DNA of 64,000 bases from a virus (taxonomy: Duplodnaviria > Caudoviricetes), in the IMG/VR virus record IMGVR_UViG_3300006115_001097, positions 1,223-65,222 of that record; one strand, given 5' to 3'. The notes under the pieces are model-generated. The model had not been told where the DNA came from and ran no database searches. It saw nothing but the letters and a program-made list of their open reading frames with translations. The position numbers were made by a program, and so were the translations under genes. Below are positions 1 to 64,000 of the stretch, piece by piece (positions within the stretch are counted from its first letter, which is position 1; every line of letters starts with the position of its first letter).

Positions 1-582
1 CAACCAGCACTACGTAACCTAATGGAAGACTACAGTCAAAATGTACGTTTTATATTGACTTGTAATTATCCCAACAAGATATTACCACCAATACACAGTA
101 GATGTCAAGGTTTTCATATTGACAAAAGCGATACTACAGAATTTACAGCAAGAGCCGCAACTGTTTTAGTAACAGAAGGCATAGAATTTGACTTGGATGT
201 ACTAGACACGTATGTCAAAGCCACATATCCAGACTTGCGTAAATGCCTAAACCTTTTGCAGAAAAATTCAACCAGTGGCACCTTAATTAATCCAGGAGAT
301 AGTGATATGGCCGTTAAAGATTGGAAACTTGATAGTGTAGCGTTATTTAAATCTGGCAAGATTCGTGAAGCACGTACTTTAATTTGTAGTCAAGCAGCTA
401 CAGAAGACATGGATGGAATGTTTCGCTGGATGTATGACAATTTAGATCTTTGGAGCAAAACACAAGAAGGACAAGACGAGGCTATATTAGCGATACGCAA
501 AGGACTTGTAAACCATGCCATGGTAGCAGATGCTGAAATTAATCTTTCAGCCACATTAGTAGAATTAACACAAATAGCATAA
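1..582 (+). CDS. Clamp loader small subunit (RFC/gp44-like AAA+), 5' truncated by the window edge
   Basis: Frame is open from base 1 (QPALRNLMEDYS); FILTCNY and SRC motifs are typical of RFC/gp44. Confidence 0.9.
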   Translation, partial: QPALRNLMEDYSQNVRFILTCNYPNKILPPIHSRCQGFHIDKSDTTEFTARAATVLVTEGIEFDLDVLDTYVKATYPDLRKCLNLLQKNSTSGTLINPGDSDMAVKDWKLDSVALFKSGKIREARTLICSQAATEDMDGMFRWMYDNLDLWSKTQEGQDEAILAIRKGLVNHAMVADAEINLSATLVELTQIA

Positions 583-977
583 TGAAAATTAAAGACTTAC
601 ACTTGTTGGCATTTTATGTAATCAAACCAAAAGATCCCAAAATGACACATATAAGGGGCTACATGAGTGACCCTAACAATCATCAGTACGATGAGCGTAT
701 TGAGTTTACCAAAGGATTGAAGCCAAACGACCACAGTTATGCCGGTGTAGTATTAAATCTTAGTAAGAAAACTATTGTTAAAAATCGTTTTAATGCTTAT
801 GATGGTGACTTTGATAAATTGTTCAAATACTTTTTAGAAGCATACCCACAATATGTTATCAATGTAATGGCACAATTGGATTTACCTTATCTTGAACAGT
901 TTATTCCCAAAGAAGAACCTGTTACAAATGTAATAGACGCAGAGGTACAGACTGTTGAGCCAGCCGCTACCGAGTAA
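582..977 (+). CDS. Hypothetical protein
   Basis: 131-aa ORF coupled to the upstream stop (TAATG). Confidence 0.75.
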   Translation: MKIKDLHLLAFYVIKPKDPKMTHIRGYMSDPNNHQYDERIEFTKGLKPNDHSYAGVVLNLSKKTIVKNRFNAYDGDFDKLFKYFLEAYPQYVINVMAQLDLPYLEQFIPKEEPVTNVIDAEVQTVEPAATE

Positions 978-2112
978 AACTTTTTGCATCCTTCCTTGGG
1001 TGCATTTCTTTCATGAGCCCAATGGCGAATTTAGTCCCTGTTGTAGTGCAAATAAGCAAGTAGTCTCGTTTGGAAACATACGAGACTATTCTACTGCTCA
1101 AGAAATAATTAACTCGCCTGATATGAAAGCAGTGCGTGAGCAAATGCTAAAAGGAGAAGAACCACTAGCATGTGCCAATTGCTATCGCCAAGAACGTGTT
1201 GGCGCAGAAAGTTTTAGAATTAGTAAAAATTACAATATATCAGAAAGTAATTTAGACTGGTTGCTTGCCTCTACTGATAGTGATGGCACTTTACACAATT
1301 TTAAAATGCAATATTGGGATGCTAGGTTCAGTAATGTATGTAATTTAAAATGTCGTATGTGTGGGCCCGGATATAGTCATACTTGGGCCCAAGAATTAAA
1401 CACCAAAGTAAATGGCAGTTACATAATACAAGCACACGATACTGATGTGTGGAGTGATATTATTGCCAAGTACGGCGACCTAAGTGAGTTAAAAGAAGTT
1501 TACTTTGCTGGCGGAGAAGTATTTTTTCAACAAGAACATTGGCAGATGTTAGAACATTTAAAGCAGTTGGGTATGAGAGATATTAGGCTTACATACGTAA
1601 CAAATTTGACTCGTTTAAGCATGGGAACGTACAGAATACAAGACTATTTGGCATATTTTACCAACGTATTGTTCATAGTAAGCATGGATGGCATAGATTC
1701 TGTATTTGAGTATATTCGAAGCGGTGGCGATTGGAAACGGTTTGTTGCCAACCTTGAGGTCATAAAACAATACCCTGTACGTATTAGATTTAACATTGTT
1801 GTAACCATTTACAATATATTGTCATTAAATCAAGTATTTGATTTTATTGACTCCAATGGCTTTGACAAATATGATCTAAGCATAGCAAACTATCCCGAAG
1901 ATCAAAATATTGTTAACTTACCACAAGAGCTCAAAATTCTTGCAACACAAAGGTTAACAAAATATCCACGTGCCCAGTCAGTGATTAATTACATGAATCA
2001 ACCAGCAATAGTTGCATGGGACAAAGTCGTTAGTCAAACAACACAATTGGATCAAACAAGGAAAGAAAGTATTTTAAAGATTATTCCCGAATTCACACCT
2101 TATTGGAAATAA
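955..2112 (+). CDS. Radical SAM protein with an N-terminal SPASM/twitch-like Cys domain
   Basis: CNLKCRMC (CxxxCxxC), YFAGGE, N-terminal C..PW...PCC...CANC. Confidence 0.85.
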   Translation: MSQPLPSKTFCILPWVHFFHEPNGEFSPCCSANKQVVSFGNIRDYSTAQEIINSPDMKAVREQMLKGEEPLACANCYRQERVGAESFRISKNYNISESNLDWLLASTDSDGTLHNFKMQYWDARFSNVCNLKCRMCGPGYSHTWAQELNTKVNGSYIIQAHDTDVWSDIIAKYGDLSELKEVYFAGGEVFFQQEHWQMLEHLKQLGMRDIRLTYVTNLTRLSMGTYRIQDYLAYFTNVLFIVSMDGIDSVFEYIRSGGDWKRFVANLEVIKQYPVRIRFNIVVTIYNILSLNQVFDFIDSNGFDKYDLSIANYPEDQNIVNLPQELKILATQRLTKYPRAQSVINYMNQPAIVAWDKVVSQTTQLDQTRKESILKIIPEFTPYWK

Positions 2113-2357
2113 ATATGAGTATGTTAGACATGTACAAAATTAAAAAGAAGAGAGCAGTAGATCCCAATGCTCCTCCCCGTCCCAATTTGCTCAGTCACGA
2201 AAAAGTTCTTAAAGATGTCAAACTCTCTAACGACCAACGTGATCAGGAAATAGCACAATTAAAACATCAAGTCCGTGAACTTGAATCAAAACTTAGAAAT
2301 CAAACAATATATCTAAGCGAGTTACACAATACTGTTACTCGTTTGAGCCGCAAGTAA
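2103..2357 (+). CDS. Small coiled-coil hypothetical protein
   Basis: 84-aa ORF with a heptad-rich C-terminus; the start may be 2115. Confidence 0.65.
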   Translation: MEINMSMLDMYKIKKKRAVDPNAPPRPNLLSHEKVLKDVKLSNDQRDQEIAQLKHQVRELESKLRNQTIYLSELHNTVTRLSRK

Positions 2358-3366
2358 CGTTACACATATAGTTCTTGCCATTTTGCACAGTATCTATTGC
2401 CCAGGTCTTTTCCAATTCCCAAAACCACTTGATTGCCGCTTCAATACCTACTCCCAGTGCATTGTTGTTGCCCATTATATTACGAGTTTGTTCTACACCT
2501 AATGGTATCTTGTTAGTTCTTGGAGCATTGCCTAACCAACAACAAGGGAACACTTCGCCATTGCTTTGTACATAAATTGCCGCAGGCTTTTTGACTTTGC
2601 AAGTGATCTTTTTAAAACTCTCGGTCTTGTCATACCGTGTACGTTGAAAAACTAAATCGTGTTCGCCATGCTCACGCAACCACTGTCGTGTTTCTAGTAT
2701 ACTGGAATAATCTCGTATGTCAGGATCGGGTGTGCCAATACTATGTGTGTACACACCTTCTCGGTTAAACACAACTGTATTATTTCTTCCATGATCAATT
2801 AATTCAAAATGTTTAAATCCCAAAACAATACTCATTTGCTTTGCTGCTTCAATTTGATGTAGATTAAAGTCAAATTTGATCATAGCCCAAGTTGCATTAC
2901 CTCCAGCAGAAATAAATCGTTTAGCATTGCTGATGATCAAATCAAAGTCGGTGTACTGTCGATACAATTGATGCGTGTCCTGTAATCCATCAAGCCTAAA
3001 TTTCACTGTTCGCAATTGCGGTATCCGTGCAAGTGGTTCCCATATTTTTGGTTGTCCACTGGCATTAGTACTGATTTCTATGTTGAGATCGGGATTGGTG
3101 TTGGCAAAGTAATTGACAATCTTTAAACCGTCACGACAAGTTATGAAGTCACCGTGATTGCCGTTTATGTTGATGTTTTTGATTTGTGTCAAAAACTCCG
3201 GGGGAAATATTTTTTGTGCTTCTGCAAGCGTCATGTCATGGACAACATAATCTCCATGATCTTCAATATCTCCGCCCCTGAGGTTTCTAGGACACTCAGG
3301 GCACGAAGCATTACAACGACTACTTATTTCTAAGTGAACATTTTCGATATCATTGTATTTGAACAT
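2335..3366 (-). CDS. Radical SAM protein with a C-terminal SPASM/twitch-like region
   Basis: CNASCPEC, GNHGD, STNA, GEVFPCCW; minus-strand TAAATA just upstream. Confidence 0.85.
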   Translation of the reverse strand: MFKYNDIENVHLEISSRCNASCPECPRNLRGGDIEDHGDYVVHDMTLAEAQKIFPPEFLTQIKNININGNHGDFITCRDGLKIVNYFANTNPDLNIEISTNASGQPKIWEPLARIPQLRTVKFRLDGLQDTHQLYRQYTDFDLIISNAKRFISAGGNATWAMIKFDFNLHQIEAAKQMSIVLGFKHFELIDHGRNNTVVFNREGVYTHSIGTPDPDIRDYSSILETRQWLREHGEHDLVFQRTRYDKTESFKKITCKVKKPAAIYVQSNGEVFPCCWLGNAPRTNKIPLGVEQTRNIMGNNNALGVGIEAAIKWFWELEKTWAIDTVQNGKNYMCNVTCGSNE

Positions 3367-3380
3367 TCAATATTTATAGG

Positions 3381-4142
3381 CTATATCTCCCCATAAATTT
3401 TAAGTATCTCTACTACCGCAGCATGTCGGTGTATATCACGACCCGCGAATTCAACTCCTGCGACATAGCGACTATTTTTGTATTGGCTGACCAAACGTTT
3501 GAAGTCAATTAATCCGTTGTTGTTTTCTTTGCGGTCCGCTTGTTGCGTGTCACCTGTTACCACCATTTTACTTCCATCACCTAAGCGAGTTAACAGCATT
3601 TTCATTTGACTTGGTGTGGCATTCTGCATTTCGTCAGCAATGATCCACGATTGTTTAAATGTCCGTCCACGCATAAATGCTAGGGGAGAAACCTCAATTA
3701 CTTGTTCATCTAGCATTTTAGTAATGTCAGCTGGGCGGTAATACTCAGCAAACACATCCATAATGGGTCTTGTCCAGGGGGCCATTTTTTCATTTAGCGT
3801 TCCGGGCAAGAATCCATGTTGTTCATCATCTACTCCCACTGCTGGGCGAGTAATCACAATCTTTTTGCAATCACCTTCTTGGTAGGCTTTGATAGCGGCC
3901 ATAACTGCCAGCATTGTTTTACCTGTACCTGCAGGACCTGTTGCAAATATAATCAGTTTCTGGGGATTGGTTAATAAATCAATGTAGTTCTCTTGATTTA
4001 AACTTTTGGGTTTTAATTCTACACGTCGACTACGTTGCACGAATTCCTCGGTTACTACACGTAGATCGGGCTGGGCATGTCTTTTTTGTTTGGGTTGTTG
4101 ATACTGAACGGTTTCTACTAATCGATTTCTGCGTTTGGACAA
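3381..4142 (-). CDS. phoH: PhoH-family ATPase
   Basis: GPAGTGKT, RPAV, GFLPG, RGRTF, DEMQN and GDTQQ motifs; start moved to TTG at 4142 behind an AGGAGG RBS (the ORF track starts at 4178). Confidence 0.95.
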   Translation of the reverse strand: MSKRRNRLVETVQYQQPKQKRHAQPDLRVVTEEFVQRSRRVELKPKSLNQENYIDLLTNPQKLIIFATGPAGTGKTMLAVMAAIKAYQEGDCKKIVITRPAVGVDDEQHGFLPGTLNEKMAPWTRPIMDVFAEYYRPADITKMLDEQVIEVSPLAFMRGRTFKQSWIIADEMQNATPSQMKMLLTRLGDGSKMVVTGDTQQADRKENNNGLIDFKRLVSQYKNSRYVAGVEFAGRDIHRHAAVVEILKIYGEI

Positions 4143-4284
4143 GTGTACCTCCTTGGGATTGATGTCATCATGTTCCATACTGTATTGCGAACAACTGTAT
4201 GTTCACGCAAGTATTTAAGAGCCGTCCCAAAAAGGTTTACGTAGTGTTAATAAAATTTCAATCAGTCATAAGTATTAGACTGCA

Positions 4285-5010
4285 CTATAATTTTTCATAT
4301 ACAAAATATAATCTATCATTAGCGTCTTGTTTGTATTTTAGTAACTTTAGATTATATTGCTCAGCAAATGCACTTACTATCTCAAAGCTCCAAGGGAATA
4401 TTTCAACATAAGGTCCATTCTTGTGAGTTATTCCGGGATTGGCACGTAAGTAAAACTTTCCCCCAGGCAATAACAAATTAACGCAATGTTCAAATCGTTT
4501 GGCAATATCCTCTGAGTTGCCAAAGTTAATCGATCCCAATGCAATAATATGATCGTATTTTTGATTTACTCGGTAATCCAATATATCAACTTCGAAGTCA
4601 GCACAATTATTGTAGGGGTCAATTCCTACTAGATTTTGTATGCGTCCTTTAAACGGATGATAGCCGCAGCCCACATCCAGTACTGCCCGCGGATTTTGAC
4701 TGTTGATTTCTTCGGCTAATTGGAATCCAGTGTAATCATAATCATTGGTTCTTGGCTTCCATATTTCACTGAAAAAACGCAAGATGTATCGCTCGCTTAA
4801 ATCATCAACAATACTGCGTAGGGTGCCAACATAGTCACTGGGTAGGCCAAGTTCTGATTCTACTGCATCTCGAAATTTGCGGTAGCGTGCCGGAGTCCAA
4901 GGTAGTGCATCCACTTGAGTTGTTTCGTCTATAACAATTGTGGCGTATTTGGGCAAATTAAAGGCAATGTGTAAATTTTCTTTAATCAAGTTAAAAATTT
5001 TAGTATTCAT
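4285..5010 (-). CDS. Class I SAM-dependent methyltransferase with an N-terminal ACP-like extension
   Basis: VLDVGCG motif I, GIDP, DHIIALGSINF, LLPGGKFY. Confidence 0.8.
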   Translation of the reverse strand: MNTKIFNLIKENLHIAFNLPKYATIVIDETTQVDALPWTPARYRKFRDAVESELGLPSDYVGTLRSIVDDLSERYILRFFSEIWKPRTNDYDYTGFQLAEEINSQNPRAVLDVGCGYHPFKGRIQNLVGIDPYNNCADFEVDILDYRVNQKYDHIIALGSINFGNSEDIAKRFEHCVNLLLPGGKFYLRANPGITHKNGPYVEIFPWSFEIVSAFAEQYNLKLLKYKQDANDRLYFVYEKL

Positions 5011-5011
5011 A

Positions 5012-5070
5012 TAAATAATTTTGTTAAAACGTAAAATTTTTACGTATCGTTGATTTTCTATAAGTATTTA
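5012..5070. promoter_or_regulatory. Divergent pair of T4-like late promoters (TAAATA on + at 5012-5017 and on - at 5065-5070)
   Basis: Core motif points into both divergent operons; the same motif recurs before many genes (e.g. 9228, 13576, 22057, 23626, 25460, 55245). Confidence 0.65.
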
Positions 5071-5086
5071 CAACAAAGGACCTCTA

Positions 5087-6061
5087 ATGAAAAAATTATT
5101 AGCCATTCTAGCACTAGTTCCCGTTTTGGCGTTTGCATGGGAACCCACCAAGACTGTCACAGTCGTTATAGGCAATACTCCAGGAGCAGGTAACGAGATA
5201 GCATTTCGCAAACTGGCCGAAATCGTGCAACGAACTGACCCCAAGTTTGTGTACGTGGTACAAAACATTCCCGGAGCAGACAGTGTTGTTGCCAATAACC
5301 GATTCTTGGATGTTGCACCTGACGGTTATACCATCAACTTACCCAGTCACATGAGCAGTTATGTTACTAATGACATTTGGGAAAAGTCAATCAAAAAATA
5401 CAACTACGATAGTTTTGTTGATGTGCTGACCATTGGCAAGAGTCCGCTGGCCTTGGTTGCAAGTCCTCGTAGCACAACAAATACTCCCGAGCAATTTATC
5501 AGTTTAATACATACTACAACTGTGCCAATTAGCATAGCAGTGGGTGGTGGTGCACATCGTACTGCATTTGAGTACTTGATGATGAAGGGACATGGTAACG
5601 CTGATTTAGTCAAGCCAATTAAATTTAACGGACCTGCACCAGCAGTACAAAGTGTAGCACAGTATGATGGCAAGGTGGGCACCGAGTTTGGTATCATGCC
5701 CATAGCAGTGGCCAAGCCTTTAGTGGAAGCAGGTAGAGTCAAGATAATTGGCTTTACTGGCACACGTCGTATGCCACAGTTTCCCACAGTGCCTTTGTTG
5801 CGTGATGTAGCACCTGGCATCAATGTATATGCCGCATGGGCAATTGAACTACCACCAAACACACCACAAGATGTAGTTGAATGGTATCAACGAGCGTTCA
5901 GTGCAGCAATACGTAGCGAAGAATATCGCGAGTGGTGTGCAGGACAAGTTGTGTTCTATGAGGAAAGCGAACTAACTCCTGCAGGGTTGCGTAAACATAT
6001 GGATGAATTACGCAAGACATTTTTACCTGTATTGGAAAAATTAGATTTAAGTAAAGAATGA
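5087..6061 (+). CDS. tctC: Tripartite tricarboxylate transporter substrate-binding protein (Bug/TctC family) with signal peptide
   Basis: Signal peptide MKKLLAILALVPVLAFA; GNTPGAGNE, NIPGA, PDGYT and P.VP motifs. Confidence 0.85.
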   Translation: MKKLLAILALVPVLAFAWEPTKTVTVVIGNTPGAGNEIAFRKLAEIVQRTDPKFVYVVQNIPGADSVVANNRFLDVAPDGYTINLPSHMSSYVTNDIWEKSIKKYNYDSFVDVLTIGKSPLALVASPRSTTNTPEQFISLIHTTTVPISIAVGGGAHRTAFEYLMMKGHGNADLVKPIKFNGPAPAVQSVAQYDGKVGTEFGIMPIAVAKPLVEAGRVKIIGFTGTRRMPQFPTVPLLRDVAPGINVYAAWAIELPPNTPQDVVEWYQRAFSAAIRSEEYREWCAGQVVFYEESELTPAGLRKHMDELRKTFLPVLEKLDLSKE

Positions 6062-6690
6062 AATATATTTTTATAGCTGGAGCTCCAGGTTCAAAATGGA
6101 GCAGTATAGCAAAAAACATTTATTACAGTCCCGACATTGATCGCAGTGACTATCGTGATGAATGGACTTACTATCACGATGCCAGTGGCAAAATGGATTT
6201 GATGCACTTGGGCGCTTACTTTGATCCGGGTATGGAATGTGACTTGCCCGAAGCAGTGGATTTCCATGGTCGGGCCAGCTTAGAAGCAATATTTGATGCG
6301 CCCTTTACTAAACAAGATAATGGTATACGTATTATCAAAAGTCATGTGTTTTGCAACCACATAGATTTTTTACGTCGGACTTGGCCTGAATGTCCTGTGG
6401 TGTTGGTACATCGCGGTGATGATGCTTGTTTGGGTTGGTGGGTCAAATGCGGACACTTTAATATCACATATCCCTTATATAATAAGTACTATATTGATTT
6501 AGCTACAATGGCCAAAAAGATACAACAACAGAATACAAATCTAGTAGAGTCTTGGAGCAAACACACAAGTTGGATGGATAGTGTAGGAACAAATAGAGAT
6601 TTAGCTAGAGCATTGGGCATTGCACCGCCGCCTGATGAATACCAGCAACATTATGTAGAAAACGATATAGACGTAAGGGTAATAAAATGA
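6058..6690 (+). CDS. P-loop/sulfotransferase-like protein
   Basis: N-terminal IFIAGAPGSKWSS, IIKSH, VVLVHR. Confidence 0.55.
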   Translation: MKYIFIAGAPGSKWSSIAKNIYYSPDIDRSDYRDEWTYYHDASGKMDLMHLGAYFDPGMECDLPEAVDFHGRASLEAIFDAPFTKQDNGIRIIKSHVFCNHIDFLRRTWPECPVVLVHRGDDACLGWWVKCGHFNITYPLYNKYYIDLATMAKKIQQQNTNLVESWSKHTSWMDSVGTNRDLARALGIAPPPDEYQQHYVENDIDVRVIK

Positions 6691-7358
6691 AAAAAGAAAG
6701 CAGTTTTGACAAATTAAAGAAAGTAAGTAACTATCATTTTGATCCAACCCGGGTCGATAAGAAACAAGATGTGTACTTTGAATTGGGCCGAGTCGACACA
6801 GACTTCTCACGTGAGGTTCGAAAGATTGTTGCAGATTCAAAACCCGCAAATTGGGAAACACGTGGGTTTAAAGGTGAGGGTGTGGATGTTCCCCGTCCCG
6901 AACTAGTAGATGAAGAATATGATCTAGAACGTGTGGGCATTGATCCCAAAGTTGTCATAACAAACTTGGCGTGGAAACTGCCTAAAAAATTACAAGCCAT
7001 CAGTGATGCGTTTGGTTTAGAAGATAACATGGCACGTATTCATGTGCAACAACCTGGACAACTTTGGCACCTGCACATTGACAAACTATACAAGTGGTTC
7101 CCTGAACATCCAGAAAAAGTTGGTAGATACTTTATTGCATTGACTGACTGGCAACAGGGACAGTTTTGGAGTTATGGGAATTACACACATACCCAATGGC
7201 GTGCCGGAGATGTGCATACATTTGATTGGCGTAATATTCCTCACTCAACTGCCAATGCCGGATTCCATCCTCGAGTTACTCTACAATTAACTGGTATCAT
7301 TACAGACAACACCAAAGCATTCTTGAAAGAACTCAAGCGAATACCAATGGCGCTATGA
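6687..7358 (+). CDS. Cupin/2OG-Fe(II) oxygenase-like protein (Asp/Asn beta-hydroxylase-like)
   Basis: QPGQLWHLHID (HxD), W.AGDV..FD...PHSTANAG...RVTLQ.TG. Confidence 0.7.
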   Translation: MKKESSFDKLKKVSNYHFDPTRVDKKQDVYFELGRVDTDFSREVRKIVADSKPANWETRGFKGEGVDVPRPELVDEEYDLERVGIDPKVVITNLAWKLPKKLQAISDAFGLEDNMARIHVQQPGQLWHLHIDKLYKWFPEHPEKVGRYFIALTDWQQGQFWSYGNYTHTQWRAGDVHTFDWRNIPHSTANAGFHPRVTLQLTGIITDNTKAFLKELKRIPMAL

Positions 7359-8005
7359 AACGTTTACTAATAATAACTGGACCTCAAGGATCAGGAAATC
7401 ATTTGTTTAGTAGAGTGTTAAGTATGCATCCCAATGTTGCTGGTTGGGATGAAATGCTCTCTAACTATTGGGTGCCTAGTGATCAAGAACCCTTTGCTGA
7501 ATATTGGGTCAGTCCAGAAAAACTAGAAGCCAGTCACTTTGATGGCCAAGACTATCATCTTGCTAACGTAAGTTGTCCATTCTTTTTTGATGGAGTGCGC
7601 TATGTTCCCAAGATTGTAGAGGTTGCAGAACGTGCAAAGAGCTTTGGAGTTGATGTGCAAGTGGCCATTATTGTACGTGATCAAAACATTAATCAAGTGC
7701 AACAGATGCGTGTACGTAAACAACACACAACACCTATTGCACAAGAATACTACTACAATACCTTGATACCCAGTGGGCTTCCTGTACATTTTTTAGACCA
7801 TGAGGCATTTTTCCTACATAGAGAACACTATATGAGTTGGGTGGGAAAGATAACAAATTTTCCTGTTGAAACAGATAGAGACAAATTGTCTGCATTTATT
7901 ACTGAGGATGCCAATCACAAATATGTCAAATACATCGACAAGCATTGGCTTGACGAATACGTACTTGCTGGATGTCAGCCAACACGTGATTCTAGACTAG
8001 GTTGA
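7355..8005 (+). CDS. P-loop/sulfotransferase-like protein
   Basis: LLIITGPQGSGNHLFSRVL, IIVRD. Confidence 0.55.
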   Translation: MKRLLIITGPQGSGNHLFSRVLSMHPNVAGWDEMLSNYWVPSDQEPFAEYWVSPEKLEASHFDGQDYHLANVSCPFFFDGVRYVPKIVEVAERAKSFGVDVQVAIIVRDQNINQVQQMRVRKQHTTPIAQEYYYNTLIPSGLPVHFLDHEAFFLHREHYMSWVGKITNFPVETDRDKLSAFITEDANHKYVKYIDKHWLDEYVLAGCQPTRDSRLG

Positions 8006-8030
8006 CTTTGTTATATAATTAGTTTATAAT
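8002..8030 (+). promoter_or_regulatory. Sigma70-type promoter
   Basis: TTGACT-17 bp-TATAAT. Confidence 0.8.
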
Positions 8031-8036
8031 CTAAAA

Positions 8037-9218
8037 ATGATTACTCACAATAACCCTAAACTAGGCGTTTATACCGTTGGCGAAAAAACTTTTTATTCTA
8101 AACCATTGGCCTTAATCGAGGCTACTAAAACAGGAAATTTCCCACTGTGGAATTTTAATAATGATATTTTCAGTAAGGTTAATTGGCAGCAAGAACCCGA
8201 CAGTAATTTAGATGAGTTGTACCGTATACGGGCCCAACAACTGCGAGACAAGTATGATTACATACGAATGGAATTTAGCGGTGGAAGTGACAGTGCTGTA
8301 GCTCTTTACAGTTTTGTAAAAAACGGAATACATATTGATGAAGTTACTGTTAGATATCCTAAACAAGGCGAAAAAGATGTCAGTGCCGATCCATTTAATC
8401 ATAAGCCAGAAAATACACTAAGTGAATTTAAATTTGCAGCAGAGCCTGCACTAAAATGGTTAGCCATACATTCTCCTAAAACAAAAATAGTCATTCATGA
8501 TTATTCTGAAAATATGGTAAGCTCATATTATGATGAAACTTGGGTTTTTAATTCGAAAGATTATTTTCAGCCAGGACATGCATTTAAACATGATCCACTA
8601 GGATATCAAGAGCACCGCAAATTAGCAGATAGTGGGAAAAAAATTTGCATTCTATATGGCATTGATAAACCCAAAATTTGTATCAAGGATAAAAAATGGT
8701 ATTTGTATTTTATTGATGTGATTGCCAATCATAGTGTTAGTAAATTTGATGAATACAACAACATGAACATTGAGTATTTTTTCTGGTCGGCAGAGTTGCC
8801 AGAACTAGTGCACAAACAAGCATGGGTAATTACCTCGTGGTTTAATTTGCCATCAAATAAACACGCACAGTACCTATGCCGATGGCCAAATTACAGTTAT
8901 ACCCAAAGAACTGCATACGAACATCTAATTAAACCATTGATATACCCCGACTATGACCCAACAACATTCCAAACCAACAAACCCAGCAATAGCTTTTATA
9001 ATGAAATGGACCATTGGTTTTATACAAACTTTCAAAATACCAAACAGTATCAACGGTGGACTGCAGGATTACAACTATTAATTGATAAAATTGATCCTAA
9101 ATTTTTCAACTATGAAATGTCTAAACCAGTAGGATTTGTTGGCTTTTTAAGTCCGTTTTATTATCTTGGGGAGGCAGATTTTGTAGATTCGGGTATTAAT
9201 ATACATAATCGATTTTAA
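8037..9218 (+). CDS. PP-loop (adenine nucleotide alpha-hydrolase) ATPase, paralog A
   Basis: FSGGSDS PP-loop; clear paralog of 12270-13535. Confidence 0.7.
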   Translation: MITHNNPKLGVYTVGEKTFYSKPLALIEATKTGNFPLWNFNNDIFSKVNWQQEPDSNLDELYRIRAQQLRDKYDYIRMEFSGGSDSAVALYSFVKNGIHIDEVTVRYPKQGEKDVSADPFNHKPENTLSEFKFAAEPALKWLAIHSPKTKIVIHDYSENMVSSYYDETWVFNSKDYFQPGHAFKHDPLGYQEHRKLADSGKKICILYGIDKPKICIKDKKWYLYFIDVIANHSVSKFDEYNNMNIEYFFWSAELPELVHKQAWVITSWFNLPSNKHAQYLCRWPNYSYTQRTAYEHLIKPLIYPDYDPTTFQTNKPSNSFYNEMDHWFYTNFQNTKQYQRWTAGLQLLIDKIDPKFFNYEMSKPVGFVGFLSPFYYLGEADFVDSGINIHNRF

Positions 9219-9238
9219 TCAATTTGCTAAATAACTAT

Positions 9239-9340
9239 AGCAACGCCGGATTCCCCGACGTCGGATTCAAAGGACGCCTAGAGACTTACTCTTTTACTGA
9301 CACTATCAGAACGCCCACCGTAGCATTTTATGCAAGCTAT
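9239..9340 (+). ncRNA. Candidate structured 5' leader upstream of dctP
   Basis: GC-rich island after a TAAATA promoter, with several short hairpins and repeated ACGCC and GGATTC words. Confidence 0.35.
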
Positions 9341-9362
9341 AAAAATTACAAAGGAACAACAA

Positions 9363-10316
9363 ATGAAACCAATTAATATTAAATGGGTATTAGCTCATGA
9401 ACCCATTGATATTTTTATCAGAGCTGCACAAGAATTTTCTAGAGTACTAGAACTTAAAGCACCAGGTCAAGTTAATATAGAAATCTTAACCTTAGGCGAG
9501 TACAGTCAAAAATACAATAATGGTGTTAAAGTTACTAAACAACAATTACTAGATTTAATGGAATCTGGAGCGATTGAAATGAGCCAGATGTACACTTATG
9601 TACTAAGCAAGTACAACAAAGATCTTGATGCATTAGATATGCCATTCTTGTTTGAAGACCACGATCATGCTGCTCGTGTATTTGAAGGACCGATTGGTCA
9701 AGAATTACTAGAAGGATATTCAAAGAACAGTAATATCAAGGGCATGGCATTTACTTACAGTGGCGGATTTATTAATTTGCCTTTTGGTAAAGACGTTAAA
9801 AATCTAAGCGATATTGCCGGAGCCAAAGTTCGTGTTAGTCGTAGCCCAGTTGCTGCTGCAACATGGGCCGCAGTAGGCGCTGAGCCAGTGCAAATGGAAG
9901 TCGAAGAAGTCACTGACGGCATTCGCGATGGTAAAATTGAAGGTGGCGAAAGTTCATGGCCACGAGTTTACTCTAGCAAACAAAACGAAGTAGCAAGTAC
10001 TATTATTGATAGCGATCATAGATTGTTATTAACCAATATTATTATCGATAACAAGTTCTTTAACAGTCTAGATGCTGACTTGCAAGCAGCAATGATGGAA
10101 TCTGCTATTGAAGCAGGACGTTTTGAGCGAGCTATCAGTGTAGCTGATGTTGAGCCAACTATTGCTCGTTGTAAACAAGATGGTATTAACGTTTTTAAAT
10201 TAAGCGAGCAAGACCGCGCCAAATTTAAAACAACCACAGAATCTTTATACGACCAATTTGAAGATTATTTCACCCCTGGGCTAGTAGCAAAGATTCAGCA
10301 AGCCAAATATAATTAA
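9363..10316 (+). CDS. dctP: TRAP transporter solute-binding protein (DctP family), no signal peptide
   Basis: GAIEM, LDMPFLFED.DHA.RV, KVRVS (Arg), GAEPVQM, ESSW; RBS favours ATG 9363. Confidence 0.85.
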   Translation: MKPINIKWVLAHEPIDIFIRAAQEFSRVLELKAPGQVNIEILTLGEYSQKYNNGVKVTKQQLLDLMESGAIEMSQMYTYVLSKYNKDLDALDMPFLFEDHDHAARVFEGPIGQELLEGYSKNSNIKGMAFTYSGGFINLPFGKDVKNLSDIAGAKVRVSRSPVAAATWAAVGAEPVQMEVEEVTDGIRDGKIEGGESSWPRVYSSKQNEVASTIIDSDHRLLLTNIIIDNKFFNSLDADLQAAMMESAIEAGRFERAISVADVEPTIARCKQDGINVFKLSEQDRAKFKTTTESLYDQFEDYFTPGLVAKIQQAKYN

Positions 10317-10328
10317 AGGAAACCAAAA

Positions 10329-11276
10329 ATGAGTAAACGCACAGTACGTTGGGTTTTGGCCCATGAACCAATCGAGTTGTTTATCCGTGCCGCAAAAGTA
10401 TTTGCTGCAGAAGTAAACGCAAAAGCACCAAATGAACTAGAAATTGAAGTTTTAACCATGAGCGAGTATGCTAACAAGTATAATAATGGTGTTGTAGTTA
10501 GCAAACACAGTCTAGTAGACTTATTAGACAGTGGCGCAATTGAAATGAGTCAGACTTACACAGTTACACTAGGTAACATCAATAAAGACTTTTGGGCCTT
10601 AGACTTACCATTCTTGTTTCAAGATCATGATCATGCAACTCGTGTATTTGAAGGCGCAGTTGGTCAAACTCTACTAAACAGTTTACAAGAGTCTAAAAAG
10701 ATTAAAGGCCTAGCATTTACATACTCAGGCGGATTCCGCATGATGGCCGGAAATGGCGTTGTAAACAAAATTGAAGACATGCGTGGAATGAAAGTTCGTA
10801 CAAGTTATAGCCCTGTTGCTATTGACACATTCAAAGCAGTTGGTGCTGAGCCAGTTGCAATGGAAATTGAAGAACTATCAGAAGGTTTAGCACAAGCCGA
10901 TGTTGTAGTTGGTGAAAGCACATATCCACGTGTTTATGCATTGGGACAAAACGCAGTAAGTAAAGTTATTAACCACACAGAACACAGTTTGTTCCTAACA
11001 ACTATTTTAATTGGTAGTGACTTCTGGAATAGCCTAAGCACAGAACTACAACAAGTAGTAAGTGATGCAGCACTAGTTGCCGCTAATTATGAGCGTAGCA
11101 TTAGCATTGATGATGTTAAATCAACTCAAGCTCGTGCACAAGCTGATGGCATTGAAATTGTAACAATGAGCAAAGCAGAACAACAACGTTTTGCCGAAGC
11201 TACTGCTATTGTGTATGACATGCACAAAAATACATTCTCTGCTGGCTTAGTAGATAAAATCCAACAAGCCAAATAA
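10329..11276 (+). CDS. dctP: TRAP transporter solute-binding protein (DctP family), no signal peptide
   Basis: LDLPFLFQDHDHA.RVF, GMKVRTS, GAEPVAM, GESTY; tandem paralog of 9363-10316. Confidence 0.85.
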   Translation: MSKRTVRWVLAHEPIELFIRAAKVFAAEVNAKAPNELEIEVLTMSEYANKYNNGVVVSKHSLVDLLDSGAIEMSQTYTVTLGNINKDFWALDLPFLFQDHDHATRVFEGAVGQTLLNSLQESKKIKGLAFTYSGGFRMMAGNGVVNKIEDMRGMKVRTSYSPVAIDTFKAVGAEPVAMEIEELSEGLAQADVVVGESTYPRVYALGQNAVSKVINHTEHSLFLTTILIGSDFWNSLSTELQQVVSDAALVAANYERSISIDDVKSTQARAQADGIEIVTMSKAEQQRFAEATAIVYDMHKNTFSAGLVDKIQQAK

Positions 11277-11299
11277 TTTAAACAAATTATTCAAATATG

Positions 11300-11339
11300 T
11301 GTGTAACAGGTTGACCCCTGTTCACATTTCGTGTAACAT
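11300..11339 (+). promoter_or_regulatory. Inverted repeat whose loop is a -35 box (TTGACC-17 bp-TAACAT)
   Basis: TGTGTAACAGG / CCTGTTCACA arms around TTGACC. Confidence 0.5.
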
Positions 11340-11361
11340 AGTAATTTAAAGGAAATCTCAA

Positions 11362-12270
11362 ATGAAAAAAATTCTAGCACTGCTGCTATGTGCGGTTGCC
11401 ACCATGTCATGGTCTGGCGAAACAGTTATGGTTGTCTACGGTTGGAGTCCTAGTGATGCTGCTGCTAATTTTCATAGAACAATTGTAGCCGAGGCAAATA
11501 AAATTCAAGACAAATATACATTTGTATTTGATTCAAAACCTGGAGCTGGCGCAAGTATTGCAGCTCAATATACATTGAATAATACAAATGTTATATTGGC
11601 CTCTAGCTCAGCGTTTTTTATTCGTCCTAATTTTTTCCCAAATGAAAGTTATGATATTAGAAAATTTAGAGAATTGCTACCAGAATGCAGCGCCCCGTTT
11701 TATGTTATTTCTAAAAAATATAAATCTTGGAAAGAAGTGCCTACTGATGCGCCATTAACCATTGGGGTCAGCGGACTAGGAATTACTACACATTTGGTTT
11801 CTACAGAGATTGCTAAAAAGTATCCCAATTTGCAAGTAATACCATTTAAAAGCACAACCGAAGTTGTAGTAAATGTTATTAGTGGTATCACTGATTTTGG
11901 TGTTAATTTTAATGGCGACAGTGAACAATATGTAAATTCAAATGACCCTAAAACCAAAATTTATGTATTAGGGGTCACTGGAGCTGTTCCTGATGGAAAA
12001 ATTCCCAACTTGACTAGTCTTGGATTTCCTGCGATATTAGATTCAATGAATTCCCCGGCCCAATTGATAGTTCCTGCTACACTGTCAGAATCCAAATTTA
12101 AAGAATGGAGAGAGATAATGGTTAAGGCATCTAAAACTGAAGCAACCAAATCTGCGTATCACGTAGATCATTGTGTTCCTCTGAATCTTCGAGATGATGA
12201 ATTAGATCCTTGGTTCACTAAACAAATTAATAATTGGAAACACATTGCCTCAGGGGTTACACTACAATAA
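11362..12270 (+). CDS. tctC: Bug/TctC-family substrate-binding protein with signal peptide
   Basis: Signal peptide MKKILALLLCAVATMSWS; SKPGAGASIAA, PFKS...V..V.SG..D. Confidence 0.8.
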   Translation: MKKILALLLCAVATMSWSGETVMVVYGWSPSDAAANFHRTIVAEANKIQDKYTFVFDSKPGAGASIAAQYTLNNTNVILASSSAFFIRPNFFPNESYDIRKFRELLPECSAPFYVISKKYKSWKEVPTDAPLTIGVSGLGITTHLVSTEIAKKYPNLQVIPFKSTTEVVVNVISGITDFGVNFNGDSEQYVNSNDPKTKIYVLGVTGAVPDGKIPNLTSLGFPAILDSMNSPAQLIVPATLSESKFKEWREIMVKASKTEATKSAYHVDHCVPLNLRDDELDPWFTKQINNWKHIASGVTLQ

Positions 12271-13535
12271 TGATAGAACAAAATCCTAAACTAGGCTATT
12301 ATCAAGTTGGGGATAAAATTTTTTATTCCAAGCCTCAAGCGTATATTGAAGCCAGTAAACATAATCTTTGGCCCAAATGGCATTTTAATTTAAAAACTTT
12401 TTTAACTTTTGATTGGGAAATCGAACCAGAAACCAATCTCAGAGAGTTGTACCGTATTCGTGCTCAACAAATACGAGACAAATATGACTGGATACGGGTG
12501 GAAGCCAGTGGCGGCGGAGATAGCACTACCGCAATATATAGTTTTTTACTAAATGGTATACATTTAGATGAAGTGGTATTTCGCTATCCCAAACAAGGCG
12601 AAAAAGATTTAGTTGGTAATCCCAAGGACACAAGGGCCGAAAATACACTAAGCGAATGGGATTTTGCTGCTAAACCGTTATTAAACTGGATTCAAACAAA
12701 TTATCCCATGGTCAAAATAACCGTACACGATTATAGCGATAATTTGATAAAAACTGACTATATGAAGGATGAGTCTTGGGTGTTTACTACTCGAGATTGG
12801 TTTCAACCAGGTCATGGAATTAAACATGATAATTTTGGCACTCGTGAGCATAAGCTATTAGCCGATTCGGGAAAAAAGATTGGCGTTGTATATGGCATTG
12901 ATAAACCCAAATTAACCATAGTAAATGATGAGTGGTATCTTTACTTCAATGATGTGCTAGCGAATCATCCAAATCCTGTTGTTAATGAGTATGAGAATAT
13001 TAGTTCAGAATTATTTTATTGGAGCCCTGAACTGCCCGAAATGTTGGCTAAACAAGCACATATGGTAAAATCATGGTTCAACATGCCCGGTAACGCACAT
13101 CTAAGAAATTTAGTAGCATGGCCAAATACTGATATTGCCCGAAGAACTGCATATGAAGCATTGGTTAAATCTATTGTATATCCCGATTACGATCATGAAA
13201 CATGGCAAACCATTAAACCAACTAATAGTTTTTATAATGAAATGGATCAGTGGTTTTATGATAACTTTTCAGATACAAAGTTATACTCTGCTTGGGAGTC
13301 GGGGTTAAAGTTTTTAACTGATAAAATAGATGACAGACTTTTATCTAAAAGAACAGGGCCCAATGGCACTAACGAGATAGTGGGACTTGCAATGATGACA
13401 AGCCCATTATATTACCTAGGACCCGTAACTAAACTTGAATCTAACCCAGCATTTATAAATCAAGCATATAAATCAATAGCTCAATATGATGTATTTTTAG
13501 TAAAAAACAAAAAAATCATTCAAACAAAGGTTTAA
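12270..13535 (+). CDS. PP-loop ATPase, paralog B
   Basis: ASGGGDS; NPKLGYY...FYSK start shared with paralog A; TAATG coupling sets the start at 12270. Confidence 0.7.
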   Translation: MIEQNPKLGYYQVGDKIFYSKPQAYIEASKHNLWPKWHFNLKTFLTFDWEIEPETNLRELYRIRAQQIRDKYDWIRVEASGGGDSTTAIYSFLLNGIHLDEVVFRYPKQGEKDLVGNPKDTRAENTLSEWDFAAKPLLNWIQTNYPMVKITVHDYSDNLIKTDYMKDESWVFTTRDWFQPGHGIKHDNFGTREHKLLADSGKKIGVVYGIDKPKLTIVNDEWYLYFNDVLANHPNPVVNEYENISSELFYWSPELPEMLAKQAHMVKSWFNMPGNAHLRNLVAWPNTDIARRTAYEALVKSIVYPDYDHETWQTIKPTNSFYNEMDQWFYDNFSDTKLYSAWESGLKFLTDKIDDRLLSKRTGPNGTNEIVGLAMMTSPLYYLGPVTKLESNPAFINQAYKSIAQYDVFLVKNKKIIQTKV

Positions 13536-13588
13536 ATTGCGTTTGGCTAATCACAACTAACTCTTAAAATTGTATAAATATTACAACT

Positions 13589-14146
13589 ATGCCAGCGAAT
13601 ATTAAAGAATTATTAGACAATACCAAAGAAATCTTCATGACAGATTCAGCAGTTAGCTCACTGCTGGATTTTGAGCGTGTAGTTGACGAACTTGATTTAT
13701 ATGCTTTCAAACACTGGAAACAGGGCGAGCTTGTTAAAGGCCCAGTATACGAAAAATATTTTGTATCTTGTACATTTATGTGGCCCTATAAAAAGATGCC
13801 CGATCCACGTGGAGCAGTTAGACTTACAGAATTTGGTTGTGAAGTAAACTATCGAGAAGATCACTTTGAACATCCCAAAAAAGTCAAAACACCTTACGAT
13901 TACCAACCTGGCACAAAAGTACCAAAACTGATCAAAAGTCCAATTTGGTTAGTTGAAATTGTTATGCCTAAAAAGCTAATGCAAGACATTGAGCAAGGTG
14001 CATTGGAATTAGCATCAGGCACAGTTGATATGGAAGACATTGATGATGCTTATCAAAGCGGAGTTGATGACCCTATCAATCAAGAACAACAAATTGATAA
14101 CACCTTAGGCGGAGAAGAAACCAATGCTGAACAACCAACACAGTAA
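13589..14146 (+). CDS. Conserved-looking late phage protein, function unknown
   Basis: 185-aa ORF directly after TATAAATA. Confidence 0.75.
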   Translation: MPANIKELLDNTKEIFMTDSAVSSLLDFERVVDELDLYAFKHWKQGELVKGPVYEKYFVSCTFMWPYKKMPDPRGAVRLTEFGCEVNYREDHFEHPKKVKTPYDYQPGTKVPKLIKSPIWLVEIVMPKKLMQDIEQGALELASGTVDMEDIDDAYQSGVDDPINQEQQIDNTLGGEETNAEQPTQ

Positions 14147-14684
14147 TATCAATGAAGGTCTCGAGCTTGGCGATTTAAAGCGACTGGTGCACCCCGAGTT
14201 ACACATCGATGAATTTAAAAGCAAGATCGGCGATGACAAAGACATGGTGGTATTGAGTTTTAAAGTTGCTGGCAAAGAACCAGCTATCGATCTTGTTAAC
14301 TTTCTTGAAAAAGGATATGATTGTGTAATTGATGCAGATACTAGCACTGGCGAAATGGATGATGGCGATTATCTAGTATTTGTCGAGATTACTCGAGACA
14401 AAAACGTACACAAAAACATAGAAACAATAATGAGCGATATGATGAATGTTACTGAACAAAAGCTCAGTGATTGGCGTGTACGTTATGCCAAGGATAATAA
14501 AGAAACTTACTTTAGCATTGAGTCTTTAGAAGAGTTAATTCCTTCTAGTCCTGAAGAGTACGAGGCCAAATTTGGCTCTCAAGACCTAGATGAAATGCGT
14601 AGTGCCGCTGGTTTACCGATACCAGCAAGAGCGCCAAATACAGAATACATAAGAAGTTTAAAGGCAGCTGCAGGAATACTATAA
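14124..14684 (+). CDS. Hypothetical phage protein
   Basis: 186-aa acidic ORF overlapping the previous gene. Confidence 0.75.
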   Translation: MLNNQHSNINEGLELGDLKRLVHPELHIDEFKSKIGDDKDMVVLSFKVAGKEPAIDLVNFLEKGYDCVIDADTSTGEMDDGDYLVFVEITRDKNVHKNIETIMSDMMNVTEQKLSDWRVRYAKDNKETYFSIESLEELIPSSPEEYEAKFGSQDLDEMRSAAGLPIPARAPNTEYIRSLKAAAGIL

Positions 14685-14692
14685 GTATTTCT

Positions 14693-15550
14693 ATGCTAGA
14701 AATCATTACCGTAGTTTTTGCTCAAGAACTACCCTTATTAAAAATACAAGCACATAGTATACAACAATACATCAATGATGTAGAACGTATCACCATTGTT
14801 ATTAACGACAACACTAATGTTGCATCCATGATTGATACACAGTGGTGGGGCAAATGGCATGATAAAGTCCGCATTGTTACTAGAGATAAGTGGAAATACT
14901 CAAGTCGTTTAACAGGATGGGAAGAACAACAATTACTCAAACTACTAGCTGCAAGCGAGGCTATTGCCCCTTGGAGCATGGTGTTAGATGCTAAAACTTG
15001 GTTCAAACAAATGTTTGACTCTAATGGTTTCTTTGACGAACAGGGTAGACCAAAAACTGGTGCTATTCGAGTATTTCCGGTATTTGAATCAAGCCAAAAA
15101 TTCATAGAAAAATACTATAATATCACCATGCCTGATGTACTTGGGCCAGCCGGAGTTCCTTTTATGTTTCACAGTGAAACTGTACGGGGATTGGTTAACG
15201 GCATTGATGATTTCATAGAGTTTTTTCAAACTAACGTAAAGTATCCCAATCTAATCACAGAGTTTCATCTTTATTCAGGATATGTTATCGCTCAATTTGG
15301 CAGTTATGAAGCATTGTATAATTTGACTCCGAGATATAATGTATTAAACATCGCCGATTATGAAGCTGACAGATTTGATCAAATGTTAACCGAGGCCGAG
15401 ACTCTCAAAAGATTATTAACAGTTAGCATACATAGAAAAACCTACAAACTATTGAGTGAATCCCAAATCCAACGTTGGGTTAAATTTCTATTAGATAACA
15501 GAATTATTACAAACGAACAAGAAACTATTTCTCTGCTAAATACTTTGTAA
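14693..15550 (+). CDS. Glycosyltransferase-like (GT-A-like) hypothetical protein
   Basis: EIITVV start, GWxEQQLLKL, MVLDAK (DxD-like). Confidence 0.5.
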   Translation: MLEIITVVFAQELPLLKIQAHSIQQYINDVERITIVINDNTNVASMIDTQWWGKWHDKVRIVTRDKWKYSSRLTGWEEQQLLKLLAASEAIAPWSMVLDAKTWFKQMFDSNGFFDEQGRPKTGAIRVFPVFESSQKFIEKYYNITMPDVLGPAGVPFMFHSETVRGLVNGIDDFIEFFQTNVKYPNLITEFHLYSGYVIAQFGSYEALYNLTPRYNVLNIADYEADRFDQMLTEAETLKRLLTVSIHRKTYKLLSESQIQRWVKFLLDNRIITNEQETISLLNTL

Positions 15551-15572
15551 CCTAAATTAGGGAGATTTTTCA

Positions 15573-16199
15573 ATGAGTTTTGAATTCGATTTTACCGCAA
15601 ACCACGTTCACCAATTACTAAATGGTAATCCACATGCCCAAAGTTGGTATGAGGCATTGTGCGATGAGTTACCAAAATACAAAATTACCACTAAAGAACG
15701 TGTTGCTATGTTCATGGCACAAACTGGGCACGAGAGCGGTAACTATACTGCTCTAGTAGAAAACTTAAACTACAAACCACAAGCACTAATGGCTATATGG
15801 AAAAAGCGTTTTCCTACTATGGAGATTGCCAATCAGTATGCACACAATCCTGAAAAGATTGCTAATAGAGCCTACTGTGATAGAATGGGCAATGGTAGTG
15901 AAGAGTCGGGCGATGGCTGGATGTTTCATGGACGTGGCCTAATACAACTTACCGGACGTAGTTTGTACGAGGCATTTGCAAGAGAAATAGGCAAAGGACT
16001 AGAAGAAACTGTTGCCTATTGCGAAACTCCCGATGGTGCTGTAGAGAGTGCTTGTTTCTTTTGGGAACACCATGGATTAAATGCAATCAGCGATGCTGGC
16101 GATATAGTACATGCCACTAAAGTAATTAATGGCGGTACACTGGGTATTGAAGATCGTACTGCTCGTTACAATCACGCAATACAGTTATTTGGTGCATAA
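15573..16199 (+). CDS. Endolysin, glycoside hydrolase family 19
   Basis: AMFMAQ.GHES, ENLNY, GRGLIQLTGR, TK.INGG..G.EDR motifs. Confidence 0.9.
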   Translation: MSFEFDFTANHVHQLLNGNPHAQSWYEALCDELPKYKITTKERVAMFMAQTGHESGNYTALVENLNYKPQALMAIWKKRFPTMEIANQYAHNPEKIANRAYCDRMGNGSEESGDGWMFHGRGLIQLTGRSLYEAFAREIGKGLEETVAYCETPDGAVESACFFWEHHGLNAISDAGDIVHATKVINGGTLGIEDRTARYNHAIQLFGA

Positions 16200-16654
16200 T
16201 GTTTGAGTTTATTATTCAACATATACTGGCACATTTGCCTGTTTGGTTCTGGCCCGCAGTTGCTGGCGCAGGAGCACTGGCATATTTCCTTGCAGGATTT
16301 TTAACACATTTCCCTGCACTAAAGATATATGGATGGTTATTTAAATTATTGGGTGCTATAGTATTTGTACTGGGCATTTTTATTTTTGGTGGCGCAGGAG
16401 TTACTGCTATATGGCAAGCACAGATTGAAGCGGCACAAGCACGAGTAGATGCCGCAGTGGTAGCAAGCAAAAGCGCCAATGACAAGTTGGCGCAAGTTCG
16501 TAAACAAAAGAATCAAGTTATTGTAAAACGTCAAGTTGTTATACAAGAACGTATTGTAAAAGATGCAGCCAAGATTGATGCAACGTGCAAAGTTGCTCCA
16601 GAAGCAATTAAAGATTTAAATGATGCCGCAGCTAATCCGGAGACAAAGAAATGA
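16199..16654 (+). CDS. Membrane protein, i-spanin-like
   Basis: N-terminal TM helices followed by a coiled coil; adjacent to the endolysin. Confidence 0.55.
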   Translation: MFEFIIQHILAHLPVWFWPAVAGAGALAYFLAGFLTHFPALKIYGWLFKLLGAIVFVLGIFIFGGAGVTAIWQAQIEAAQARVDAAVVASKSANDKLAQVRKQKNQVIVKRQVVIQERIVKDAAKIDATCKVAPEAIKDLNDAAANPETKK

Positions 16655-16926
16655 AATATCTCGTACCCGTTTTATTATTAGCCGGATGTAGCAGTTTCAA
16701 GGCACCTCCTGTCACAGTTGCTCCTCCATGGCCTGATGTTCCGCCAAGCATGATGGAATCATGTCCGGATTTAAAAACAGTTGACACTAATACCGACAAA
16801 CTAAGTGATGTGTTAACCGTAGTAACCGACAACTATACACAATATTATCTATGTGCCGGAAAGATGGATGACTGGAACAATTGGTATAACACACAAAAGA
16901 AAATTTACGAAAAGGCAGTAAAATGA
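16651..16926 (+). CDS. Lipoprotein, o-spanin-like
   Basis: Lipobox LLAGC, Pro-rich segment, two further Cys. Confidence 0.6.
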   Translation: MKYLVPVLLLAGCSSFKAPPVTVAPPWPDVPPSMMESCPDLKTVDTNTDKLSDVLTVVTDNYTQYYLCAGKMDDWNNWYNTQKKIYEKAVK

Positions 16927-17327
16927 AACGACTAATCTTTTTATTCATGATAGTATGTCTATCTGGTTGCGCGGCAGTGGATGCTCTTTTAATGGGCAAA
17001 TATGACAATAATGAATATCAATTGATAACAACTATACGTTATGATGCACAACTGGGTGTTGCCAATTGTGCCGATAGCGAGGCAGCAAAAGCCAGTGCTA
17101 ATCAAGTGGCGTATACAACAGGACTGTATGCACTATACGAAAGTGATCGAGCACACAACGAAGACAGTATCAAAGCTTCAAAGGCTTTAGATACAATAGC
17201 ACAAGAATTAAAGAAAAGATACAATAGCGGAGAAAAGATCAATGCATTGTACTGTAAACTTAAATTTGAAAGTATAGAAAATAGTGCAGGACTAATCCAA
17301 CACGTACAAGGAAAGAGACCATCATGA
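16923..17327 (+). CDS. Lipoprotein of unknown function
   Basis: Lipobox LSGC. Confidence 0.65.
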   Translation: MKRLIFLFMIVCLSGCAAVDALLMGKYDNNEYQLITTIRYDAQLGVANCADSEAAKASANQVAYTTGLYALYESDRAHNEDSIKASKALDTIAQELKKRYNSGEKINALYCKLKFESIENSAGLIQHVQGKRPS

Positions 17328-17584
17328 CACAAGACGATTTAAACAACCAGCTAGCCACTTTGATCAATAGTGGTGACGAACAGTTTGCCAATGCAGCACA
17401 ATTTGTGCAACAGGTAATACAACAAGTGCATTCAGGCGATATGCCTCCAGATCAAGCACAGGAAGTACTACAGGATGTACAACAACAACTAGCAGTAATT
17501 CAGGCCATGGAACAAATGGCCATGAAGGAAACTTTAAATACAGTTATAAACGGCGCAATTAGTTTAATTAGCGCACTAGGATAA
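17324..17584 (+). CDS. Hypothetical Gln-rich protein
   Basis: 86-aa ORF coupled by ATGA overlap. Confidence 0.65.
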   Translation: MTQDDLNNQLATLINSGDEQFANAAQFVQQVIQQVHSGDMPPDQAQEVLQDVQQQLAVIQAMEQMAMKETLNTVINGAISLISALG

Positions 17585-17594
17585 GGAAAACAAA

Positions 17595-18191
17595 ATGCCA
17601 AAATTAGATCCCGATGACGAAGGTCAACACCCAACAAGCGCAGACATAGCGGCGGCACAAACCAGCAAAGCCCCTAGTTTGTTTACAAGTAGTGCCCCTA
17701 CTCAGCCAGCTCCAATGGCGCAAACATCAGCACCCGTGTTTAATGCTACTCCTACACAATCCAATTTTGGATCAACTGCTCCCACTAGTGGGTTTAACAG
17801 TGGATTTGGAAATAGTCCAAGCACTGGATTTGGCGGTGGCTTTAACGCACAACGCCCACAACAAAACGCTCCAGATGCCAACACAACTGCTGCATTTGGT
17901 AATTTAATGGCCGCAAGTGAAGGCAAAGAGCCCGAACACTGGATGAAGAGTTTTTGGCGTCCAGCAATGGGTTGGTTGTATATGCTGATCTGTTTCATGG
18001 ACTTTGTGGCCTTTCCCATGATCAGCATGTTCTTGCCCATCATTGAAAAAGGTTTTGGAATACAAATGGGCTATACTGCATGGCAAAGCCTAACACTCAG
18101 CAACGGTGGACTTATCCACTTGGCGTTTGGTGGTATATTAGGCGTAAGTGCTTTTGGTAGAACAATGGAAAAGAAAGCCGGCGCAGCGTAG
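17595..18191 (+). CDS. Holin-like membrane protein with a low-complexity N-terminus
   Basis: WRPAMGW.Y...C..DF and G.LG..A.GRT.EK resemble 3TM/GTA-type holins; located at the end of the lysis cassette. Confidence 0.6.
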   Translation: MPKLDPDDEGQHPTSADIAAAQTSKAPSLFTSSAPTQPAPMAQTSAPVFNATPTQSNFGSTAPTSGFNSGFGNSPSTGFGGGFNAQRPQQNAPDANTTAAFGNLMAASEGKEPEHWMKSFWRPAMGWLYMLICFMDFVAFPMISMFLPIIEKGFGIQMGYTAWQSLTLSNGGLIHLAFGGILGVSAFGRTMEKKAGAA

Positions 18192-18208
18192 TCAAACAAC
18201 TACAAACT

Positions 18209-18240
18209 AACCGGATAGTTTGACTCTATCCGGTTTTTCA
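18209..18240 (+). terminator. Intrinsic terminator after the lysis cassette
   Basis: Perfect 10-bp stem AACCGGATAG/CTATCCGGTT followed by a T run. Confidence 0.8.
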
Positions 18241-18248
18241 TTTATAAT
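18220..18248 (+). promoter_or_regulatory. Sigma70-type promoter for dnaJ-clpA, with the -35 box in the terminator loop
   Basis: TTGACT-17 bp-TATAAT. Confidence 0.75.
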
Positions 18249-18254
18249 TATAAT

Positions 18255-19088
18255 ATGACGCATTATGACACTTTAGGAGTCGGAGAAAACGCTACTCCCG
18301 ATGAAATTAAAAAGGCTTATAGAAAGTTGGCAAGCCAACACCATCCAGATAAAGGTGGCGATACTGAAAAGTTTCAAGCTATACAAAGTGCGTATGATAC
18401 GCTAGCCGATAATGACAAACGTCAACGTTATGACCATGAAAGACGTAATCCGGGCGGGGTGCATTTTCAATTTCACCAAGGCGATATAAATGATATATTT
18501 AGACAATTTGGATTTCCAGGGGGCATGGATCCATTTGGTCAATTTAGACATCCACAACAACCTCGACGCAATAAAGATTTAAGAATTGAATTACCTGTTC
18601 CATTGGTAACCACACTAGAAGATCAAGTCAAAACCATAAGCGTACAAACTACAAATGGTACCCGAGAAACAGTAGAAGTAAAAATACCACGAGGTGTAGT
18701 CACCGGAACACAAATAAAGTACTCGGGGCTTGGGGACAATTTGTTTAATACAATACCACGTGGAGATTTATATGTGCAAATAACTGTACATCCTGCTGAT
18801 GGATTCTCTGTTAATGGGATTGACTTATACACCAAGTTTAATGTAAACTGCTTAACTGCAATAGCAGGAGGCAATGCTGTTGTAGTTGGACTGGACGCAA
18901 AAGAATTTACAATTACTATTCCGCCAGGTACACAACCCGGAACCAAATTTAGATTAAGCAATCAAGGATTAAATCAATTAAATTCAGATCAAAGAGGAAA
19001 TTTATATGCTGAAATGTCAGTAATAATACCACAAAATTTTACAACAGACCAACTTGAACTTATTCGTACATTAATCAACACTAACTAA
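18255..19088 (+). CDS. dnaJ: DnaJ/CbpA-type co-chaperone (J domain plus C-terminal domain, no Zn finger)
   Basis: HYDTLGV, KKAYRKLA..HHPD, GDLYV, IPPGTQPG. Confidence 0.92.
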   Translation: MTHYDTLGVGENATPDEIKKAYRKLASQHHPDKGGDTEKFQAIQSAYDTLADNDKRQRYDHERRNPGGVHFQFHQGDINDIFRQFGFPGGMDPFGQFRHPQQPRRNKDLRIELPVPLVTTLEDQVKTISVQTTNGTRETVEVKIPRGVVTGTQIKYSGLGDNLFNTIPRGDLYVQITVHPADGFSVNGIDLYTKFNVNCLTAIAGGNAVVVGLDAKEFTITIPPGTQPGTKFRLSNQGLNQLNSDQRGNLYAEMSVIIPQNFTTDQLELIRTLINTN

Positions 19089-19096
19089 ATATTTTT

Positions 19097-21373
19097 ATGA
19101 GCTTACAACATAATCCTGAGATTGAAGTAGTAATACAAAATGCCACAGATGCAGCAAAAAAATACAATCACGAATACGTTACCTTAGAACATCTTGCACT
19201 TGGCTTGGTAACCTTTAAGCCATTTAATGATTTACTATTTGCGTTTGGTGCAGATGTTGATGGATTAACTCGTGATTTAGATGAGTATTTGCAAAAACAA
19301 ACTTATATTGTAACCGAATCTGAAGGATATAATCCAAAGAAAACACACAGTCTAGAAAGAGTTTTTAATCGTGCACTAACACAAGTAATGTTTAGTGGAC
19401 GTAGTCATGCACAAGTTATTGATATCTTTTTAAGTATCTGCACAGAAGCCAACAGTTATGCCAGCTACTTTTTTGCCAAATACGGACTTGACAAATTAAA
19501 AGTAGTTGAGTTCTATAGAGACAATTATGTTGAAACTAGACCGGCACGTAGAGCAAGTAATGCTCGTGCCGAGGAAATACTACGTGAGCATTGTGAGAAC
19601 TTAAACATACAAGCCAAGGAAGGCAAAATTGATCCGGTAGTTGGTAGAGAATTTGAACTGGAAGAAATTGCACACGTTTTGGCCAAGCGTAACAAAAGCA
19701 ATGTATTGCTAGTAGGTGATGCTGGTGTAGGTAAAACTGCCATTGCCGAAGGACTTGCACGTAATATTGTCAATGGCGAAGTTCCTGAATATTTAAAAGA
19801 CTATACAGTTTATAATCTAGATATTGGCAGTTTACTTGCCGGCTCAAAATATCGCGGTGAGTTTGAAGAAAAGTTCAAAGATGTTATTTCTGCATTGCAA
19901 TTGAAAGGCAAGTGCGTATTGTTTATTGACGAAGCGCATCAAATGCGCGGCGCCGGATCTGGTGCACAAAGCTCAGTGGACTTTGCTAACATGATTAAGC
20001 CTGCATTAACAAAGGGTAATATTAAAGTTTTGGCAAGTACTACTTGGGAAGAATACACACAAAGTTTCGAAAAGGATCGTGCACTAATGCGTAGATTCTG
20101 TAGACTTGTTGTTGAGGAGCCTACTCCACAAGTGGCCAAGGAAATTTTATACAATTTGAGAGAGTACTTTGAAACCTTCCATGGTGGCAAGATTGCAGAT
20201 GATGCCATTGAAGCAGCAGTGGATTTAAGTATTCGTTATCAAACAGACAAGCGTTTACCAGATAAGGCAATTGACTTAATTGATACTGCGGCAGCAAAAT
20301 TAAAAATCAATGCAGTTGATTGGACTGTTAACAAAAGCAACATTGTTGATGTTATAAGTAAATTTGTCAAAATACCCGCAGAACAAATTGGCAGTGAGAG
20401 CACCAAAAGTCTAGCAGGATTAGAAGACACAATTAAAACAAAACTCTATGGACAAGACTCAGTTGTTGATACTGTATTAGAAAAGATATATATTGCTCGT
20501 GCTGGATTAAAAAGCATGAATAAGCCAATTGGTAACTTTTTGTTTTTAGGGCCAACAGGTACAGGTAAAACTGAATTAGCAAAATTACTTGCCGAAGGTA
20601 TGGGCATGAAAATGTTACGCTATGATATGAGCGAGTACCAAGAGAAGCATAGTATGGCCAAGTTGATTGGAGCACCACCGGGATATGTGGGGTATGATGA
20701 TGGTATCCTAGGTGGCGGTATGCTGATTAGAGACATTGAAAAGAATCCCAATGCAGTTATACTATTTGACGAAGTTGAAAAAGCACATCCTGATGTAATG
20801 AACGTGTTATTATCATTAATGGATGAAGGTGTTGTTACCAGCAGTAACGGTAAACGAGCAGATGCACGCAATTCAATTGTTATTTTAACTAGTAACTTAG
20901 GTGCCTCAGACAATGAGCGCAACACAATTGGATTCAGTACTAATTTACAAAAGACTGGTGAAGATGACAAAGCAGTACAGGAGTTTTTCAAACCCGAGTT
21001 TCGTAATAGACTAGATGGTGTTTGTAAGTTTAACAAACTAGACAAGTTAAGTATCAAACGTATTGTTCTTAAATTTATTGCCGAAGTTAATGATTTATTA
21101 AGTGATAAATCTATCAAGATTACGCTAACAGAAAAAGCAATAGAACAACTAGCCGAAGTTGGATACGACAGTAAAATGGGGGCTAGACCTTTAGCACGAA
21201 AAATTAGTGATCTTATCAAGGTACCGTTAAGTAAGAAAATATTGTTTAATAATATTGCTCCAGGCACTACCATTGATGTAGATTACAATAAAGAATTTAC
21301 ATTTACCCCAAAAGCGCAAACGCAACAACCTATAGTGGATGAAAATGGATATATCGTTCTGGAACAGTCTTAA
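19097..21373 (+). CDS. clpA: ClpA-type Hsp100 unfoldase
   Basis: Clp-N domain, two AAA+ modules (GDAGVGKT, GPTGTGKT), DMSEY, LFDEVEKAH, IGF ClpP-docking loop. Confidence 0.92.
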   Translation: MSLQHNPEIEVVIQNATDAAKKYNHEYVTLEHLALGLVTFKPFNDLLFAFGADVDGLTRDLDEYLQKQTYIVTESEGYNPKKTHSLERVFNRALTQVMFSGRSHAQVIDIFLSICTEANSYASYFFAKYGLDKLKVVEFYRDNYVETRPARRASNARAEEILREHCENLNIQAKEGKIDPVVGREFELEEIAHVLAKRNKSNVLLVGDAGVGKTAIAEGLARNIVNGEVPEYLKDYTVYNLDIGSLLAGSKYRGEFEEKFKDVISALQLKGKCVLFIDEAHQMRGAGSGAQSSVDFANMIKPALTKGNIKVLASTTWEEYTQSFEKDRALMRRFCRLVVEEPTPQVAKEILYNLREYFETFHGGKIADDAIEAAVDLSIRYQTDKRLPDKAIDLIDTAAAKLKINAVDWTVNKSNIVDVISKFVKIPAEQIGSESTKSLAGLEDTIKTKLYGQDSVVDTVLEKIYIARAGLKSMNKPIGNFLFLGPTGTGKTELAKLLAEGMGMKMLRYDMSEYQEKHSMAKLIGAPPGYVGYDDGILGGGMLIRDIEKNPNAVILFDEVEKAHPDVMNVLLSLMDEGVVTSSNGKRADARNSIVILTSNLGASDNERNTIGFSTNLQKTGEDDKAVQEFFKPEFRNRLDGVCKFNKLDKLSIKRIVLKFIAEVNDLLSDKSIKITLTEKAIEQLAEVGYDSKMGARPLARKISDLIKVPLSKKILFNNIAPGTTIDVDYNKEFTFTPKAQTQQPIVDENGYIVLEQS

Positions 21374-22055
21374 TTCCGATATCAAATTCAAATCTACCAA
21401 GAAGCAATTCTGGGGAAAGTATCTTTGGCGCATGGAAATACAGGCCAATTGTGCCAATGTAGCATGTTATGACGACCCCAAAAATGCTGTAGAAATATTA
21501 AAATACCAAATGCACAATCGATCCAATTTCGGCGGCAGTTGGCGGAGTCCTTATTGGCATAATCACACCAACAAGTATGAGAATGTAGACTTTGGATTAT
21601 TACAAAACATTAGGCTTATCAAAGAAAATTTCAAGGCCAATATTAAAACTCGAATAGAAGATAGTAGCGTACAATTTTATGCTTGTAGCGAAAATGAATT
21701 GAAGTCAATTTCAGCTTTGTTGCCCAAAGATTGTATCTTATACATAACCGGTCCGGTCGCTGGTACTGAGGAGTTATTAAACTCAGATGTAATCATTGCT
21801 CCAAAAATACCATTCAAATACAAAGTGATATTGCGAGATGGCACTTATGCTTTGCCACTAAAAGAACAAATACTTAATTTGTTAGAAAGTCAAGAAGATC
21901 TAAAAATTACTGCTGGATTAAGACACAATCTAAAACGCCCTTATCCGGGAATGTGGGGAGCATTTTTCTATGCAAATGATTTGGGCATTACTACTATGCT
22001 GAGTTTAATGAGTCCAGGGATTGTAGGAAAAATTCACGAGGTAGTTCAAGCATAA
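21345..22055 (+). CDS. Hypothetical phage protein
   Basis: About 236-aa ORF; start uncertain (21339 or 21345). Confidence 0.7.
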   Translation: MDISFWNSLNSDIKFKSTKKQFWGKYLWRMEIQANCANVACYDDPKNAVEILKYQMHNRSNFGGSWRSPYWHNHTNKYENVDFGLLQNIRLIKENFKANIKTRIEDSSVQFYACSENELKSISALLPKDCILYITGPVAGTEELLNSDVIIAPKIPFKYKVILRDGTYALPLKEQILNLLESQEDLKITAGLRHNLKRPYPGMWGAFFYANDLGITTMLSLMSPGIVGKIHEVVQA

Positions 22056-22085
22056 TAAATATTAGTATATTTCAAGGAGTGCATG

Positions 22086-22262
22086 ATGGCACGGATTCAA
22101 GAAGAAGTGATTGTTATTACAGTAAGTAAACTACACAAAAACACACCTGAAGGTACTGTCACTGATAGCGATATTGTATCAGAAGATACAATATCAGCAT
22201 TGGCATCAGTAGCCGAAGAATTGCTTGGCAACGGAGTCGTTGTTGAAGTTAGCAAAGCATAA
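22086..22262 (+). CDS. Small hypothetical protein (MARIQEEVIVITVSKL..., 58 aa), absent from the ORF track
   Basis: TAAATA promoter, AAGGAG RBS, open frame to TAA at 22262. Confidence 0.7.
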   Translation: MARIQEEVIVITVSKLHKNTPEGTVTDSDIVSEDTISALASVAEELLGNGVVVEVSKA

Positions 22263-22283
22263 TCAATTAACCAAAAGGAAAAC

Positions 22284-23171
22284 ATGAGTACTAAGAAACC
22301 TGACGCTAAAAAAAGTCAAAACGATGCCGTTGCATTAATCAAAGCCGCTGCTGCTAAACAAGCTGCACAGGCACAACAACCACAACAACAACAAGGTTCA
22401 CAATATGATTTTAAAAAGAATCATTTGCATATTGGTATCCCTTGTTATGGTGGAATGGTTTCTGAGCCAACAATGACCAGTTTGCTACGTTTTATTCTAC
22501 TTGCACAACAAGCAGGACTAAACTGGAGCCTGGACACAATGGTTAACGAGAGTTTGGTTACTAGGGCACGTAATAACCTAATGGCCAAAATGATGAGCAA
22601 TCCTGCAGCAACACATTTTATGTTCATTGATGCTGATATTCGTTTCCAACCAGAATCAATATTGCAAATGATGGCGTATGAAAAAGACGTTATTGGTGGC
22701 TTGTATCCTAAAAAGGCCCTGCCAGTTAACTATGTTATCAATCTCAAGCCAGAGACAAAGATCCAAGGTGACATCTTTACTGTTGACACAATGGGCACAG
22801 GCTTTTTGATGTTTAAGCGTAATGTATATGAAAAGTTAATTGCAGCACATCCAGAAACAAAATACGTTGATGACGTTGGTTTAGGTAAACAATTTGAGCC
22901 AATGATGTACTCAATCTTTGATTGTAAAATTGACGAAAAAGGACACTATCTTTCAGAAGACTGGTTGTTCTGCAGACGTTGGCAAGAACTAGGTGGCGAA
23001 ATTTGGGCACACAGTAAAGTACTATTAAACCACGTAGGACACTATGAGTATGCAGGTGACTTAGACAAGCTAAAGATTGCCGAACGTGGTAGCATGGGCA
23101 TCATTGAAGATACCCTAGCAGCACAAGGACAAAAACTTGGTGTTCCAGCACCAATCCCTACTCCAGTTTAA
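22284..23171 (+). CDS. GT-A fold glycosyltransferase
   Basis: IGIPCYGG, ESLVTRARN, FIDADI (DxD), GTGF, SEDW.FC. Confidence 0.8.
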   Translation: MSTKKPDAKKSQNDAVALIKAAAAKQAAQAQQPQQQQGSQYDFKKNHLHIGIPCYGGMVSEPTMTSLLRFILLAQQAGLNWSLDTMVNESLVTRARNNLMAKMMSNPAATHFMFIDADIRFQPESILQMMAYEKDVIGGLYPKKALPVNYVINLKPETKIQGDIFTVDTMGTGFLMFKRNVYEKLIAAHPETKYVDDVGLGKQFEPMMYSIFDCKIDEKGHYLSEDWLFCRRWQELGGEIWAHSKVLLNHVGHYEYAGDLDKLKIAERGSMGIIEDTLAAQGQKLGVPAPIPTPV

Positions 23172-23173
23172 TT

Positions 23174-23623
23174 ATGGCCACTACCGAAAAATTGCACATT
23201 AAAATTACTCTAAGTGGCACCTATTGGGATAAGGTGCCCGAGTATACTATATTGGTTGACGATACTCAAATTCAAAGAGCTCAACTGTCTCAACCCACTG
23301 ACACAGAAGAAGTCATTGAGTTTGACACTGAATTAGCCGATGATGAGTATCATGAGCTCAAGATCAGATTGGAAAACAAAACTGATAGTGATACTGTAGA
23401 GAACGAAGATAAAACTGCAATTGTTCGAGATATGGTATTAAACATACAAAAAATTGAGATTGATGAAATTGATCTCGGTCAATTGATATCTACAGCAAGT
23501 TTGTATACTGGCGACGATGCATCAAGACCTGTGCTAGATAACTGTGTAAATCTTGGATGGAACGGAACTTGGGCGTTAAAGTTCCGCAGTCCTTTTTATA
23601 TTTGGCTACTAGAAAACATATAA
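23174..23623 (+). CDS. Hypothetical beta-rich protein
   Basis: 149-aa ORF; pattern resembles 25178-25456. Confidence 0.7.
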   Translation: MATTEKLHIKITLSGTYWDKVPEYTILVDDTQIQRAQLSQPTDTEEVIEFDTELADDEYHELKIRLENKTDSDTVENEDKTAIVRDMVLNIQKIEIDEIDLGQLISTASLYTGDDASRPVLDNCVNLGWNGTWALKFRSPFYIWLLENI

Positions 23624-23652
23624 ACTAAATATAGTAATAGAGAAATATTACT

Positions 23653-25176
23653 ATGTTTGTTACTGAATTATTTGAAGCAAAAGAGCGCCGTGTGTTGGTA
23701 GTATACCCAGGGCGCTTTCAGCCTTTTCACCTAGGACATATTGCGGTACTAAAGCACCTCCAAGCCAAATTTGGAGCAGACAATGTACGTATTGCCACTA
23801 GTCCCAATACTGTTCAAGACAAAATAGCATCGGGCGCAACGCACGATAAAAAGTCAATTCCCAAGAATCCCTTTAACGCAAACGAAAAAATTCAGCTAAT
23901 GAAGGCAGCTGGGGTTAATGATCATCAAATATTATTAGTTAATGATCCATATGGCATAGATGCCGTAGTTAGTGCCGCAGGCGTTGATCCAAGATCAACT
24001 GTTTTAATTTTTGCAGTTGGTGCTCCAGATAAAGAACGTTTAGAAGTTGATAGTGTTTATCAAGAATTTACGCCCAAGCCAGACAAGTTTGGCAATCCTA
24101 GACCAACTAAACTTCCACCGGGCAAAAAAGTAGGTGATGAAAAGCCATTTAAAACACTACCAAAGAATCTAGCAGATACTGTTACTGTAGGTGATGGACA
24201 TGCGTATGTTTTAGTAGTCCCAGAAAAGAAAGTGCCATTTACTATTAATGGCAAAACACTAGATATTAGTCATGGTACTGAGTGCCGTGCAGTATGGAAT
24301 CAAGTTCGAAATAATCCCAAAGAACGTAATGCGTTTTTAAAGACACTATACGGACATGCCACTCCTGAGCTGGTGCATATATTCAACAAGATACAACCTG
24401 ACTCAGGAGCAGAGCCTGTTGCCGGGACACCGCCAGCAAAAACTCCTACCCGGTTACCAGCACCAGCTGAGCCTGCAGGTGGTATGGAGGTTAAAAAGAG
24501 TGCCAAGCGAGCCAATCCATTGGTTAAAGAAGCAGTATTGCCCACTGATGCTCCTCCAGGGCAAGCACCACAGACTGCAACTGCCCCACAGGCACAAGTC
24601 ACTGACACCCCACAGGCTCGAGCAGCCTCTCAAGCACTACAAAAAGGATTGCAAAAATATCAACTATTGTATCCCAATACCGATCATGGCTTTATCACAA
24701 GATTTATCGATCACATTGAACCCAATGGTACTATAGTTGTTGCTGGCGACAACAGTCCACAAAAAATCAAAGCATTGTTGGCACAGGGCGGCGGAGCACA
24801 GTTTCAAGTTGTTAATCAAGAGCAATTGCAAATAGCACAAGTTAGAACCGTGCAAGAAATGGGAGGGGTTGGTGTCGTCAAAGGTGGCAGTGATCCACGT
24901 TATAGTACTGCCACAATGGGCGATCAAAATGCAGTAACTGGCAAAACACTAGGTAAAGAAATGCGTGATCTTCATCTTGCTGAAGTTGATGATTTTGATA
25001 CAACTGCTGCTAAAATGAAACAAAACTTATTGGACATGGTTGATATGCGTATACACAGTATTCAACAAATGATCAAGGGCGATCCTGAAGCTGCACAGGC
25101 ATTTACACCAAAGTTAAAAGAACTTGAACAAAAGAAACTAGAGATAATTATAGGTAGAAAGTTAGGAGCCAACTAA
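23653..25176 (+). CDS. HIGH-motif nucleotidyltransferase (cytidylyltransferase/NMNAT-like) with a long C-terminal extension
   Basis: YPGRFQPFHLGH, ISHGT; CTS-like N-terminus MFVTELFE. Confidence 0.75.
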   Translation: MFVTELFEAKERRVLVVYPGRFQPFHLGHIAVLKHLQAKFGADNVRIATSPNTVQDKIASGATHDKKSIPKNPFNANEKIQLMKAAGVNDHQILLVNDPYGIDAVVSAAGVDPRSTVLIFAVGAPDKERLEVDSVYQEFTPKPDKFGNPRPTKLPPGKKVGDEKPFKTLPKNLADTVTVGDGHAYVLVVPEKKVPFTINGKTLDISHGTECRAVWNQVRNNPKERNAFLKTLYGHATPELVHIFNKIQPDSGAEPVAGTPPAKTPTRLPAPAEPAGGMEVKKSAKRANPLVKEAVLPTDAPPGQAPQTATAPQAQVTDTPQARAASQALQKGLQKYQLLYPNTDHGFITRFIDHIEPNGTIVVAGDNSPQKIKALLAQGGGAQFQVVNQEQLQIAQVRTVQEMGGVGVVKGGSDPRYSTATMGDQNAVTGKTLGKEMRDLHLAEVDDFDTTAAKMKQNLLDMVDMRIHSIQQMIKGDPEAAQAFTPKLKELEQKKLEIIIGRKLGAN

Positions 25177-25177
25177 A

Positions 25178-25456
25178 ATGGCTCACACAGTTATCACCTT
25201 AGATGTGTACTGTGATACAACGCAACACGGCACTCCTGTGTATCGTGTTTATGTGGACAATGACCTACTAACTGAACGTAGTTGGGTATGGCCTGCATAC
25301 GAAATATTCATACAAGAAAACTTAGAAGTAGATATCGAACCTGGCGCACACCAAGTTCGCATAGAAAACTGTGGAGCTGAAACTGTATTTAGACCCCGTA
25401 ATTTAACAGTCAATGGCGAATTAGTGAACACACAAGATTTACAGTTTTCTACTTAA
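25178..25456 (+). CDS. Hypothetical beta-rich protein
   Basis: 92-aa ORF. Confidence 0.7.
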   Translation: MAHTVITLDVYCDTTQHGTPVYRVYVDNDLLTERSWVWPAYEIFIQENLEVDIEPGAHQVRIENCGAETVFRPRNLTVNGELVNTQDLQFST

Positions 25457-25487
25457 CGCTAAATATACAATATATTCAGGAATCACG

Positions 25488-27332
25488 ATGAAACCCACAG
25501 AATTTTTACGAGAATTTACCGATGCACCCAGTGATGGCACTGATGCAACTATGGCTAAAAACACCTTGCACACCATTGTACGTGTAGCCAGTCACTTAGA
25601 AGGTGCGTTAAGCGACAACGAACATTTACCTGAATGGGTCGAGGAAAAACTCGGAGCTATTAAAGAAATGATGGTCACTGTCATGGACTATGCATTGAGC
25701 CAACACGAAATAGACAAAGAACACGAAGACGAATTGCCTGCGTTCAACATTGGTGATGCTGAGCGCACCATGAGCGAGATGGTTGCCGATGAAGGAATTG
25801 AAGAAAGTGATTTGTATTTGCCAAAGTCACATGTGGAGGAGGGCCAAGGAGATTTTGAAAAAGCACTTGCTCGATTTGATGGTGAAGGTAATATTGGTGG
25901 TTGGATACCTGAAACTGAATCAAATTATGAATTTGGCAAGTATCAACCCATGGTAGATAAAGCACTTGAACAGGGTGCAAAGATTTATGACTATGATGAT
26001 AATGAAGGTGGTTATGATTATCATGGAGAAATAATTGCAAGCCCAGATGGCATGTTCTATTCTAATATAAATAATGAAATTGCCGCACACAAAGGCATGG
26101 GTGAAATGATGCGAGCAATTAGAAAAGCATTTGATGTAGACAGTTACCATGGCATGGGCGAACCAGGACCAACCAAATTTGACAAGTTAAATTCAAGACG
26201 TCCTACTACTCCCGATGATCTATACAAAGTCGACAATGAGAAGCTGGGTAGAAAAAAGGGCACGTTAACTAAATCACGCAGAGATGCCATGAAGTCGCCT
26301 TATCGTGGTGGCTTAGGTGGACCAAAGGGTGTGTTGCCCGAGCAAGGTGTGGCGGAGGGTGTTAACGAATATCTATGGCACGGGTCTAGGTATAGAAATG
26401 AGGTACTAGTACCGCGTCAGGCTAATGATACCGGTGGTAAAGAAGAAAGTAATAAAAATGCTATATATGCTACACCTAGTGCAAAAGTTGCTATAGCAAT
26501 GGGACTTACTACACCGGGCTCGGATACAGGTATGTTTCCTAATGACCCACAAATGGTACTATTCAAGGGCGGTATTAGAAAAGGTGAAATGGTTTACTTG
26601 CACAAGGTACCTAAAGATTTATTCATAAAACACAACAGCAGAGAATGGTATAGTAAACCCGATGTAAAAGAAATTAAACCCATAGACGTAGTAACAGTTC
26701 CCGTAGACAAATGGTTAAGTTTGATTAGAACTGCTACCCCTAAAGATTTAGAACTACAGAAAAAAAACATGAAGAAGCAAGGTGTGGCGGAAGGTCGTAG
26801 AGATGCTTACCAACGCGACTATGACAGAAGCGTTGCCGGCATGGATGCAGGTCCGCTGGGATATGAAGAAGAATGGGACGAAGGGCCCCGAGAACCCACT
26901 TATACAGTGTATGTAAGTGACGGCACAACATGGCACCGTGAGGGTGGCGTATACGATCACGAGATGGCAGCACAACGCTATATCCATCAACAGGTGTTTA
27001 CAAAAAATCCCCAAGCACGAGTGGGCATATTGGGCCCGGGTGATGCCAAGCCGGTAGTGGTACCACCAATCAAGGGACACACATATAAAGAATCTGTAAA
27101 AGGTGCCATGGGCTTGAAAGAAATGGCATCATTGCGACAACAACTCAAACACGAACTGAATCGACTGAGTGAAGATTCCGGTGCTACTGTAAGCAGTTCA
27201 GTTGCCACTGTGGTTACTGAACTAGGTGCTGGTGGCATGACTAGAAAACAAGTTGAATCAAAACTAAAAGGTTATACCAATAGACAAAGCAACGTCAAGC
27301 ATGATATCAAACCACCCAAGGCTAAAAAATAA
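25488..27332 (+). CDS. Mosaic putative internal-head polyprotein containing an ART-fold-like module
   Basis: MKPTEFLRE start after CTAAATA; two QGVAEG linkers; LWHGS...IYATP module between them. Confidence 0.65.
   Translation: MKPTEFLREFTDAPSDGTDATMAKNTLHTIVRVASHLEGALSDNEHLPEWVEEKLGAIKEMMVTVMDYALSQHEIDKEHEDELPAFNIGDAERTMSEMVADEGIEESDLYLPKSHVEEGQGDFEKALARFDGEGNIGGWIPETESNYEFGKYQPMVDKALEQGAKIYDYDDNEGGYDYHGEIIASPDGMFYSNINNEIAAHKGMGEMMRAIRKAFDVDSYHGMGEPGPTKFDKLNSRRPTTPDDLYKVDNEKLGRKKGTLTKSRRDAMKSPYRGGLGGPKGVLPEQGVAEGVNEYLWHGSRYRNEVLVPRQANDTGGKEESNKNAIYATPSAKVAIAMGLTTPGSDTGMFPNDPQMVLFKGGIRKGEMVYLHKVPKDLFIKHNSREWYSKPDVKEIKPIDVVTVPVDKWLSLIRTATPKDLELQKKNMKKQGVAEGRRDAYQRDYDRSVAGMDAGPLGYEEEWDEGPREPTYTVYVSDGTTWHREGGVYDHEMAAQRYIHQQVFTKNPQARVGILGPGDAKPVVVPPIKGHTYKESVKGAMGLKEMASLRQQLKHELNRLSEDSGATVSSSVATVVTELGAGGMTRKQVESKLKGYTNRQSNVKHDIKPPKAKK
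26341..26360 (+). repeat. 20-bp repeat copy 1 (AGCAAGGTGTGGCGGAGGGT)
   Basis: 19/20 identical to the copy at 26776; encodes QGVAEG. Confidence 0.9.
26776..26795 (+). repeat. 20-bp repeat copy 2 (AGCAAGGTGTGGCGGAAGGT)
   Basis: Direct reading of the sequence. Confidence 0.9.
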
Positions 27333-27979
27333 TGGATCAGCACTTTAGCAATATCATAAACACGTTCAAACGTTTAGACGAGTCAACAAAAAAGAACAGT
27401 CACGGACACAGCAAAAAACAACAAGCAGCTATTGCTATTGCTAAACAAGGCATGGCGGAAGGCGGTATGCATGATGCCGAGCACAATCCACGTGGCGCTA
27501 AATTTGGCGGCTATTGGAAAGGCACAGACAAGAATCCGCCTCGACCAGGTCAGGGTGTAGGTTCATCTGAAAGCATCCAGGAAGAAATAGCACGTGAGTG
27601 GAAAGCCTACGTTCAAGAAGCTGGCGCAAACAATCCACAACAAGGTGGACAACAACTAAATCCACAACAACAACAGGCTCGGGAACGAACATTAACAACC
27701 AGTGTACAAAAAATTTCTCAAGCCACTGGTAAAAAGCCTGTAGGTGGTGTTCCTATTGCGGTAAAAGGTGCTGATGAATTGTTAAAGAATCCCAATGCTG
27801 ATCCTGCAACAGGAAAAGGCATGAGCCCACAAGCTAAAAAGTTTACAGCCACTGTAACTGATGAACTTGGGCCGGCACTACTAGATCCACAAGCGGCTCA
27901 ACAAATTGCTACAGCAGTTAAACAGGCAACACAAAAACAAAAAATGCTGCCGCAGGAGTCAAATAATGTTTTTAAATGA
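27332..27979 (+). CDS. Putative internal-head protein
   Basis: QGMAEG linker, Gln-rich segment, x-x-E linkers. Confidence 0.6.
   Translation: MDQHFSNIINTFKRLDESTKKNSHGHSKKQQAAIAIAKQGMAEGGMHDAEHNPRGAKFGGYWKGTDKNPPRPGQGVGSSESIQEEIAREWKAYVQEAGANNPQQGGQQLNPQQQQARERTLTTSVQKISQATGKKPVGGVPIAVKGADELLKNPNADPATGKGMSPQAKKFTATVTDELGPALLDPQAAQQIATAVKQATQKQKMLPQESNNVFK
27444..27463 (+). repeat. 20-bp repeat copy 3, degenerate (AACAAGGCATGGCGGAAGGC)
   Basis: 17/20 identical to copy 4. Confidence 0.75.
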
Positions 27980-29939
27980 TATTGTAGATGCCATGAGCAT
28001 CGCCGAAGCCAAACGCACACAAGCACAACGCAATCGTGAACATTGCCGCACCGGTTGGCACAAAGAAGGATCAAAGGCCAGTCCCACTTATGGCAAAGAG
28101 GTCGAGGTCAATAACTGTGTTAAAAATGAAAGTGCGGCGGAAGGTGAGCATGATGCCGAATTCATTGATCACGAAGATAGTTTTTATAACATGGCCAACT
28201 TTGCTCATGAACAAATGCGTCAAGGTAAGTTATTACAAGATGTGGTTAAATATTTGGTAGACAATAACTATCTTGAGGGACGACAAGTTAGTACATTTGT
28301 AAAACAGGTGCGTGGCGAGAAATGGAATGAAGGCGTCGATGATACTGTAACATTTGGTGTTGACAGTGAAAAGGCCTACAATCATATTATGACAAAATTT
28401 GGCAAAGCGATCACTTGGCGTGGCGATGACATGGTGGCTCCACGTAAGTATTGGGCGGCTATACAACAATTGGCACACGACGCCGGCGGAGCAACTGAAG
28501 AAACCGGATACGAACGGGACGTAGCTGAGACCACAGGCGATAAGCCTTTTGATAATATGATGAAAACTATTAAAACGGGCACAAAAAAACAAGCCACTGC
28601 AGATAGACGCAAACAAAAAAAGCAAGACCAAGAAAGAACAAGAACCGCTATTAGCAATATGTTTGGCAGTAGCATGGATCAATTGAAAAATTTAAAAATT
28701 AAAGAGCAAGGTGTGGCGGAAGGCTTGGAACAAACTCCCGATCAGGTGCGGCAAACTCTCAATGCCTGGATGGAGCGAGATCAGCAATACACGGATCCAA
28801 CCCAACGGGCCGGGGACCAAGCAAAAGTTTGGCCCTACATTCAGCAGAACATAAAAACTATACTTGCAGACAAAGGTGAGGACGGTAAAGGTAGTTATCC
28901 GGCGGCACCTTATGCGGCTTGGTTATTAGTTCAACACATGGATGCTTATCCGCAAAATCAAATTGAATTTTACAACGCACTAAAACAGGCTATACCCAAT
29001 CATCCTAAGATCCAATTCTTAAGAGATCGTGCGGCAGTGAATCAATGGATATTACAAAATGCCAATAATCCTAAGTATTATTACAATAGTGAACCATTGC
29101 CCAATCCCACAGTAAATGTGCGTAATCCTGCCATGTTCAAAGATGCTGGTATAGTAGCTACAAGTAGAAAAGAAGCATTAAAGAATGCTATAAATGCAGG
29201 AAATAAATTGTTGGTGGCTGCGGTTCGAGCAACTAAGGCAAAAACACAACCAAGTTATAAGCAAGGCGTCGAGGAAGGCTGGAAAGGCAAACTAGCCGGT
29301 GCTGCTCTAGCAGGAGCAGTAGGCGCTGGTGCAATGGGCTATCACGATGCCACTCCTGATATTGAATACAAGGGGTATACATTCCAACATGCACCGCTCA
29401 ATGTCAAAGTGCCTGGATCAGCACACTATGTCAAATTGGATGGCAAAGAATACTTGATGTGGAAAAGCAACAAGCCTGCACTACCCGGTAATCCAGAATT
29501 TTTATACAAACTCAAAAGCGAAGGCGATGCAGAAAATCTTGCTGGTCTGGAAGAAGATTCATGGCATGGTGAAGGTGATGCTTGGCATGGCCAAGGGCAA
29601 GTAATGGAATATGCAGATGCACATATGGTTCCAAACGATAGTGCAAGTGCTATCCCGGGAACATCCGAGCTTGACGAAAATACACCTAGTAGACAATCAC
29701 TGATTGACTTACTAAAAGATCAGGTTGATGTTAGTCATTTAGAATTACTTACATACGATGAATTGTTAAAAGTATGTGAACATTATGGCATTGAATTGAA
29801 CGAGTATAATTCTGCAGATCCTGCAATGGGACCAAGTCCAGATGACTCACAAAGTCCAATTCATGAAATGACACAACAAGAACGACGTTTAGTTGCTTTG
29901 TATCTAGCAGAAATGAAACGTGCGGGATACTTTGAATAA
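27966..29939 (+). CDS. Mosaic putative internal-head polyprotein containing a DUF6624-like module
   Basis: Likely start MFLNDIV at 27966; QGVAEG...QGVEEG bracket a module with AAWLLVQHMD. Confidence 0.6.
   Translation: MFLNDIVDAMSIAEAKRTQAQRNREHCRTGWHKEGSKASPTYGKEVEVNNCVKNESAAEGEHDAEFIDHEDSFYNMANFAHEQMRQGKLLQDVVKYLVDNNYLEGRQVSTFVKQVRGEKWNEGVDDTVTFGVDSEKAYNHIMTKFGKAITWRGDDMVAPRKYWAAIQQLAHDAGGATEETGYERDVAETTGDKPFDNMMKTIKTGTKKQATADRRKQKKQDQERTRTAISNMFGSSMDQLKNLKIKEQGVAEGLEQTPDQVRQTLNAWMERDQQYTDPTQRAGDQAKVWPYIQQNIKTILADKGEDGKGSYPAAPYAAWLLVQHMDAYPQNQIEFYNALKQAIPNHPKIQFLRDRAAVNQWILQNANNPKYYYNSEPLPNPTVNVRNPAMFKDAGIVATSRKEALKNAINAGNKLLVAAVRATKAKTQPSYKQGVEEGWKGKLAGAALAGAVGAGAMGYHDATPDIEYKGYTFQHAPLNVKVPGSAHYVKLDGKEYLMWKSNKPALPGNPEFLYKLKSEGDAENLAGLEEDSWHGEGDAWHGQGQVMEYADAHMVPNDSASAIPGTSELDENTPSRQSLIDLLKDQVDVSHLELLTYDELLKVCEHYGIELNEYNSADPAMGPSPDDSQSPIHEMTQQERRLVALYLAEMKRAGYFE
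28705..28724 (+). repeat. 20-bp repeat copy 4 (AGCAAGGTGTGGCGGAAGGC)
   Basis: 19/20 identical to copy 2. Confidence 0.9.
29260..29279 (+). repeat. 20-bp repeat copy 5, degenerate (AGCAAGGCGTCGAGGAAGGC)
   Basis: 17/20 identical to copy 4. Confidence 0.75.
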
Positions 29940-29948
29940 ATATACATT

Positions 29949-30386
29949 ATGAATGAAGAATTAATTAACTCCGCTAAAATTGCTTTTGCCAGCAGTTTTA
30001 GTTTTTATTTAAAAAGTCACAACTTTCACTGGAACGTAGAAGGTCCTGCATTTTATCAATACCATAAACTATTTCAAAAGATATACGAAGATGTTTATGG
30101 TAGCATTGATGATTTTGCAGAAAACATTCGCAAAAGTGGTGGATATGTTCCTGCTAGTTATACACGATTTAGTACACTAACTGAAATTGCAGACGAAACA
30201 CAAATTCTTCCAGCAGAAGAAATGGTACTTGTATTATTAGAAGATGCTGAACACATGATGGGTATACTTAAAGTTGTATACGACCTAGCCGAATCGGCTG
30301 GCGAACATGGATTCTCTAACTTCTTGGCCGAACGCATTGATGCGTTCCGTAAACATGCATGGATGCTACGAGCAACAACAAAATGA
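29949..30386 (+). CDS. dps: Dps/ferritin-like protein
   Basis: HNFHWNVEGP.F..YH.LF, DD.AE.IR, HAWML. Confidence 0.9.
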   Translation: MNEELINSAKIAFASSFSFYLKSHNFHWNVEGPAFYQYHKLFQKIYEDVYGSIDDFAENIRKSGGYVPASYTRFSTLTEIADETQILPAEEMVLVLLEDAEHMMGILKVVYDLAESAGEHGFSNFLAERIDAFRKHAWMLRATTK

Positions 30387-31600
30387 GAGCAAGTGAATTT
30401 TTAATCGAATCCAAGGGCACCACACTGGGTGGATTCACAGTCAAGCCCCTACACATCGGCGGCGAAGTTGATGAAGCATTAAAACTGGATGCACCACAAA
30501 AGTCATGGCCCAAACAACACATGCAAGCCTACTTGGACCGTATCAAGACTGGTACCAAAACCAAACAAGATCGTTTCAAGCCCATCATCCACGGCAGCAA
30601 TGTTAAGGCCATTACCAAAGACGACGGAACAACAGAATGGGACCTAGAAGATCTCAAGCGTCAAATCACCACCCCGCCTAGAGCTATTCTGGGTTCCAAT
30701 GCTAAGATGAGCAAGAGCAAAAAAGAAGGTTCTATTACATATGACTTGACCTTGCCGGCCCTAAACGGCATTGTGGTAGATGAAGAAACCGGCGAATTTG
30801 TGGAAATCACAACCTGCCCTGGTGCAGGAGAATGCCAACACTACTGTTATGCTCGCAAGGGCGGATATGTAATGTTCCCAGCAAGTTCAATGAGTGCGGC
30901 ACAAGCACTCAACTTCTTGGTTAACCATCCTAGCGAATACATGGAGATGTTTGATCAAGAAGTTAAAAAAGCCAAAGCACTAGCACAAAAGAATGGTATC
31001 AAACTTCTAGTTCGTGTGCATGATGCAGGTGACTTCTTCTCTAAAGAATACTATGATCTGGTAATGGGTGTTAAAGCCAACAACCCAGACTGCAAGTTTT
31101 ACTTCTATACCAAGATGGGAGATATTGCATCGGCGGATCAGCCAGATGATGTCATTGGACAATTCAGTCCGGGCGCCAAGAGTCGCGAGGTCAAAACAGT
31201 GCAGGTCGCACGTGATGCTGGCAAGCATGTGAAGGATGCTGTGACCCTGCCAAAAGAAATGTTCCGTGACTTGTTTGTTACAGATGCCAAAGGCAAGTAT
31301 GTGAAAGACGCAGAAGGCCGCACACAGGTCCGGAGCCCAGAAGATTGGGAACACTTCAAGCACGAGCTGGCCGCTACTTACAAGATTGACCCACAGTCAA
31401 TCATCACCTATGATCAGATGGTCAAGATTCCTGAACCTGGTCCCATTGGTGAAAAGAATGTACTGCAAAAAGATGGCACAGTTAAAAAAGTGCCAGTTTA
31501 TGTTCCAGCCAAATGGAATGTTGTAGTATTCCCAGCAGGACACGGTGATCTAGGCGCAGCAAGACGTGATGTGCAAAAACAGTTCTTGATGTTCCACTAA
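30383..31600 (+). CDS. Phage Gp88-like Fe-S/radical-SAM-like protein with a CTS-like N-terminus
   Basis: TCPGAGEC..YCYA, RVHDAGDF, YFYTK; start MRASEFLIE by ATGA overlap with dps. Confidence 0.65.
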   Translation: MRASEFLIESKGTTLGGFTVKPLHIGGEVDEALKLDAPQKSWPKQHMQAYLDRIKTGTKTKQDRFKPIIHGSNVKAITKDDGTTEWDLEDLKRQITTPPRAILGSNAKMSKSKKEGSITYDLTLPALNGIVVDEETGEFVEITTCPGAGECQHYCYARKGGYVMFPASSMSAAQALNFLVNHPSEYMEMFDQEVKKAKALAQKNGIKLLVRVHDAGDFFSKEYYDLVMGVKANNPDCKFYFYTKMGDIASADQPDDVIGQFSPGAKSREVKTVQVARDAGKHVKDAVTLPKEMFRDLFVTDAKGKYVKDAEGRTQVRSPEDWEHFKHELAATYKIDPQSIITYDQMVKIPEPGPIGEKNVLQKDGTVKKVPVYVPAKWNVVVFPAGHGDLGAARRDVQKQFLMFH

Positions 31601-31609
31601 ATACTCATT

Positions 31610-34600
31610 ATGCGAGCAAAAGAGTATTCTAAAGAAAGCGACAACCGTGCATTTGTACAAAAGTACATTCCTTGGATCGCTGAGCAATTGGGAATTAAAG
31701 AACTTCCTGAAATCACATTGTTAGATGCTCCTGTTGATACAACTTTTGGGCAGTATAACCCAGAAACAAAAACTCTAAATGTTGTTATTGCCAATCGCAA
31801 TCCTGTAGATGTGCTACGTACACTGGCACATGAACTAACACATCACAAACAAAACTTAGCTGGCGAGTTGACTGCGGGCGCAGGCGAAACTGGTACTCCA
31901 CAAGAAAACGAAGCCAATGCCAATGCTGGCGTTGTTATGCGTGACTTTGCCAAAGACAATCCTGAATACTTTGGTTTGGAAAAAAGTAGTATAACCGAAG
32001 AAGCATTTAACGGCATAGATATCACTCTTGAAATACAAAAAGATGATGAATATGTTGATGATGACGATTATGATAACCAAGTAATGTATGTTACTGCTAC
32101 AAGTAACGGTCGTGAGTTAGGGCATGTGTTATTTGCCTTCGACGGTGATGAACTATTACCACAAGACCTAGAAGTTGAAGAACGCTATCGTGGACAAGGC
32201 ATTGCCCAAACCATGTATGACTATGTGACTAGTAAAGGTTATAAGATACGCCGTAGTGGTCAACAAACTGATGCTGGTGCCGGCTTTTGGGCAAAACATC
32301 GACCTGAACAAAATGTTTGGGAGGAAACAACAAAAAATCCTGCACAAGATCCCGCAGTTGTGGCACTGTTAAATAAAATGAATTATCGCATGTGGTCTAA
32401 AGGTGATGGCGAATACATGATGACCTTTAAAAACACACAGCTTGAATTCAACAGTGCCGGAGTATTTTATAACGGTCCACCAGTGAAAGGGCCCAACGGT
32501 GTCAAACCCAATTTTGGAATTAAATGGCGTCATGATCCCGAATGGTATAGTCCAAGAGGCGAAATAAGTTTTGAACATGCTTGGAAAATGGGATTATTCC
32601 CGAAAATTCAAGGGATATATCCATATCTCCAAGAAATGGATAAACAGGGCCATAGCGATCGCAACAACTGTCTCAAAATAGATCAAGCGATAGTAAAATC
32701 CGCTATCGACCATGTTTGCAGTCAAAACACACCAGTCAATGAAGACAGTGTAGACGATAAAAAACATCAGTCTGAATTAATCGACTCATTAGAAAATTGG
32801 ATGGCCATGGAGTACAATTTCCAAGACATTGAAACTATTCTAATGAGTCCCGAGTCAAGACCGTTTACACGACCGCCTGCAAGTGTACAATGGGTGTATC
32901 GTGCTATTGTGCCGCGTAGTCGAAGATTAAATTCAATCAAAGCCCGTGGACCTGTCGTGGCCTATGCTACACGTATAGAAGGTGCTATTGAATTTGTACG
33001 TGGCTTGGATACAATAGATCCGTGGTTAATTGTTCGTAAACCATTCAACCCTGCAGATATGCTATTGGATTTTACCACTATGTATGAGACTATCGTACAA
33101 CCAGATGCATATAGTGGATACGCAGTCGAGCATGAAGTTTGGATGAGATCTACACCCGCATATAACAAAGCAACTAAACAAGAAGTTGTTTTGACCAGCG
33201 CACAGTATTATGCAGATAACTATGCCGAAAGCATCCACGAAGACAGTGGCGAGAATGAATGGAATGAATTATCTCCAAAAGTCTCTAAGGATACCAATGC
33301 AACTCCTGCAATTAAAGATTTGCAACATGATTTAAAAGAGCCATATAGTTACGATGCAATAGATCACATGATGACTGCTATTGCTAAAAAATACAACATG
33401 ACTCCACATGACCTACATTTGTTATTTGTTGATAAAGTGGGAGCTACTCCAGACGTTTGGATTAGAAGCCGTGGTGCAGATCCTGACAAATGGACTAGTA
33501 AAGATATTGAAGAGAACTTTGCTGATGGCAAGAAGCCCGGACGTAAAGGTCTTGCTAAACGCAGTGGTGTTAATACCAAAGCCAGTGTAAGTAGTCTACG
33601 CAAAACCGCTAAACATTCAACTGGTGAAAAGGCTCGTATGGCACACTGGTTGGCCAATATGAAGGCTGGCAAAAAGAAGCATGCCAAAGAAGACGTAGAT
33701 GAAGCCGTCGGCGAAAAGAAACTGGTTATATTTGACATTGACGATACACTAGTAACTACCAATACTCGAGTTGGGGTAGTTCGAGATGGTAAAACCATCA
33801 AGACACTAGACAGTCATGAGTTTACCTTGTACAAAAAGCAACCTGGCGAGGAATTTGACTTTGGGGCATTTAGAGATGCCGAAGACTTTTTCAAACACGC
33901 ACAGCCAATTGCTCCTATGATCGAACAGTTAAAAGATGACATTGCAACTGGTAATAAAGTTGTAATGGTTACTGCACGAAGTGATTTCAACAATAAAGAA
34001 ATATTCTTAAAAACATTTGAACAATGGAATGTGGACATGTCAAAGGTACATGTATACCGTGCTGGCAATGATACAGACCCTGTGCCAATTGATGAAAAGA
34101 AAGCACGTATTATACGTAGACTACTAAATGGGCATCCTTATAACAAAGCCATTATGTATGATGATTCACGACCAAATTTGGAATCATTTTTAAAGTTACG
34201 ACAAGAATATCCCAATACTAGATTTTATGCCTGGCATGTGGACCACAGTGGACATGCTAGCGAGTACGCACGTGCCGTAGATGAAAGTTTATTTGAAGCT
34301 GAAGTTGCCAATCAAGTTACTGATGCTGTAATAGATTTTTACCAAGATGAAGTTGGTGAAGTCGCTCGACAACCTGTTGACAATTACGTTGAACAAGCAC
34401 AAGCATTATTAGCCAAAGCCGATCCTTCAGTTCGCGGACAAGTTAAAGAAATTCTAGTTAAAGCTAAAACAAATCCTTATATACAAGGTGGTGTAATAAC
34501 AACCATTGGTACACTATTAACTGGTGGCTTGTTGCACATAGCGCAAAATGTACAACTTTCCCCGGCACAGACCAATATGTTGTTACAGGCAGTATTGAAT

Positions 34601-35386
34601 ACTGTTATACCAACTGTGGTAAGTCGAGTCAATGGCAAAAATTGGATTGACACTGTAAAATATACATTGGCTAGTGCTGGTATTGGTATAGGTATTAGTA
34701 CCATAAGCGAAGATGAAATTACCGAAATTGAAAATTTGAAATCATACCATTATACAGGTGGTAAAGATGTGTTAAAACATCCTATGTATACTGATCCCAG
34801 AAAGGTAAGCCGAAAGAACATAAAACCGTTACCGGGTGGCAGTGGATTAAATTATGCCACCATTGACAATGGACGTTTGTTAGAAATAAGAATATTAGAT
34901 CAATCAGGGCAAGAAGCTATTGGACAATTGAAATTGCTGCGGGTAAGTTTTCCTATCGATAATGCATACCAAGTGAGTACTGTCACAGTGGATGAAGATT
35001 ATCGAGGAAAGGGCATTGCCAAGTCCCTGTATGGTGTTGCACTAAGCATATTAAAAATAACCTTGATTGCCGGATCACAACAAACACCCGGCGGTAAACG
35101 TAATTGGATGAGTCTAGCACAAATTCCCGGAGTTGAAGTTCGCGGCTACGTAGAATTGGATAATAATGATATCAACAAAGAGAAAAATGTTGACACAGTG
35201 ATGGGACAATTGGGCGGTGACTATCTTGGAGAAGACGAGGATGGCAATATGATTTTTGCTTTTGATGTAGTGCCTGGTACAGGATCATTAACTCCGGCAG
35301 TAAAAACCAAATTAAACAAACTCTATTATGGTGAATACGATATGTTGTACGTAACTGGATTGTATGCACGTTGGGCAGGACAATAA
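31610..35386 (+). CDS. 1258-aa multidomain putative internal-head polyprotein (HExxH, GNAT, ART-like, basic module, HAD, TM-like segment, GNAT)
   Basis: LAHELTHH; YRGQGIAQTMY; YRAI...AYAT...EHEVW; FDIDDTL...VTARS...YDDS; YRGKGIAKSLY. Confidence 0.75.
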   Translation: MRAKEYSKESDNRAFVQKYIPWIAEQLGIKELPEITLLDAPVDTTFGQYNPETKTLNVVIANRNPVDVLRTLAHELTHHKQNLAGELTAGAGETGTPQENEANANAGVVMRDFAKDNPEYFGLEKSSITEEAFNGIDITLEIQKDDEYVDDDDYDNQVMYVTATSNGRELGHVLFAFDGDELLPQDLEVEERYRGQGIAQTMYDYVTSKGYKIRRSGQQTDAGAGFWAKHRPEQNVWEETTKNPAQDPAVVALLNKMNYRMWSKGDGEYMMTFKNTQLEFNSAGVFYNGPPVKGPNGVKPNFGIKWRHDPEWYSPRGEISFEHAWKMGLFPKIQGIYPYLQEMDKQGHSDRNNCLKIDQAIVKSAIDHVCSQNTPVNEDSVDDKKHQSELIDSLENWMAMEYNFQDIETILMSPESRPFTRPPASVQWVYRAIVPRSRRLNSIKARGPVVAYATRIEGAIEFVRGLDTIDPWLIVRKPFNPADMLLDFTTMYETIVQPDAYSGYAVEHEVWMRSTPAYNKATKQEVVLTSAQYYADNYAESIHEDSGENEWNELSPKVSKDTNATPAIKDLQHDLKEPYSYDAIDHMMTAIAKKYNMTPHDLHLLFVDKVGATPDVWIRSRGADPDKWTSKDIEENFADGKKPGRKGLAKRSGVNTKASVSSLRKTAKHSTGEKARMAHWLANMKAGKKKHAKEDVDEAVGEKKLVIFDIDDTLVTTNTRVGVVRDGKTIKTLDSHEFTLYKKQPGEEFDFGAFRDAEDFFKHAQPIAPMIEQLKDDIATGNKVVMVTARSDFNNKEIFLKTFEQWNVDMSKVHVYRAGNDTDPVPIDEKKARIIRRLLNGHPYNKAIMYDDSRPNLESFLKLRQEYPNTRFYAWHVDHSGHASEYARAVDESLFEAEVANQVTDAVIDFYQDEVGEVARQPVDNYVEQAQALLAKADPSVRGQVKEILVKAKTNPYIQGGVITTIGTLLTGGLLHIAQNVQLSPAQTNMLLQAVLNTVIPTVVSRVNGKNWIDTVKYTLASAGIGIGISTISEDEITEIENLKSYHYTGGKDVLKHPMYTDPRKVSRKNIKPLPGGSGLNYATIDNGRLLEIRILDQSGQEAIGQLKLLRVSFPIDNAYQVSTVTVDEDYRGKGIAKSLYGVALSILKITLIAGSQQTPGGKRNWMSLAQIPGVEVRGYVELDNNDINKEKNVDTVMGQLGGDYLGEDEDGNMIFAFDVVPGTGSLTPAVKTKLNKLYYGEYDMLYVTGLYARWAGQ

Positions 35387-35457
35387 TGAACGAGTATCCA
35401 GTATATCCACAAGACGATGGTTACGATAGATTCCGTAATCCCTATAGCCCAGTATGA
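35386..35457 (+). CDS. 23-aa micro-protein MNEYPVYPQDDGYDRFRNPYSPV
   Basis: Start overlaps the upstream stop (TAATG) and stop overlaps the ACP start (ATGA). Confidence 0.6.
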   Translation: MNEYPVYPQDDGYDRFRNPYSPV

Positions 35458-35681
35458 TTACACAAGAACAACTATTTGAATTTATTGCTCAAGATCAAAA
35501 ACTTGATGCCGCCAATTGGACTTTGGAAACTACATTGGATAGCTTGGGCATAGATAGTTTAGCCAAAATGGAACTGGTGTTCCAATTAGAAGACAAATAT
35601 AAAATAACAATCCCCAATGACGATATTGCAGTAAACACTTTACAAGAAGTATTGGCGTTGGTCAACAGACACCTACCTTAG
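35454..35681 (+). CDS. acpP: Acyl carrier protein
   Basis: LGIDSLAKMEL...LED.Y.I.I with the phosphopantetheine Ser. Confidence 0.85.
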   Translation: MITQEQLFEFIAQDQKLDAANWTLETTLDSLGIDSLAKMELVFQLEDKYKITIPNDDIAVNTLQEVLALVNRHLP

Positions 35682-35759
35682 GACTTTATGTCACGGTGTG
35701 CCCGGCTGCTGGGCCGAAGTATATGGGAGTCGTGCCCCGGAATGTACTTCTAAAGTGAG
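35677..35759 (+). ncRNA. Candidate multi-stem structured RNA
   Basis: Stems ACTTTA/TAAAGT, GCCCGG/CTGGGC, GAAGTATAT/ATGTACTTC and GGG/CCC. Confidence 0.5.
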
Positions 35760-35769
35760 CATTTAACTA

Positions 35770-35798
35770 TTGCATTTTTTCAACAACTCCTATATAAT
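35770..35798 (+). promoter_or_regulatory. Sigma70-type promoter of the replication operon
   Basis: TTGCAT-17 bp-TATAAT. Confidence 0.7.
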
Positions 35799-35820
35799 AA
35801 TATTTTATATGGAGATTATT

Positions 35821-36090
35821 ATGGATAGTGGATATAATAGAACATTTAACGGTGATGCAAAGATCAAGTTAACACAATTGATCAATGAGGGATGCCAAGT
35901 AATGCAAGAAGTTGAAGATCTCAATACCGGACTTAATGAAACAATCAAAGCAATCGCAGAAGAATTGGAAATCAAACCTGCTACTCTAAAGCGAGCAGTT
36001 AAAATTGCACACAAAGCTAGACTAACTGACACCAATCGCGATCATGACGAGTTAAACACTATTTTAGAAACAGTTGGCAAAACTCTTTAA
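35821..36090 (+). CDS. T4 DsbA/GapR-like dsDNA-binding protein
   Basis: Helical 89 aa, ETIKAIAEELEIKPATLKRAVKIA; GGAG RBS before ATG 35821. Confidence 0.55.
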   Translation: MDSGYNRTFNGDAKIKLTQLINEGCQVMQEVEDLNTGLNETIKAIAEELEIKPATLKRAVKIAHKARLTDTNRDHDELNTILETVGKTL

Positions 36091-36749
36091 TGGTAGGATA
36101 TCGCAAGGACAATTTCATTTACATAATGATTCCCAAAAATGCTTGCACAACTTATAGCGAGTTGTTGGAGCGACATGGGTGGGTACGTTTTGAAATTGAC
36201 GTCACTGCCGATTATTCTAAATATATTTTATGGGCGCATATCCAAAATCCAAGTGTTAGGCATACAAAAGGACTAGAACAATATCTTGGTATAACCTTTG
36301 GTTCTAAAGAGTATAATGAATACGCTAAGACAATAGTCAACATATTATCCGATCCTATTGCAAGCAAATTAATAGTAAGTGGAGTTTTTGATCAACATAC
36401 TTATAGTTTAGCGTTAATGTTAGGTCCGTTATTTCATCCACAACGTCTAGTATGGATTCCGTTGGACATTCAAGTATGGGATGAATCAAAAATGTGTTAT
36501 TTGGATGGTGACGGACTCACCAACAACTTTTTTAAAGAAAATAATATAGCTATTACGGTAACCAAAGAAGATCACAAAAACGTCTCCAATGACAATCAAA
36601 AACTTGTACGCAACGAAATTGATAAGTTAAAAGAAAAATATTCTGAACAGTTTGGAGCATTATGGGCTAATATACTAAATCCAGATCGTGTTTTATATGA
36701 AAAAGTTATAGGTTTTTACATTCAAAAATTTCAAACAAAAAATAAATGA
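36090..36749 (+). CDS. Sulfotransferase-family-2-like protein
   Basis: YIMIPKNACTT (IPKxAxT-type PAPS loop), QNP..R. Confidence 0.5.
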   Translation: MVGYRKDNFIYIMIPKNACTTYSELLERHGWVRFEIDVTADYSKYILWAHIQNPSVRHTKGLEQYLGITFGSKEYNEYAKTIVNILSDPIASKLIVSGVFDQHTYSLALMLGPLFHPQRLVWIPLDIQVWDESKMCYLDGDGLTNNFFKENNIAITVTKEDHKNVSNDNQKLVRNEIDKLKEKYSEQFGALWANILNPDRVLYEKVIGFYIQKFQTKNK

Positions 36750-37750
36750 AAACAATAATACATACCTGTAGTAGTATTCTTGTACGTCCCAACGGCATCG
36801 TGCGGTATATCAATGCAGTTTTGGATTTACAAAAAAGTATGGGTCACAAAACCATATTTGTCACTGATGCCAAACCCACACAGACTATCAATGCAGATAG
36901 CGTCATTTATTTAAATGATGCAAGTACCTATGTGCCTAACATGCGAAATGGACATGTTTGGTTGCAACCCGATGATGCAATTATCGATCAAATGCATAAA
37001 CTATATCAGCAATATCAGTTAATGGCCGATTTGGTTGTTGCACACGACTTACACAGTTATTATGCTACATCTGATAATTACGCAAATGGTGTATTTGTAC
37101 AACACGAAAGTGATGTACTTACTCCAGGCTTGCGTTATAGTTTCTTGGACGATGACTATTTGAATTTACAAAAATTAGTTGTGGCAAATACCAATTGGTG
37201 TATAGGATTAACGGTTCCAAGTACTCATGTAAAACCCAAGCGAGCTATATATACCCCTAGTCCATTTACAGTCACAGGTGCAGTCAAGAAACAAAAAAGC
37301 AAAGGCTTGTTGTACATTGGCGATGCTACAGAACGTAAGGGTGCACGAGAGTTTATGGCAATGGCACGTCAATTAGGTGAAACCCCAACAGTTATAACAC
37401 ACGAGCTTGATGCAGAAATATTTGCCGGAGCAGATGTGTACTCATTTGGATTAACAGAACAAAAGGCCATGTATCAGTTAATGAGCGAACACCGTGTGGC
37501 ATATATTCCCAGTCGAAATGAATGCCCAGGTCTGGCAGTACTAGAATGTTTGCAATTTATGCCAGTGGTGCTTAATGGTGCGTATGCTTGGAGCGAGTAT
37601 CACAAATATACAGGTGCGTTAATATGTACAGGCAAGAGTATATACAATACACTAGCTGATCATTTAAATAATGATATCCCATATGATAGAAAAATGCTTG
37701 ACGCATACAGTCTAAACAGTATACAATACTGGAAGAACCTAAGCACATGA
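36746..37750 (+). CDS. GT-B (GT4-like) glycosyltransferase
   Basis: GIVRYI, LLYIGD...RKG, IPSRNECPGLAVLECL. Confidence 0.7.
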   Translation: MKTIIHTCSSILVRPNGIVRYINAVLDLQKSMGHKTIFVTDAKPTQTINADSVIYLNDASTYVPNMRNGHVWLQPDDAIIDQMHKLYQQYQLMADLVVAHDLHSYYATSDNYANGVFVQHESDVLTPGLRYSFLDDDYLNLQKLVVANTNWCIGLTVPSTHVKPKRAIYTPSPFTVTGAVKKQKSKGLLYIGDATERKGAREFMAMARQLGETPTVITHELDAEIFAGADVYSFGLTEQKAMYQLMSEHRVAYIPSRNECPGLAVLECLQFMPVVLNGAYAWSEYHKYTGALICTGKSIYNTLADHLNNDIPYDRKMLDAYSLNSIQYWKNLST

Positions 37751-38040
37751 CATTTTTAAAAAACATAACCCAATATATCAAAACTGATTGGCAGAGCAAT
37801 CCACTTCGTTTCTGTGCCGAGGCATTTGCTTGGTTCTGTAGCGTGGTTAGTGCTATAATGTTTGCAGTGACTGCTCCTGATATTCCTATCATACCATTGT
37901 ATGTTATTTTTATCAGTGGATGTTGTGCTAGTGCCTGGAGTTGTTATACTCGTGGCAGTTTTGGCCTAATGGCTAATGCAGTATTTTTGGTTACAATTGA
38001 TAGCATGGGACTTATCAGAATGATAAGTAAAAATATATAG
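37747..38040 (+). CDS. Small membrane protein
   Basis: Three hydrophobic segments. Confidence 0.7.
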   Translation: MTFLKNITQYIKTDWQSNPLRFCAEAFAWFCSVVSAIMFAVTAPDIPIIPLYVIFISGCCASAWSCYTRGSFGLMANAVFLVTIDSMGLIRMISKNI

Positions 38041-38044
38041 AGTC

Positions 38045-38096
38045 GTTGGCTATACCAACATGCAGAGTATGTGTAAGCTCAAAATTACATAAGGAG
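38045..38096 (+). promoter_or_regulatory. Hairpin plus H-type pseudoknot abutting the DNA polymerase RBS
   Basis: GTTGG/CCAAC hairpin; S1 GAGT/GCTC, S2 TGTGTAA/TTACATA, then AAGGAG. Confidence 0.55.
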
Positions 38097-38100
38097 AAAT

Positions 38101-40764
38101 ATGAGTTACGTTGACGCTCTTTTTGACAGGGCAAAAGATAGAATACACGTTGTCGAACGTGTAGATGGGGCAAGAGTCTATAAAGAATATCCTGCAGAGT
38201 ATATTTTTTACTACGACGATCCCAAGGGCAAACACCGCACAATATTTGATACTCCGGTTAGTAGATTCCATACTAGAAACAGTAAAGAGTATCACAAAGA
38301 ACTAAAAATAAATTCAGGCAAACGTTTATGGGAAAGTGATATCAATCCTATATTTCGTTGTCTTGAAAGCAATTATTTAGGCGCTACATCGCCAAAATTA
38401 CAAACTGCATTTTTTGACATTGAGGTAGATTTTGATCCAGAAAAAGGATACGCACCCACCAATGATCCTTTTAATAAAATTACTGCCTTTTCTGTTTACT
38501 TAGATTGGCTAGACAAATTAGTTACACTGGTAGTGCCACCAAAGTCAATTAGTTGGGAAAGCGCAGAAGAAATTTGCACACGATTTGATAACTGTTTTCT
38601 TTTTGAACGTGAAGAAGACATGATTAATACTTTCCTGGATCTAATACAGGATGCAGATATACTAAGTGGTTGGAACAGTGAAGGCTTTGATATTCCCTAT
38701 ACTGTAGGGCGCACAGTACGAGCATTGAGTCGAGACGACTTAAGGCGCTTTTGTTTATGGAATCAAATGCCCAAGGAGCGTGAGTTTGAGCGTTTTGGCG
38801 CAAAAAATATCACATTTGACTTGATTGGTAGAGTGCATATGGACTATATGCAACTGTACCGCAAATACACATACGAGGAAAGGCACAGTTATAGCTTGGA
38901 TGCTATTGCCGAATACGAACTAGGCGAAAGTAAGACGCCTTATGAAGGAACACTGGATCAGTTATACAATAAAGACTTTCCCAAGTTTATTGAATATAAC
39001 CGACAGGATACAATGCTGATTGCAAAGTTTGACAAGAAGCTACGCTTTTTAGATCTTGCAAACGAATTGGCACATGATAACACAGTATTGCTTGCCACTA
39101 CAATGGGTGCAGTGGCAGTAACCGAGCAGGCAATTATCAATGATGCTCATCAACGTGGTATGGTAGTTCCTAACAGAAAGGGTCGTGATGATACAGAACA
39201 AACGCAAGCCGCAGGTGCCTATGTTGCTTACCCCAAAAGAGGTATGCACAAAGACATTGGCGCCATCGACATCAATTCGCTCTACCCCTCGGCTATTAGA
39301 GCGCTCAACATGGGCCCAGAAACAATCATTGGGCAGTTAAGGCCTATAATGACTGATCTCTACATCTCGAAAAAGATGAGCGAGAACGGAGGCAATTTTG
39401 CTGATGCATGGGAGGGACTGTTTGGCAGTTTAGAATATACTGCGGTCATGGCTGGCGAAATTGGAACTGAGATTACCATAGACTGGGAAGATGGCAGGGA
39501 ATCGGTACACAGTGCCAAGCAAGTTTGGGACATTGTTTTTAACGGTAATCAGCCCTGGACCTTAAGTGCCAATGGTACCATATTCAAGTATGACCGTAAA
39601 GGTATTATACCAGCGTTGCTAGAACGCTGGTATGCCGAACGTAAAGAAATGCAAAAGAAACTTAAGGAGGCAGAAACAGATGAAGACAAAGCATATTGGG
39701 ATAAGCGACAATTGGTTAAGAAAATTAATCTTAATAGTTTATATGGTGCTTTACTCAACCCTGGTTGTCGTTTTTTTGACAAGCGTATTGGTCAATCAAC
39801 GACACTTACCGGACGCGGAATTGCACACCACATGGATGGCCATGTCAATGAAGCAATAACTGGCCGGTACGATCACGTGGGCGAGGCAATCATATACGGC
39901 GATACCGACTCAGTGTACTTTTCGGCCTGGCCCATGGTGCGTGAAGATGTTGAAGCTGGACGCATGGAATGGAACAAAAACATTTGTATACAGTTATATG
40001 ATACTATTGCTGATAGTGTAAATGAATCGTTCCCGGCATTCATGGAACGTGCATTTCACTGTCCCCGAGAAATGGGTGCCATTATCAAGGGCGGTCGAGA
40101 ACTTGTGGCATCAAAAGGCTTGTTTATTAAAAAGAAACGCTATGCAGTTCTTATTGTGGACAAAGAAGGAAAACGATTAGACACACATGGTAGCCCAGGT
40201 AAGGTCAAAGCCATGGGGCTAGACTTAAAGCGAAGTGACACTCCCAAGGTGGTGCAAGACTTTCTCAGCGAGATATTGATGGATGTGCTGACAGGAGCCG
40301 AGCGAGAAGCCATTATTGAAAAGGTCAAAGAGTTTAAAATTCTGTTTAAAGAGCGTCCGGCTTGGGAAAAGGGCACACCCAAACGTGTGAACAATTTGAC
40401 CAAGTACACCGCTGAGGAAGCACGGTTGGGCAAAGCCAACATGCCAGGCCATGTGCGAGCTGCTATGAACTGGAACAATCTAAAACGTATGCATGGTGAT
40501 CAGTACAGTACTGCTATCATAGATGGCATGAAGACCATTGTGTGTAAACTCAAAGACAATCCTTTAGGTTATACCTCGGTTGGCTATCCCACTGACGTGT
40601 TGCACATACCGCAGTGGTTCAAGGACTTGCCGTTTGACAACGGTGCTATGGAAGGTACCATTGTGGACCAAAAAGTAGAAAACTTATTGGGCGTATTAGA
40701 CTGGGACATAACTAAAAATACCGATATCAGCAGCACATTTGACAGCTTGTTTAGTTGGGAGTAA
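38101..40764 (+). CDS. polB: Family B DNA polymerase (gp43-like)
   Basis: FFDIEV, WNSEGFD, YNRQD, DINSLYPS, KINLNSLYG, YGDTDS; no intein. Confidence 0.97.
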   Translation: MSYVDALFDRAKDRIHVVERVDGARVYKEYPAEYIFYYDDPKGKHRTIFDTPVSRFHTRNSKEYHKELKINSGKRLWESDINPIFRCLESNYLGATSPKLQTAFFDIEVDFDPEKGYAPTNDPFNKITAFSVYLDWLDKLVTLVVPPKSISWESAEEICTRFDNCFLFEREEDMINTFLDLIQDADILSGWNSEGFDIPYTVGRTVRALSRDDLRRFCLWNQMPKEREFERFGAKNITFDLIGRVHMDYMQLYRKYTYEERHSYSLDAIAEYELGESKTPYEGTLDQLYNKDFPKFIEYNRQDTMLIAKFDKKLRFLDLANELAHDNTVLLATTMGAVAVTEQAIINDAHQRGMVVPNRKGRDDTEQTQAAGAYVAYPKRGMHKDIGAIDINSLYPSAIRALNMGPETIIGQLRPIMTDLYISKKMSENGGNFADAWEGLFGSLEYTAVMAGEIGTEITIDWEDGRESVHSAKQVWDIVFNGNQPWTLSANGTIFKYDRKGIIPALLERWYAERKEMQKKLKEAETDEDKAYWDKRQLVKKINLNSLYGALLNPGCRFFDKRIGQSTTLTGRGIAHHMDGHVNEAITGRYDHVGEAIIYGDTDSVYFSAWPMVREDVEAGRMEWNKNICIQLYDTIADSVNESFPAFMERAFHCPREMGAIIKGGRELVASKGLFIKKKRYAVLIVDKEGKRLDTHGSPGKVKAMGLDLKRSDTPKVVQDFLSEILMDVLTGAEREAIIEKVKEFKILFKERPAWEKGTPKRVNNLTKYTAEEARLGKANMPGHVRAAMNWNNLKRMHGDQYSTAIIDGMKTIVCKLKDNPLGYTSVGYPTDVLHIPQWFKDLPFDNGAMEGTIVDQKVENLLGVLDWDITKNTDISSTFDSLFSWE

Positions 40765-40766
40765 TT

Positions 40767-41705
40767 ATGTCATTGCATAACTTGGTCTCACTGAAACATG
40801 CATTAAATAAACAATTGGATGTTGTTCATGTAGTCTCTGCGATTGGAGCATTAAAAACACAAATTAATAGTGTTAAGTTTCAAGTGCCAGAAATTAGTGA
40901 TGAGTATATGGCACAACTAGATGATTTGATCCAACAGTATGACCAGTTACTGGAACAGGCCAAACAACCAGTTATTAATGGAAAATTAATAATCAATCAA
41001 CTTGATAGTGAGATCACTGAGATTGCACATAAATTATTTTATAACAATTATGATCTTGAGGAGAGACTTGGTGGACTTGAGTATGTTAGGAATAGCCGCA
41101 GAATACCTTTGCGAGAAGATATTGAACAAGCAATCAAACAACGAATACTACTACACACCAATTGGCGCTATCCTGCATTGGAAATAGGATGCAGGGATGG
41201 CGAGTGGACACAATTTTTAGTTGCTTCTGATCCGCTATACATAATGGATCAGTTTCCTGAATTCTTAGAAAGTACAAACAGTAAATTTCCAGGACAATAC
41301 CAAAATAGACTTAGAAAATATCCGCTAAAGAATCATGACCTCGGCGCATTGCCACAAAATCAATTTGGATTTGTGTTTAGTTGGGGACATTTTAATTATG
41401 TTAGCCTAGATACTATAACGCAGGTGCTAAAACAATTGACTACCGTACTACGTCCAGGTGGGGTGTTTATGTTTAGTTACAATGATGGAGACACTCCTGC
41501 AGGTGCTGGTATGGCAGAAAACTTTGCTCAAACTTATATTCCTAAAAGTCTACTGGTTCCCACTTGTTTGAGCATGGGATATGAGATTACAAAAGAAGTT
41601 TTCTTTGAGCCTAATGTAAGTTGGCTTGAAGTTAAGCGTCCCGGTGTATTACATACTGTTAAAGCGCACCAAGCAATGGGCAAGATCACTGCTAGAACAG
41701 ACTAA
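40767..41705 (+). CDS. SAM-dependent methyltransferase with an N-terminal coiled coil
   Basis: ALEIGCRDG, FGFVFSW, LRPGGVFMFSY. Confidence 0.75.
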   Translation: MSLHNLVSLKHALNKQLDVVHVVSAIGALKTQINSVKFQVPEISDEYMAQLDDLIQQYDQLLEQAKQPVINGKLIINQLDSEITEIAHKLFYNNYDLEERLGGLEYVRNSRRIPLREDIEQAIKQRILLHTNWRYPALEIGCRDGEWTQFLVASDPLYIMDQFPEFLESTNSKFPGQYQNRLRKYPLKNHDLGALPQNQFGFVFSWGHFNYVSLDTITQVLKQLTTVLRPGGVFMFSYNDGDTPAGAGMAENFAQTYIPKSLLVPTCLSMGYEITKEVFFEPNVSWLEVKRPGVLHTVKAHQAMGKITARTD

Positions 41706-42706
41706 TGCAATATAATCCCATTATATTTGCAAACTATCCACGTGGTCGAGATTGGCCAACGCCTATCAATAACCATTGTGACCAACCTTTTAAAACACTA
41801 AATGTGGATTTAAATGGCGATTGTTATTTGTGTATGTGTGAAGCGCATTTGCCCATAAGTGTTGGCAATATACTAGAGTTTACTAACTTAAAAGACATAT
41901 GGCTCAATCCCGTTGCCAAACAATTGCAATCAACTATTACCAATCGCACGTTTGATTATTGTGCTGTACAACATTGTGGTGTGATAAATCAAAGTATTGT
42001 TATGCCCACATACCATGTTGGCTTTAACATTGATGAAAGTTGTAACCTTGCTTGTCCTAGTTGCAGGCGTAGTGCTATTAATCATACAAGTGGTGCTATA
42101 TATGAGCAACGTCTTACACAGGTTAATCATTTTGTTAATCTTATTGACCAATTTGAAGAGCCTATACGCATAACAATGAGTGGCAATGGAGATCCACTAG
42201 CCAGTATGATAATGCGTCCGCTTGTGTTAAACTGGCAACCCAAGCCAAATCAAAGCATTAAGTTACATACAAATGGTTTATTAATGCAAAAATTGTTACC
42301 GCAGGCGCCAATACTGCCACACATTACTGAATTTCATATTAGTATAGATGCTGGATCACCCGACGTGTATCAAAAGGTTAGGGCCCCGGGTAAATTTGAT
42401 ATACTAGAACAAAATCTCTCTTGGTTAAAGGATAACCGCGGTACTGCAACTGTTACCTTGTTGTTTGTTGTATCATCTTTTAACGTCAATGACATTGTAA
42501 ACTTTGCCAATTTATGTAGCCGTTATGGCTTTAGGGGCGAGTATACCAAATTAGACAACTGGGGCACATTTGATAACTTTAATCTACACGACGTTTCGCA
42601 ACCAGATCATCCACTGCACTCAGTCATGCTTGAACAATTGGCCCAAGTGGCTAACCAACCCAACATAATTATTCAAAATATTTTAAAAAGTAAACAAATA
42701 CATTGA
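41705..42706 (+). CDS. Radical SAM protein with an N-terminal SPASM/twitch-like domain
   Basis: CNLACPSC, SGNGDP, LHTNG, SIDAG. Confidence 0.85.
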   Translation: MQYNPIIFANYPRGRDWPTPINNHCDQPFKTLNVDLNGDCYLCMCEAHLPISVGNILEFTNLKDIWLNPVAKQLQSTITNRTFDYCAVQHCGVINQSIVMPTYHVGFNIDESCNLACPSCRRSAINHTSGAIYEQRLTQVNHFVNLIDQFEEPIRITMSGNGDPLASMIMRPLVLNWQPKPNQSIKLHTNGLLMQKLLPQAPILPHITEFHISIDAGSPDVYQKVRAPGKFDILEQNLSWLKDNRGTATVTLLFVVSSFNVNDIVNFANLCSRYGFRGEYTKLDNWGTFDNFNLHDVSQPDHPLHSVMLEQLAQVANQPNIIIQNILKSKQIH

Positions 42707-42731
42707 CAGGTCTAAATATATTTGTTATAAT
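42703..42731 (+). promoter_or_regulatory. Sigma70 promoter with a nested late promoter (CTAAATA)
   Basis: TTGACA-17 bp-TATAAT with a TGn extension. Confidence 0.85.
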
Positions 42732-42751
42732 CAATCAACATAGGAGAAACC

Positions 42752-43489
42752 ATGCAAGACTATTTAAAAGACATAGTACAACATACTAATGGACTAGGCA
42801 ACATTGACCTAGTTAAAATTACAGGAACACAAGATGCTACACTTATTAATAGTGTAAGCGAAGATCGTAGTGTTATTTTAGAAGCTCGCTTTAAAAGCGC
42901 ACACCCAGACTTTATGGGAACATTTGGTATGCCTAATTTAGGTAAACTAAAAACTATTTTGGGCATTGAAGAATATCGAGAGAATGCCAAGATCACAATT
43001 AATACACAAAATAATAGTGCTGGCGATACAGTACCTTGTGGATTACATTTTGAAAACAAAGCTGGCGACTTTAGAAACGATTATCGTTTTATGGACGCTA
43101 ATGTTATCAATGACAAACTTAAAACAGTTAAGTTCCGCGGAGTTAAATGGGGAGTAGACTTTGAGCCAACAACAGCTGGTATTACACGTTTACGCTATCA
43201 AGCCAGTGCCAACAGTGAAGAAACAACATTTACTGCTAAAACAGAAAATGGCAACTTAAAATTCTTCTTTGGTGATCCAAGTAGCCATGCAGGTAACTTT
43301 GTATTCCAAGCAGGTGTACAGGGCAACTTTACCAAAACACAATGGCATTGGCCAGTTAGTGTGGTACTTGCTATTTTAGCTCTGCCCGGAGACAAAACAT
43401 TTAAAATGAGTGACGACGGCGCAAGTAAAATCACTGTTGACAGTGGTTTAATTGAATACGACTACATTATCCCTGCACAAACCAAGTGA
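42752..43489 (+). CDS. Probable DNA polymerase sliding clamp (gp45-like)
   Basis: 245 aa with an alternating beta/alpha clamp-like pattern, ends in Y.YIIPA; near polB. Confidence 0.55.
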   Translation: MQDYLKDIVQHTNGLGNIDLVKITGTQDATLINSVSEDRSVILEARFKSAHPDFMGTFGMPNLGKLKTILGIEEYRENAKITINTQNNSAGDTVPCGLHFENKAGDFRNDYRFMDANVINDKLKTVKFRGVKWGVDFEPTTAGITRLRYQASANSEETTFTAKTENGNLKFFFGDPSSHAGNFVFQAGVQGNFTKTQWHWPVSVVLAILALPGDKTFKMSDDGASKITVDSGLIEYDYIIPAQTK

Positions 43490-44112
43490 TAGTAGACGCT
43501 GGCTTCTTAACTGAGTGGAAGAATACTGGTCATCGTTATGGCGAGTGCATGAGCACTGCCGACAGTGATCTCATGTATGTGTATATTCCCAAGAATGCCA
43601 GCTCATGGACCAAACCCAATTTACAAGATTGGGGTTGGGAATTTTACAACTATCATACTGATGCACTTGACAAGCATGCCATTGTTGCGCTACGTGATCC
43701 TGTGGATCGGTGGCTAAGTGGCATTGCCGAGTGTATGTTTTTATATCATCCCACATTTGAATTCCATGATCGAGAAACTGTTGATCTAGTATTTGATAGA
43801 GTAGTATTTGACGACCACACAGAAAAACAAGTAAAATTCCTACATGGACTTGATACTGATCGTTGTACGTTTTTATTATGTGACCAAAATTATTCCAAAA
43901 ACTTTGCCAATTTAATTGCCGAGTACTATGGTGCTAATCGATATGCCACATATGAGCCGCAGCATGTAAGCGAGCGCAGTCCCGAGCGTAAACGGTTTAA
44001 AGAAATATTTTGGCACTATCTCAGCGAATCTAAATACCTACAACAAATACAAAATTACTTTGAAGAAGATTATAAATTAATAAACTCTGTACAATTTTAT
44101 GGCGCAAGATAA
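43486..44112 (+). CDS. Sulfotransferase-family-2-like protein
   Basis: YVYIPKNASSW, LRDPVDRW.SG, HTEKQ. Confidence 0.6.
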   Translation: MIVDAGFLTEWKNTGHRYGECMSTADSDLMYVYIPKNASSWTKPNLQDWGWEFYNYHTDALDKHAIVALRDPVDRWLSGIAECMFLYHPTFEFHDRETVDLVFDRVVFDDHTEKQVKFLHGLDTDRCTFLLCDQNYSKNFANLIAEYYGANRYATYEPQHVSERSPERKRFKEIFWHYLSESKYLQQIQNYFEEDYKLINSVQFYGAR

Positions 44113-45616
44113 CTTAACACAAAAACAACTAGACTACGCAGTCTTTTTGCCGGCTATTAGTGGCTTTTATGCTACGTTTGTTGGCAAACAAAGATTTGAA
44201 GAATATGTAGCACCTACTCGCTTCCCACAAGGTATGACAGACATGGAACAGTTAAATTGGCTCAACAGTCAAAAAGCACTGTTTCCATATAAATGGAGTT
44301 TGCAATCAGGTGGACATGCCAATTTAGACTTGACTAAAACAGTTGCAAGTGAAGACATGGTACGTACACGTGAGACAGGAACTACTATACTAGGCGACTC
44401 AGGTGGATTCCAAATTGCCAAAGGCTTATGGGAAGGCGACTGGAAGGCCAATAGTGGTTGTCCTAAAGCGCAAGCCAAACGTGAAGCAGTACTAAAATGG
44501 TTAGATGGTGTTGCTGACTATGCCATGACACTGGATATTCCCACTTGGATTGTTAACAATCCCGAAGCAGGAGCCAAGGTTGGCATTACTGGGCATGAAG
44601 ATGCTATTGCTGCTACACACTACAACAATGAGTACTTTATCAAACACCGTAAAGGCATTGACGCTGGCGGTACTAAAATACTAAACGTCTTGCAAGGTGC
44701 TAGTCATGATGATGCAGATGAGTGGTATGAGTTAATGAAAGGATACTGTGATCCTAAACGGTATCCTGGTAGACATTTTAATGGCTGGGCTATGGGCGGA
44801 CAGAACATGTGTGATGTACACCTAATACTCAAACGTCTAATAGCATTAAAGTACGATGGCTTGTTACAAGAAGGTGTACATGATTGGATGCACTTCTTGG
44901 GCACAAGTAAACTAGAATGGGCAGTACTGCTTACTGTTATTCAACGCAATGTTCGCAAGTACGCAAACCCTGCTTTTACTATTAGTTTTGATTGTGCAAG
45001 TCCATTCCTTGCAACTGCCAATGGACAAGTCTATTACGAAAACACATTTCCCTTAGATGGTAAGTGGAGTTATAAAATGCAAGCCAGTGCAGATGATAAA
45101 AAATATGCAACCGATACTCGCAAGTTTAGTACTGCTGTAGTACAAGATGGTATATTTCCTAACTTTACTGACAGTCCCATTAGTGATTTGTTTAAGATGA
45201 AAGACATTTGCATTTACAAACCAGGCGATTTAAACAAAAATGGCAAGGAAGGCAAAAGCTCTTGGGATAGTTTTAGTTATATGTTGCTAATGAGCCATAA
45301 TGTTTGGATGCATTTGACCGCAGTCCAGGAAGCCAACAGACGTTTTGATGCTGGCGAGTACCCTGCAATGATGCGTAGACAAGTTACTGGTGAACGATTT
45401 GAAGATATTGTAGAACGTGTATTTGCAGCTCCTACTAGAGAGGCTAGTGAAAAGATAATTGACAGTTATGAAAATTACTGGACTGAGATTATTGGCGGTC
45501 GTGGACGTTTAGGCAAGAAAGCAAGACACGTAACCAATACTATATTTGACAGCTTATTTGAATATATAGAACCCACGCTTGATGAAAACAAACTAACACA
45601 ATTGGAGGAACAATGA
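44099..45616 (+). CDS. dpdA: tRNA-guanine-transglycosylase-like DNA deazapurine transglycosylase
   Basis: GDSGGFQI, MTLDIP, LQG, HFLGTS, SFDCASP; lies among folE/queD/queE. Confidence 0.8.
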   Translation: MAQDNLTQKQLDYAVFLPAISGFYATFVGKQRFEEYVAPTRFPQGMTDMEQLNWLNSQKALFPYKWSLQSGGHANLDLTKTVASEDMVRTRETGTTILGDSGGFQIAKGLWEGDWKANSGCPKAQAKREAVLKWLDGVADYAMTLDIPTWIVNNPEAGAKVGITGHEDAIAATHYNNEYFIKHRKGIDAGGTKILNVLQGASHDDADEWYELMKGYCDPKRYPGRHFNGWAMGGQNMCDVHLILKRLIALKYDGLLQEGVHDWMHFLGTSKLEWAVLLTVIQRNVRKYANPAFTISFDCASPFLATANGQVYYENTFPLDGKWSYKMQASADDKKYATDTRKFSTAVVQDGIFPNFTDSPISDLFKMKDICIYKPGDLNKNGKEGKSSWDSFSYMLLMSHNVWMHLTAVQEANRRFDAGEYPAMMRRQVTGERFEDIVERVFAAPTREASEKIIDSYENYWTEIIGGRGRLGKKARHVTNTIFDSLFEYIEPTLDENKLTQLEEQ

Positions 45617-45816
45617 CCATTGCAGGACGTATTAAACATTTAGAAAAAGAACATGCCAAATTGAACAAACAAATTGATGGCATAGAACAGAATGGTGTGT
45701 TTAGTGATGAGCACCTATCCAAATTGAAGAAGCAAAGGTTGCATGTCAAGGAAGATCTTGTTAAACTACAAGAACAATTAGCAAAAGGTGAATCTAATGA
45801 TCAGAGATGGTTTTGA
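45613..45816 (+). CDS. DUF465/YdcH-like coiled-coil protein
   Basis: L...H..L..QI...E......L..LKKQRL..K. Confidence 0.7.
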   Translation: MTIAGRIKHLEKEHAKLNKQIDGIEQNGVFSDEHLSKLKKQRLHVKEDLVKLQEQLAKGESNDQRWF

Positions 45817-46303
45817 CAACGTAAATTTCTTTTACGGTACTGAGGTAGAACATACTCCTGCACAAGGAAGAAAAACACTATTTGTAGTTGGCGTACAAAC
45901 ACAAGATGATATTGCCAGCAATTTAAAAGGCACAGAACACATTTACTTTGGCGCTAACATGAGCTTTCCTTTGTGCAAAGCCGATGACATCGGTGCTTGG
46001 AAGCCATGGGAAGATATGATTATGCCATTTTTACAAAAAGGTTATCTATGCACTCTAGACATAGATAGCACTTGTGTAGAAGGATTAGCCGAAAGTGGGC
46101 TAGTAGAGTTCAACAACTTTATCCCCATGATATCGGTTAAATTGCCTTATATTCAGTTACTTGGATATAATGCAGTACTTAAACTAGATGACAAAGACTT
46201 TGCAAAATCCAATCCCGGAGTTTGGTGTCATAGTTTACACAACCTACGTGATCGAAAAGTATTTACTGATTGGTCACAATATACAAAAGACACACCTGTA
46301 TGA
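45797..46303 (+). CDS. Hypothetical protein in the dpd locus
   Basis: GTEVEHTPA.G.KTLFVVG; coupled to the QueD-like gene downstream. Confidence 0.7.
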   Translation: MIRDGFDNVNFFYGTEVEHTPAQGRKTLFVVGVQTQDDIASNLKGTEHIYFGANMSFPLCKADDIGAWKPWEDMIMPFLQKGYLCTLDIDSTCVEGLAESGLVEFNNFIPMISVKLPYIQLLGYNAVLKLDDKDFAKSNPGVWCHSLHNLRDRKVFTDWSQYTKDTPV

Positions 46304-46743
46304 ACCAAGAACAAAGAGAAACAATAGAGCGAATTAAAAAAGCCGCTGAACGTACCATATTTGTAACGTTTCAAAAGGAAGGCATTCACTGTTATCCTGC
46401 TGCTGCAACAGACTTACAACTAGCAACAGGAGATGAATATGATGTATCATTTTTGGGTACTCCTCATCGTCATATATTCCACTTTAGGGTGGGAATTGAC
46501 GTATTCCATAACGACCGAGACATTGAGTTTATTCAATTCAAACGCTGGTTAGAAAACTTATATAAAGATAGTATATTAGCACTAGACTACAAGAGTTGCG
46601 AGATGATCGCAGATGACTTGTATTTACAAATTGCTGGACGTTATCCTAATCGTAACGTCTCAATTGAAGTATCCGAGGACGGTGAAAACGGATGCGTCAT
46701 TAACTACAACCTAACCCGTCCAAGCCAATCAATCGTTATTTAA
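46300..46743 (+). CDS. dpdL: QueD-like T-fold protein, probable DpdL (CDG decarboxylase)
   Basis: LGTPHRHIF fits LxxxHRHxF; DRDIEFI, SCEMIA; start at 46300 by ATGA overlap. Confidence 0.6.
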   Translation: MNQEQRETIERIKKAAERTIFVTFQKEGIHCYPAAATDLQLATGDEYDVSFLGTPHRHIFHFRVGIDVFHNDRDIEFIQFKRWLENLYKDSILALDYKSCEMIADDLYLQIAGRYPNRNVSIEVSEDGENGCVINYNLTRPSQSIVI

Positions 46744-46752
46744 GGAACATAT

Positions 46753-47031
46753 ATGGCAAACGAGCACCTACAAAAATATTTTAAAATGAAGGAAGAAGTT
46801 AAAAATATTTTTGAAGACTTAGAAGTTTACAAACAATTTTGTGTAGACTATGGATACGTTTTTGACGAGCGTCATCTTTACAATGAGCGTGCACCATATG
46901 GTGAGTTTATACGTTATACCAAGGGCAAGGAACCATGGGATCATTGGCGTACTCCAAATCGTGAGCGTACAAACTTTCGCCCACGTGATACTAACTCCAA
47001 TTGGCGTGTAAGGGAACAAAATCGTGACTAA
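46753..47031 (+). CDS. Hypothetical protein
   Basis: AAGGAA RBS, 92 aa. Confidence 0.7.
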   Translation: MANEHLQKYFKMKEEVKNIFEDLEVYKQFCVDYGYVFDERHLYNERAPYGEFIRYTKGKEPWDHWRTPNRERTNFRPRDTNSNWRVREQNRD

Positions 47032-47389
47032 TCCTTTTCGAGATCAAGAAAAGTTCATGAGAGCCTGCGATCAAACTGTTGGTGTAGAAAATATAAAACA
47101 GTTTGGTATGTATGTTAATCTAATCAAAGAAGAACACGATGAGTTAACTGTTGCTATGAATAATAACGATCAAGTTGAAACACTAGATGCATTAATTGAT
47201 ATTCTGGTTGTTACTATTGGCGCTATTCATAGTGCAGGCTTTGATGCAGAAGGTGCTTGGCGAGAAGTTATGAGTACTAACTTTGCCAAGATTGGCGAAG
47301 ATGGCAAAGTGCGTAAGCGTGAAGATGGCAAAGTACTCAAGCCCCTAGGCTGGACTGCCCCCAACTTGGCACCATTTGTTAAAAGTTAA
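47024..47389 (+). CDS. MazG-like/all-alpha NTP pyrophosphohydrolase
   Basis: EE..EL...D.L.D..V, V..TN..K, DGKVLKP. Confidence 0.8.
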   Translation: MTNPFRDQEKFMRACDQTVGVENIKQFGMYVNLIKEEHDELTVAMNNNDQVETLDALIDILVVTIGAIHSAGFDAEGAWREVMSTNFAKIGEDGKVRKREDGKVLKPLGWTAPNLAPFVKS

Positions 47390-48633
47390 TGCCTAATCCA
47401 ATCTCCACTGATGGCTTGCCCGAGGTGCCCGCAAAGAATTTTTGTATTGCACCTTTTCAAAGTACAAGACAAAATGCATATGGACGTACTAGCCCTTGTG
47501 CGTTTGGGGCAGGTGAATGGAGATTGGAACAGTTAACTCCAATGGAGAGATGGCATAGTCCCCAACTTAATAAATTACGACAAGAATTTATTGATGGCAA
47601 AAGGCCCAAGGAATGTCATCGATGTTGGGATGAGGAAGACTCGGGTAAACTAAGCCTAAGGCAAAGACAGTATGAGTACTTTCCAAAAGATTACGCAGAA
47701 TTTATACAACCTGGTTTATGGATGCAAGGTCCAAAAACTGCTGTTTTTAAATCTAGTAATGTTTGTAATCTAGCATGTCGTAGTTGCGGGGGATGGGATA
47801 GTAATACCTTTACTGAAGAAGGAAAATACTATGCCAAAACTTATAATACTTTTGACGAAGGCAAAATACACAATAGATTTATTCCACTGCTACCGCCAAA
47901 GCATATAGACTTTACACAGTACAAAGACATCGCTCGAAATTTAGAAAAGATAGACTTTTTTGGTGGCGAACCTTTTTTAAATATCACACAACTGGATTTG
48001 TTGGAATTTTTATCTTCTAGTGGCTTAAGCAAAAACATTACACTATTTTACAGTACTAATTGCACCAACAAGCCTACTGCAAGATTAAAACGTGCTTGGA
48101 ATAATTTTAAACGAGTTGAAATATCAATGAGTATAGATGGATTAGGCACAGAGTTTGAATATTTGCGTTGGCCCGGAAAATGGCAAGAGGCAACCGAGGT
48201 AATGGATGAGATACTAGATTTAAAAAATCAACTTGACTGTGAGATGTACTATATGGCAGGCCTAACAGTTAGTGTACTCAACATTTACTCAATCGACACT
48301 ACATATAATTGGTTAAAAGAAAAGATTGGCGATGTTTACATTAATATGGTAAACTCTCCTAGCTATTTGTCTTTACATATCATGCCCGATAGTGTAAAAT
48401 TAGCAGTCAAGCAACACATTACCAATCAAGAAGCATTGGGTTATTTAGATATTAAAACTAGTAATCTACTAGATTGGAAACAATTTATAATTTGGACTAA
48501 GCGACAAGATTTGTATAGACAACAAAACTTTGCGACCGTATTCCCAGAATTTTTTAAACTAATTGAGAATGATTGGAATACTATAAGTGACTTATCTGAA
48601 GACAACTTTCATAGAATGGATTTTATAAAATGA
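47389..48633 (+). CDS. Radical SAM protein with an N-terminal SPASM/twitch-like domain
   Basis: CNLACRSC, FFGGEPF, YSTN, SIDG. Confidence 0.85.
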   Translation: MPNPISTDGLPEVPAKNFCIAPFQSTRQNAYGRTSPCAFGAGEWRLEQLTPMERWHSPQLNKLRQEFIDGKRPKECHRCWDEEDSGKLSLRQRQYEYFPKDYAEFIQPGLWMQGPKTAVFKSSNVCNLACRSCGGWDSNTFTEEGKYYAKTYNTFDEGKIHNRFIPLLPPKHIDFTQYKDIARNLEKIDFFGGEPFLNITQLDLLEFLSSSGLSKNITLFYSTNCTNKPTARLKRAWNNFKRVEISMSIDGLGTEFEYLRWPGKWQEATEVMDEILDLKNQLDCEMYYMAGLTVSVLNIYSIDTTYNWLKEKIGDVYINMVNSPSYLSLHIMPDSVKLAVKQHITNQEALGYLDIKTSNLLDWKQFIIWTKRQDLYRQQNFATVFPEFFKLIENDWNTISDLSEDNFHRMDFIK

Positions 48634-49808
48634 GAAAATTATGGTACATGGGCCTAGAGCCTTATAAAGCAAGATATACTCTACAACTGCAAGACTGGAA
48701 CGAAGCAGTATTCAAGCGCAGAGGAATCAACTATGAAATAGTCACAGGCGAAACTCTCAGCAATGACCAAGCTATTGTTACAGGACAGGTGTTGGATGCA
48801 CATGGACGTACCTACTTTGGTATGAGTCAGCTGATGAATTTAATTAAACGATTAAAGGCAGGAGAAATTACAAATGACGATGTTATCTACTTCGAAGACA
48901 TGTTCCAACCCGGGATCGAAAGTCTCCCTTACATTTTTGATCAAATTGATCCTGTTCACCGTCCTCGTGTTGCCGTTAGGTGTCTTGCTCAATCTATAGA
49001 TCCTGATGACTTTGTACACGTCTGGGGCATGTCTAAATGGATGGGACTGTATGAAAAAATGGTGGACTCGTTTGCAGACCTAGTATTGGCCAGTAACGAA
49101 GAAATGGTAATGCACATGAAGATTGCAGGCTGGGAAGCCCCCATATATAATATTAGTGGATTAGCATTTAGTCGAGATGAGGTACGTGCACGAGTGCCCG
49201 GTGACTTAAAGCCATTTAATCAACGCACTATGCGAGTAGGTTTTGCGGCTCGTTGGGACCAAGAAAAGCAACCAGACTTCTACATGGACCTGATAGAAGA
49301 ATGGCATCGTCAATATGGTGATAGTATTCCGGTAGAATTCTGTATCTTTAGTGGTGCCAAACTAAAAAGCAACAACGACAGTTACATGGCACGTACAAGA
49401 GACTTGCAACAACGTGGCTTACTGACCATATATGAAGATTTGGATAAAAATGATTACTATGCTTTACTCAATGATAGCCGCGTACTATTCAATTGTGCTT
49501 TACAAGACTGGGTCTCTAACACAGTATCAGAAGCTGACACTCTTGGTTGCAACGTTCTCTATCCTGCTTATCGTAGTTTTCCAGAAACTTTTGCTAATGA
49601 TGCAACTAGGTTATATATACCCTGGAGTATAGATGATGCAATGTCTAAACTAAAGAACTTGTTAAAGTGGAATCATAATACAGGAGATATTAGTAACTGG
49701 ACCGATGGTACCATTGATCGTGCCATTGATATCTTGGAAGGCAATGGTGAGCAATGGCGTCGTATGAGTACAGATTATCGTAAGCATACAAGAGAATCAA
49801 AATATTAA
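48630..49808 (+). CDS. GT-B glycosyltransferase
   Basis: FAARWDQEKQP, QDWVSNTVSEA, YPAYRSFPE. Confidence 0.75.
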   Translation: MRKLWYMGLEPYKARYTLQLQDWNEAVFKRRGINYEIVTGETLSNDQAIVTGQVLDAHGRTYFGMSQLMNLIKRLKAGEITNDDVIYFEDMFQPGIESLPYIFDQIDPVHRPRVAVRCLAQSIDPDDFVHVWGMSKWMGLYEKMVDSFADLVLASNEEMVMHMKIAGWEAPIYNISGLAFSRDEVRARVPGDLKPFNQRTMRVGFAARWDQEKQPDFYMDLIEEWHRQYGDSIPVEFCIFSGAKLKSNNDSYMARTRDLQQRGLLTIYEDLDKNDYYALLNDSRVLFNCALQDWVSNTVSEADTLGCNVLYPAYRSFPETFANDATRLYIPWSIDDAMSKLKNLLKWNHNTGDISNWTDGTIDRAIDILEGNGEQWRRMSTDYRKHTRESKY

Positions 49809-50803
49809 TGGCAGTGAAAGTACACATGCGGAAAATAGTAATAACCGGTGGGTGTGGCTATATCGGTAGCCACGTGGCTCGTGCCTTTAAACAAAATGGC
49901 GATACTGTGTTTGTTATTGATCGAGTTGGTCGAGCACATACTCTTACTGGCAAAAACGTTGACGGATACTTGATTGAAGACTTTGCCAGCGACCAAGCAC
50001 TGGCAATGATACACATGATCCAACCCGACTTAGTGGTGCATTGTGCCGGTACCAGTCTAGTAGCACCCAGCATGTCCAATCCTGCCGAGTACTATGATAA
50101 CAACATAGCCAAGACTATTCAATTGCTCAATGTTGTCAAAGATAATTCTAAACGGCCGGCTGTTATGTTTTCTAGTAGTGCCAGTGTGTACGGCGACCCC
50201 GGCTCGCTTCCGTTAGTAGAAGATGATCCCGTGAAGCCTATTAGTCCGTATGGTAATACAAAGGCCATGACGGAAATGATATTGCGTGACTATTGGGGTG
50301 CATATGCTTTACAGAGCATGTGTTTTAGATATTTCAATGCCGCAGGTGCCGAACCCGTTGGCTTTGACCTGGGCCAAGAGGCCGGAGCTAGTCATATCAT
50401 AGCTCGAGCACTGGAATCACTAATCAATCAGACTCAATTCACTCTAAACGGTGTTGACTACGATACCAGTGATGGAACTGCGGTGCGTGACTATGTGCAT
50501 GTGTGGGATATTGCACGGGCCCATGTTCTAGGAGCAAGTTTTTTGCTCGACGACTATCCGCAACTGGGCGCATATTGCTTTAATCTTTCCACCGGCCGTG
50601 GCACAAGTAATTTAGAAATTATTAATTACATCACTGCACGTTACGGCAAAATGGAAGAAATGGCCCAGGGTCCAAGACGACATGGCGATCCGGCACAATT
50701 GTATGCCGATGCCGGCAAAGCACGAAGGCAATTGCATTGGGAACCGCTTTACAGTGATATAGCAACAATCATAGACTCAGCCTACAAGTGGTATACCAAA
50801 TGA
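49808..50803 (+). CDS. galE: UDP-glucose 4-epimerase
   Basis: TGGCGYIGSH, FSSSA.VYG, YGNTK (YxxxK), RYFN.AGA, RDYVHV.D.A.AH. Confidence 0.92.
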   Translation: MAVKVHMRKIVITGGCGYIGSHVARAFKQNGDTVFVIDRVGRAHTLTGKNVDGYLIEDFASDQALAMIHMIQPDLVVHCAGTSLVAPSMSNPAEYYDNNIAKTIQLLNVVKDNSKRPAVMFSSSASVYGDPGSLPLVEDDPVKPISPYGNTKAMTEMILRDYWGAYALQSMCFRYFNAAGAEPVGFDLGQEAGASHIIARALESLINQTQFTLNGVDYDTSDGTAVRDYVHVWDIARAHVLGASFLLDDYPQLGAYCFNLSTGRGTSNLEIINYITARYGKMEEMAQGPRRHGDPAQLYADAGKARRQLHWEPLYSDIATIIDSAYKWYTK

Positions 50804-51156
50804 TTTTCCCTATAATTGAATTAGTTGATAGATATGCTATTGCAGAGTTAAAAGCCTTTAAGACTAACTCTGCCAATCAAGTAGAAGTTGATTTTTATCG
50901 AGAACAGTTAAAGCCCTACGATTTAGCTATAGTTGCAGATGAAATGAATGAATTGTATAACATACATTTGGAAATTTGGAATTTAGAAAGCGAACTCAAA
51001 TCTGGTATGGAAGCACAATTAGACCTTGCAGAAATTGGCAGGCGTGCAATACAAATAAGAGATTGGAATAACAAACGTGTTACTCTAAAAAATCTCATTG
51101 CTGATAAATTAGGGTGTACTGTACGAGAAATTAAACAGGATCATATAAGCGAATGA
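50800..51156 (+). CDS. Helical hypothetical protein
   Basis: EL.DR..I, IW.LE..L, N.KR..LKN. Confidence 0.7.
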   Translation: MIFPIIELVDRYAIAELKAFKTNSANQVEVDFYREQLKPYDLAIVADEMNELYNIHLEIWNLESELKSGMEAQLDLAEIGRRAIQIRDWNNKRVTLKNLIADKLGCTVREIKQDHISE

Positions 51157-51746
51157 GTTTTGAAACACTATTTAAATTTGAAGAAGCATTGGCCAAATAC
51201 ACAGGTGCACCCTATGTGGTTGTAACTGATGGATGTACCCATGCTCTAGAACTGTGTTTTAGACATGACCGAGTTGAGTTTTGTGCATTTACCCCTTATA
51301 CCTACTTGAGTATTCTTATGCTCATGAAACAGTTAAAAATTCAATATCAATTTGAAGATAAGGGCCCTTGGATTGGCGAGTATCGATTTAGAAAAACTAG
51401 AATTTGGGATAGTGCTAGATTACTACAACCCAAGATGTATCAAGTAGGGCAGGTACAATGCCTAAGTTTTGGTCACGGAAAGCCTTTACCGTTGGGCAAG
51501 GGCGGTGCTATATTAACGGATGATCCCGAATTGTATGCGTGGGCAAGTCGGGCACGTAGCGATGGCAGAGATTTGAAAATCGCTCCATGGGAACAACAAA
51601 CAGTATTTGAACAAGGATATCATTATTGTCCAACATTGGAATTATGCGAAACAGGATTGCAACAGTTGCCACTGGTAAATACAATGACACAACTCGTGAC
51701 TTATCCAGACTTACGCAAAATAAATTTAAAGGTTAACACAATATGA
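51153..51746 (+). CDS. Truncated DegT/DnrJ-type PLP aminotransferase
   Basis: FEEALAKYTGA...TDGCTHAL, LSFGHGKPL..GKGGAILTDD; only 197 aa. Confidence 0.7.
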   Translation: MSFETLFKFEEALAKYTGAPYVVVTDGCTHALELCFRHDRVEFCAFTPYTYLSILMLMKQLKIQYQFEDKGPWIGEYRFRKTRIWDSARLLQPKMYQVGQVQCLSFGHGKPLPLGKGGAILTDDPELYAWASRARSDGRDLKIAPWEQQTVFEQGYHYCPTLELCETGLQQLPLVNTMTQLVTYPDLRKINLKVNTI

Positions 51747-52828
51747 AAATTACCAAAGTTCCAGGGTTCGGCAAATATGGCCGCATTATCGATGATTTAG
51801 ATTTCTCTACCATGACTGACGAAGAGTGGATGGAAATTGGCAGAGGACATTTAAAAAATTTACTAACTATTATTAGAAATCCCAAAGGCTTAACTGGCGA
51901 TGTATATCTTAAACGCATCGAACAATTTGGTCCACAGATATATTCTGGACTAGGTGTAAGGCTAGCAAAAAAATATGGACATCCTGTTAACTATTATGAT
52001 TTAAAATCTCAAGAGGATTTAGATCGTGATGACAAACGAGCCATAGAAATAAGAAAGTATATGCTAGAAAAACTTGAAAGTGGTAGATACTTGCCAAGAG
52101 TCACTGGAGCCAAAGATGACCAAGGCAATATGTTGGGCACTTTTGATTCTGGTGATTTGGGGTGGCACAGCAATGAATCATCACAATTGAATTTTATACC
52201 CGAAGTATCTCTCTGGGGTAACTATAAAATGATAGGTAGTGCTACTGGATTTATGCAAACTGCCGATTACTATGAATCAGTGAGCAATAGTTTCCGTAGT
52301 GAGCTTGATGATATGATGGTTGTTCATGCTTATCGACCAGGTGGTTTATCTGCTGCTGAAATTGAAAGTGCTGATTTTAGTTCACTAATGCAACAAAGTT
52401 TTTGCCCAGTAGATGGTGCCGAAACTCCGTTAGTATTAACCAGCCCTGGCGGAATTAAAGGTTTGCACTATACTATTAATTCTGTTGCTAGTATTAAAGG
52501 CATGAGCCAAAAAGAAAGCAATGAAGTATTTAGACAATTGGACAGAGGATTGTTTACCGATGAGTATACGTACTACCACCATTACCAACACGATAATGAT
52601 TTGTGTATGTTTGATAACTCTATTACTTTACATTGTAGAGTAAAAGGTGACAAGGCTAGAAAAGCATATAGATTACAATATTTCCCTACTAATTTAATAG
52701 ATTCACCATGGTATCCTTATTCAGATCCAGAAATTTCAAACTTATTTGTTGAACAACTTACAGAAGTGGTTACTAACCTAAAAGTAACTAATTTTAAATT
52801 ACCAATTAAGCGTGACTTATCAATCTAA
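51743..52828 (+). CDS. TauD/TfdA-family Fe(II)/2OG dioxygenase-like protein
   Basis: LGWHSNES, ATGFMQT..YY, FDN..TLH.R. Confidence 0.7.
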   Translation: MKITKVPGFGKYGRIIDDLDFSTMTDEEWMEIGRGHLKNLLTIIRNPKGLTGDVYLKRIEQFGPQIYSGLGVRLAKKYGHPVNYYDLKSQEDLDRDDKRAIEIRKYMLEKLESGRYLPRVTGAKDDQGNMLGTFDSGDLGWHSNESSQLNFIPEVSLWGNYKMIGSATGFMQTADYYESVSNSFRSELDDMMVVHAYRPGGLSAAEIESADFSSLMQQSFCPVDGAETPLVLTSPGGIKGLHYTINSVASIKGMSQKESNEVFRQLDRGLFTDEYTYYHHYQHDNDLCMFDNSITLHCRVKGDKARKAYRLQYFPTNLIDSPWYPYSDPEISNLFVEQLTEVVTNLKVTNFKLPIKRDLSI

Positions 52829-52840
52829 ATAAAGTATAAT
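52812..52840 (+). promoter_or_regulatory. Sigma70-like promoter with nested CTAAATA upstream of folE
   Basis: GTGACT-17 bp-TATAAT. Confidence 0.6.
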
Positions 52841-52884
52841 ACAACAAAGTCATCCACGACAATAACTCGGAGAAAAACAAAACA

Positions 52885-53649
52885 ATGTACGATAAAGCAC
52901 AACAAGATTTTAAAGAAAAAGAACACATCATTAATCAAATTGACGAAGGCGGTTATAGCGAAGGCACAACACACGGTTATTTAGGTGCCGTAATGAGACG
53001 TAATGGTAAACGTTTTTGGGCCGGAGATAACATTAGTGATTATGTTCGAGAAGAGCATATTCCTCAACTAATTGATGAAGCAACCGAAGCATTTGAACGA
53101 GTATTGGACTGTTTGCTTATTGATAGAGAAACAGATCCCAATAGCAAAGGTACTGCAAGACGTCTTGCCAAAATGTATTTCAACGAAATTATGGAGGGAA
53201 GATATGTTCTAGGACCAGATGCAACCAGTTTCCCCAACGACAGTGAAGACAGATACGAAGGTATGTTGGTGGTACGTAGTGAGCTCCGCTCTATGTGCAG
53301 TCATCATCATCAGCCCGTTACTGGTGTCGCTTACATTGGCATCATCGCCGCACAAAAACTTATTGGTCTCTCTAAGTATACTCGTATTGCTCAGTGGTGT
53401 GCTCGTCGCGGCACTCTCCAGGAAGAGTTGTGCAATGATATTGCTCGGGAAATAGAACGTGCAACAGGTGCAACAAACTTGGGAGTTTACATCCAAGCAA
53501 CACATGGTTGTTGTGAGAACCGCGGTATTATGGCGCATTCGAGTCTAACACAAACCACAGTATTAAAAGGATCTTTTAAAGATGACCCAGGGGTTAAAAA
53601 AGAATTCTTTGACAACATCAAAATGCAACAGGAATTCGCTCCACGCTAA
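52885..53649 (+). CDS. folE: GTP cyclohydrolase I
   Basis: TARR.AKMY, SMCSHHHQP, GLSKY.R, QEE, H.CC..RG. Confidence 0.95.
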   Translation: MYDKAQQDFKEKEHIINQIDEGGYSEGTTHGYLGAVMRRNGKRFWAGDNISDYVREEHIPQLIDEATEAFERVLDCLLIDRETDPNSKGTARRLAKMYFNEIMEGRYVLGPDATSFPNDSEDRYEGMLVVRSELRSMCSHHHQPVTGVAYIGIIAAQKLIGLSKYTRIAQWCARRGTLQEELCNDIAREIERATGATNLGVYIQATHGCCENRGIMAHSSLTQTTVLKGSFKDDPGVKKEFFDNIKMQQEFAPR

Positions 53650-53650
53650 T

Positions 53651-53679
53651 TTGACACCAAATGACTAAAGTGTTATAAT
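53651..53679 (+). promoter_or_regulatory. Perfect-consensus sigma70 promoter
   Basis: TTGACA-17 bp-TATAAT. Confidence 0.88.
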
Positions 53680-53707
53680 TAAAGCATTAACAATTGCAGG
53701 AGCATCT

Positions 53708-54922
53708 GTGAAACGTGCTATTTTAATTCTGTATACTTTAGTATTAACTGCTTGTGGCGGGGACGGCGGGGGAGGCGGGGGCAGTACTGTAGTCACTACT
53801 ACACCTCCCGCAATTCCTAGTAACCCAACACCGCATTTGGTAATTTCAAATCTAGCCGGTAATGTAAAAAATATAGCAGTTGGCGATTTGAATGGTGACG
53901 GGCTCGATGATGTTGTAATTGGCGGATGGGGCGGCCCGGGCAATGTTGCCAACATTTATGTACTGATACAAAATGCTGATGGTACTTTGACTGATAGAAC
54001 CGCAACTGTATTGCCAGTAACAAACTATACCGGAAGTCAACGTATTTTTATACGTGATTTTGACAATGACGGGCGTAACGATATTTTTATTCCCGGTTTC
54101 AATGACGGATGTGCAAACGGATGTGCAGTACACAGCATGGTGTTTTGGAATCAACCGGGACAATTTTTGCAACAAATTCTTCCCGAACTAAACGACAGTC
54201 ACGGTGCTTGTGTAGACGACATCAATAACGATGGAAAACTGGATGTTCTGGTTCGCGGAGAACCCCAGAGTGGAACAGTGGGCGGTGTTTACCTCAACAA
54301 TGGTAATCGTAGTTTTACTCTCAACCAATCAATTGTTGGCGGTGCTACATGTAGCATCAATCACGAGACCAATGGCAACATCAGTATTGTTACTGGAAAT
54401 GGCAATACCATAAGCACATATGACAATAACCTAAATTTAGTTGCATCAGTCGCAATTGCAAGTCAAGATCCTGCTACCACAAATGACTTGATTGATAGCG
54501 TATCATTGGATGTCAATAACGACGGGCACAAAGATTTTGTATTGGTGTTTGACAACACCAGTGACAACACCAAAGGGCGTAAAGAAGTATGGCTCAATGA
54601 CGGGTCGGGGCATTACGCCTATTCTTACACCATTGATTCAGCCAACTACAACTATTATCATTACAATGTACTGAGTTACAACAACATGACTTTGGTTTAT
54701 TTTAGCGGGGCAAACTTACAAGCAACACTATATCAGCTGGCTGGGGGACAGTTTACTCCTTATAAACAAAGTGACTTTACTGCAATGGCAACACAAGTTG
54801 GGTATACTCCTGGATTCAATTGGAGTGTTGATGTTGGCGAGGTCTATCAAAACACCGGCACAGGTAAACTTTATATGTTACAATTAATCAATGGTGCTTT
54901 GTATACCGAGGAAATGCAATGA
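53708..54922 (+). CDS. FG-GAP/VCBS-repeat beta-propeller lipoprotein
   Basis: Lipobox LTAC, Gly/Thr/Pro linker, four DxNxDGxxD repeats. Confidence 0.8.
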   Translation: MKRAILILYTLVLTACGGDGGGGGGSTVVTTTPPAIPSNPTPHLVISNLAGNVKNIAVGDLNGDGLDDVVIGGWGGPGNVANIYVLIQNADGTLTDRTATVLPVTNYTGSQRIFIRDFDNDGRNDIFIPGFNDGCANGCAVHSMVFWNQPGQFLQQILPELNDSHGACVDDINNDGKLDVLVRGEPQSGTVGGVYLNNGNRSFTLNQSIVGGATCSINHETNGNISIVTGNGNTISTYDNNLNLVASVAIASQDPATTNDLIDSVSLDVNNDGHKDFVLVFDNTSDNTKGRKEVWLNDGSGHYAYSYTIDSANYNYYHYNVLSYNNMTLVYFSGANLQATLYQLAGGQFTPYKQSDFTAMATQVGYTPGFNWSVDVGEVYQNTGTGKLYMLQLINGALYTEEMQ

Positions 54923-55251
54923 TAGCATTACCCCCAGGATGTAAAGTAAGCCACAGTATTTGGATCGACGTAGATACCTTGACTGATGAAATGTGCGAAT
55001 GGTTTGACATGATTGGCGGCTCTGTGACCGAAAAGACTGAAGCCTTTAGTGGTAGATCTTATAACTTAAAGGTCATAAAACAAGTGCGATACGGACGAGC
55101 CAAACCCAGTTACTATAGACAAGACGGTACTGGTTATGTTAAAATAAACTTTAACGGCGATGATGCAAGTACTGCAAGTGTATTCATACTTAAATTTATG
55201 GATAACATCAAAGCCCACAACATGAAACAAGAATTTGAGTTAGTTAAATAA
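54919..55251 (+). CDS. Hypothetical protein
   Basis: 110-aa ORF coupled by ATGA. Confidence 0.7.
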   Translation: MIALPPGCKVSHSIWIDVDTLTDEMCEWFDMIGGSVTEKTEAFSGRSYNLKVIKQVRYGRAKPSYYRQDGTGYVKINFNGDDASTASVFILKFMDNIKAHNMKQEFELVK

Positions 55252-55256
55252 TTTAT

Positions 55257-55309
55257 AGCGGTCTCTGGCGTTCATCCCGCTTTACAAATTCTGCCGCCTA
55301 TGCTATAAT
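55257..55309 (+). promoter_or_regulatory. Candidate pseudoknot leader after the late promoter at 55245, overlapping a sigma70 promoter (55281-55309)
   Basis: AGCGG/CCGCT stem, loop GGCG pairing with CGCC; TTTACA-17 bp-TATAAT. Confidence 0.45.
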
Positions 55310-55327
55310 TAACATAGGAGAAACAGC

Positions 55328-55819
55328 ATGACAACTTATCGATTTACTAGTACAAAAGAATATCACGATGCATTTCCATGTGCATATAGACAATGGCGAG
55401 CCGACAGTCATTGTAATCTAATACATGGTTATTCATTTAGTATGAAGTTTTACTTTGGCACAAACAATTTGGATGTGCGTAACTGGGCCGCTGACTACGG
55501 TGGCTTAAAAGAACTTAAACGGACTTTGGAAGATCAATTTGATCATACTTTGTTAGTAGCACAGGATGATCCTGAACTTGAAACATATAAATTGTTGGAA
55601 AGTAAAAAGATGGCTAAACTGACTATCCTGCCACGTTTAGGATGTGAAGGATTAGCAGACATGCTTTATAAGTATGTTAATGGTGTTTATATTCCCGATA
55701 TGTGGGGACCGGGTGAAGCTGAACGTTTATGGTGCTTTAGAGTTGAAGTACGTGAAACACAAAGCAATATGGCTTATAGAGAAGGTCATAGAGAAGATGG
55801 AGAGGACTTGTTTGCATAA
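55328..55819 (+). CDS. queD: 6-carboxy-5,6,7,8-tetrahydropterin synthase
   Basis: HCNLIHGY (CxxxHG), DYGGLK.LK...FDH..L, EVRET. Confidence 0.9.
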   Translation: MTTYRFTSTKEYHDAFPCAYRQWRADSHCNLIHGYSFSMKFYFGTNNLDVRNWAADYGGLKELKRTLEDQFDHTLLVAQDDPELETYKLLESKKMAKLTILPRLGCEGLADMLYKYVNGVYIPDMWGPGEAERLWCFRVEVRETQSNMAYREGHREDGEDLFA

Positions 55820-56022
55820 TGGACACTATTACAATGTATCTAGCCATTGTGTTCTTTTGTCAAGGAACACAATGTGGAGTGATGTCAGTTGAAACGCCTT
55901 ATTCAGATCGAGCTGAATGTATGTCGGATGTAGCCAAGGCCGAAGAAAAGTTTCAACAAGATCCCAAGGTAACTATTGTTGAGGGAAGGTGTGCAAGTTT
56001 TAAAAATGGATTGAAATCATGA
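55819..56022 (+). CDS. Small Cys-containing hypothetical protein
   Basis: 67 aa, hydrophobic N-terminus, four Cys. Confidence 0.65.
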   Translation: MDTITMYLAIVFFCQGTQCGVMSVETPYSDRAECMSDVAKAEEKFQQDPKVTIVEGRCASFKNGLKS

Positions 56023-56051
56023 ATGATAATAGAGAGGATTTATTCGCATGA
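56019..56051 (+). CDS. 10-aa coupling micro-ORF MNDNREDLFA
   Basis: ATGA overlaps at both ends; echoes the QueD C-terminus EDLFA. Confidence 0.4.
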   Translation: MNDNREDLFA

Positions 56052-56392
56052 CACTAGTAGCAAAAATGAAAAATCATATCGAAAAGCGTGCCAAGGCAGA
56101 AATTACAACAGTTACCTTTGACAACGACCGAATCTTTGAGACCCTAGGCATATTGCAAGAAGAATGTGCTGAAGTTATTCAAAATGTCAGCAAGTGCAGA
56201 CGCTTTGGTTTAGAAAGTGTATACATGAATGGTACTGGTACCCAGCGAGAAAATCTTGAAAAAGAAGTTGGTGACGTATTAGCCATGGTAGATATACTCA
56301 TGGATCAAGGTGTGTTAAACGGTGCCGCATTAGATAAGGCTATAGAAAATAAAAAACAAAAACTTCGTAAGTGGAGTACAATATATGAGTAA
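56048..56392 (+). CDS. mazG: MazG-like nucleotide pyrophosphohydrolase
   Basis: ILQEECAEVIQ..SK, LEKEVGDVLAM. Confidence 0.8.
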   Translation: MTLVAKMKNHIEKRAKAEITTVTFDNDRIFETLGILQEECAEVIQNVSKCRRFGLESVYMNGTGTQRENLEKEVGDVLAMVDILMDQGVLNGAALDKAIENKKQKLRKWSTIYE

Positions 56393-57233
56393 ATTAAAAG
56401 TAGCAGAGTTATTTTATAGCGTACAAGGCGAAGGGCGTTACATGGGTGTACCCAGTGTATTCTTGCGTGTGTTTGGATGTAATTTTAAATGTGCCGGTTT
56501 TGGCATGCCTAGAGGAGAGAAAAGTGAAGAAGTTGAAGATATTGCTCAAGTGGTCCACCTATACAACGATTATAAAGAATTGCCTTTGGTATCCACTGGA
56601 TGTGACAGTTATGCTAGTTGGGATCCTAGGTTTAAGCATCTTAGTCCCATGCTTGATACTGACACAATTGCCAATCAGATTATGGACATACTACCTCACA
56701 AGGGGTGGCAAGACGAGCATCTCGTAATCACAGGTGGTGAACCACTGCTAGGATGGCAAAGGCAATATCCCGACTTGTTGAATCATCCTGATATGCAGGA
56801 TCTTAAGGAAATTACCTTTGAAACCAATGGTACACAAAAACTTTCTGATGACTTTAAGAAGTATTTGTTTAAATGGCAAAAACAAAATCGAAATAGAGAG
56901 ATAACGTTTAGCGTGAGTGCAAAACTACCTACAAGTGGTGAGAGTTGGGAAGAAGCAATACAACCTCGAATTGTTTGTGAATACGAGTGGTTTGGTACTG
57001 CTTATTTGAAATTTGTTGTAGCTACAGAACAAGACGTCGCAGATGCAGAACGTGCAGTTAAAGAATATCGTGCGGCCGGCTTTGTAGGGCACGTATACTT
57101 AATGCCTGTAGGTGGTGTTGAAAGTGTTTATAATTTAAATGCACGTAATGTAGCACTAGCAGCCTTGCAACGGGGTTGGCGGTATAGTGATCGACTACAA
57201 GTACCACTATTTAAGAATGAGTGGGGCACTTAA
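56385..57233 (+). CDS. queE: 7-carboxy-7-deazaguanine synthase (radical SAM)
   Basis: ELFYS.QGEG, FLR.FGCNFKC, ITGGEP, ETNGT, RLQ..L. Confidence 0.9.
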   Translation: MSKLKVAELFYSVQGEGRYMGVPSVFLRVFGCNFKCAGFGMPRGEKSEEVEDIAQVVHLYNDYKELPLVSTGCDSYASWDPRFKHLSPMLDTDTIANQIMDILPHKGWQDEHLVITGGEPLLGWQRQYPDLLNHPDMQDLKEITFETNGTQKLSDDFKKYLFKWQKQNRNREITFSVSAKLPTSGESWEEAIQPRIVCEYEWFGTAYLKFVVATEQDVADAERAVKEYRAAGFVGHVYLMPVGGVESVYNLNARNVALAALQRGWRYSDRLQVPLFKNEWGT

Positions 57234-57239
57234 TTGCCA

Positions 57240-57455
57240 ATGGATATACTCAGAGATCTAGATCATTTTTATTATCGGGCACAGTGGAAATCAAAGTTTG
57301 CACTGTGGCCCAGACGTTGTGTACGATCAGGTCGCCATATATGGTTTGAACGAGCATACCAAGGCACTGCTACGTATACTGGTCCTGGTGAACCAGTATA
57401 CGAATATCATTGGCACCACAGTGAAGAACATTTATTATGGCTACTTACCAAATAA
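57240..57455 (+). CDS. Hypothetical protein
   Basis: FALWP.RC..SG..IW pattern; 71 aa. Confidence 0.65.
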   Translation: MDILRDLDHFYYRAQWKSKFALWPRRCVRSGRHIWFERAYQGTATYTGPGEPVYEYHWHHSEEHLLWLLTK

Positions 57456-57919
57456 AGACATTTATTGCTTCATTATTTCTTGTACTTGTACTAGGTGCAT
57501 TCTTGGCAGGTATGGTTACTCCCAAGCATACTGCCAAATGGAATGAGGGAATGGAAATGCAACAAATGGTTTGGTTAATGCCAGTATTCTTTATTTGGTC
57601 CGGACTAAAAACCAATTGGACCATGGACTTTGGCGCAATACTGCTAGGCGCACTTGTCATGTACGTTATTGCAGTTACCACTAAATTTATAGGAGTTTGG
57701 CTAGCATATCAAGGGCAAGGACTACGTATAATTTGTTTTAAAACCGCAATGTTACAAAACAAAGGTTTAATGGAAATCTTTTTGGTAACAATGTTGTTGA
57801 CTGCTAACATTATTAGTGTTAACATGTTTGCAGCGGTAGTTATTATGAGTTTAATCAGTACTGTTAGTGCTGTACCACTTGCTAGATTATTTTATGATCC
57901 CACAGTAGATAATATTTAA
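57437..57919 (+). CDS. C-terminal half of a CPA2-type cation/H+ antiporter
   Basis: GAFLAG, PVFF...GL, KGLMEI; only 160 aa. Confidence 0.65.
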   Translation: MATYQIKTFIASLFLVLVLGAFLAGMVTPKHTAKWNEGMEMQQMVWLMPVFFIWSGLKTNWTMDFGAILLGALVMYVIAVTTKFIGVWLAYQGQGLRIICFKTAMLQNKGLMEIFLVTMLLTANIISVNMFAAVVIMSLISTVSAVPLARLFYDPTVDNI

Positions 57920-57928
57920 GGAAAGATT

Positions 57929-58339
57929 ATGGCGACAAGAAAACCCCGAGCAGCAACAGAAGCTACAAAGCCTGCAACTAAAAAAGCGCCGGCTAAAAAG
58001 ACTGCTAAAAAGATTGACTTTACCGGCATGACTCCACGTCAAATTGCCGATGCAAAAGGCGAGCCCTGGGTCAATGTAGTACAAGTAGAACTAGATCCAG
58101 ACAATATTGGAAATGGTTCATTTGAACTAGAATGGAATGATAAGTTTATTGCTAACTTGGCACGTGCCGGATACAAAGGCAAAACAGACAGTGATATGGT
58201 AGATCAGTGGTTTGGTGAAATTTGTAAAAATGTCATTGCCGAGAACTATGAACAATGGGAAGCCAATCAACCTTATGATAATCGTCCCCGAGTAATTGAT
58301 CGCAAAGATCTAGGTGATGGGCGTACCGAGGTAAGTTAA
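57929..58339 (+). CDS. Hypothetical protein with a Lys/Ala-rich N-terminus
   Basis: GAAAG RBS; GEPWV, FEL.WND.F. Confidence 0.75.
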   Translation: MATRKPRAATEATKPATKKAPAKKTAKKIDFTGMTPRQIADAKGEPWVNVVQVELDPDNIGNGSFELEWNDKFIANLARAGYKGKTDSDMVDQWFGEICKNVIAENYEQWEANQPYDNRPRVIDRKDLGDGRTEVS

Positions 58340-58582
58340 ATGGAAGGGTTAAAACCACCAAAGATTCTAAAGTTTTATCAGCTGATGAAAATGTCTACCA
58401 AAAGTGGCTTGTACTTTTCCACTGTTGGAGGCTCTTCATCATTAACCGGCCCCGGTATGTACCACACACTACAAGAAGCTGAGCATCAGCGCACATTGGA
58501 AATACTCAGAGACATAGATGGTGACGCAAACTCGTATCACGTATTTGAACTAGAATTTCCCAATCCAGCATATAAAGAATGA
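58340..58582 (+). CDS. Hypothetical protein
   Basis: 80-aa ORF. Confidence 0.65.
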   Translation: MEGLKPPKILKFYQLMKMSTKSGLYFSTVGGSSSLTGPGMYHTLQEAEHQRTLEILRDIDGDANSYHVFELEFPNPAYKE

Positions 58583-59349
58583 TTGTTTATGTCAATGGTG
58601 ATAGTCATAGTGCCGGAGCAGAGATAGCGAATCCACATTGCTTTGCCCAAGACGATCCACTATATTGGGCATTAGGACGTCAACCGCATCCCGACAATTT
58701 AAAACTAAGTTACGGATGCTTAATTGCAAACGAACTAGGTTCTATACTAACTTGCGATGCCGAAAGTGCAGCCAGTAATGATCGCATAATGCGTACAACT
58801 TGGCCACATATAGAAAGTGTACAAGGCGGTTTTGTTCAAGAAAAACCCAATCTTGTTATTATTGGGTGGAGCACTTGGGAGCGAGAAGAATGGCTACACA
58901 ATAACACCTACTACCAAGTCACTGCTAGTGGTACAGATACAGTACCTCGTGAATTACAACAACGTTATCGAGAATGGGTCGTAGATCAAACACACGTGAC
59001 TAGAGAACGTAAACTACTTGGCTGGCATGACCAAATTTGGCGTTTGCACCAAGCATTAGAAAACAAAAATATTCCGCATATATTCTTTAACACTTACAGT
59101 GACTTTGCAAATATTCGCAGTCGTCAAATAACAACAGATACAACAAAAGTTGTTCCCAATGAGTATGATTGGGGATTAAACTATGTGGGTCCGTATGATA
59201 GTAACCTGACCTATTACAATTGGTGCATACAAAAAGGATTTAAAACGGTAAATCCTAATTCTTATCATTTTGGTGCGGATGCACATCAAGCATGGGCAGA
59301 GTTTTTGATGCAATATTATGTCCAAATACTCTTGACAAAGAAGTCATAA
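58579..59349 (+). CDS. SGNH/GDSL-hydrolase-like protein
   Basis: YVNGDSHSAG (GDS), AASNDRI, YHF...AH. Confidence 0.6.
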   Translation: MIVYVNGDSHSAGAEIANPHCFAQDDPLYWALGRQPHPDNLKLSYGCLIANELGSILTCDAESAASNDRIMRTTWPHIESVQGGFVQEKPNLVIIGWSTWEREEWLHNNTYYQVTASGTDTVPRELQQRYREWVVDQTHVTRERKLLGWHDQIWRLHQALENKNIPHIFFNTYSDFANIRSRQITTDTTKVVPNEYDWGLNYVGPYDSNLTYYNWCIQKGFKTVNPNSYHFGADAHQAWAEFLMQYYVQILLTKKS

Positions 59350-59360
59350 TATGCTATTAT
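59332..59360 (+). promoter_or_regulatory. Sigma70 promoter
   Basis: TTGACA-17 bp-TATTAT with a TGn extension. Confidence 0.75.
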
Positions 59361-59366
59361 TATGCT

Positions 59367-60362
59367 ATGAAATACTTAATTGTTGATACTGCTAACACAT
59401 TCTTTCGTGCACGTCACTCAGCCGCTCGCCAAGCAGATACTTGGGACAGATTAGGCTTTGCTGCTCACGTTACACTTAACTCTATTGCCAAAGCCTACCG
59501 AGAGCAAAAAGCAGATCATGTTGTGATCTGTTTAGAAGGACGTAGCTGGCGCAAGGACTTTTATGCCCCGTACAAAGCAAATCGTGCAGTCGCAAGAGCC
59601 GCGCTCACCGAAAAAGAAGCTGAAGAAGACAGACTATTTTGGGAAACTTTTGATGAGCTCAAAACATTTTTCTCGGAAAAGTCAAATTGTACTGTTCTCC
59701 GGCACGAAGCACTGGAAGCAGATGACTTGGTGGCAGGATGGATACAAGCACACCCACAGGATTCACATGTAATTGTATCAAGTGACACAGACTTTTATCA
59801 GTTACTTGCTACCAATGTTGTACAGTACAATGGTATCAGTGATGAGCTTCATACACTAAATGGCATATTGGATAAAAAAGGCAAATTGGTTATTGACAAG
59901 AAAACTAAAGAGCCTAAGAAAATTCCCGACCCTAAGTGGATCTTGTTTGAAAAATGTATGCGTGGCGATGCTACAGACAATGTGTTTAGTGCTTATCCAG
60001 GTGTTCGCACCAAAGGCACTAAAAACCGAGTGGGCCTACAAGAAGCATTTGAAGATAGAAATAGTAAAGGATTTGCTTGGAACAATCTCATGTTACAACG
60101 TTGGACTGACCATAATGGCGTCGAACACAAGGTGCTAGACGACTATCATCGCAATGTGACTATTGTGGACTTGACTGCTCAGCCCGATGATGTTAAAATG
60201 AACATAGCAAAAACTATTGCAGAAAATGCTGTGCCAAAAGATATTCCGCAAATTGGTACCAAGTTTTTGAAGTTTTGTGGCAAGTATGATTTGAAACGCA
60301 TCAGCGACAACATACAGGGTTATGTAGACTTTTTATCAGCAAATTATCCGGAGAAGACATGA
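59367..60362 (+). CDS. rnh: RNase H / 5'-3' flap exonuclease (T4 rnh-like)
   Basis: MKYLIVD.AN, SWRK..Y..YKANR, EADD, SSDTD, GDATDN. Confidence 0.88.
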   Translation: MKYLIVDTANTFFRARHSAARQADTWDRLGFAAHVTLNSIAKAYREQKADHVVICLEGRSWRKDFYAPYKANRAVARAALTEKEAEEDRLFWETFDELKTFFSEKSNCTVLRHEALEADDLVAGWIQAHPQDSHVIVSSDTDFYQLLATNVVQYNGISDELHTLNGILDKKGKLVIDKKTKEPKKIPDPKWILFEKCMRGDATDNVFSAYPGVRTKGTKNRVGLQEAFEDRNSKGFAWNNLMLQRWTDHNGVEHKVLDDYHRNVTIVDLTAQPDDVKMNIAKTIAENAVPKDIPQIGTKFLKFCGKYDLKRISDNIQGYVDFLSANYPEKT

Positions 60363-60898
60363 TTACATTAAAACAATGGTTAGAACTAGCCAATTACAAA
60401 ATCACAGATGGTGAACATTATTTGTGGGACTGCTACGGCAAGGATACATGTATGTTATCCAGCTGGAATGGCATACATGACCGAGGTGGCTATAGCACCG
60501 ACATTGTATTTGATACAAAGACGCAAATAGTATATGAAGTTGCAGCACATGACTTTACCAACGATCGTGCATATCGAATGATTAATCCTAAGTACGCAAA
60601 GGCACATGACAACGAAGCCAGCGCACGTGGGGTTGACATGAACACGGCATGGGATGGTGTTGAGTATACTGAACTAGATGTTGAAGAGGACTTCTTAGAA
60701 AAGGCCACTGCTATTGTTAATGGTCAAGATTACGACACACGAGTTATGATTCAGTTAGAACTTGACAGTGAGTTAGAGATAGAAATTTATCGTCGTGCAC
60801 ATCAACTAGATATGACTGTGAACGATTATATACAAATGGCTCTGGTGGAATTAATCAAGTCTAAAGCCCCGGAAATATTGGAGACCGTGGATGCTTAG
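60359..60898 (+). CDS. Hypothetical phage protein
   Basis: 179-aa ORF coupled by ATGA. Confidence 0.75.
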   Translation: MITLKQWLELANYKITDGEHYLWDCYGKDTCMLSSWNGIHDRGGYSTDIVFDTKTQIVYEVAAHDFTNDRAYRMINPKYAKAHDNEASARGVDMNTAWDGVEYTELDVEEDFLEKATAIVNGQDYDTRVMIQLELDSELEIEIYRRAHQLDMTVNDYIQMALVELIKSKAPEILETVDA

Positions 60899-61262
60899 TG
60901 GGTTAACAGGAAGTCAATACATTAATACATCAGGCGGTGAAGTCACTGGCGGACCATACTTCAATGCCGATACTCCGGTGCCTGCCCCGGCCCGAGGTGC
61001 TATGAGATTTAATAACGCCCGCATTGAGGTCTGGGATGGAAATTATTGGACTCAAATGCATGGGCTATATGGCTCGGTAAGCCTAACCCCTGACGCTGTT
61101 GAAGCAATCAATTGGGTACGTGCAAAGATCGAAATGGAACGGCAACTTGAACAACTGGCCAAGGAAAGCCCGGCCGTTGCCGACGCTATGGCCACTGTTG
61201 CCCAAAGCCTAGAACGATTGCAAGTTGTTGTGGCATTAGCAAACAAGGAAAAATATGATTAA
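60891..61262 (+). CDS. Hypothetical protein
   Basis: 123-aa ORF. Confidence 0.7.
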   Translation: MLSGLTGSQYINTSGGEVTGGPYFNADTPVPAPARGAMRFNNARIEVWDGNYWTQMHGLYGSVSLTPDAVEAINWVRAKIEMERQLEQLAKESPAVADAMATVAQSLERLQVVVALANKEKYD

Positions 61263-61587
61263 ATGGTTATGTAATAAAATAGTACGATGGGGTTCAGAGT
61301 ACGGCAGACATGATGAAGAAGTGTATGCCACTGCCGGACTTGCTAGTGGTAACCCTACTAGACGCAAAGGCCATCGTGCAGGGGTACTTGCAGGTCCTGA
61401 CAATCACGACATTCCGAGAACATTTAGATTTGATGTCAGTGTAGGCCGTGGTGGTGTTGTGTTAATTACAAGACGCTATGATCCCAAAAAGGACGAGACT
61501 ATTGAGATCTTAAATGTCATACACGATGACCAAGACATTTCTGCTCAGGTTGGACAAATTGTAGCAATGGAAATGATCAAGTCATGA
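61255..61587 (+). CDS. Hypothetical protein
   Basis: 110-aa ORF. Confidence 0.7.
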   Translation: MIKWLCNKIVRWGSEYGRHDEEVYATAGLASGNPTRRKGHRAGVLAGPDNHDIPRTFRFDVSVGRGGVVLITRRYDPKKDETIEILNVIHDDQDISAQVGQIVAMEMIKS

Positions 61588-61985
61588 AGGAACTTGCGGA
61601 TCGTAAACATCGGTATGATAAAGCATACAATGTATTATTTCCAAAGCCCCGCAGTTGGAGATTGAGATTTTTTCATTGGCTCACTCAAGGTAGAATAATA
61701 TTAGAGGAAGAAAACAAAGTGGCAACAAACGCATATCAATCAGCATACGGTCAACTGCAAACTGTAACATTGGCAAATCCCAGCAGTAGTATGAATCTAC
61801 CGGGCATCTCATTTAAAATAACCAGCGCCAATGGTGGTACTATTATTTCAGTAAATGAGAGTGCACCGCAATATACTATATCCGGAGGTGGCTCAGAAGA
61901 ACTTTATATTATACCCGATGGCGTGGAAGATTTTGATCGTGAACTGGGCAAAATAATCACAATGTATAGGATGAAACAAAAATAA
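61584..61985 (+). CDS. Hypothetical protein
   Basis: 133-aa ORF; an internal GTG start is possible. Confidence 0.65.
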   Translation: MKELADRKHRYDKAYNVLFPKPRSWRLRFFHWLTQGRIILEEENKVATNAYQSAYGQLQTVTLANPSSSMNLPGISFKITSANGGTIISVNESAPQYTISGGGSEELYIIPDGVEDFDRELGKIITMYRMKQK

Positions 61986-62452
61986 TGGAAACAATTGCTA
62001 AACCAGTAATTAAAAACAAATTTTGGATTGTTGAACAATCAGGACACAAAATTGCCACTATACAAGCAGTGGACGAAAACGGTGGCTTTGTATATGTACA
62101 CGATGATCAACGCGAGCATTTTCCCAGTATCAAGTTGATTAGTAAAAAATACAATATTGAATTTGTCAAAGCCGAGAAGCCACAAAAAATTATTGATAAC
62201 GATGTTTATGGATTTCCTGTTAGTGGTAGTGCACACAATCAAGTACTTGATGTACAAAGATACTTGCCTATCTATACCAAAGGTGCCAAAAGTAAAAGTT
62301 TCTTTTGTGCAGGTCACTACTTGATTAAGTTTGGTCAAAATTGGACTAGACAATTTTGTCCCAAGTTGATTACACTTAATCGTTATGAATACCAAGGTCC
62401 TTTTAAAACACAAGAACGTGCAGAAGATGCATTGCGAGAAATAAATGGATAA
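61985..62452 (+). CDS. Hypothetical phage protein
   Basis: 155 aa; FCPK.ITL.RY.Y.GPFKT C-terminus. Confidence 0.75.
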   Translation: METIAKPVIKNKFWIVEQSGHKIATIQAVDENGGFVYVHDDQREHFPSIKLISKKYNIEFVKAEKPQKIIDNDVYGFPVSGSAHNQVLDVQRYLPIYTKGAKSKSFFCAGHYLIKFGQNWTRQFCPKLITLNRYEYQGPFKTQERAEDALREING

Positions 62453-62663
62453 TTCATTACCACTTGCGCTAAGAATGTTTAATGATCGAGTACGTGCTAT
62501 GACTCAAAGTAATAGCAAACTGCTTACATTAAATGCCGACGAAGCACGTAATCTTCATGCAGAAATTTACAGTTTGCTTACAATAACCGCCGAACAAGCA
62601 AAACATACACCCGTAAATGAAAATATTTTCCAAATAAACATGGATGGTGGTGGTTTTAAGTAA
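62445..62663 (+). CDS. Hypothetical protein
   Basis: 72 aa ending MDGGGF. Confidence 0.7.
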   Translation: MDNSLPLALRMFNDRVRAMTQSNSKLLTLNADEARNLHAEIYSLLTITAEQAKHTPVNENIFQINMDGGGFK

Positions 62664-62711
62664 AAGTACGCATATTACGGTGATAAATAAACTGTATATC
62701 AAGGAACTAGG

Positions 62712-63002
62712 ATGTCAAGACCAAAACCAACAGTATTGTTGGATCACGTAAACAAAACAACTTATAAAAGCGACCAAGTATTAGCCAGTGAAGGTATTTG
62801 GGCAGTCTTCTACGACAACCAACCTATCAATTTAAAAACTCACAATATACTGGTTAGTTATCCTGGTCCCAAGTACAAGAAAGTAAGTTTTTCAAATAGC
62901 GGCCACGCTATTAATCTTTGCAAGAAACTCAATACCTTATACAAAACCGACAAGTTCACAGTCGTGTTATTAAAACAAGGTGACACAATCTACAAACAAT
63001 AG
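62712..63002 (+). CDS. Hypothetical late protein
   Basis: ATAAATA promoter and AAGGAA RBS. Confidence 0.75.
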   Translation: MSRPKPTVLLDHVNKTTYKSDQVLASEGIWAVFYDNQPINLKTHNILVSYPGPKYKKVSFSNSGHAINLCKKLNTLYKTDKFTVVLLKQGDTIYKQ

Positions 63003-63330
63003 ACAATCGTGGATTGACCTGTTTACCGCAGGTGTCACTGTTGGTCCTCCACGCTGGTGGCACAATCCTATCAATCCCAAAAGTCTAAGACTAACACGCG
63101 AAGCCTATACTTGGATCAACAAGCATACCAAGATTAAAACACATAAGGTGAAATTACAACGAGGTCTCGGAGGTCGACAATTCTTACAACTAGAACGATT
63201 GTTAACTGCTCCTTATCTAGTAGACACCTACAAATGTATAGCGGTAATTGACGAAACCACTTTGATCATGTTGCAATTACATGCCGGCGATCTCAATACT
63301 TATTTGCAAAATCTAGAGGATAATCAATAG
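62980..63330 (+). CDS. Hypothetical protein
   Basis: 116-aa ORF. Confidence 0.65.
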   Translation: MTQSTNNRQSWIDLFTAGVTVGPPRWWHNPINPKSLRLTREAYTWINKHTKIKTHKVKLQRGLGGRQFLQLERLLTAPYLVDTYKCIAVIDETTLIMLQLHAGDLNTYLQNLEDNQ

Positions 63331-63354
63331 TGTTGTTTTTATACAACACGGGAT

Positions 63355-63383
63355 TTGACAAGAATAACAATTGGTGCTATAAT
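63355..63383 (+). promoter_or_regulatory. Perfect-consensus sigma70 promoter
   Basis: TTGACA-17 bp-TATAAT with a TGn extension. Confidence 0.88.
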
Positions 63384-63413
63384 TGAGTTATTGTTTAATT
63401 TTAAGGTACAACA

Positions 63414-63821
63414 ATGGTAGACCCAGTAATTAAAAAAGTCTTGAAGTTTTATAATATCAAGGCCGATGTTTTAGAACAAGAGTTTCATTTATATAAGCAA
63501 ATTCCCAAAGAGCATAGCGGAATTTATGTTATACAACAAGGCAAGCAAGTGATTTATGTGGGCAAGGGCCAAATTAAATCAAGGCAAGGCAAACACTGGG
63601 ATAAAGCCTTCGGGAGAAAAGGTGCCAAGGACACCAAGGGGTGGCGGTGGCTACGAGAAAATATTGATATCAATCCAGTAAAATGGAAAGTCAGTTATAT
63701 TATACTACACGAGCAATGCGATTTGAGTGCCGTAGAAGGTGGCTTGATAAAACTGTTACAACCTCTTGCCAATGATGAAACTTTTAAAGATAACAACCGT
63801 GTTCTAAAGGAAACTAAATGA
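63414..63821 (+). CDS. GIY-YIG nuclease-family protein
   Basis: SGIYVI...IYVGKG..KSR..KH, later E...I...QP..N. Confidence 0.7.
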   Translation: MVDPVIKKVLKFYNIKADVLEQEFHLYKQIPKEHSGIYVIQQGKQVIYVGKGQIKSRQGKHWDKAFGRKGAKDTKGWRWLRENIDINPVKWKVSYIILHEQCDLSAVEGGLIKLLQPLANDETFKDNNRVLKETK

Positions 63822-64000
63822 AACTCCGTCCACAAAATTATGCACAGGAAAAGAATGAAAGATACAATCAAAAAGAAAGCCATTGGGTATCTTTAAGCGA
63901 TAGGGTTAATAATATTATCAATGTTTTGCCCAGCGATGAGCCAATGATTAAACAAACAAAACGCAATCAGGCGGCATTACTAAATGATGCCATGGTGATA
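63818..64000 (+). CDS. Hypothetical protein, 3' truncated by the window edge
   Basis: ATGA overlap; MKLRPQNYAQ... open to the end of the window. Confidence 0.6.
   Translation, partial: MKLRPQNYAQEKNERYNQKESHWVSLSDRVNNIINVLPSDEPMIKQTKRNQAALLNDAMVI

Follow-up and report, generated by a model that had tools for sequence, protein, structure and literature searches.

A codon-conserved, in-frame joint at module borders in putative cargo polyproteins of a T4-like jumbo phage

Three adjacent phage genes share a short repeat that lies in frame between protein modules, and recombination at this joint, with junctions lying at the motif, is well supported by comparison of related sequences. We consider it probable that the products of these genes are cargo polyproteins of a jumbo phage related to T4, with the joint serving both as a prohead-protease site and as an in-frame stretch for recombination. 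The window, i.e., the whole stretch of DNA analyzed (64,000 nucleotides), is a ~65-kb piece from an uncultured freshwater giant (jumbo) T4-like phage, and its own contig represents ~19% of a genome. PolB is 71-78% identical to that of five IMG/VR records of 168-343 kb, the closest of which (G003) is syntenic with the window.

The repeated joint and the modules it borders

The original prediction described a 20-base motif, with five copies and a partial sixth, that recurs across three adjacent genes in a constant codon register and encodes a common peptide. Match positions and shuffles bear this out (Table 1). All five matches are on the + strand, where 0.01 matches are expected by chance, and five or more matches occurred in 0 of 100 shuffles. 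Every copy begins at codon base 2, and the peptide consensus is (E/K)QG(V/M)(A/E)EG, which was found nowhere else in the window in any of the six frames. The sixth, weak copy retains ~12 of the 15 core bases. The predicted spacings are correct: 435 bases (145 codons) separate copies 1 and 2, and 555 bases (185 codons) separate copies 4 and 5. In the long ORFs of the window, GTG and GCG, which had been called unusual for this genome, indeed make up just 17% of the codons for Val and 6.5% of those for Ala. The motif occurs as direct repeats on one strand only; it has no inverted-repeat structure, and no reverse-complement copies were found.

Table 1. Positions of genes, joints and modules in the window.
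Feature	Position	Strand	Remarks
Neighboring gene, cytidylyltransferase-like domain	23653..25176	+	Same-type leader, M-F-x-x-E-L-F-E
Gene 1, putative three-module polyprotein, 614 aa	25488..27332	+	ORF; leader begins MKPTEF and resembles a capsid-targeting sequence
Joint copy 1, EQGVAEG	26341..26360	+	1 mismatch; predicted scissile bond after Glu codon 26355-26357
Cassette, 145 codons, small ADP-ribosyltransferase-like module, putative H-Y-E type	26358..26792	+	Invariant residues, fold model
Joint copy 2, KQGVAEG	26776..26795	+	0 mismatches, canonical spelling; contig loose ends at 26774 and 26792
Third module of gene 1, 179 aa, without known family	26793..27329	+	Pfam and PHROG searches negative
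Gene 2, 215 aa	27332..27979	+	ORF; 44-residue leader, joint, low-complexity Gln/Gly-rich body
Joint copy 3, KQGMAEG	27444..27463	+	3 mismatches
Gene 3, putative three-module polyprotein, 657 aa	27966..29939	+	ORF from ATG 27966; leader ends I-A-E, then Ala
Decayed joint (sixth copy), NESAAEG	28126..28146	+	Following residues resemble those after copy 3
Joint copy 4, EQGVAEG	28705..28724	+	0 mismatches, canonical spelling
Cassette, 185 codons, self-contained all-alpha domain of unknown function	28722..29276	+	AF2 model
Joint copy 5, KQGVEEG	29260..29279	+	3 mismatches; followed by Gly/Ala-rich hydrophobic segment
Neighboring gene, GP88 domain	30383..31600	+	Start at internal Met; leader M-R-A-S-E-F-L-I-E
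Neighboring gene, 1258-aa multi-domain protein (GNAT, HAD, GNAT)	31610..35386	+	Same-type leader
Second joint type, E then NFADG	33512-33529	+	Within the 1258-aa neighbor

Gene 1 gave no matches to Pfam or PHROG families. Of its 237 relatives in the database, only 3 span roughly half of the protein or more, and the others match a single module. The middle cassette has HGS, YAT and one Glu in invariant form across 16 homologues, candidates for the His, Tyr (Y-x-T) and catalytic Glu of H-Y-E ADP-ribosyltransferases. The AF2 model of this module is of moderate quality (pLDDT 66), and its top Foldseek matches are rifampin ADP-ribosyltransferase Arr and Tpt1/KptA (E 0.013-0.05, prob 0.9-0.97); no Pfam family match was obtained. 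At least 12 different sequence contexts were found upstream of the module, and in one locus (L240) a stand-alone gene consists of leader, GVAEG and module, directly fused.

Genes 1 and 2 are joined by a TAATG overlap. Gene 3 most likely starts at ATG 27966 rather than at TTG 27906 of the ORF list, because the ATG forms a TAATG overlap with the preceding stop; the choice of start has no effect on the motif finding. Among 93 database relatives of gene 3, 54 match only the middle module of 185 aa. The AF2 model of this cassette has a pLDDT of 88 and a pTM of 0.83, with the last seven residues, which belong to the linker, below 50. It gave no PDB fold match, and its homologues are flanked on both sides by x-x-Glu joints.

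Leaders and the fit to a prohead protease

The protein gp21 of T4 cleaves after L/I-x-E (PMC9026906). The genes at 25488, 27966, 23653, 30383 and 31610 have N-terminal leaders that resemble the T4 type and end in hydrophobic-x-Glu, a similarity of pattern only, and in related loci 89-97 ORFs begin with M-R-A-x-E-F-I-x-E. The NFADG start of the second joint type also comes after QGVAE joints in other phages. Of 115 homologues of the ADP-ribosyltransferase-like module, 113 carry Glu at P1 of the upstream edge. P3 at these edges is V (72), M (20), L (10), I (4) or T (6), and P1' is mostly G (76) or S (33). Decayed joints retain only hydrophobic-x-Glu. The suggestion that the motif is a T4-type protease site thus agrees with the sequence, the decayed copies keeping exactly the residues of the gp21 rule. 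The P3 residue of the joint itself is Val, not the canonical Leu/Ile of T4.

The corresponding head genes are present in relatives. Records G001 and G003 encode an S77 (gp21-like) protease (E 4e-27) together with a scaffold similar to gp22 and a capsid protein similar to gp23 (E 6e-99), and the N-termini of the capsid proteins contain Leu-x-Glu sites at the place of the T4 gp23 cut. The search for gp21 and gp23 gave no match in G002, G004 and G005, three of the five related records, one of them rated 99% complete, and no head genes of the gp21/gp22/gp23 type were found in the window's own 65-kb contig.

By analogy with T4, we infer that the joint is cleaved by the protease and that the proteins are packaged in the capsid. 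Each polyprotein would consist of a capsid-targeting-like leader followed by independently folding modules joined by QGVAEG, among them one ADP-ribosyltransferase-like enzyme and several domains without known family. As protein, the joint would be a disordered linker that presents Val-Ala-Glu to the gp21-family (S77) prohead protease. Because Val-Ala-Glu fits the hydrophobic-x-Glu rule, cleavage inside the prohead would divide the chain into separate proteins, which could then be ejected along with the DNA in the way that IPI-III and Alt of T4 are.

The strongest alternative is that the joint stays uncut and acts only as a recombination joint and flexible spacer, similar to the 'recer' sequences discussed below, in multi-domain enzymes that work in the infected cell rather than as capsid cargo. 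The evidence on junctions is independent of cleavage, the partner domains are ordinary enzymes (for example GNAT, deaminase, NUDIX), and in G001 and G003 a long distance separates the motif genes from the head module. However, the internal-protein genes of T4 are likewise located away from its head genes. A spacer role also leaves unexplained why decayed joints preserve precisely the P1 Glu and a hydrophobic P3, why T4-like leaders end in hydrophobic-x-Glu, and why leader, GVAEG and module are found directly fused. We regard this alternative as unlikely and favor the joint as a protease site in packaged cargo.

Spelling of the joint and exchange of modules

Conservation of the joint extends to its silent sites. 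At least 120 IMG/VR contigs contain the exact 17-base core, which is in frame in every case. Canonical spelling was found for 159 of 176 QGVAEG peptides, and of another 56 copies at these loci 42 were exact; the loci were chosen by the exact 17-mer, so both counts are biased, and in less biased samples the canonical spelling still makes up 75-88%. Overall, ~75-90% of QGVAEG linkers have the canonical rare-codon spelling, versus 0.24% expected from codon usage. When three wobble positions were left free in a scan, the genuine variants recovered were just one or two silent steps off the canonical form, whereas the synonymous sites of the leader motif vary to an ordinary degree in these genomes. 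The check on synonymous sites set by the original prediction therefore came out in its favor: across relatives the silent sites are almost invariant despite the rare codons.

Homology between related loci commonly ends at the motif. Among 48 informative pairs that are alike on one side of it, 41 were discordant versus 7 concordant. The break was measured in 40 discordant pairs and lay 0-7 bases from the motif in 39. With anchors placed 100-150 bases away as controls, 15-24 pairs were concordant versus 0-4 discordant. In 13,158 pairs the motif is identical while both flanks are unrelated. Two gene 1 orthologues that are ~95% identical to it (P0005 and P0006) show the same at a single locus: homology stops exactly at joint copy 1, another cassette replaces the ADP-ribosyltransferase-like module, and the core of the third module is ~97% identical despite the different middle cassettes. 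Right-hand breakpoints can be less precise, which speaks against the proposal: between P0001 and P0005, homology resumes ~25 residues past joint 2.

Metagenome contigs give a similar picture. They diverge from gene 1 at 26358, and contigs from four freshwater metagenomes agree up to joint copy 4 and then continue with several different sequences, with loose ends at 28722-28734; one of these continuations is an ADP-ribosyltransferase-like module. Alternative continuations cluster at the motif edges. One contig skips the cassette by joining 26369 to 26801 in frame, with the join 5-9 bases off the motif. Gain, loss and replacement of whole modules at the motif, as anticipated, are thus seen in flank pairs, orthologue alignment and metagenome contigs alike.

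These observations bear on a second alternative, in which the motif is a protease site only, its identical DNA reflecting recent descent or duplication of linker-plus-module units with no special role in recombination. The motif fits the gp21 rule, and modules and linkers could travel together by any recombination. This explanation does not account for an identical motif between unrelated flanks, for rare codons that are fixed while the leader motif of the same genes drifts normally, or for homology that ends at the motif and rarely 100-150 bases away, and we consider it improbable.

We give equally little weight to selection on the silent sites at the level of RNA or translation, for example for a pause at rare codons or G-rich sequence during which each module could fold before synthesis of the next, or for a two-tetrad G-quadruplex, with junctions found at the joint since recombinants elsewhere are non-functional. 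In agreement with such selection, GTG and GCG are rare and the codon preceding the motif favors the rarer G-ending form (AAG 43 versus AAA 9). The canonical core also contains four GG runs with a predicted two-tetrad G-quadruplex (-2.7 kcal/mol) that is lost in the common variants. The predicted structure is very weak, however, and a pause would tolerate any rare codons, yet one spelling dominates and its variants are single steps off. Moreover, selection for viability alone would leave heterogeneous junctions, not an identical 17-20-mer with breaks within 0-7 bases.

The comparison with integrons in the original prediction holds only as an analogy, because no integrase was found. A search for tyrosine integrase (PF00589) gave no match in the window and four related records of 262-343 kb (G000-G004; two at least 97% complete), whereas its positive controls were detected in 14 of 14 genomes; the search was confined to this family. 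A dedicated site-specific enzyme (an integron-like integrase or homing-type nuclease) that recognizes the 20-mer and moves cassettes, possibly as circles, is very improbable: the site is sharply defined and highly conserved, and mini-circles between repeated PeSL elements have been demonstrated in T4-type phages (PMC2839356), but apart from the missing tyrosine integrase the motif has neither an inverted repeat nor a copy on the opposite strand, and no recombinase gene was found among the neighbors scanned.

For the favored dual function, general homologous recombination would be sufficient, and a RecA/UvsX-like recombinase gene was found in relatives. As DNA, the joint offers an identical in-frame stretch of 17-20 bases at hundreds of junctions that are unrelated in other respects. 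Within this stretch, recombination or annealing between co-infecting phages, or between motif copies of one genome, could replace, delete or insert whole modules with the frame intact. A length of 17-20 bases is short for RecA-type recombination, which counts against the proposal. Fixation of the silent sites is best explained by a transmission bias: cassettes with canonical flanks would keep moving, and copies that have drifted would stop exchanging and persist only as protease sites. A more far-reaching reading, which we put forward tentatively and lean against, is that selection acts on the joint as a dual-use element, in effect a "coding-sequence integron" that has no integrase. Its spelling would be kept for driving in-frame exchange among co-infecting jumbo phages, possibly aided by structure or a break-prone feature of the G-rich core, and its peptide would release each cassette product in the capsid, so that a lake-wide pool of injectable effector domains would be shared combinatorially across the clade.

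Implications and comparison with known systems

If the dual function is correct, it shows how a large environmental clade of jumbo phages diversifies its injected arsenal, with one short sequence that keeps the frame during domain exchange and frees each domain after packaging. It predicts peptides ending in VAE and exchange that depends on silent-site spelling, both of which are directly testable. The hundreds of cassette-delimited domains, many without known family, would then be candidate effectors for host takeover or anti-defence. For engineering, the joint would be a natural design for packing several cargo proteins in T4-type capsids, and for evolution it would be a clear case of selection on coding sequence beyond the protein product.

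The original prediction knew of no named system that matches. Our literature search likewise found no paper describing a codon-locked cassette joint in phage polyproteins, but in-frame or motif-guided shuffling as such has precedents elsewhere. In Gram-positive surface proteins, the 'recer' sequences reportedly described by de Chateau and Bjorck in 1996 (PNAS 93:8490, cited in PMC3962080) are said to be short, conserved at the nucleotide level and placed at module borders; the role reportedly proposed for them was to favor shuffling of modules in frame, with the encoded residues acting as flexible spacers. The joint shares nucleotide conservation, position at module borders and a disordered linker with them, whereas they are bacterial rather than phage sequences, have no protease role and involve far fewer modules and genomes. 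In polymorphic toxins, VENN (CdiA) and PxxxxDPxGL (Rhs) form a conserved in-frame border to swappable C-terminal toxin domains, supplying homology for cassette replacement and in Rhs also a site of proteolytic release. These toxins are bacterial, with one border per protein and immunity genes, whereas the cassettes described here are in tandem and without immunity partners.

Among phages, glycine-rich motifs in T-even tail-fibre gp38 are conserved in frame and separate hypervariable segments, and recombination between them swaps these segments (PMC3157838; Tetart et al. 1998, J Mol Biol, cited therein). They form the structural core of a single domain, whereas the joint is a disordered linker between independent domains. 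In the jumbo phages phiKZ and SPN3US, ejection proteins are cut after Glu at an S/A-x-E motif by a gp21-related protease (PMC9026906); unlike here, no repeated DNA-fixed linker or cassette architecture is reported for them.

The internal proteins of T4 have targeting leaders of 10-19 residues, Alt is a packaged ADP-ribosyltransferase, and reviews suggest that T4-like phages can load a variety of proteins by means of the targeting sequence (PMC9026906, PMC3012670). Our genes resemble those for IPI, IPII, IPIII and Alt in belonging to a T4-related phage, in a leader with an E-F-I-x-E core ending in hydrophobic-x-Glu, in diverse, fast-evolving putative cargo that includes an ADP-ribosyltransferase-like module, and in the protease family found in two relatives. 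T4 cargo is encoded by separate genes with one leader each, whereas here several modules per ORF are linked by a repeated internal site that, unlike in T4 cargo, is fixed at the DNA level and marks exchange points. PeSL are intergenic promoter-terminator stem-loop elements of T4-type phages that move whole genes (Arbiol et al., 2010, PMC2839356; Comeau et al., 2014, PMC4122927). As with the joint, a short repeated element borders variable units, breakpoints fall at the element and shuffling is modular, which PeSL bring about by homologous recombination, but the joint is coding, lies in frame inside ORFs and would move protein domains.

The joint and the phage that carries it

Three adjacent genes share a 20-base motif, termed the joint, that encodes (E/K)QG(V/M)(A/E)EG. 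The five copies named in the original prediction were recovered with 0-3 mismatches (chance expectation 0.01), and their common codon register and their spacings of 435 and 555 bases (145 and 185 codons) were confirmed. The partial sixth copy that had been reported is real and decayed, i.e., its DNA has drifted from the dominant spelling. The peptide motif was not found elsewhere in the window when all six frames were searched. TAATG stop/start overlaps couple genes 1 and 2 and genes 2 and 3, and the start of gene 3 is probably ATG 27966 and not TTG 27906, an extension made by the ORF caller. A Gly/Ala-rich hydrophobic segment directly follows joint copy 5, and similar segments follow joints in two IMG/VR loci (L084 and L089); such segments could be membrane-active peptides that cleavage alone would expose.

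Coordinates of the joints and associated features
Feature	Position	Strand	Remark
Gene 1	25488-27332	+	three modules
Gene 2	27332-27979	+	
Gene 3	27966-29939	+	three modules
Joint copy 1	26341	+	gene 1
Joint copy 2	26776	+	gene 1
Joint copy 3	27444	+	gene 2
Joint copy 4	28705	+	gene 3
Joint copy 5	29260	+	gene 3
Sixth joint copy	28126-28146		decayed
ADP-ribosyltransferase-like module	26358-26792	+	145 codons, gene 1
All-alpha module	28722-29276	+	185 codons, gene 3
Overlap, genes 1-2	27329-27334	+	TAATG
Overlap, genes 2-3	27963-27968	+	TAATG
Hydrophobic segment	29277-29340		after joint copy 5
Leader-bearing genes	23653, 25488, 27966, 30383, 31610	+	N-terminus resembles T4 capsid-targeting sequence
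Second joint type	33512-33529	+	in 1258-aa gene 31610-35386; Glu, then N-F-A-D-G, Lys/Arg-rich start
Segment of raised depth	28496-28724		just upstream of joint copy 4

The source is a 65-kb virus record, about 19% of a genome, encoding a T4-type family B DNA polymerase (PolB), a ClpA-like ATPase and radical SAM enzymes. Among cultured phages the nearest are jumbo myoviruses, all of them distant (PolB identity 51% with Phosso, 44% with Atu_ph07 and 43% with the Rak2-like GAP32). Close relatives are found in five IMG/VR records of 168-343 kb with PolB 71-78% identical and, in four of them, 53-66% identity for the ClpA-like protein; the closest, G003, is syntenic with the window across the region. 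The stretch was found in freshwater metagenomes from many studies; no RNA runs are listed for it, which has no bearing on expression. Neither megablast of the region nor tblastn of gene 1 gave a match among 50,697 GenBank phage records. Allowing up to 3 mismatches, the DNA motif was found in none of the closest cultured relatives (Phosso, Atu_ph07, Vibrio phage 2.275.O and GAP32), and short blastn returned only chance 17-mers; no cultured phage has the motif. The three genes and their seven modules matched no family in Pfam or PHROGs. The word CTAAATA, which recalls the T4 late promoter TATAAATA, precedes eight start codons on the + strand (at 23625, 25459, 31597 and five further sites) by 5 to about 100 bases, mostly within 60; it is not enriched across the window (16 observed vs 14.3 expected).

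Fixation of silent positions in the joint

The search of related phages confirmed the spread of the motif. At least 120 IMG/VR contigs contain its exact 17-base core, often in 2-4 copies per locus, and among the matches listed 161 of 162 core copies lie in open frames as QGVAEG. When up to 2 mismatches are allowed, each of the five large relatives carries 2-7 copies, confined to a single strand.

The GTG GCG codons had been called unusual for this genome, and in the window GTG indeed accounts for 17% of Val and GCG for 6.5% of Ala codons. From codon usage, the canonical spelling, i.e., the dominant 17-base DNA form of QGVAEG, is expected for 0.24% of such peptides. Conservation of the silent positions, a point raised in the original prediction, is far above that expectation. 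In loci from the 17-mer scan the canonical spelling was present in 159 of 176 QGVAEG peptides, and the base preceding the motif was also biased, to G; because these loci were selected by exact 17-mer, the fairer figure is that for their extra copies, 42 of 56 of which were exact. When sequences were picked for protein similarity to the ADP-ribosyltransferase-like module, the canonical 15-base core was present in 15 of 17 GVAEG joints. A scan of the collection with three wobble positions left free gave 46 canonical loci and, over the same portion, roughly a dozen genuine variants, each differing from canonical by one or two silent steps. The remaining matches were discarded as chance hits in unrelated, mostly high-GC contigs. 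As an internal control, the conserved leader at the N-terminus of these gene families is written in common codons and varies synonymously to an ordinary degree (Ala codons: GCA 58, GCT 15, GCC 15). In the ADP-ribosyltransferase alignment, the synonymous-site score was 0.78-0.90 for motif codons vs a median of about 0.46; this lends weak support, as close relatives among the sampled sequences blur the comparison.

Fixation of silent sites could arise through transmission bias, where only cassettes with canonical joints would go on spreading. A translational pause or a G-quadruplex is a possible alternative. The canonical core contains four GG runs (e.g., 26781-26794), and the two-tetrad G-quadruplex predicted for it by ViennaRNA is weak (-2.7 kcal/mol) and is lost in common silent variants. 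Neither a pause nor a quadruplex accounts for a single dominant spelling.

Exchange of cassettes at the joint

Recombination at the joint is well supported. We compared pairs of motif instances with at least one 60-base flank at least 75% identical, counting the other flank as unrelated below 45%. At the motif, the other flank was unrelated in 41 pairs and both flanks were alike in 7, whereas control anchors 100-150 bases away gave 15-24 concordant vs 0-4 discordant pairs. The break in homology fell 0-7 bases from the motif in 39 of the 40 discordant pairs measured.

The modules themselves occur in many settings. The ADP-ribosyltransferase-like module was found in at least 12 upstream contexts, and in one case it stands directly behind a leader in a 171-residue ORF (L240). 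Among relatives of gene 1, 115 of the 119 listed (of 237) match this module only; these proteins, of 343-1075 residues, have GNAT, ParB-like, deaminase, NUDIX, nucleotidase or chitinase domains. For gene 3, the 185-residue module alone is matched by 54 of 93 relatives. The clearest case comes from two orthologues of gene 1, P0005 and P0006, which have a first module about 95% identical and a last-module core about 97% identical to it, with unrelated cassettes of about 50 and 200 residues between the two joints; on the left, homology breaks off precisely at the motif. The first joint of P0005 reads QGVAGG, and since the Glu is lost the predicted cut site is gone, with most of the DNA motif still there.

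Metagenome contigs gave the same picture. In one from a 2012 freshwater run, which matches module 1 at about 98% identity, 26369 is joined to 26801, with 431 bases skipped and 2 added (net -143 codons, frame kept); depth in this run was 0.57 over the cassette vs about 9.8 on both sides. Together with the flank pairs and the orthologues, this contig bears out the earlier claim that modules are gained and lost at repeat boundaries. In four runs, the points at which contigs with one side of a joint in common diverge are 26358, 26774, 26792, 27446, 28705 and 28722-28734, and one of these contigs passes from the context of copy 4 into an ADP-ribosyltransferase-like module. Joins with sides of just 21-23 bases (26361 to 27419, 26794 to 28685) most likely represent contigs of other phages aligning via the repeated motif and were left out of the deletion count. 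In metagenome X14, 28128-28495 and 28864-29415 had neither cover nor a bridging contig, and no claim is drawn from them. In four freshwater metagenomes, depth over the segment just upstream of joint copy 4 was 5-15 times that of the adjoining sequence, and another sharp edge lay at 28578; the segment appears to be a short module common to many co-occurring phages.

In L061 (3460, 4768) and L101 (1018, 1219), paired joints in one contig have upstream 60 bases that are 100% identical and downstream modules that are unrelated; therefore, duplication followed by exchange also takes place within a single genome. The comparison with an integron in the original prediction is upheld only as an analogy. 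No tyrosine integrase was found in five records, the window's own and four relatives, in searches whose positive controls matched, and the motif is a direct repeat on a single strand without a palindrome. Because, in addition, three records have a RecA/UvsX-like gene, the simplest mechanism is general homologous recombination or annealing, which would act inside the shared 17-20 bases. An exchange at the joint would preserve the reading frame automatically, in whichever gene the copies sit.

Proposed cleavage and packaging, and comparison with known systems

T4 gp21 cleaves after L/I-x-E (PMC9026906; PMC3012670), and in the joint peptide V-A-E stands before Gly. Among 115 homologues of the ADP-ribosyltransferase module, the upstream edge has Glu at P1 in 113, V, M, L or I at P3 in 106, and Gly or Ser at P1' in 109. 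Joints with drifted DNA retain just this pattern of hydrophobic P3, Glu at P1 and Gly/Ser at P1', which a joint serving as a spacer alone would leave unexplained.

A T4-type head module with an S77 gp21-like protease, a gp22-like scaffold, a gp23-like capsid protein and an acidic core protein is present in G001 and G003, and both capsid proteins have L-x-E sites at the position of the T4 gp23 cleavage site. Head genes gave no match in G002, G004 and G005, which is not read as absence. G002 (342,865 bases, rated 99% complete) has joint copies, PolB and a RecA-like gene; it gave no match to the gp23 and gp21 families or to G003 proteins, and its head module is either absent from the record or very different.

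Internal proteins of T4 have targeting leaders of 10-19 residues, and Alt is a packaged ADP-ribosyltransferase (PMC9026906; PMC3012670). Leaders resembling the T4 targeting sequence occur on genes in and around the cluster: six adjacent genes have unrelated domains (cytidylyltransferase-like, GP88, GNAT/HAD and others), and five carry short T4-like leaders. The GP88 gene has its leader at the internal Met 30383 rather than at its first ATG (30359). The H-Y-E triad of the 145-residue module is invariant, and the module's matches to the ADP-ribosyltransferase fold, though weak, agree with one another. The 185-residue module is predicted with confidence to fold independently (pLDDT 88), with a disordered terminal linker, and a fold search gave no PDB match. 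The N-F-A-D-G start of the second joint type also occurs behind QGVAE joints in other phages and in the metagenome contig diverging at 26792. Judged from these sequence features, the genes fit capsid-targeted, protease-processed cargo, and cleavage and packaging of the polyproteins are plausible.

The feature is real, and its parts are known separately. A literature search for the linker peptide gave one unrelated match and none in this context. That no named system matches stands for the combination and not for its parts: we found no description of tandem cargo cassettes in one ORF with a codon-locked joint that also fits the protease rule, across hundreds of contigs. Toxin-domain borders in CDI/Rhs systems are one related part, and 'recer' sequences are reportedly another. 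Targeting and processing, proposed here, are already known for T4 cargo; PeSL-mediated shuffling is known in T4-type phages (PMC2839356) and in-frame conserved motifs are known in adhesins (PMC3157838).
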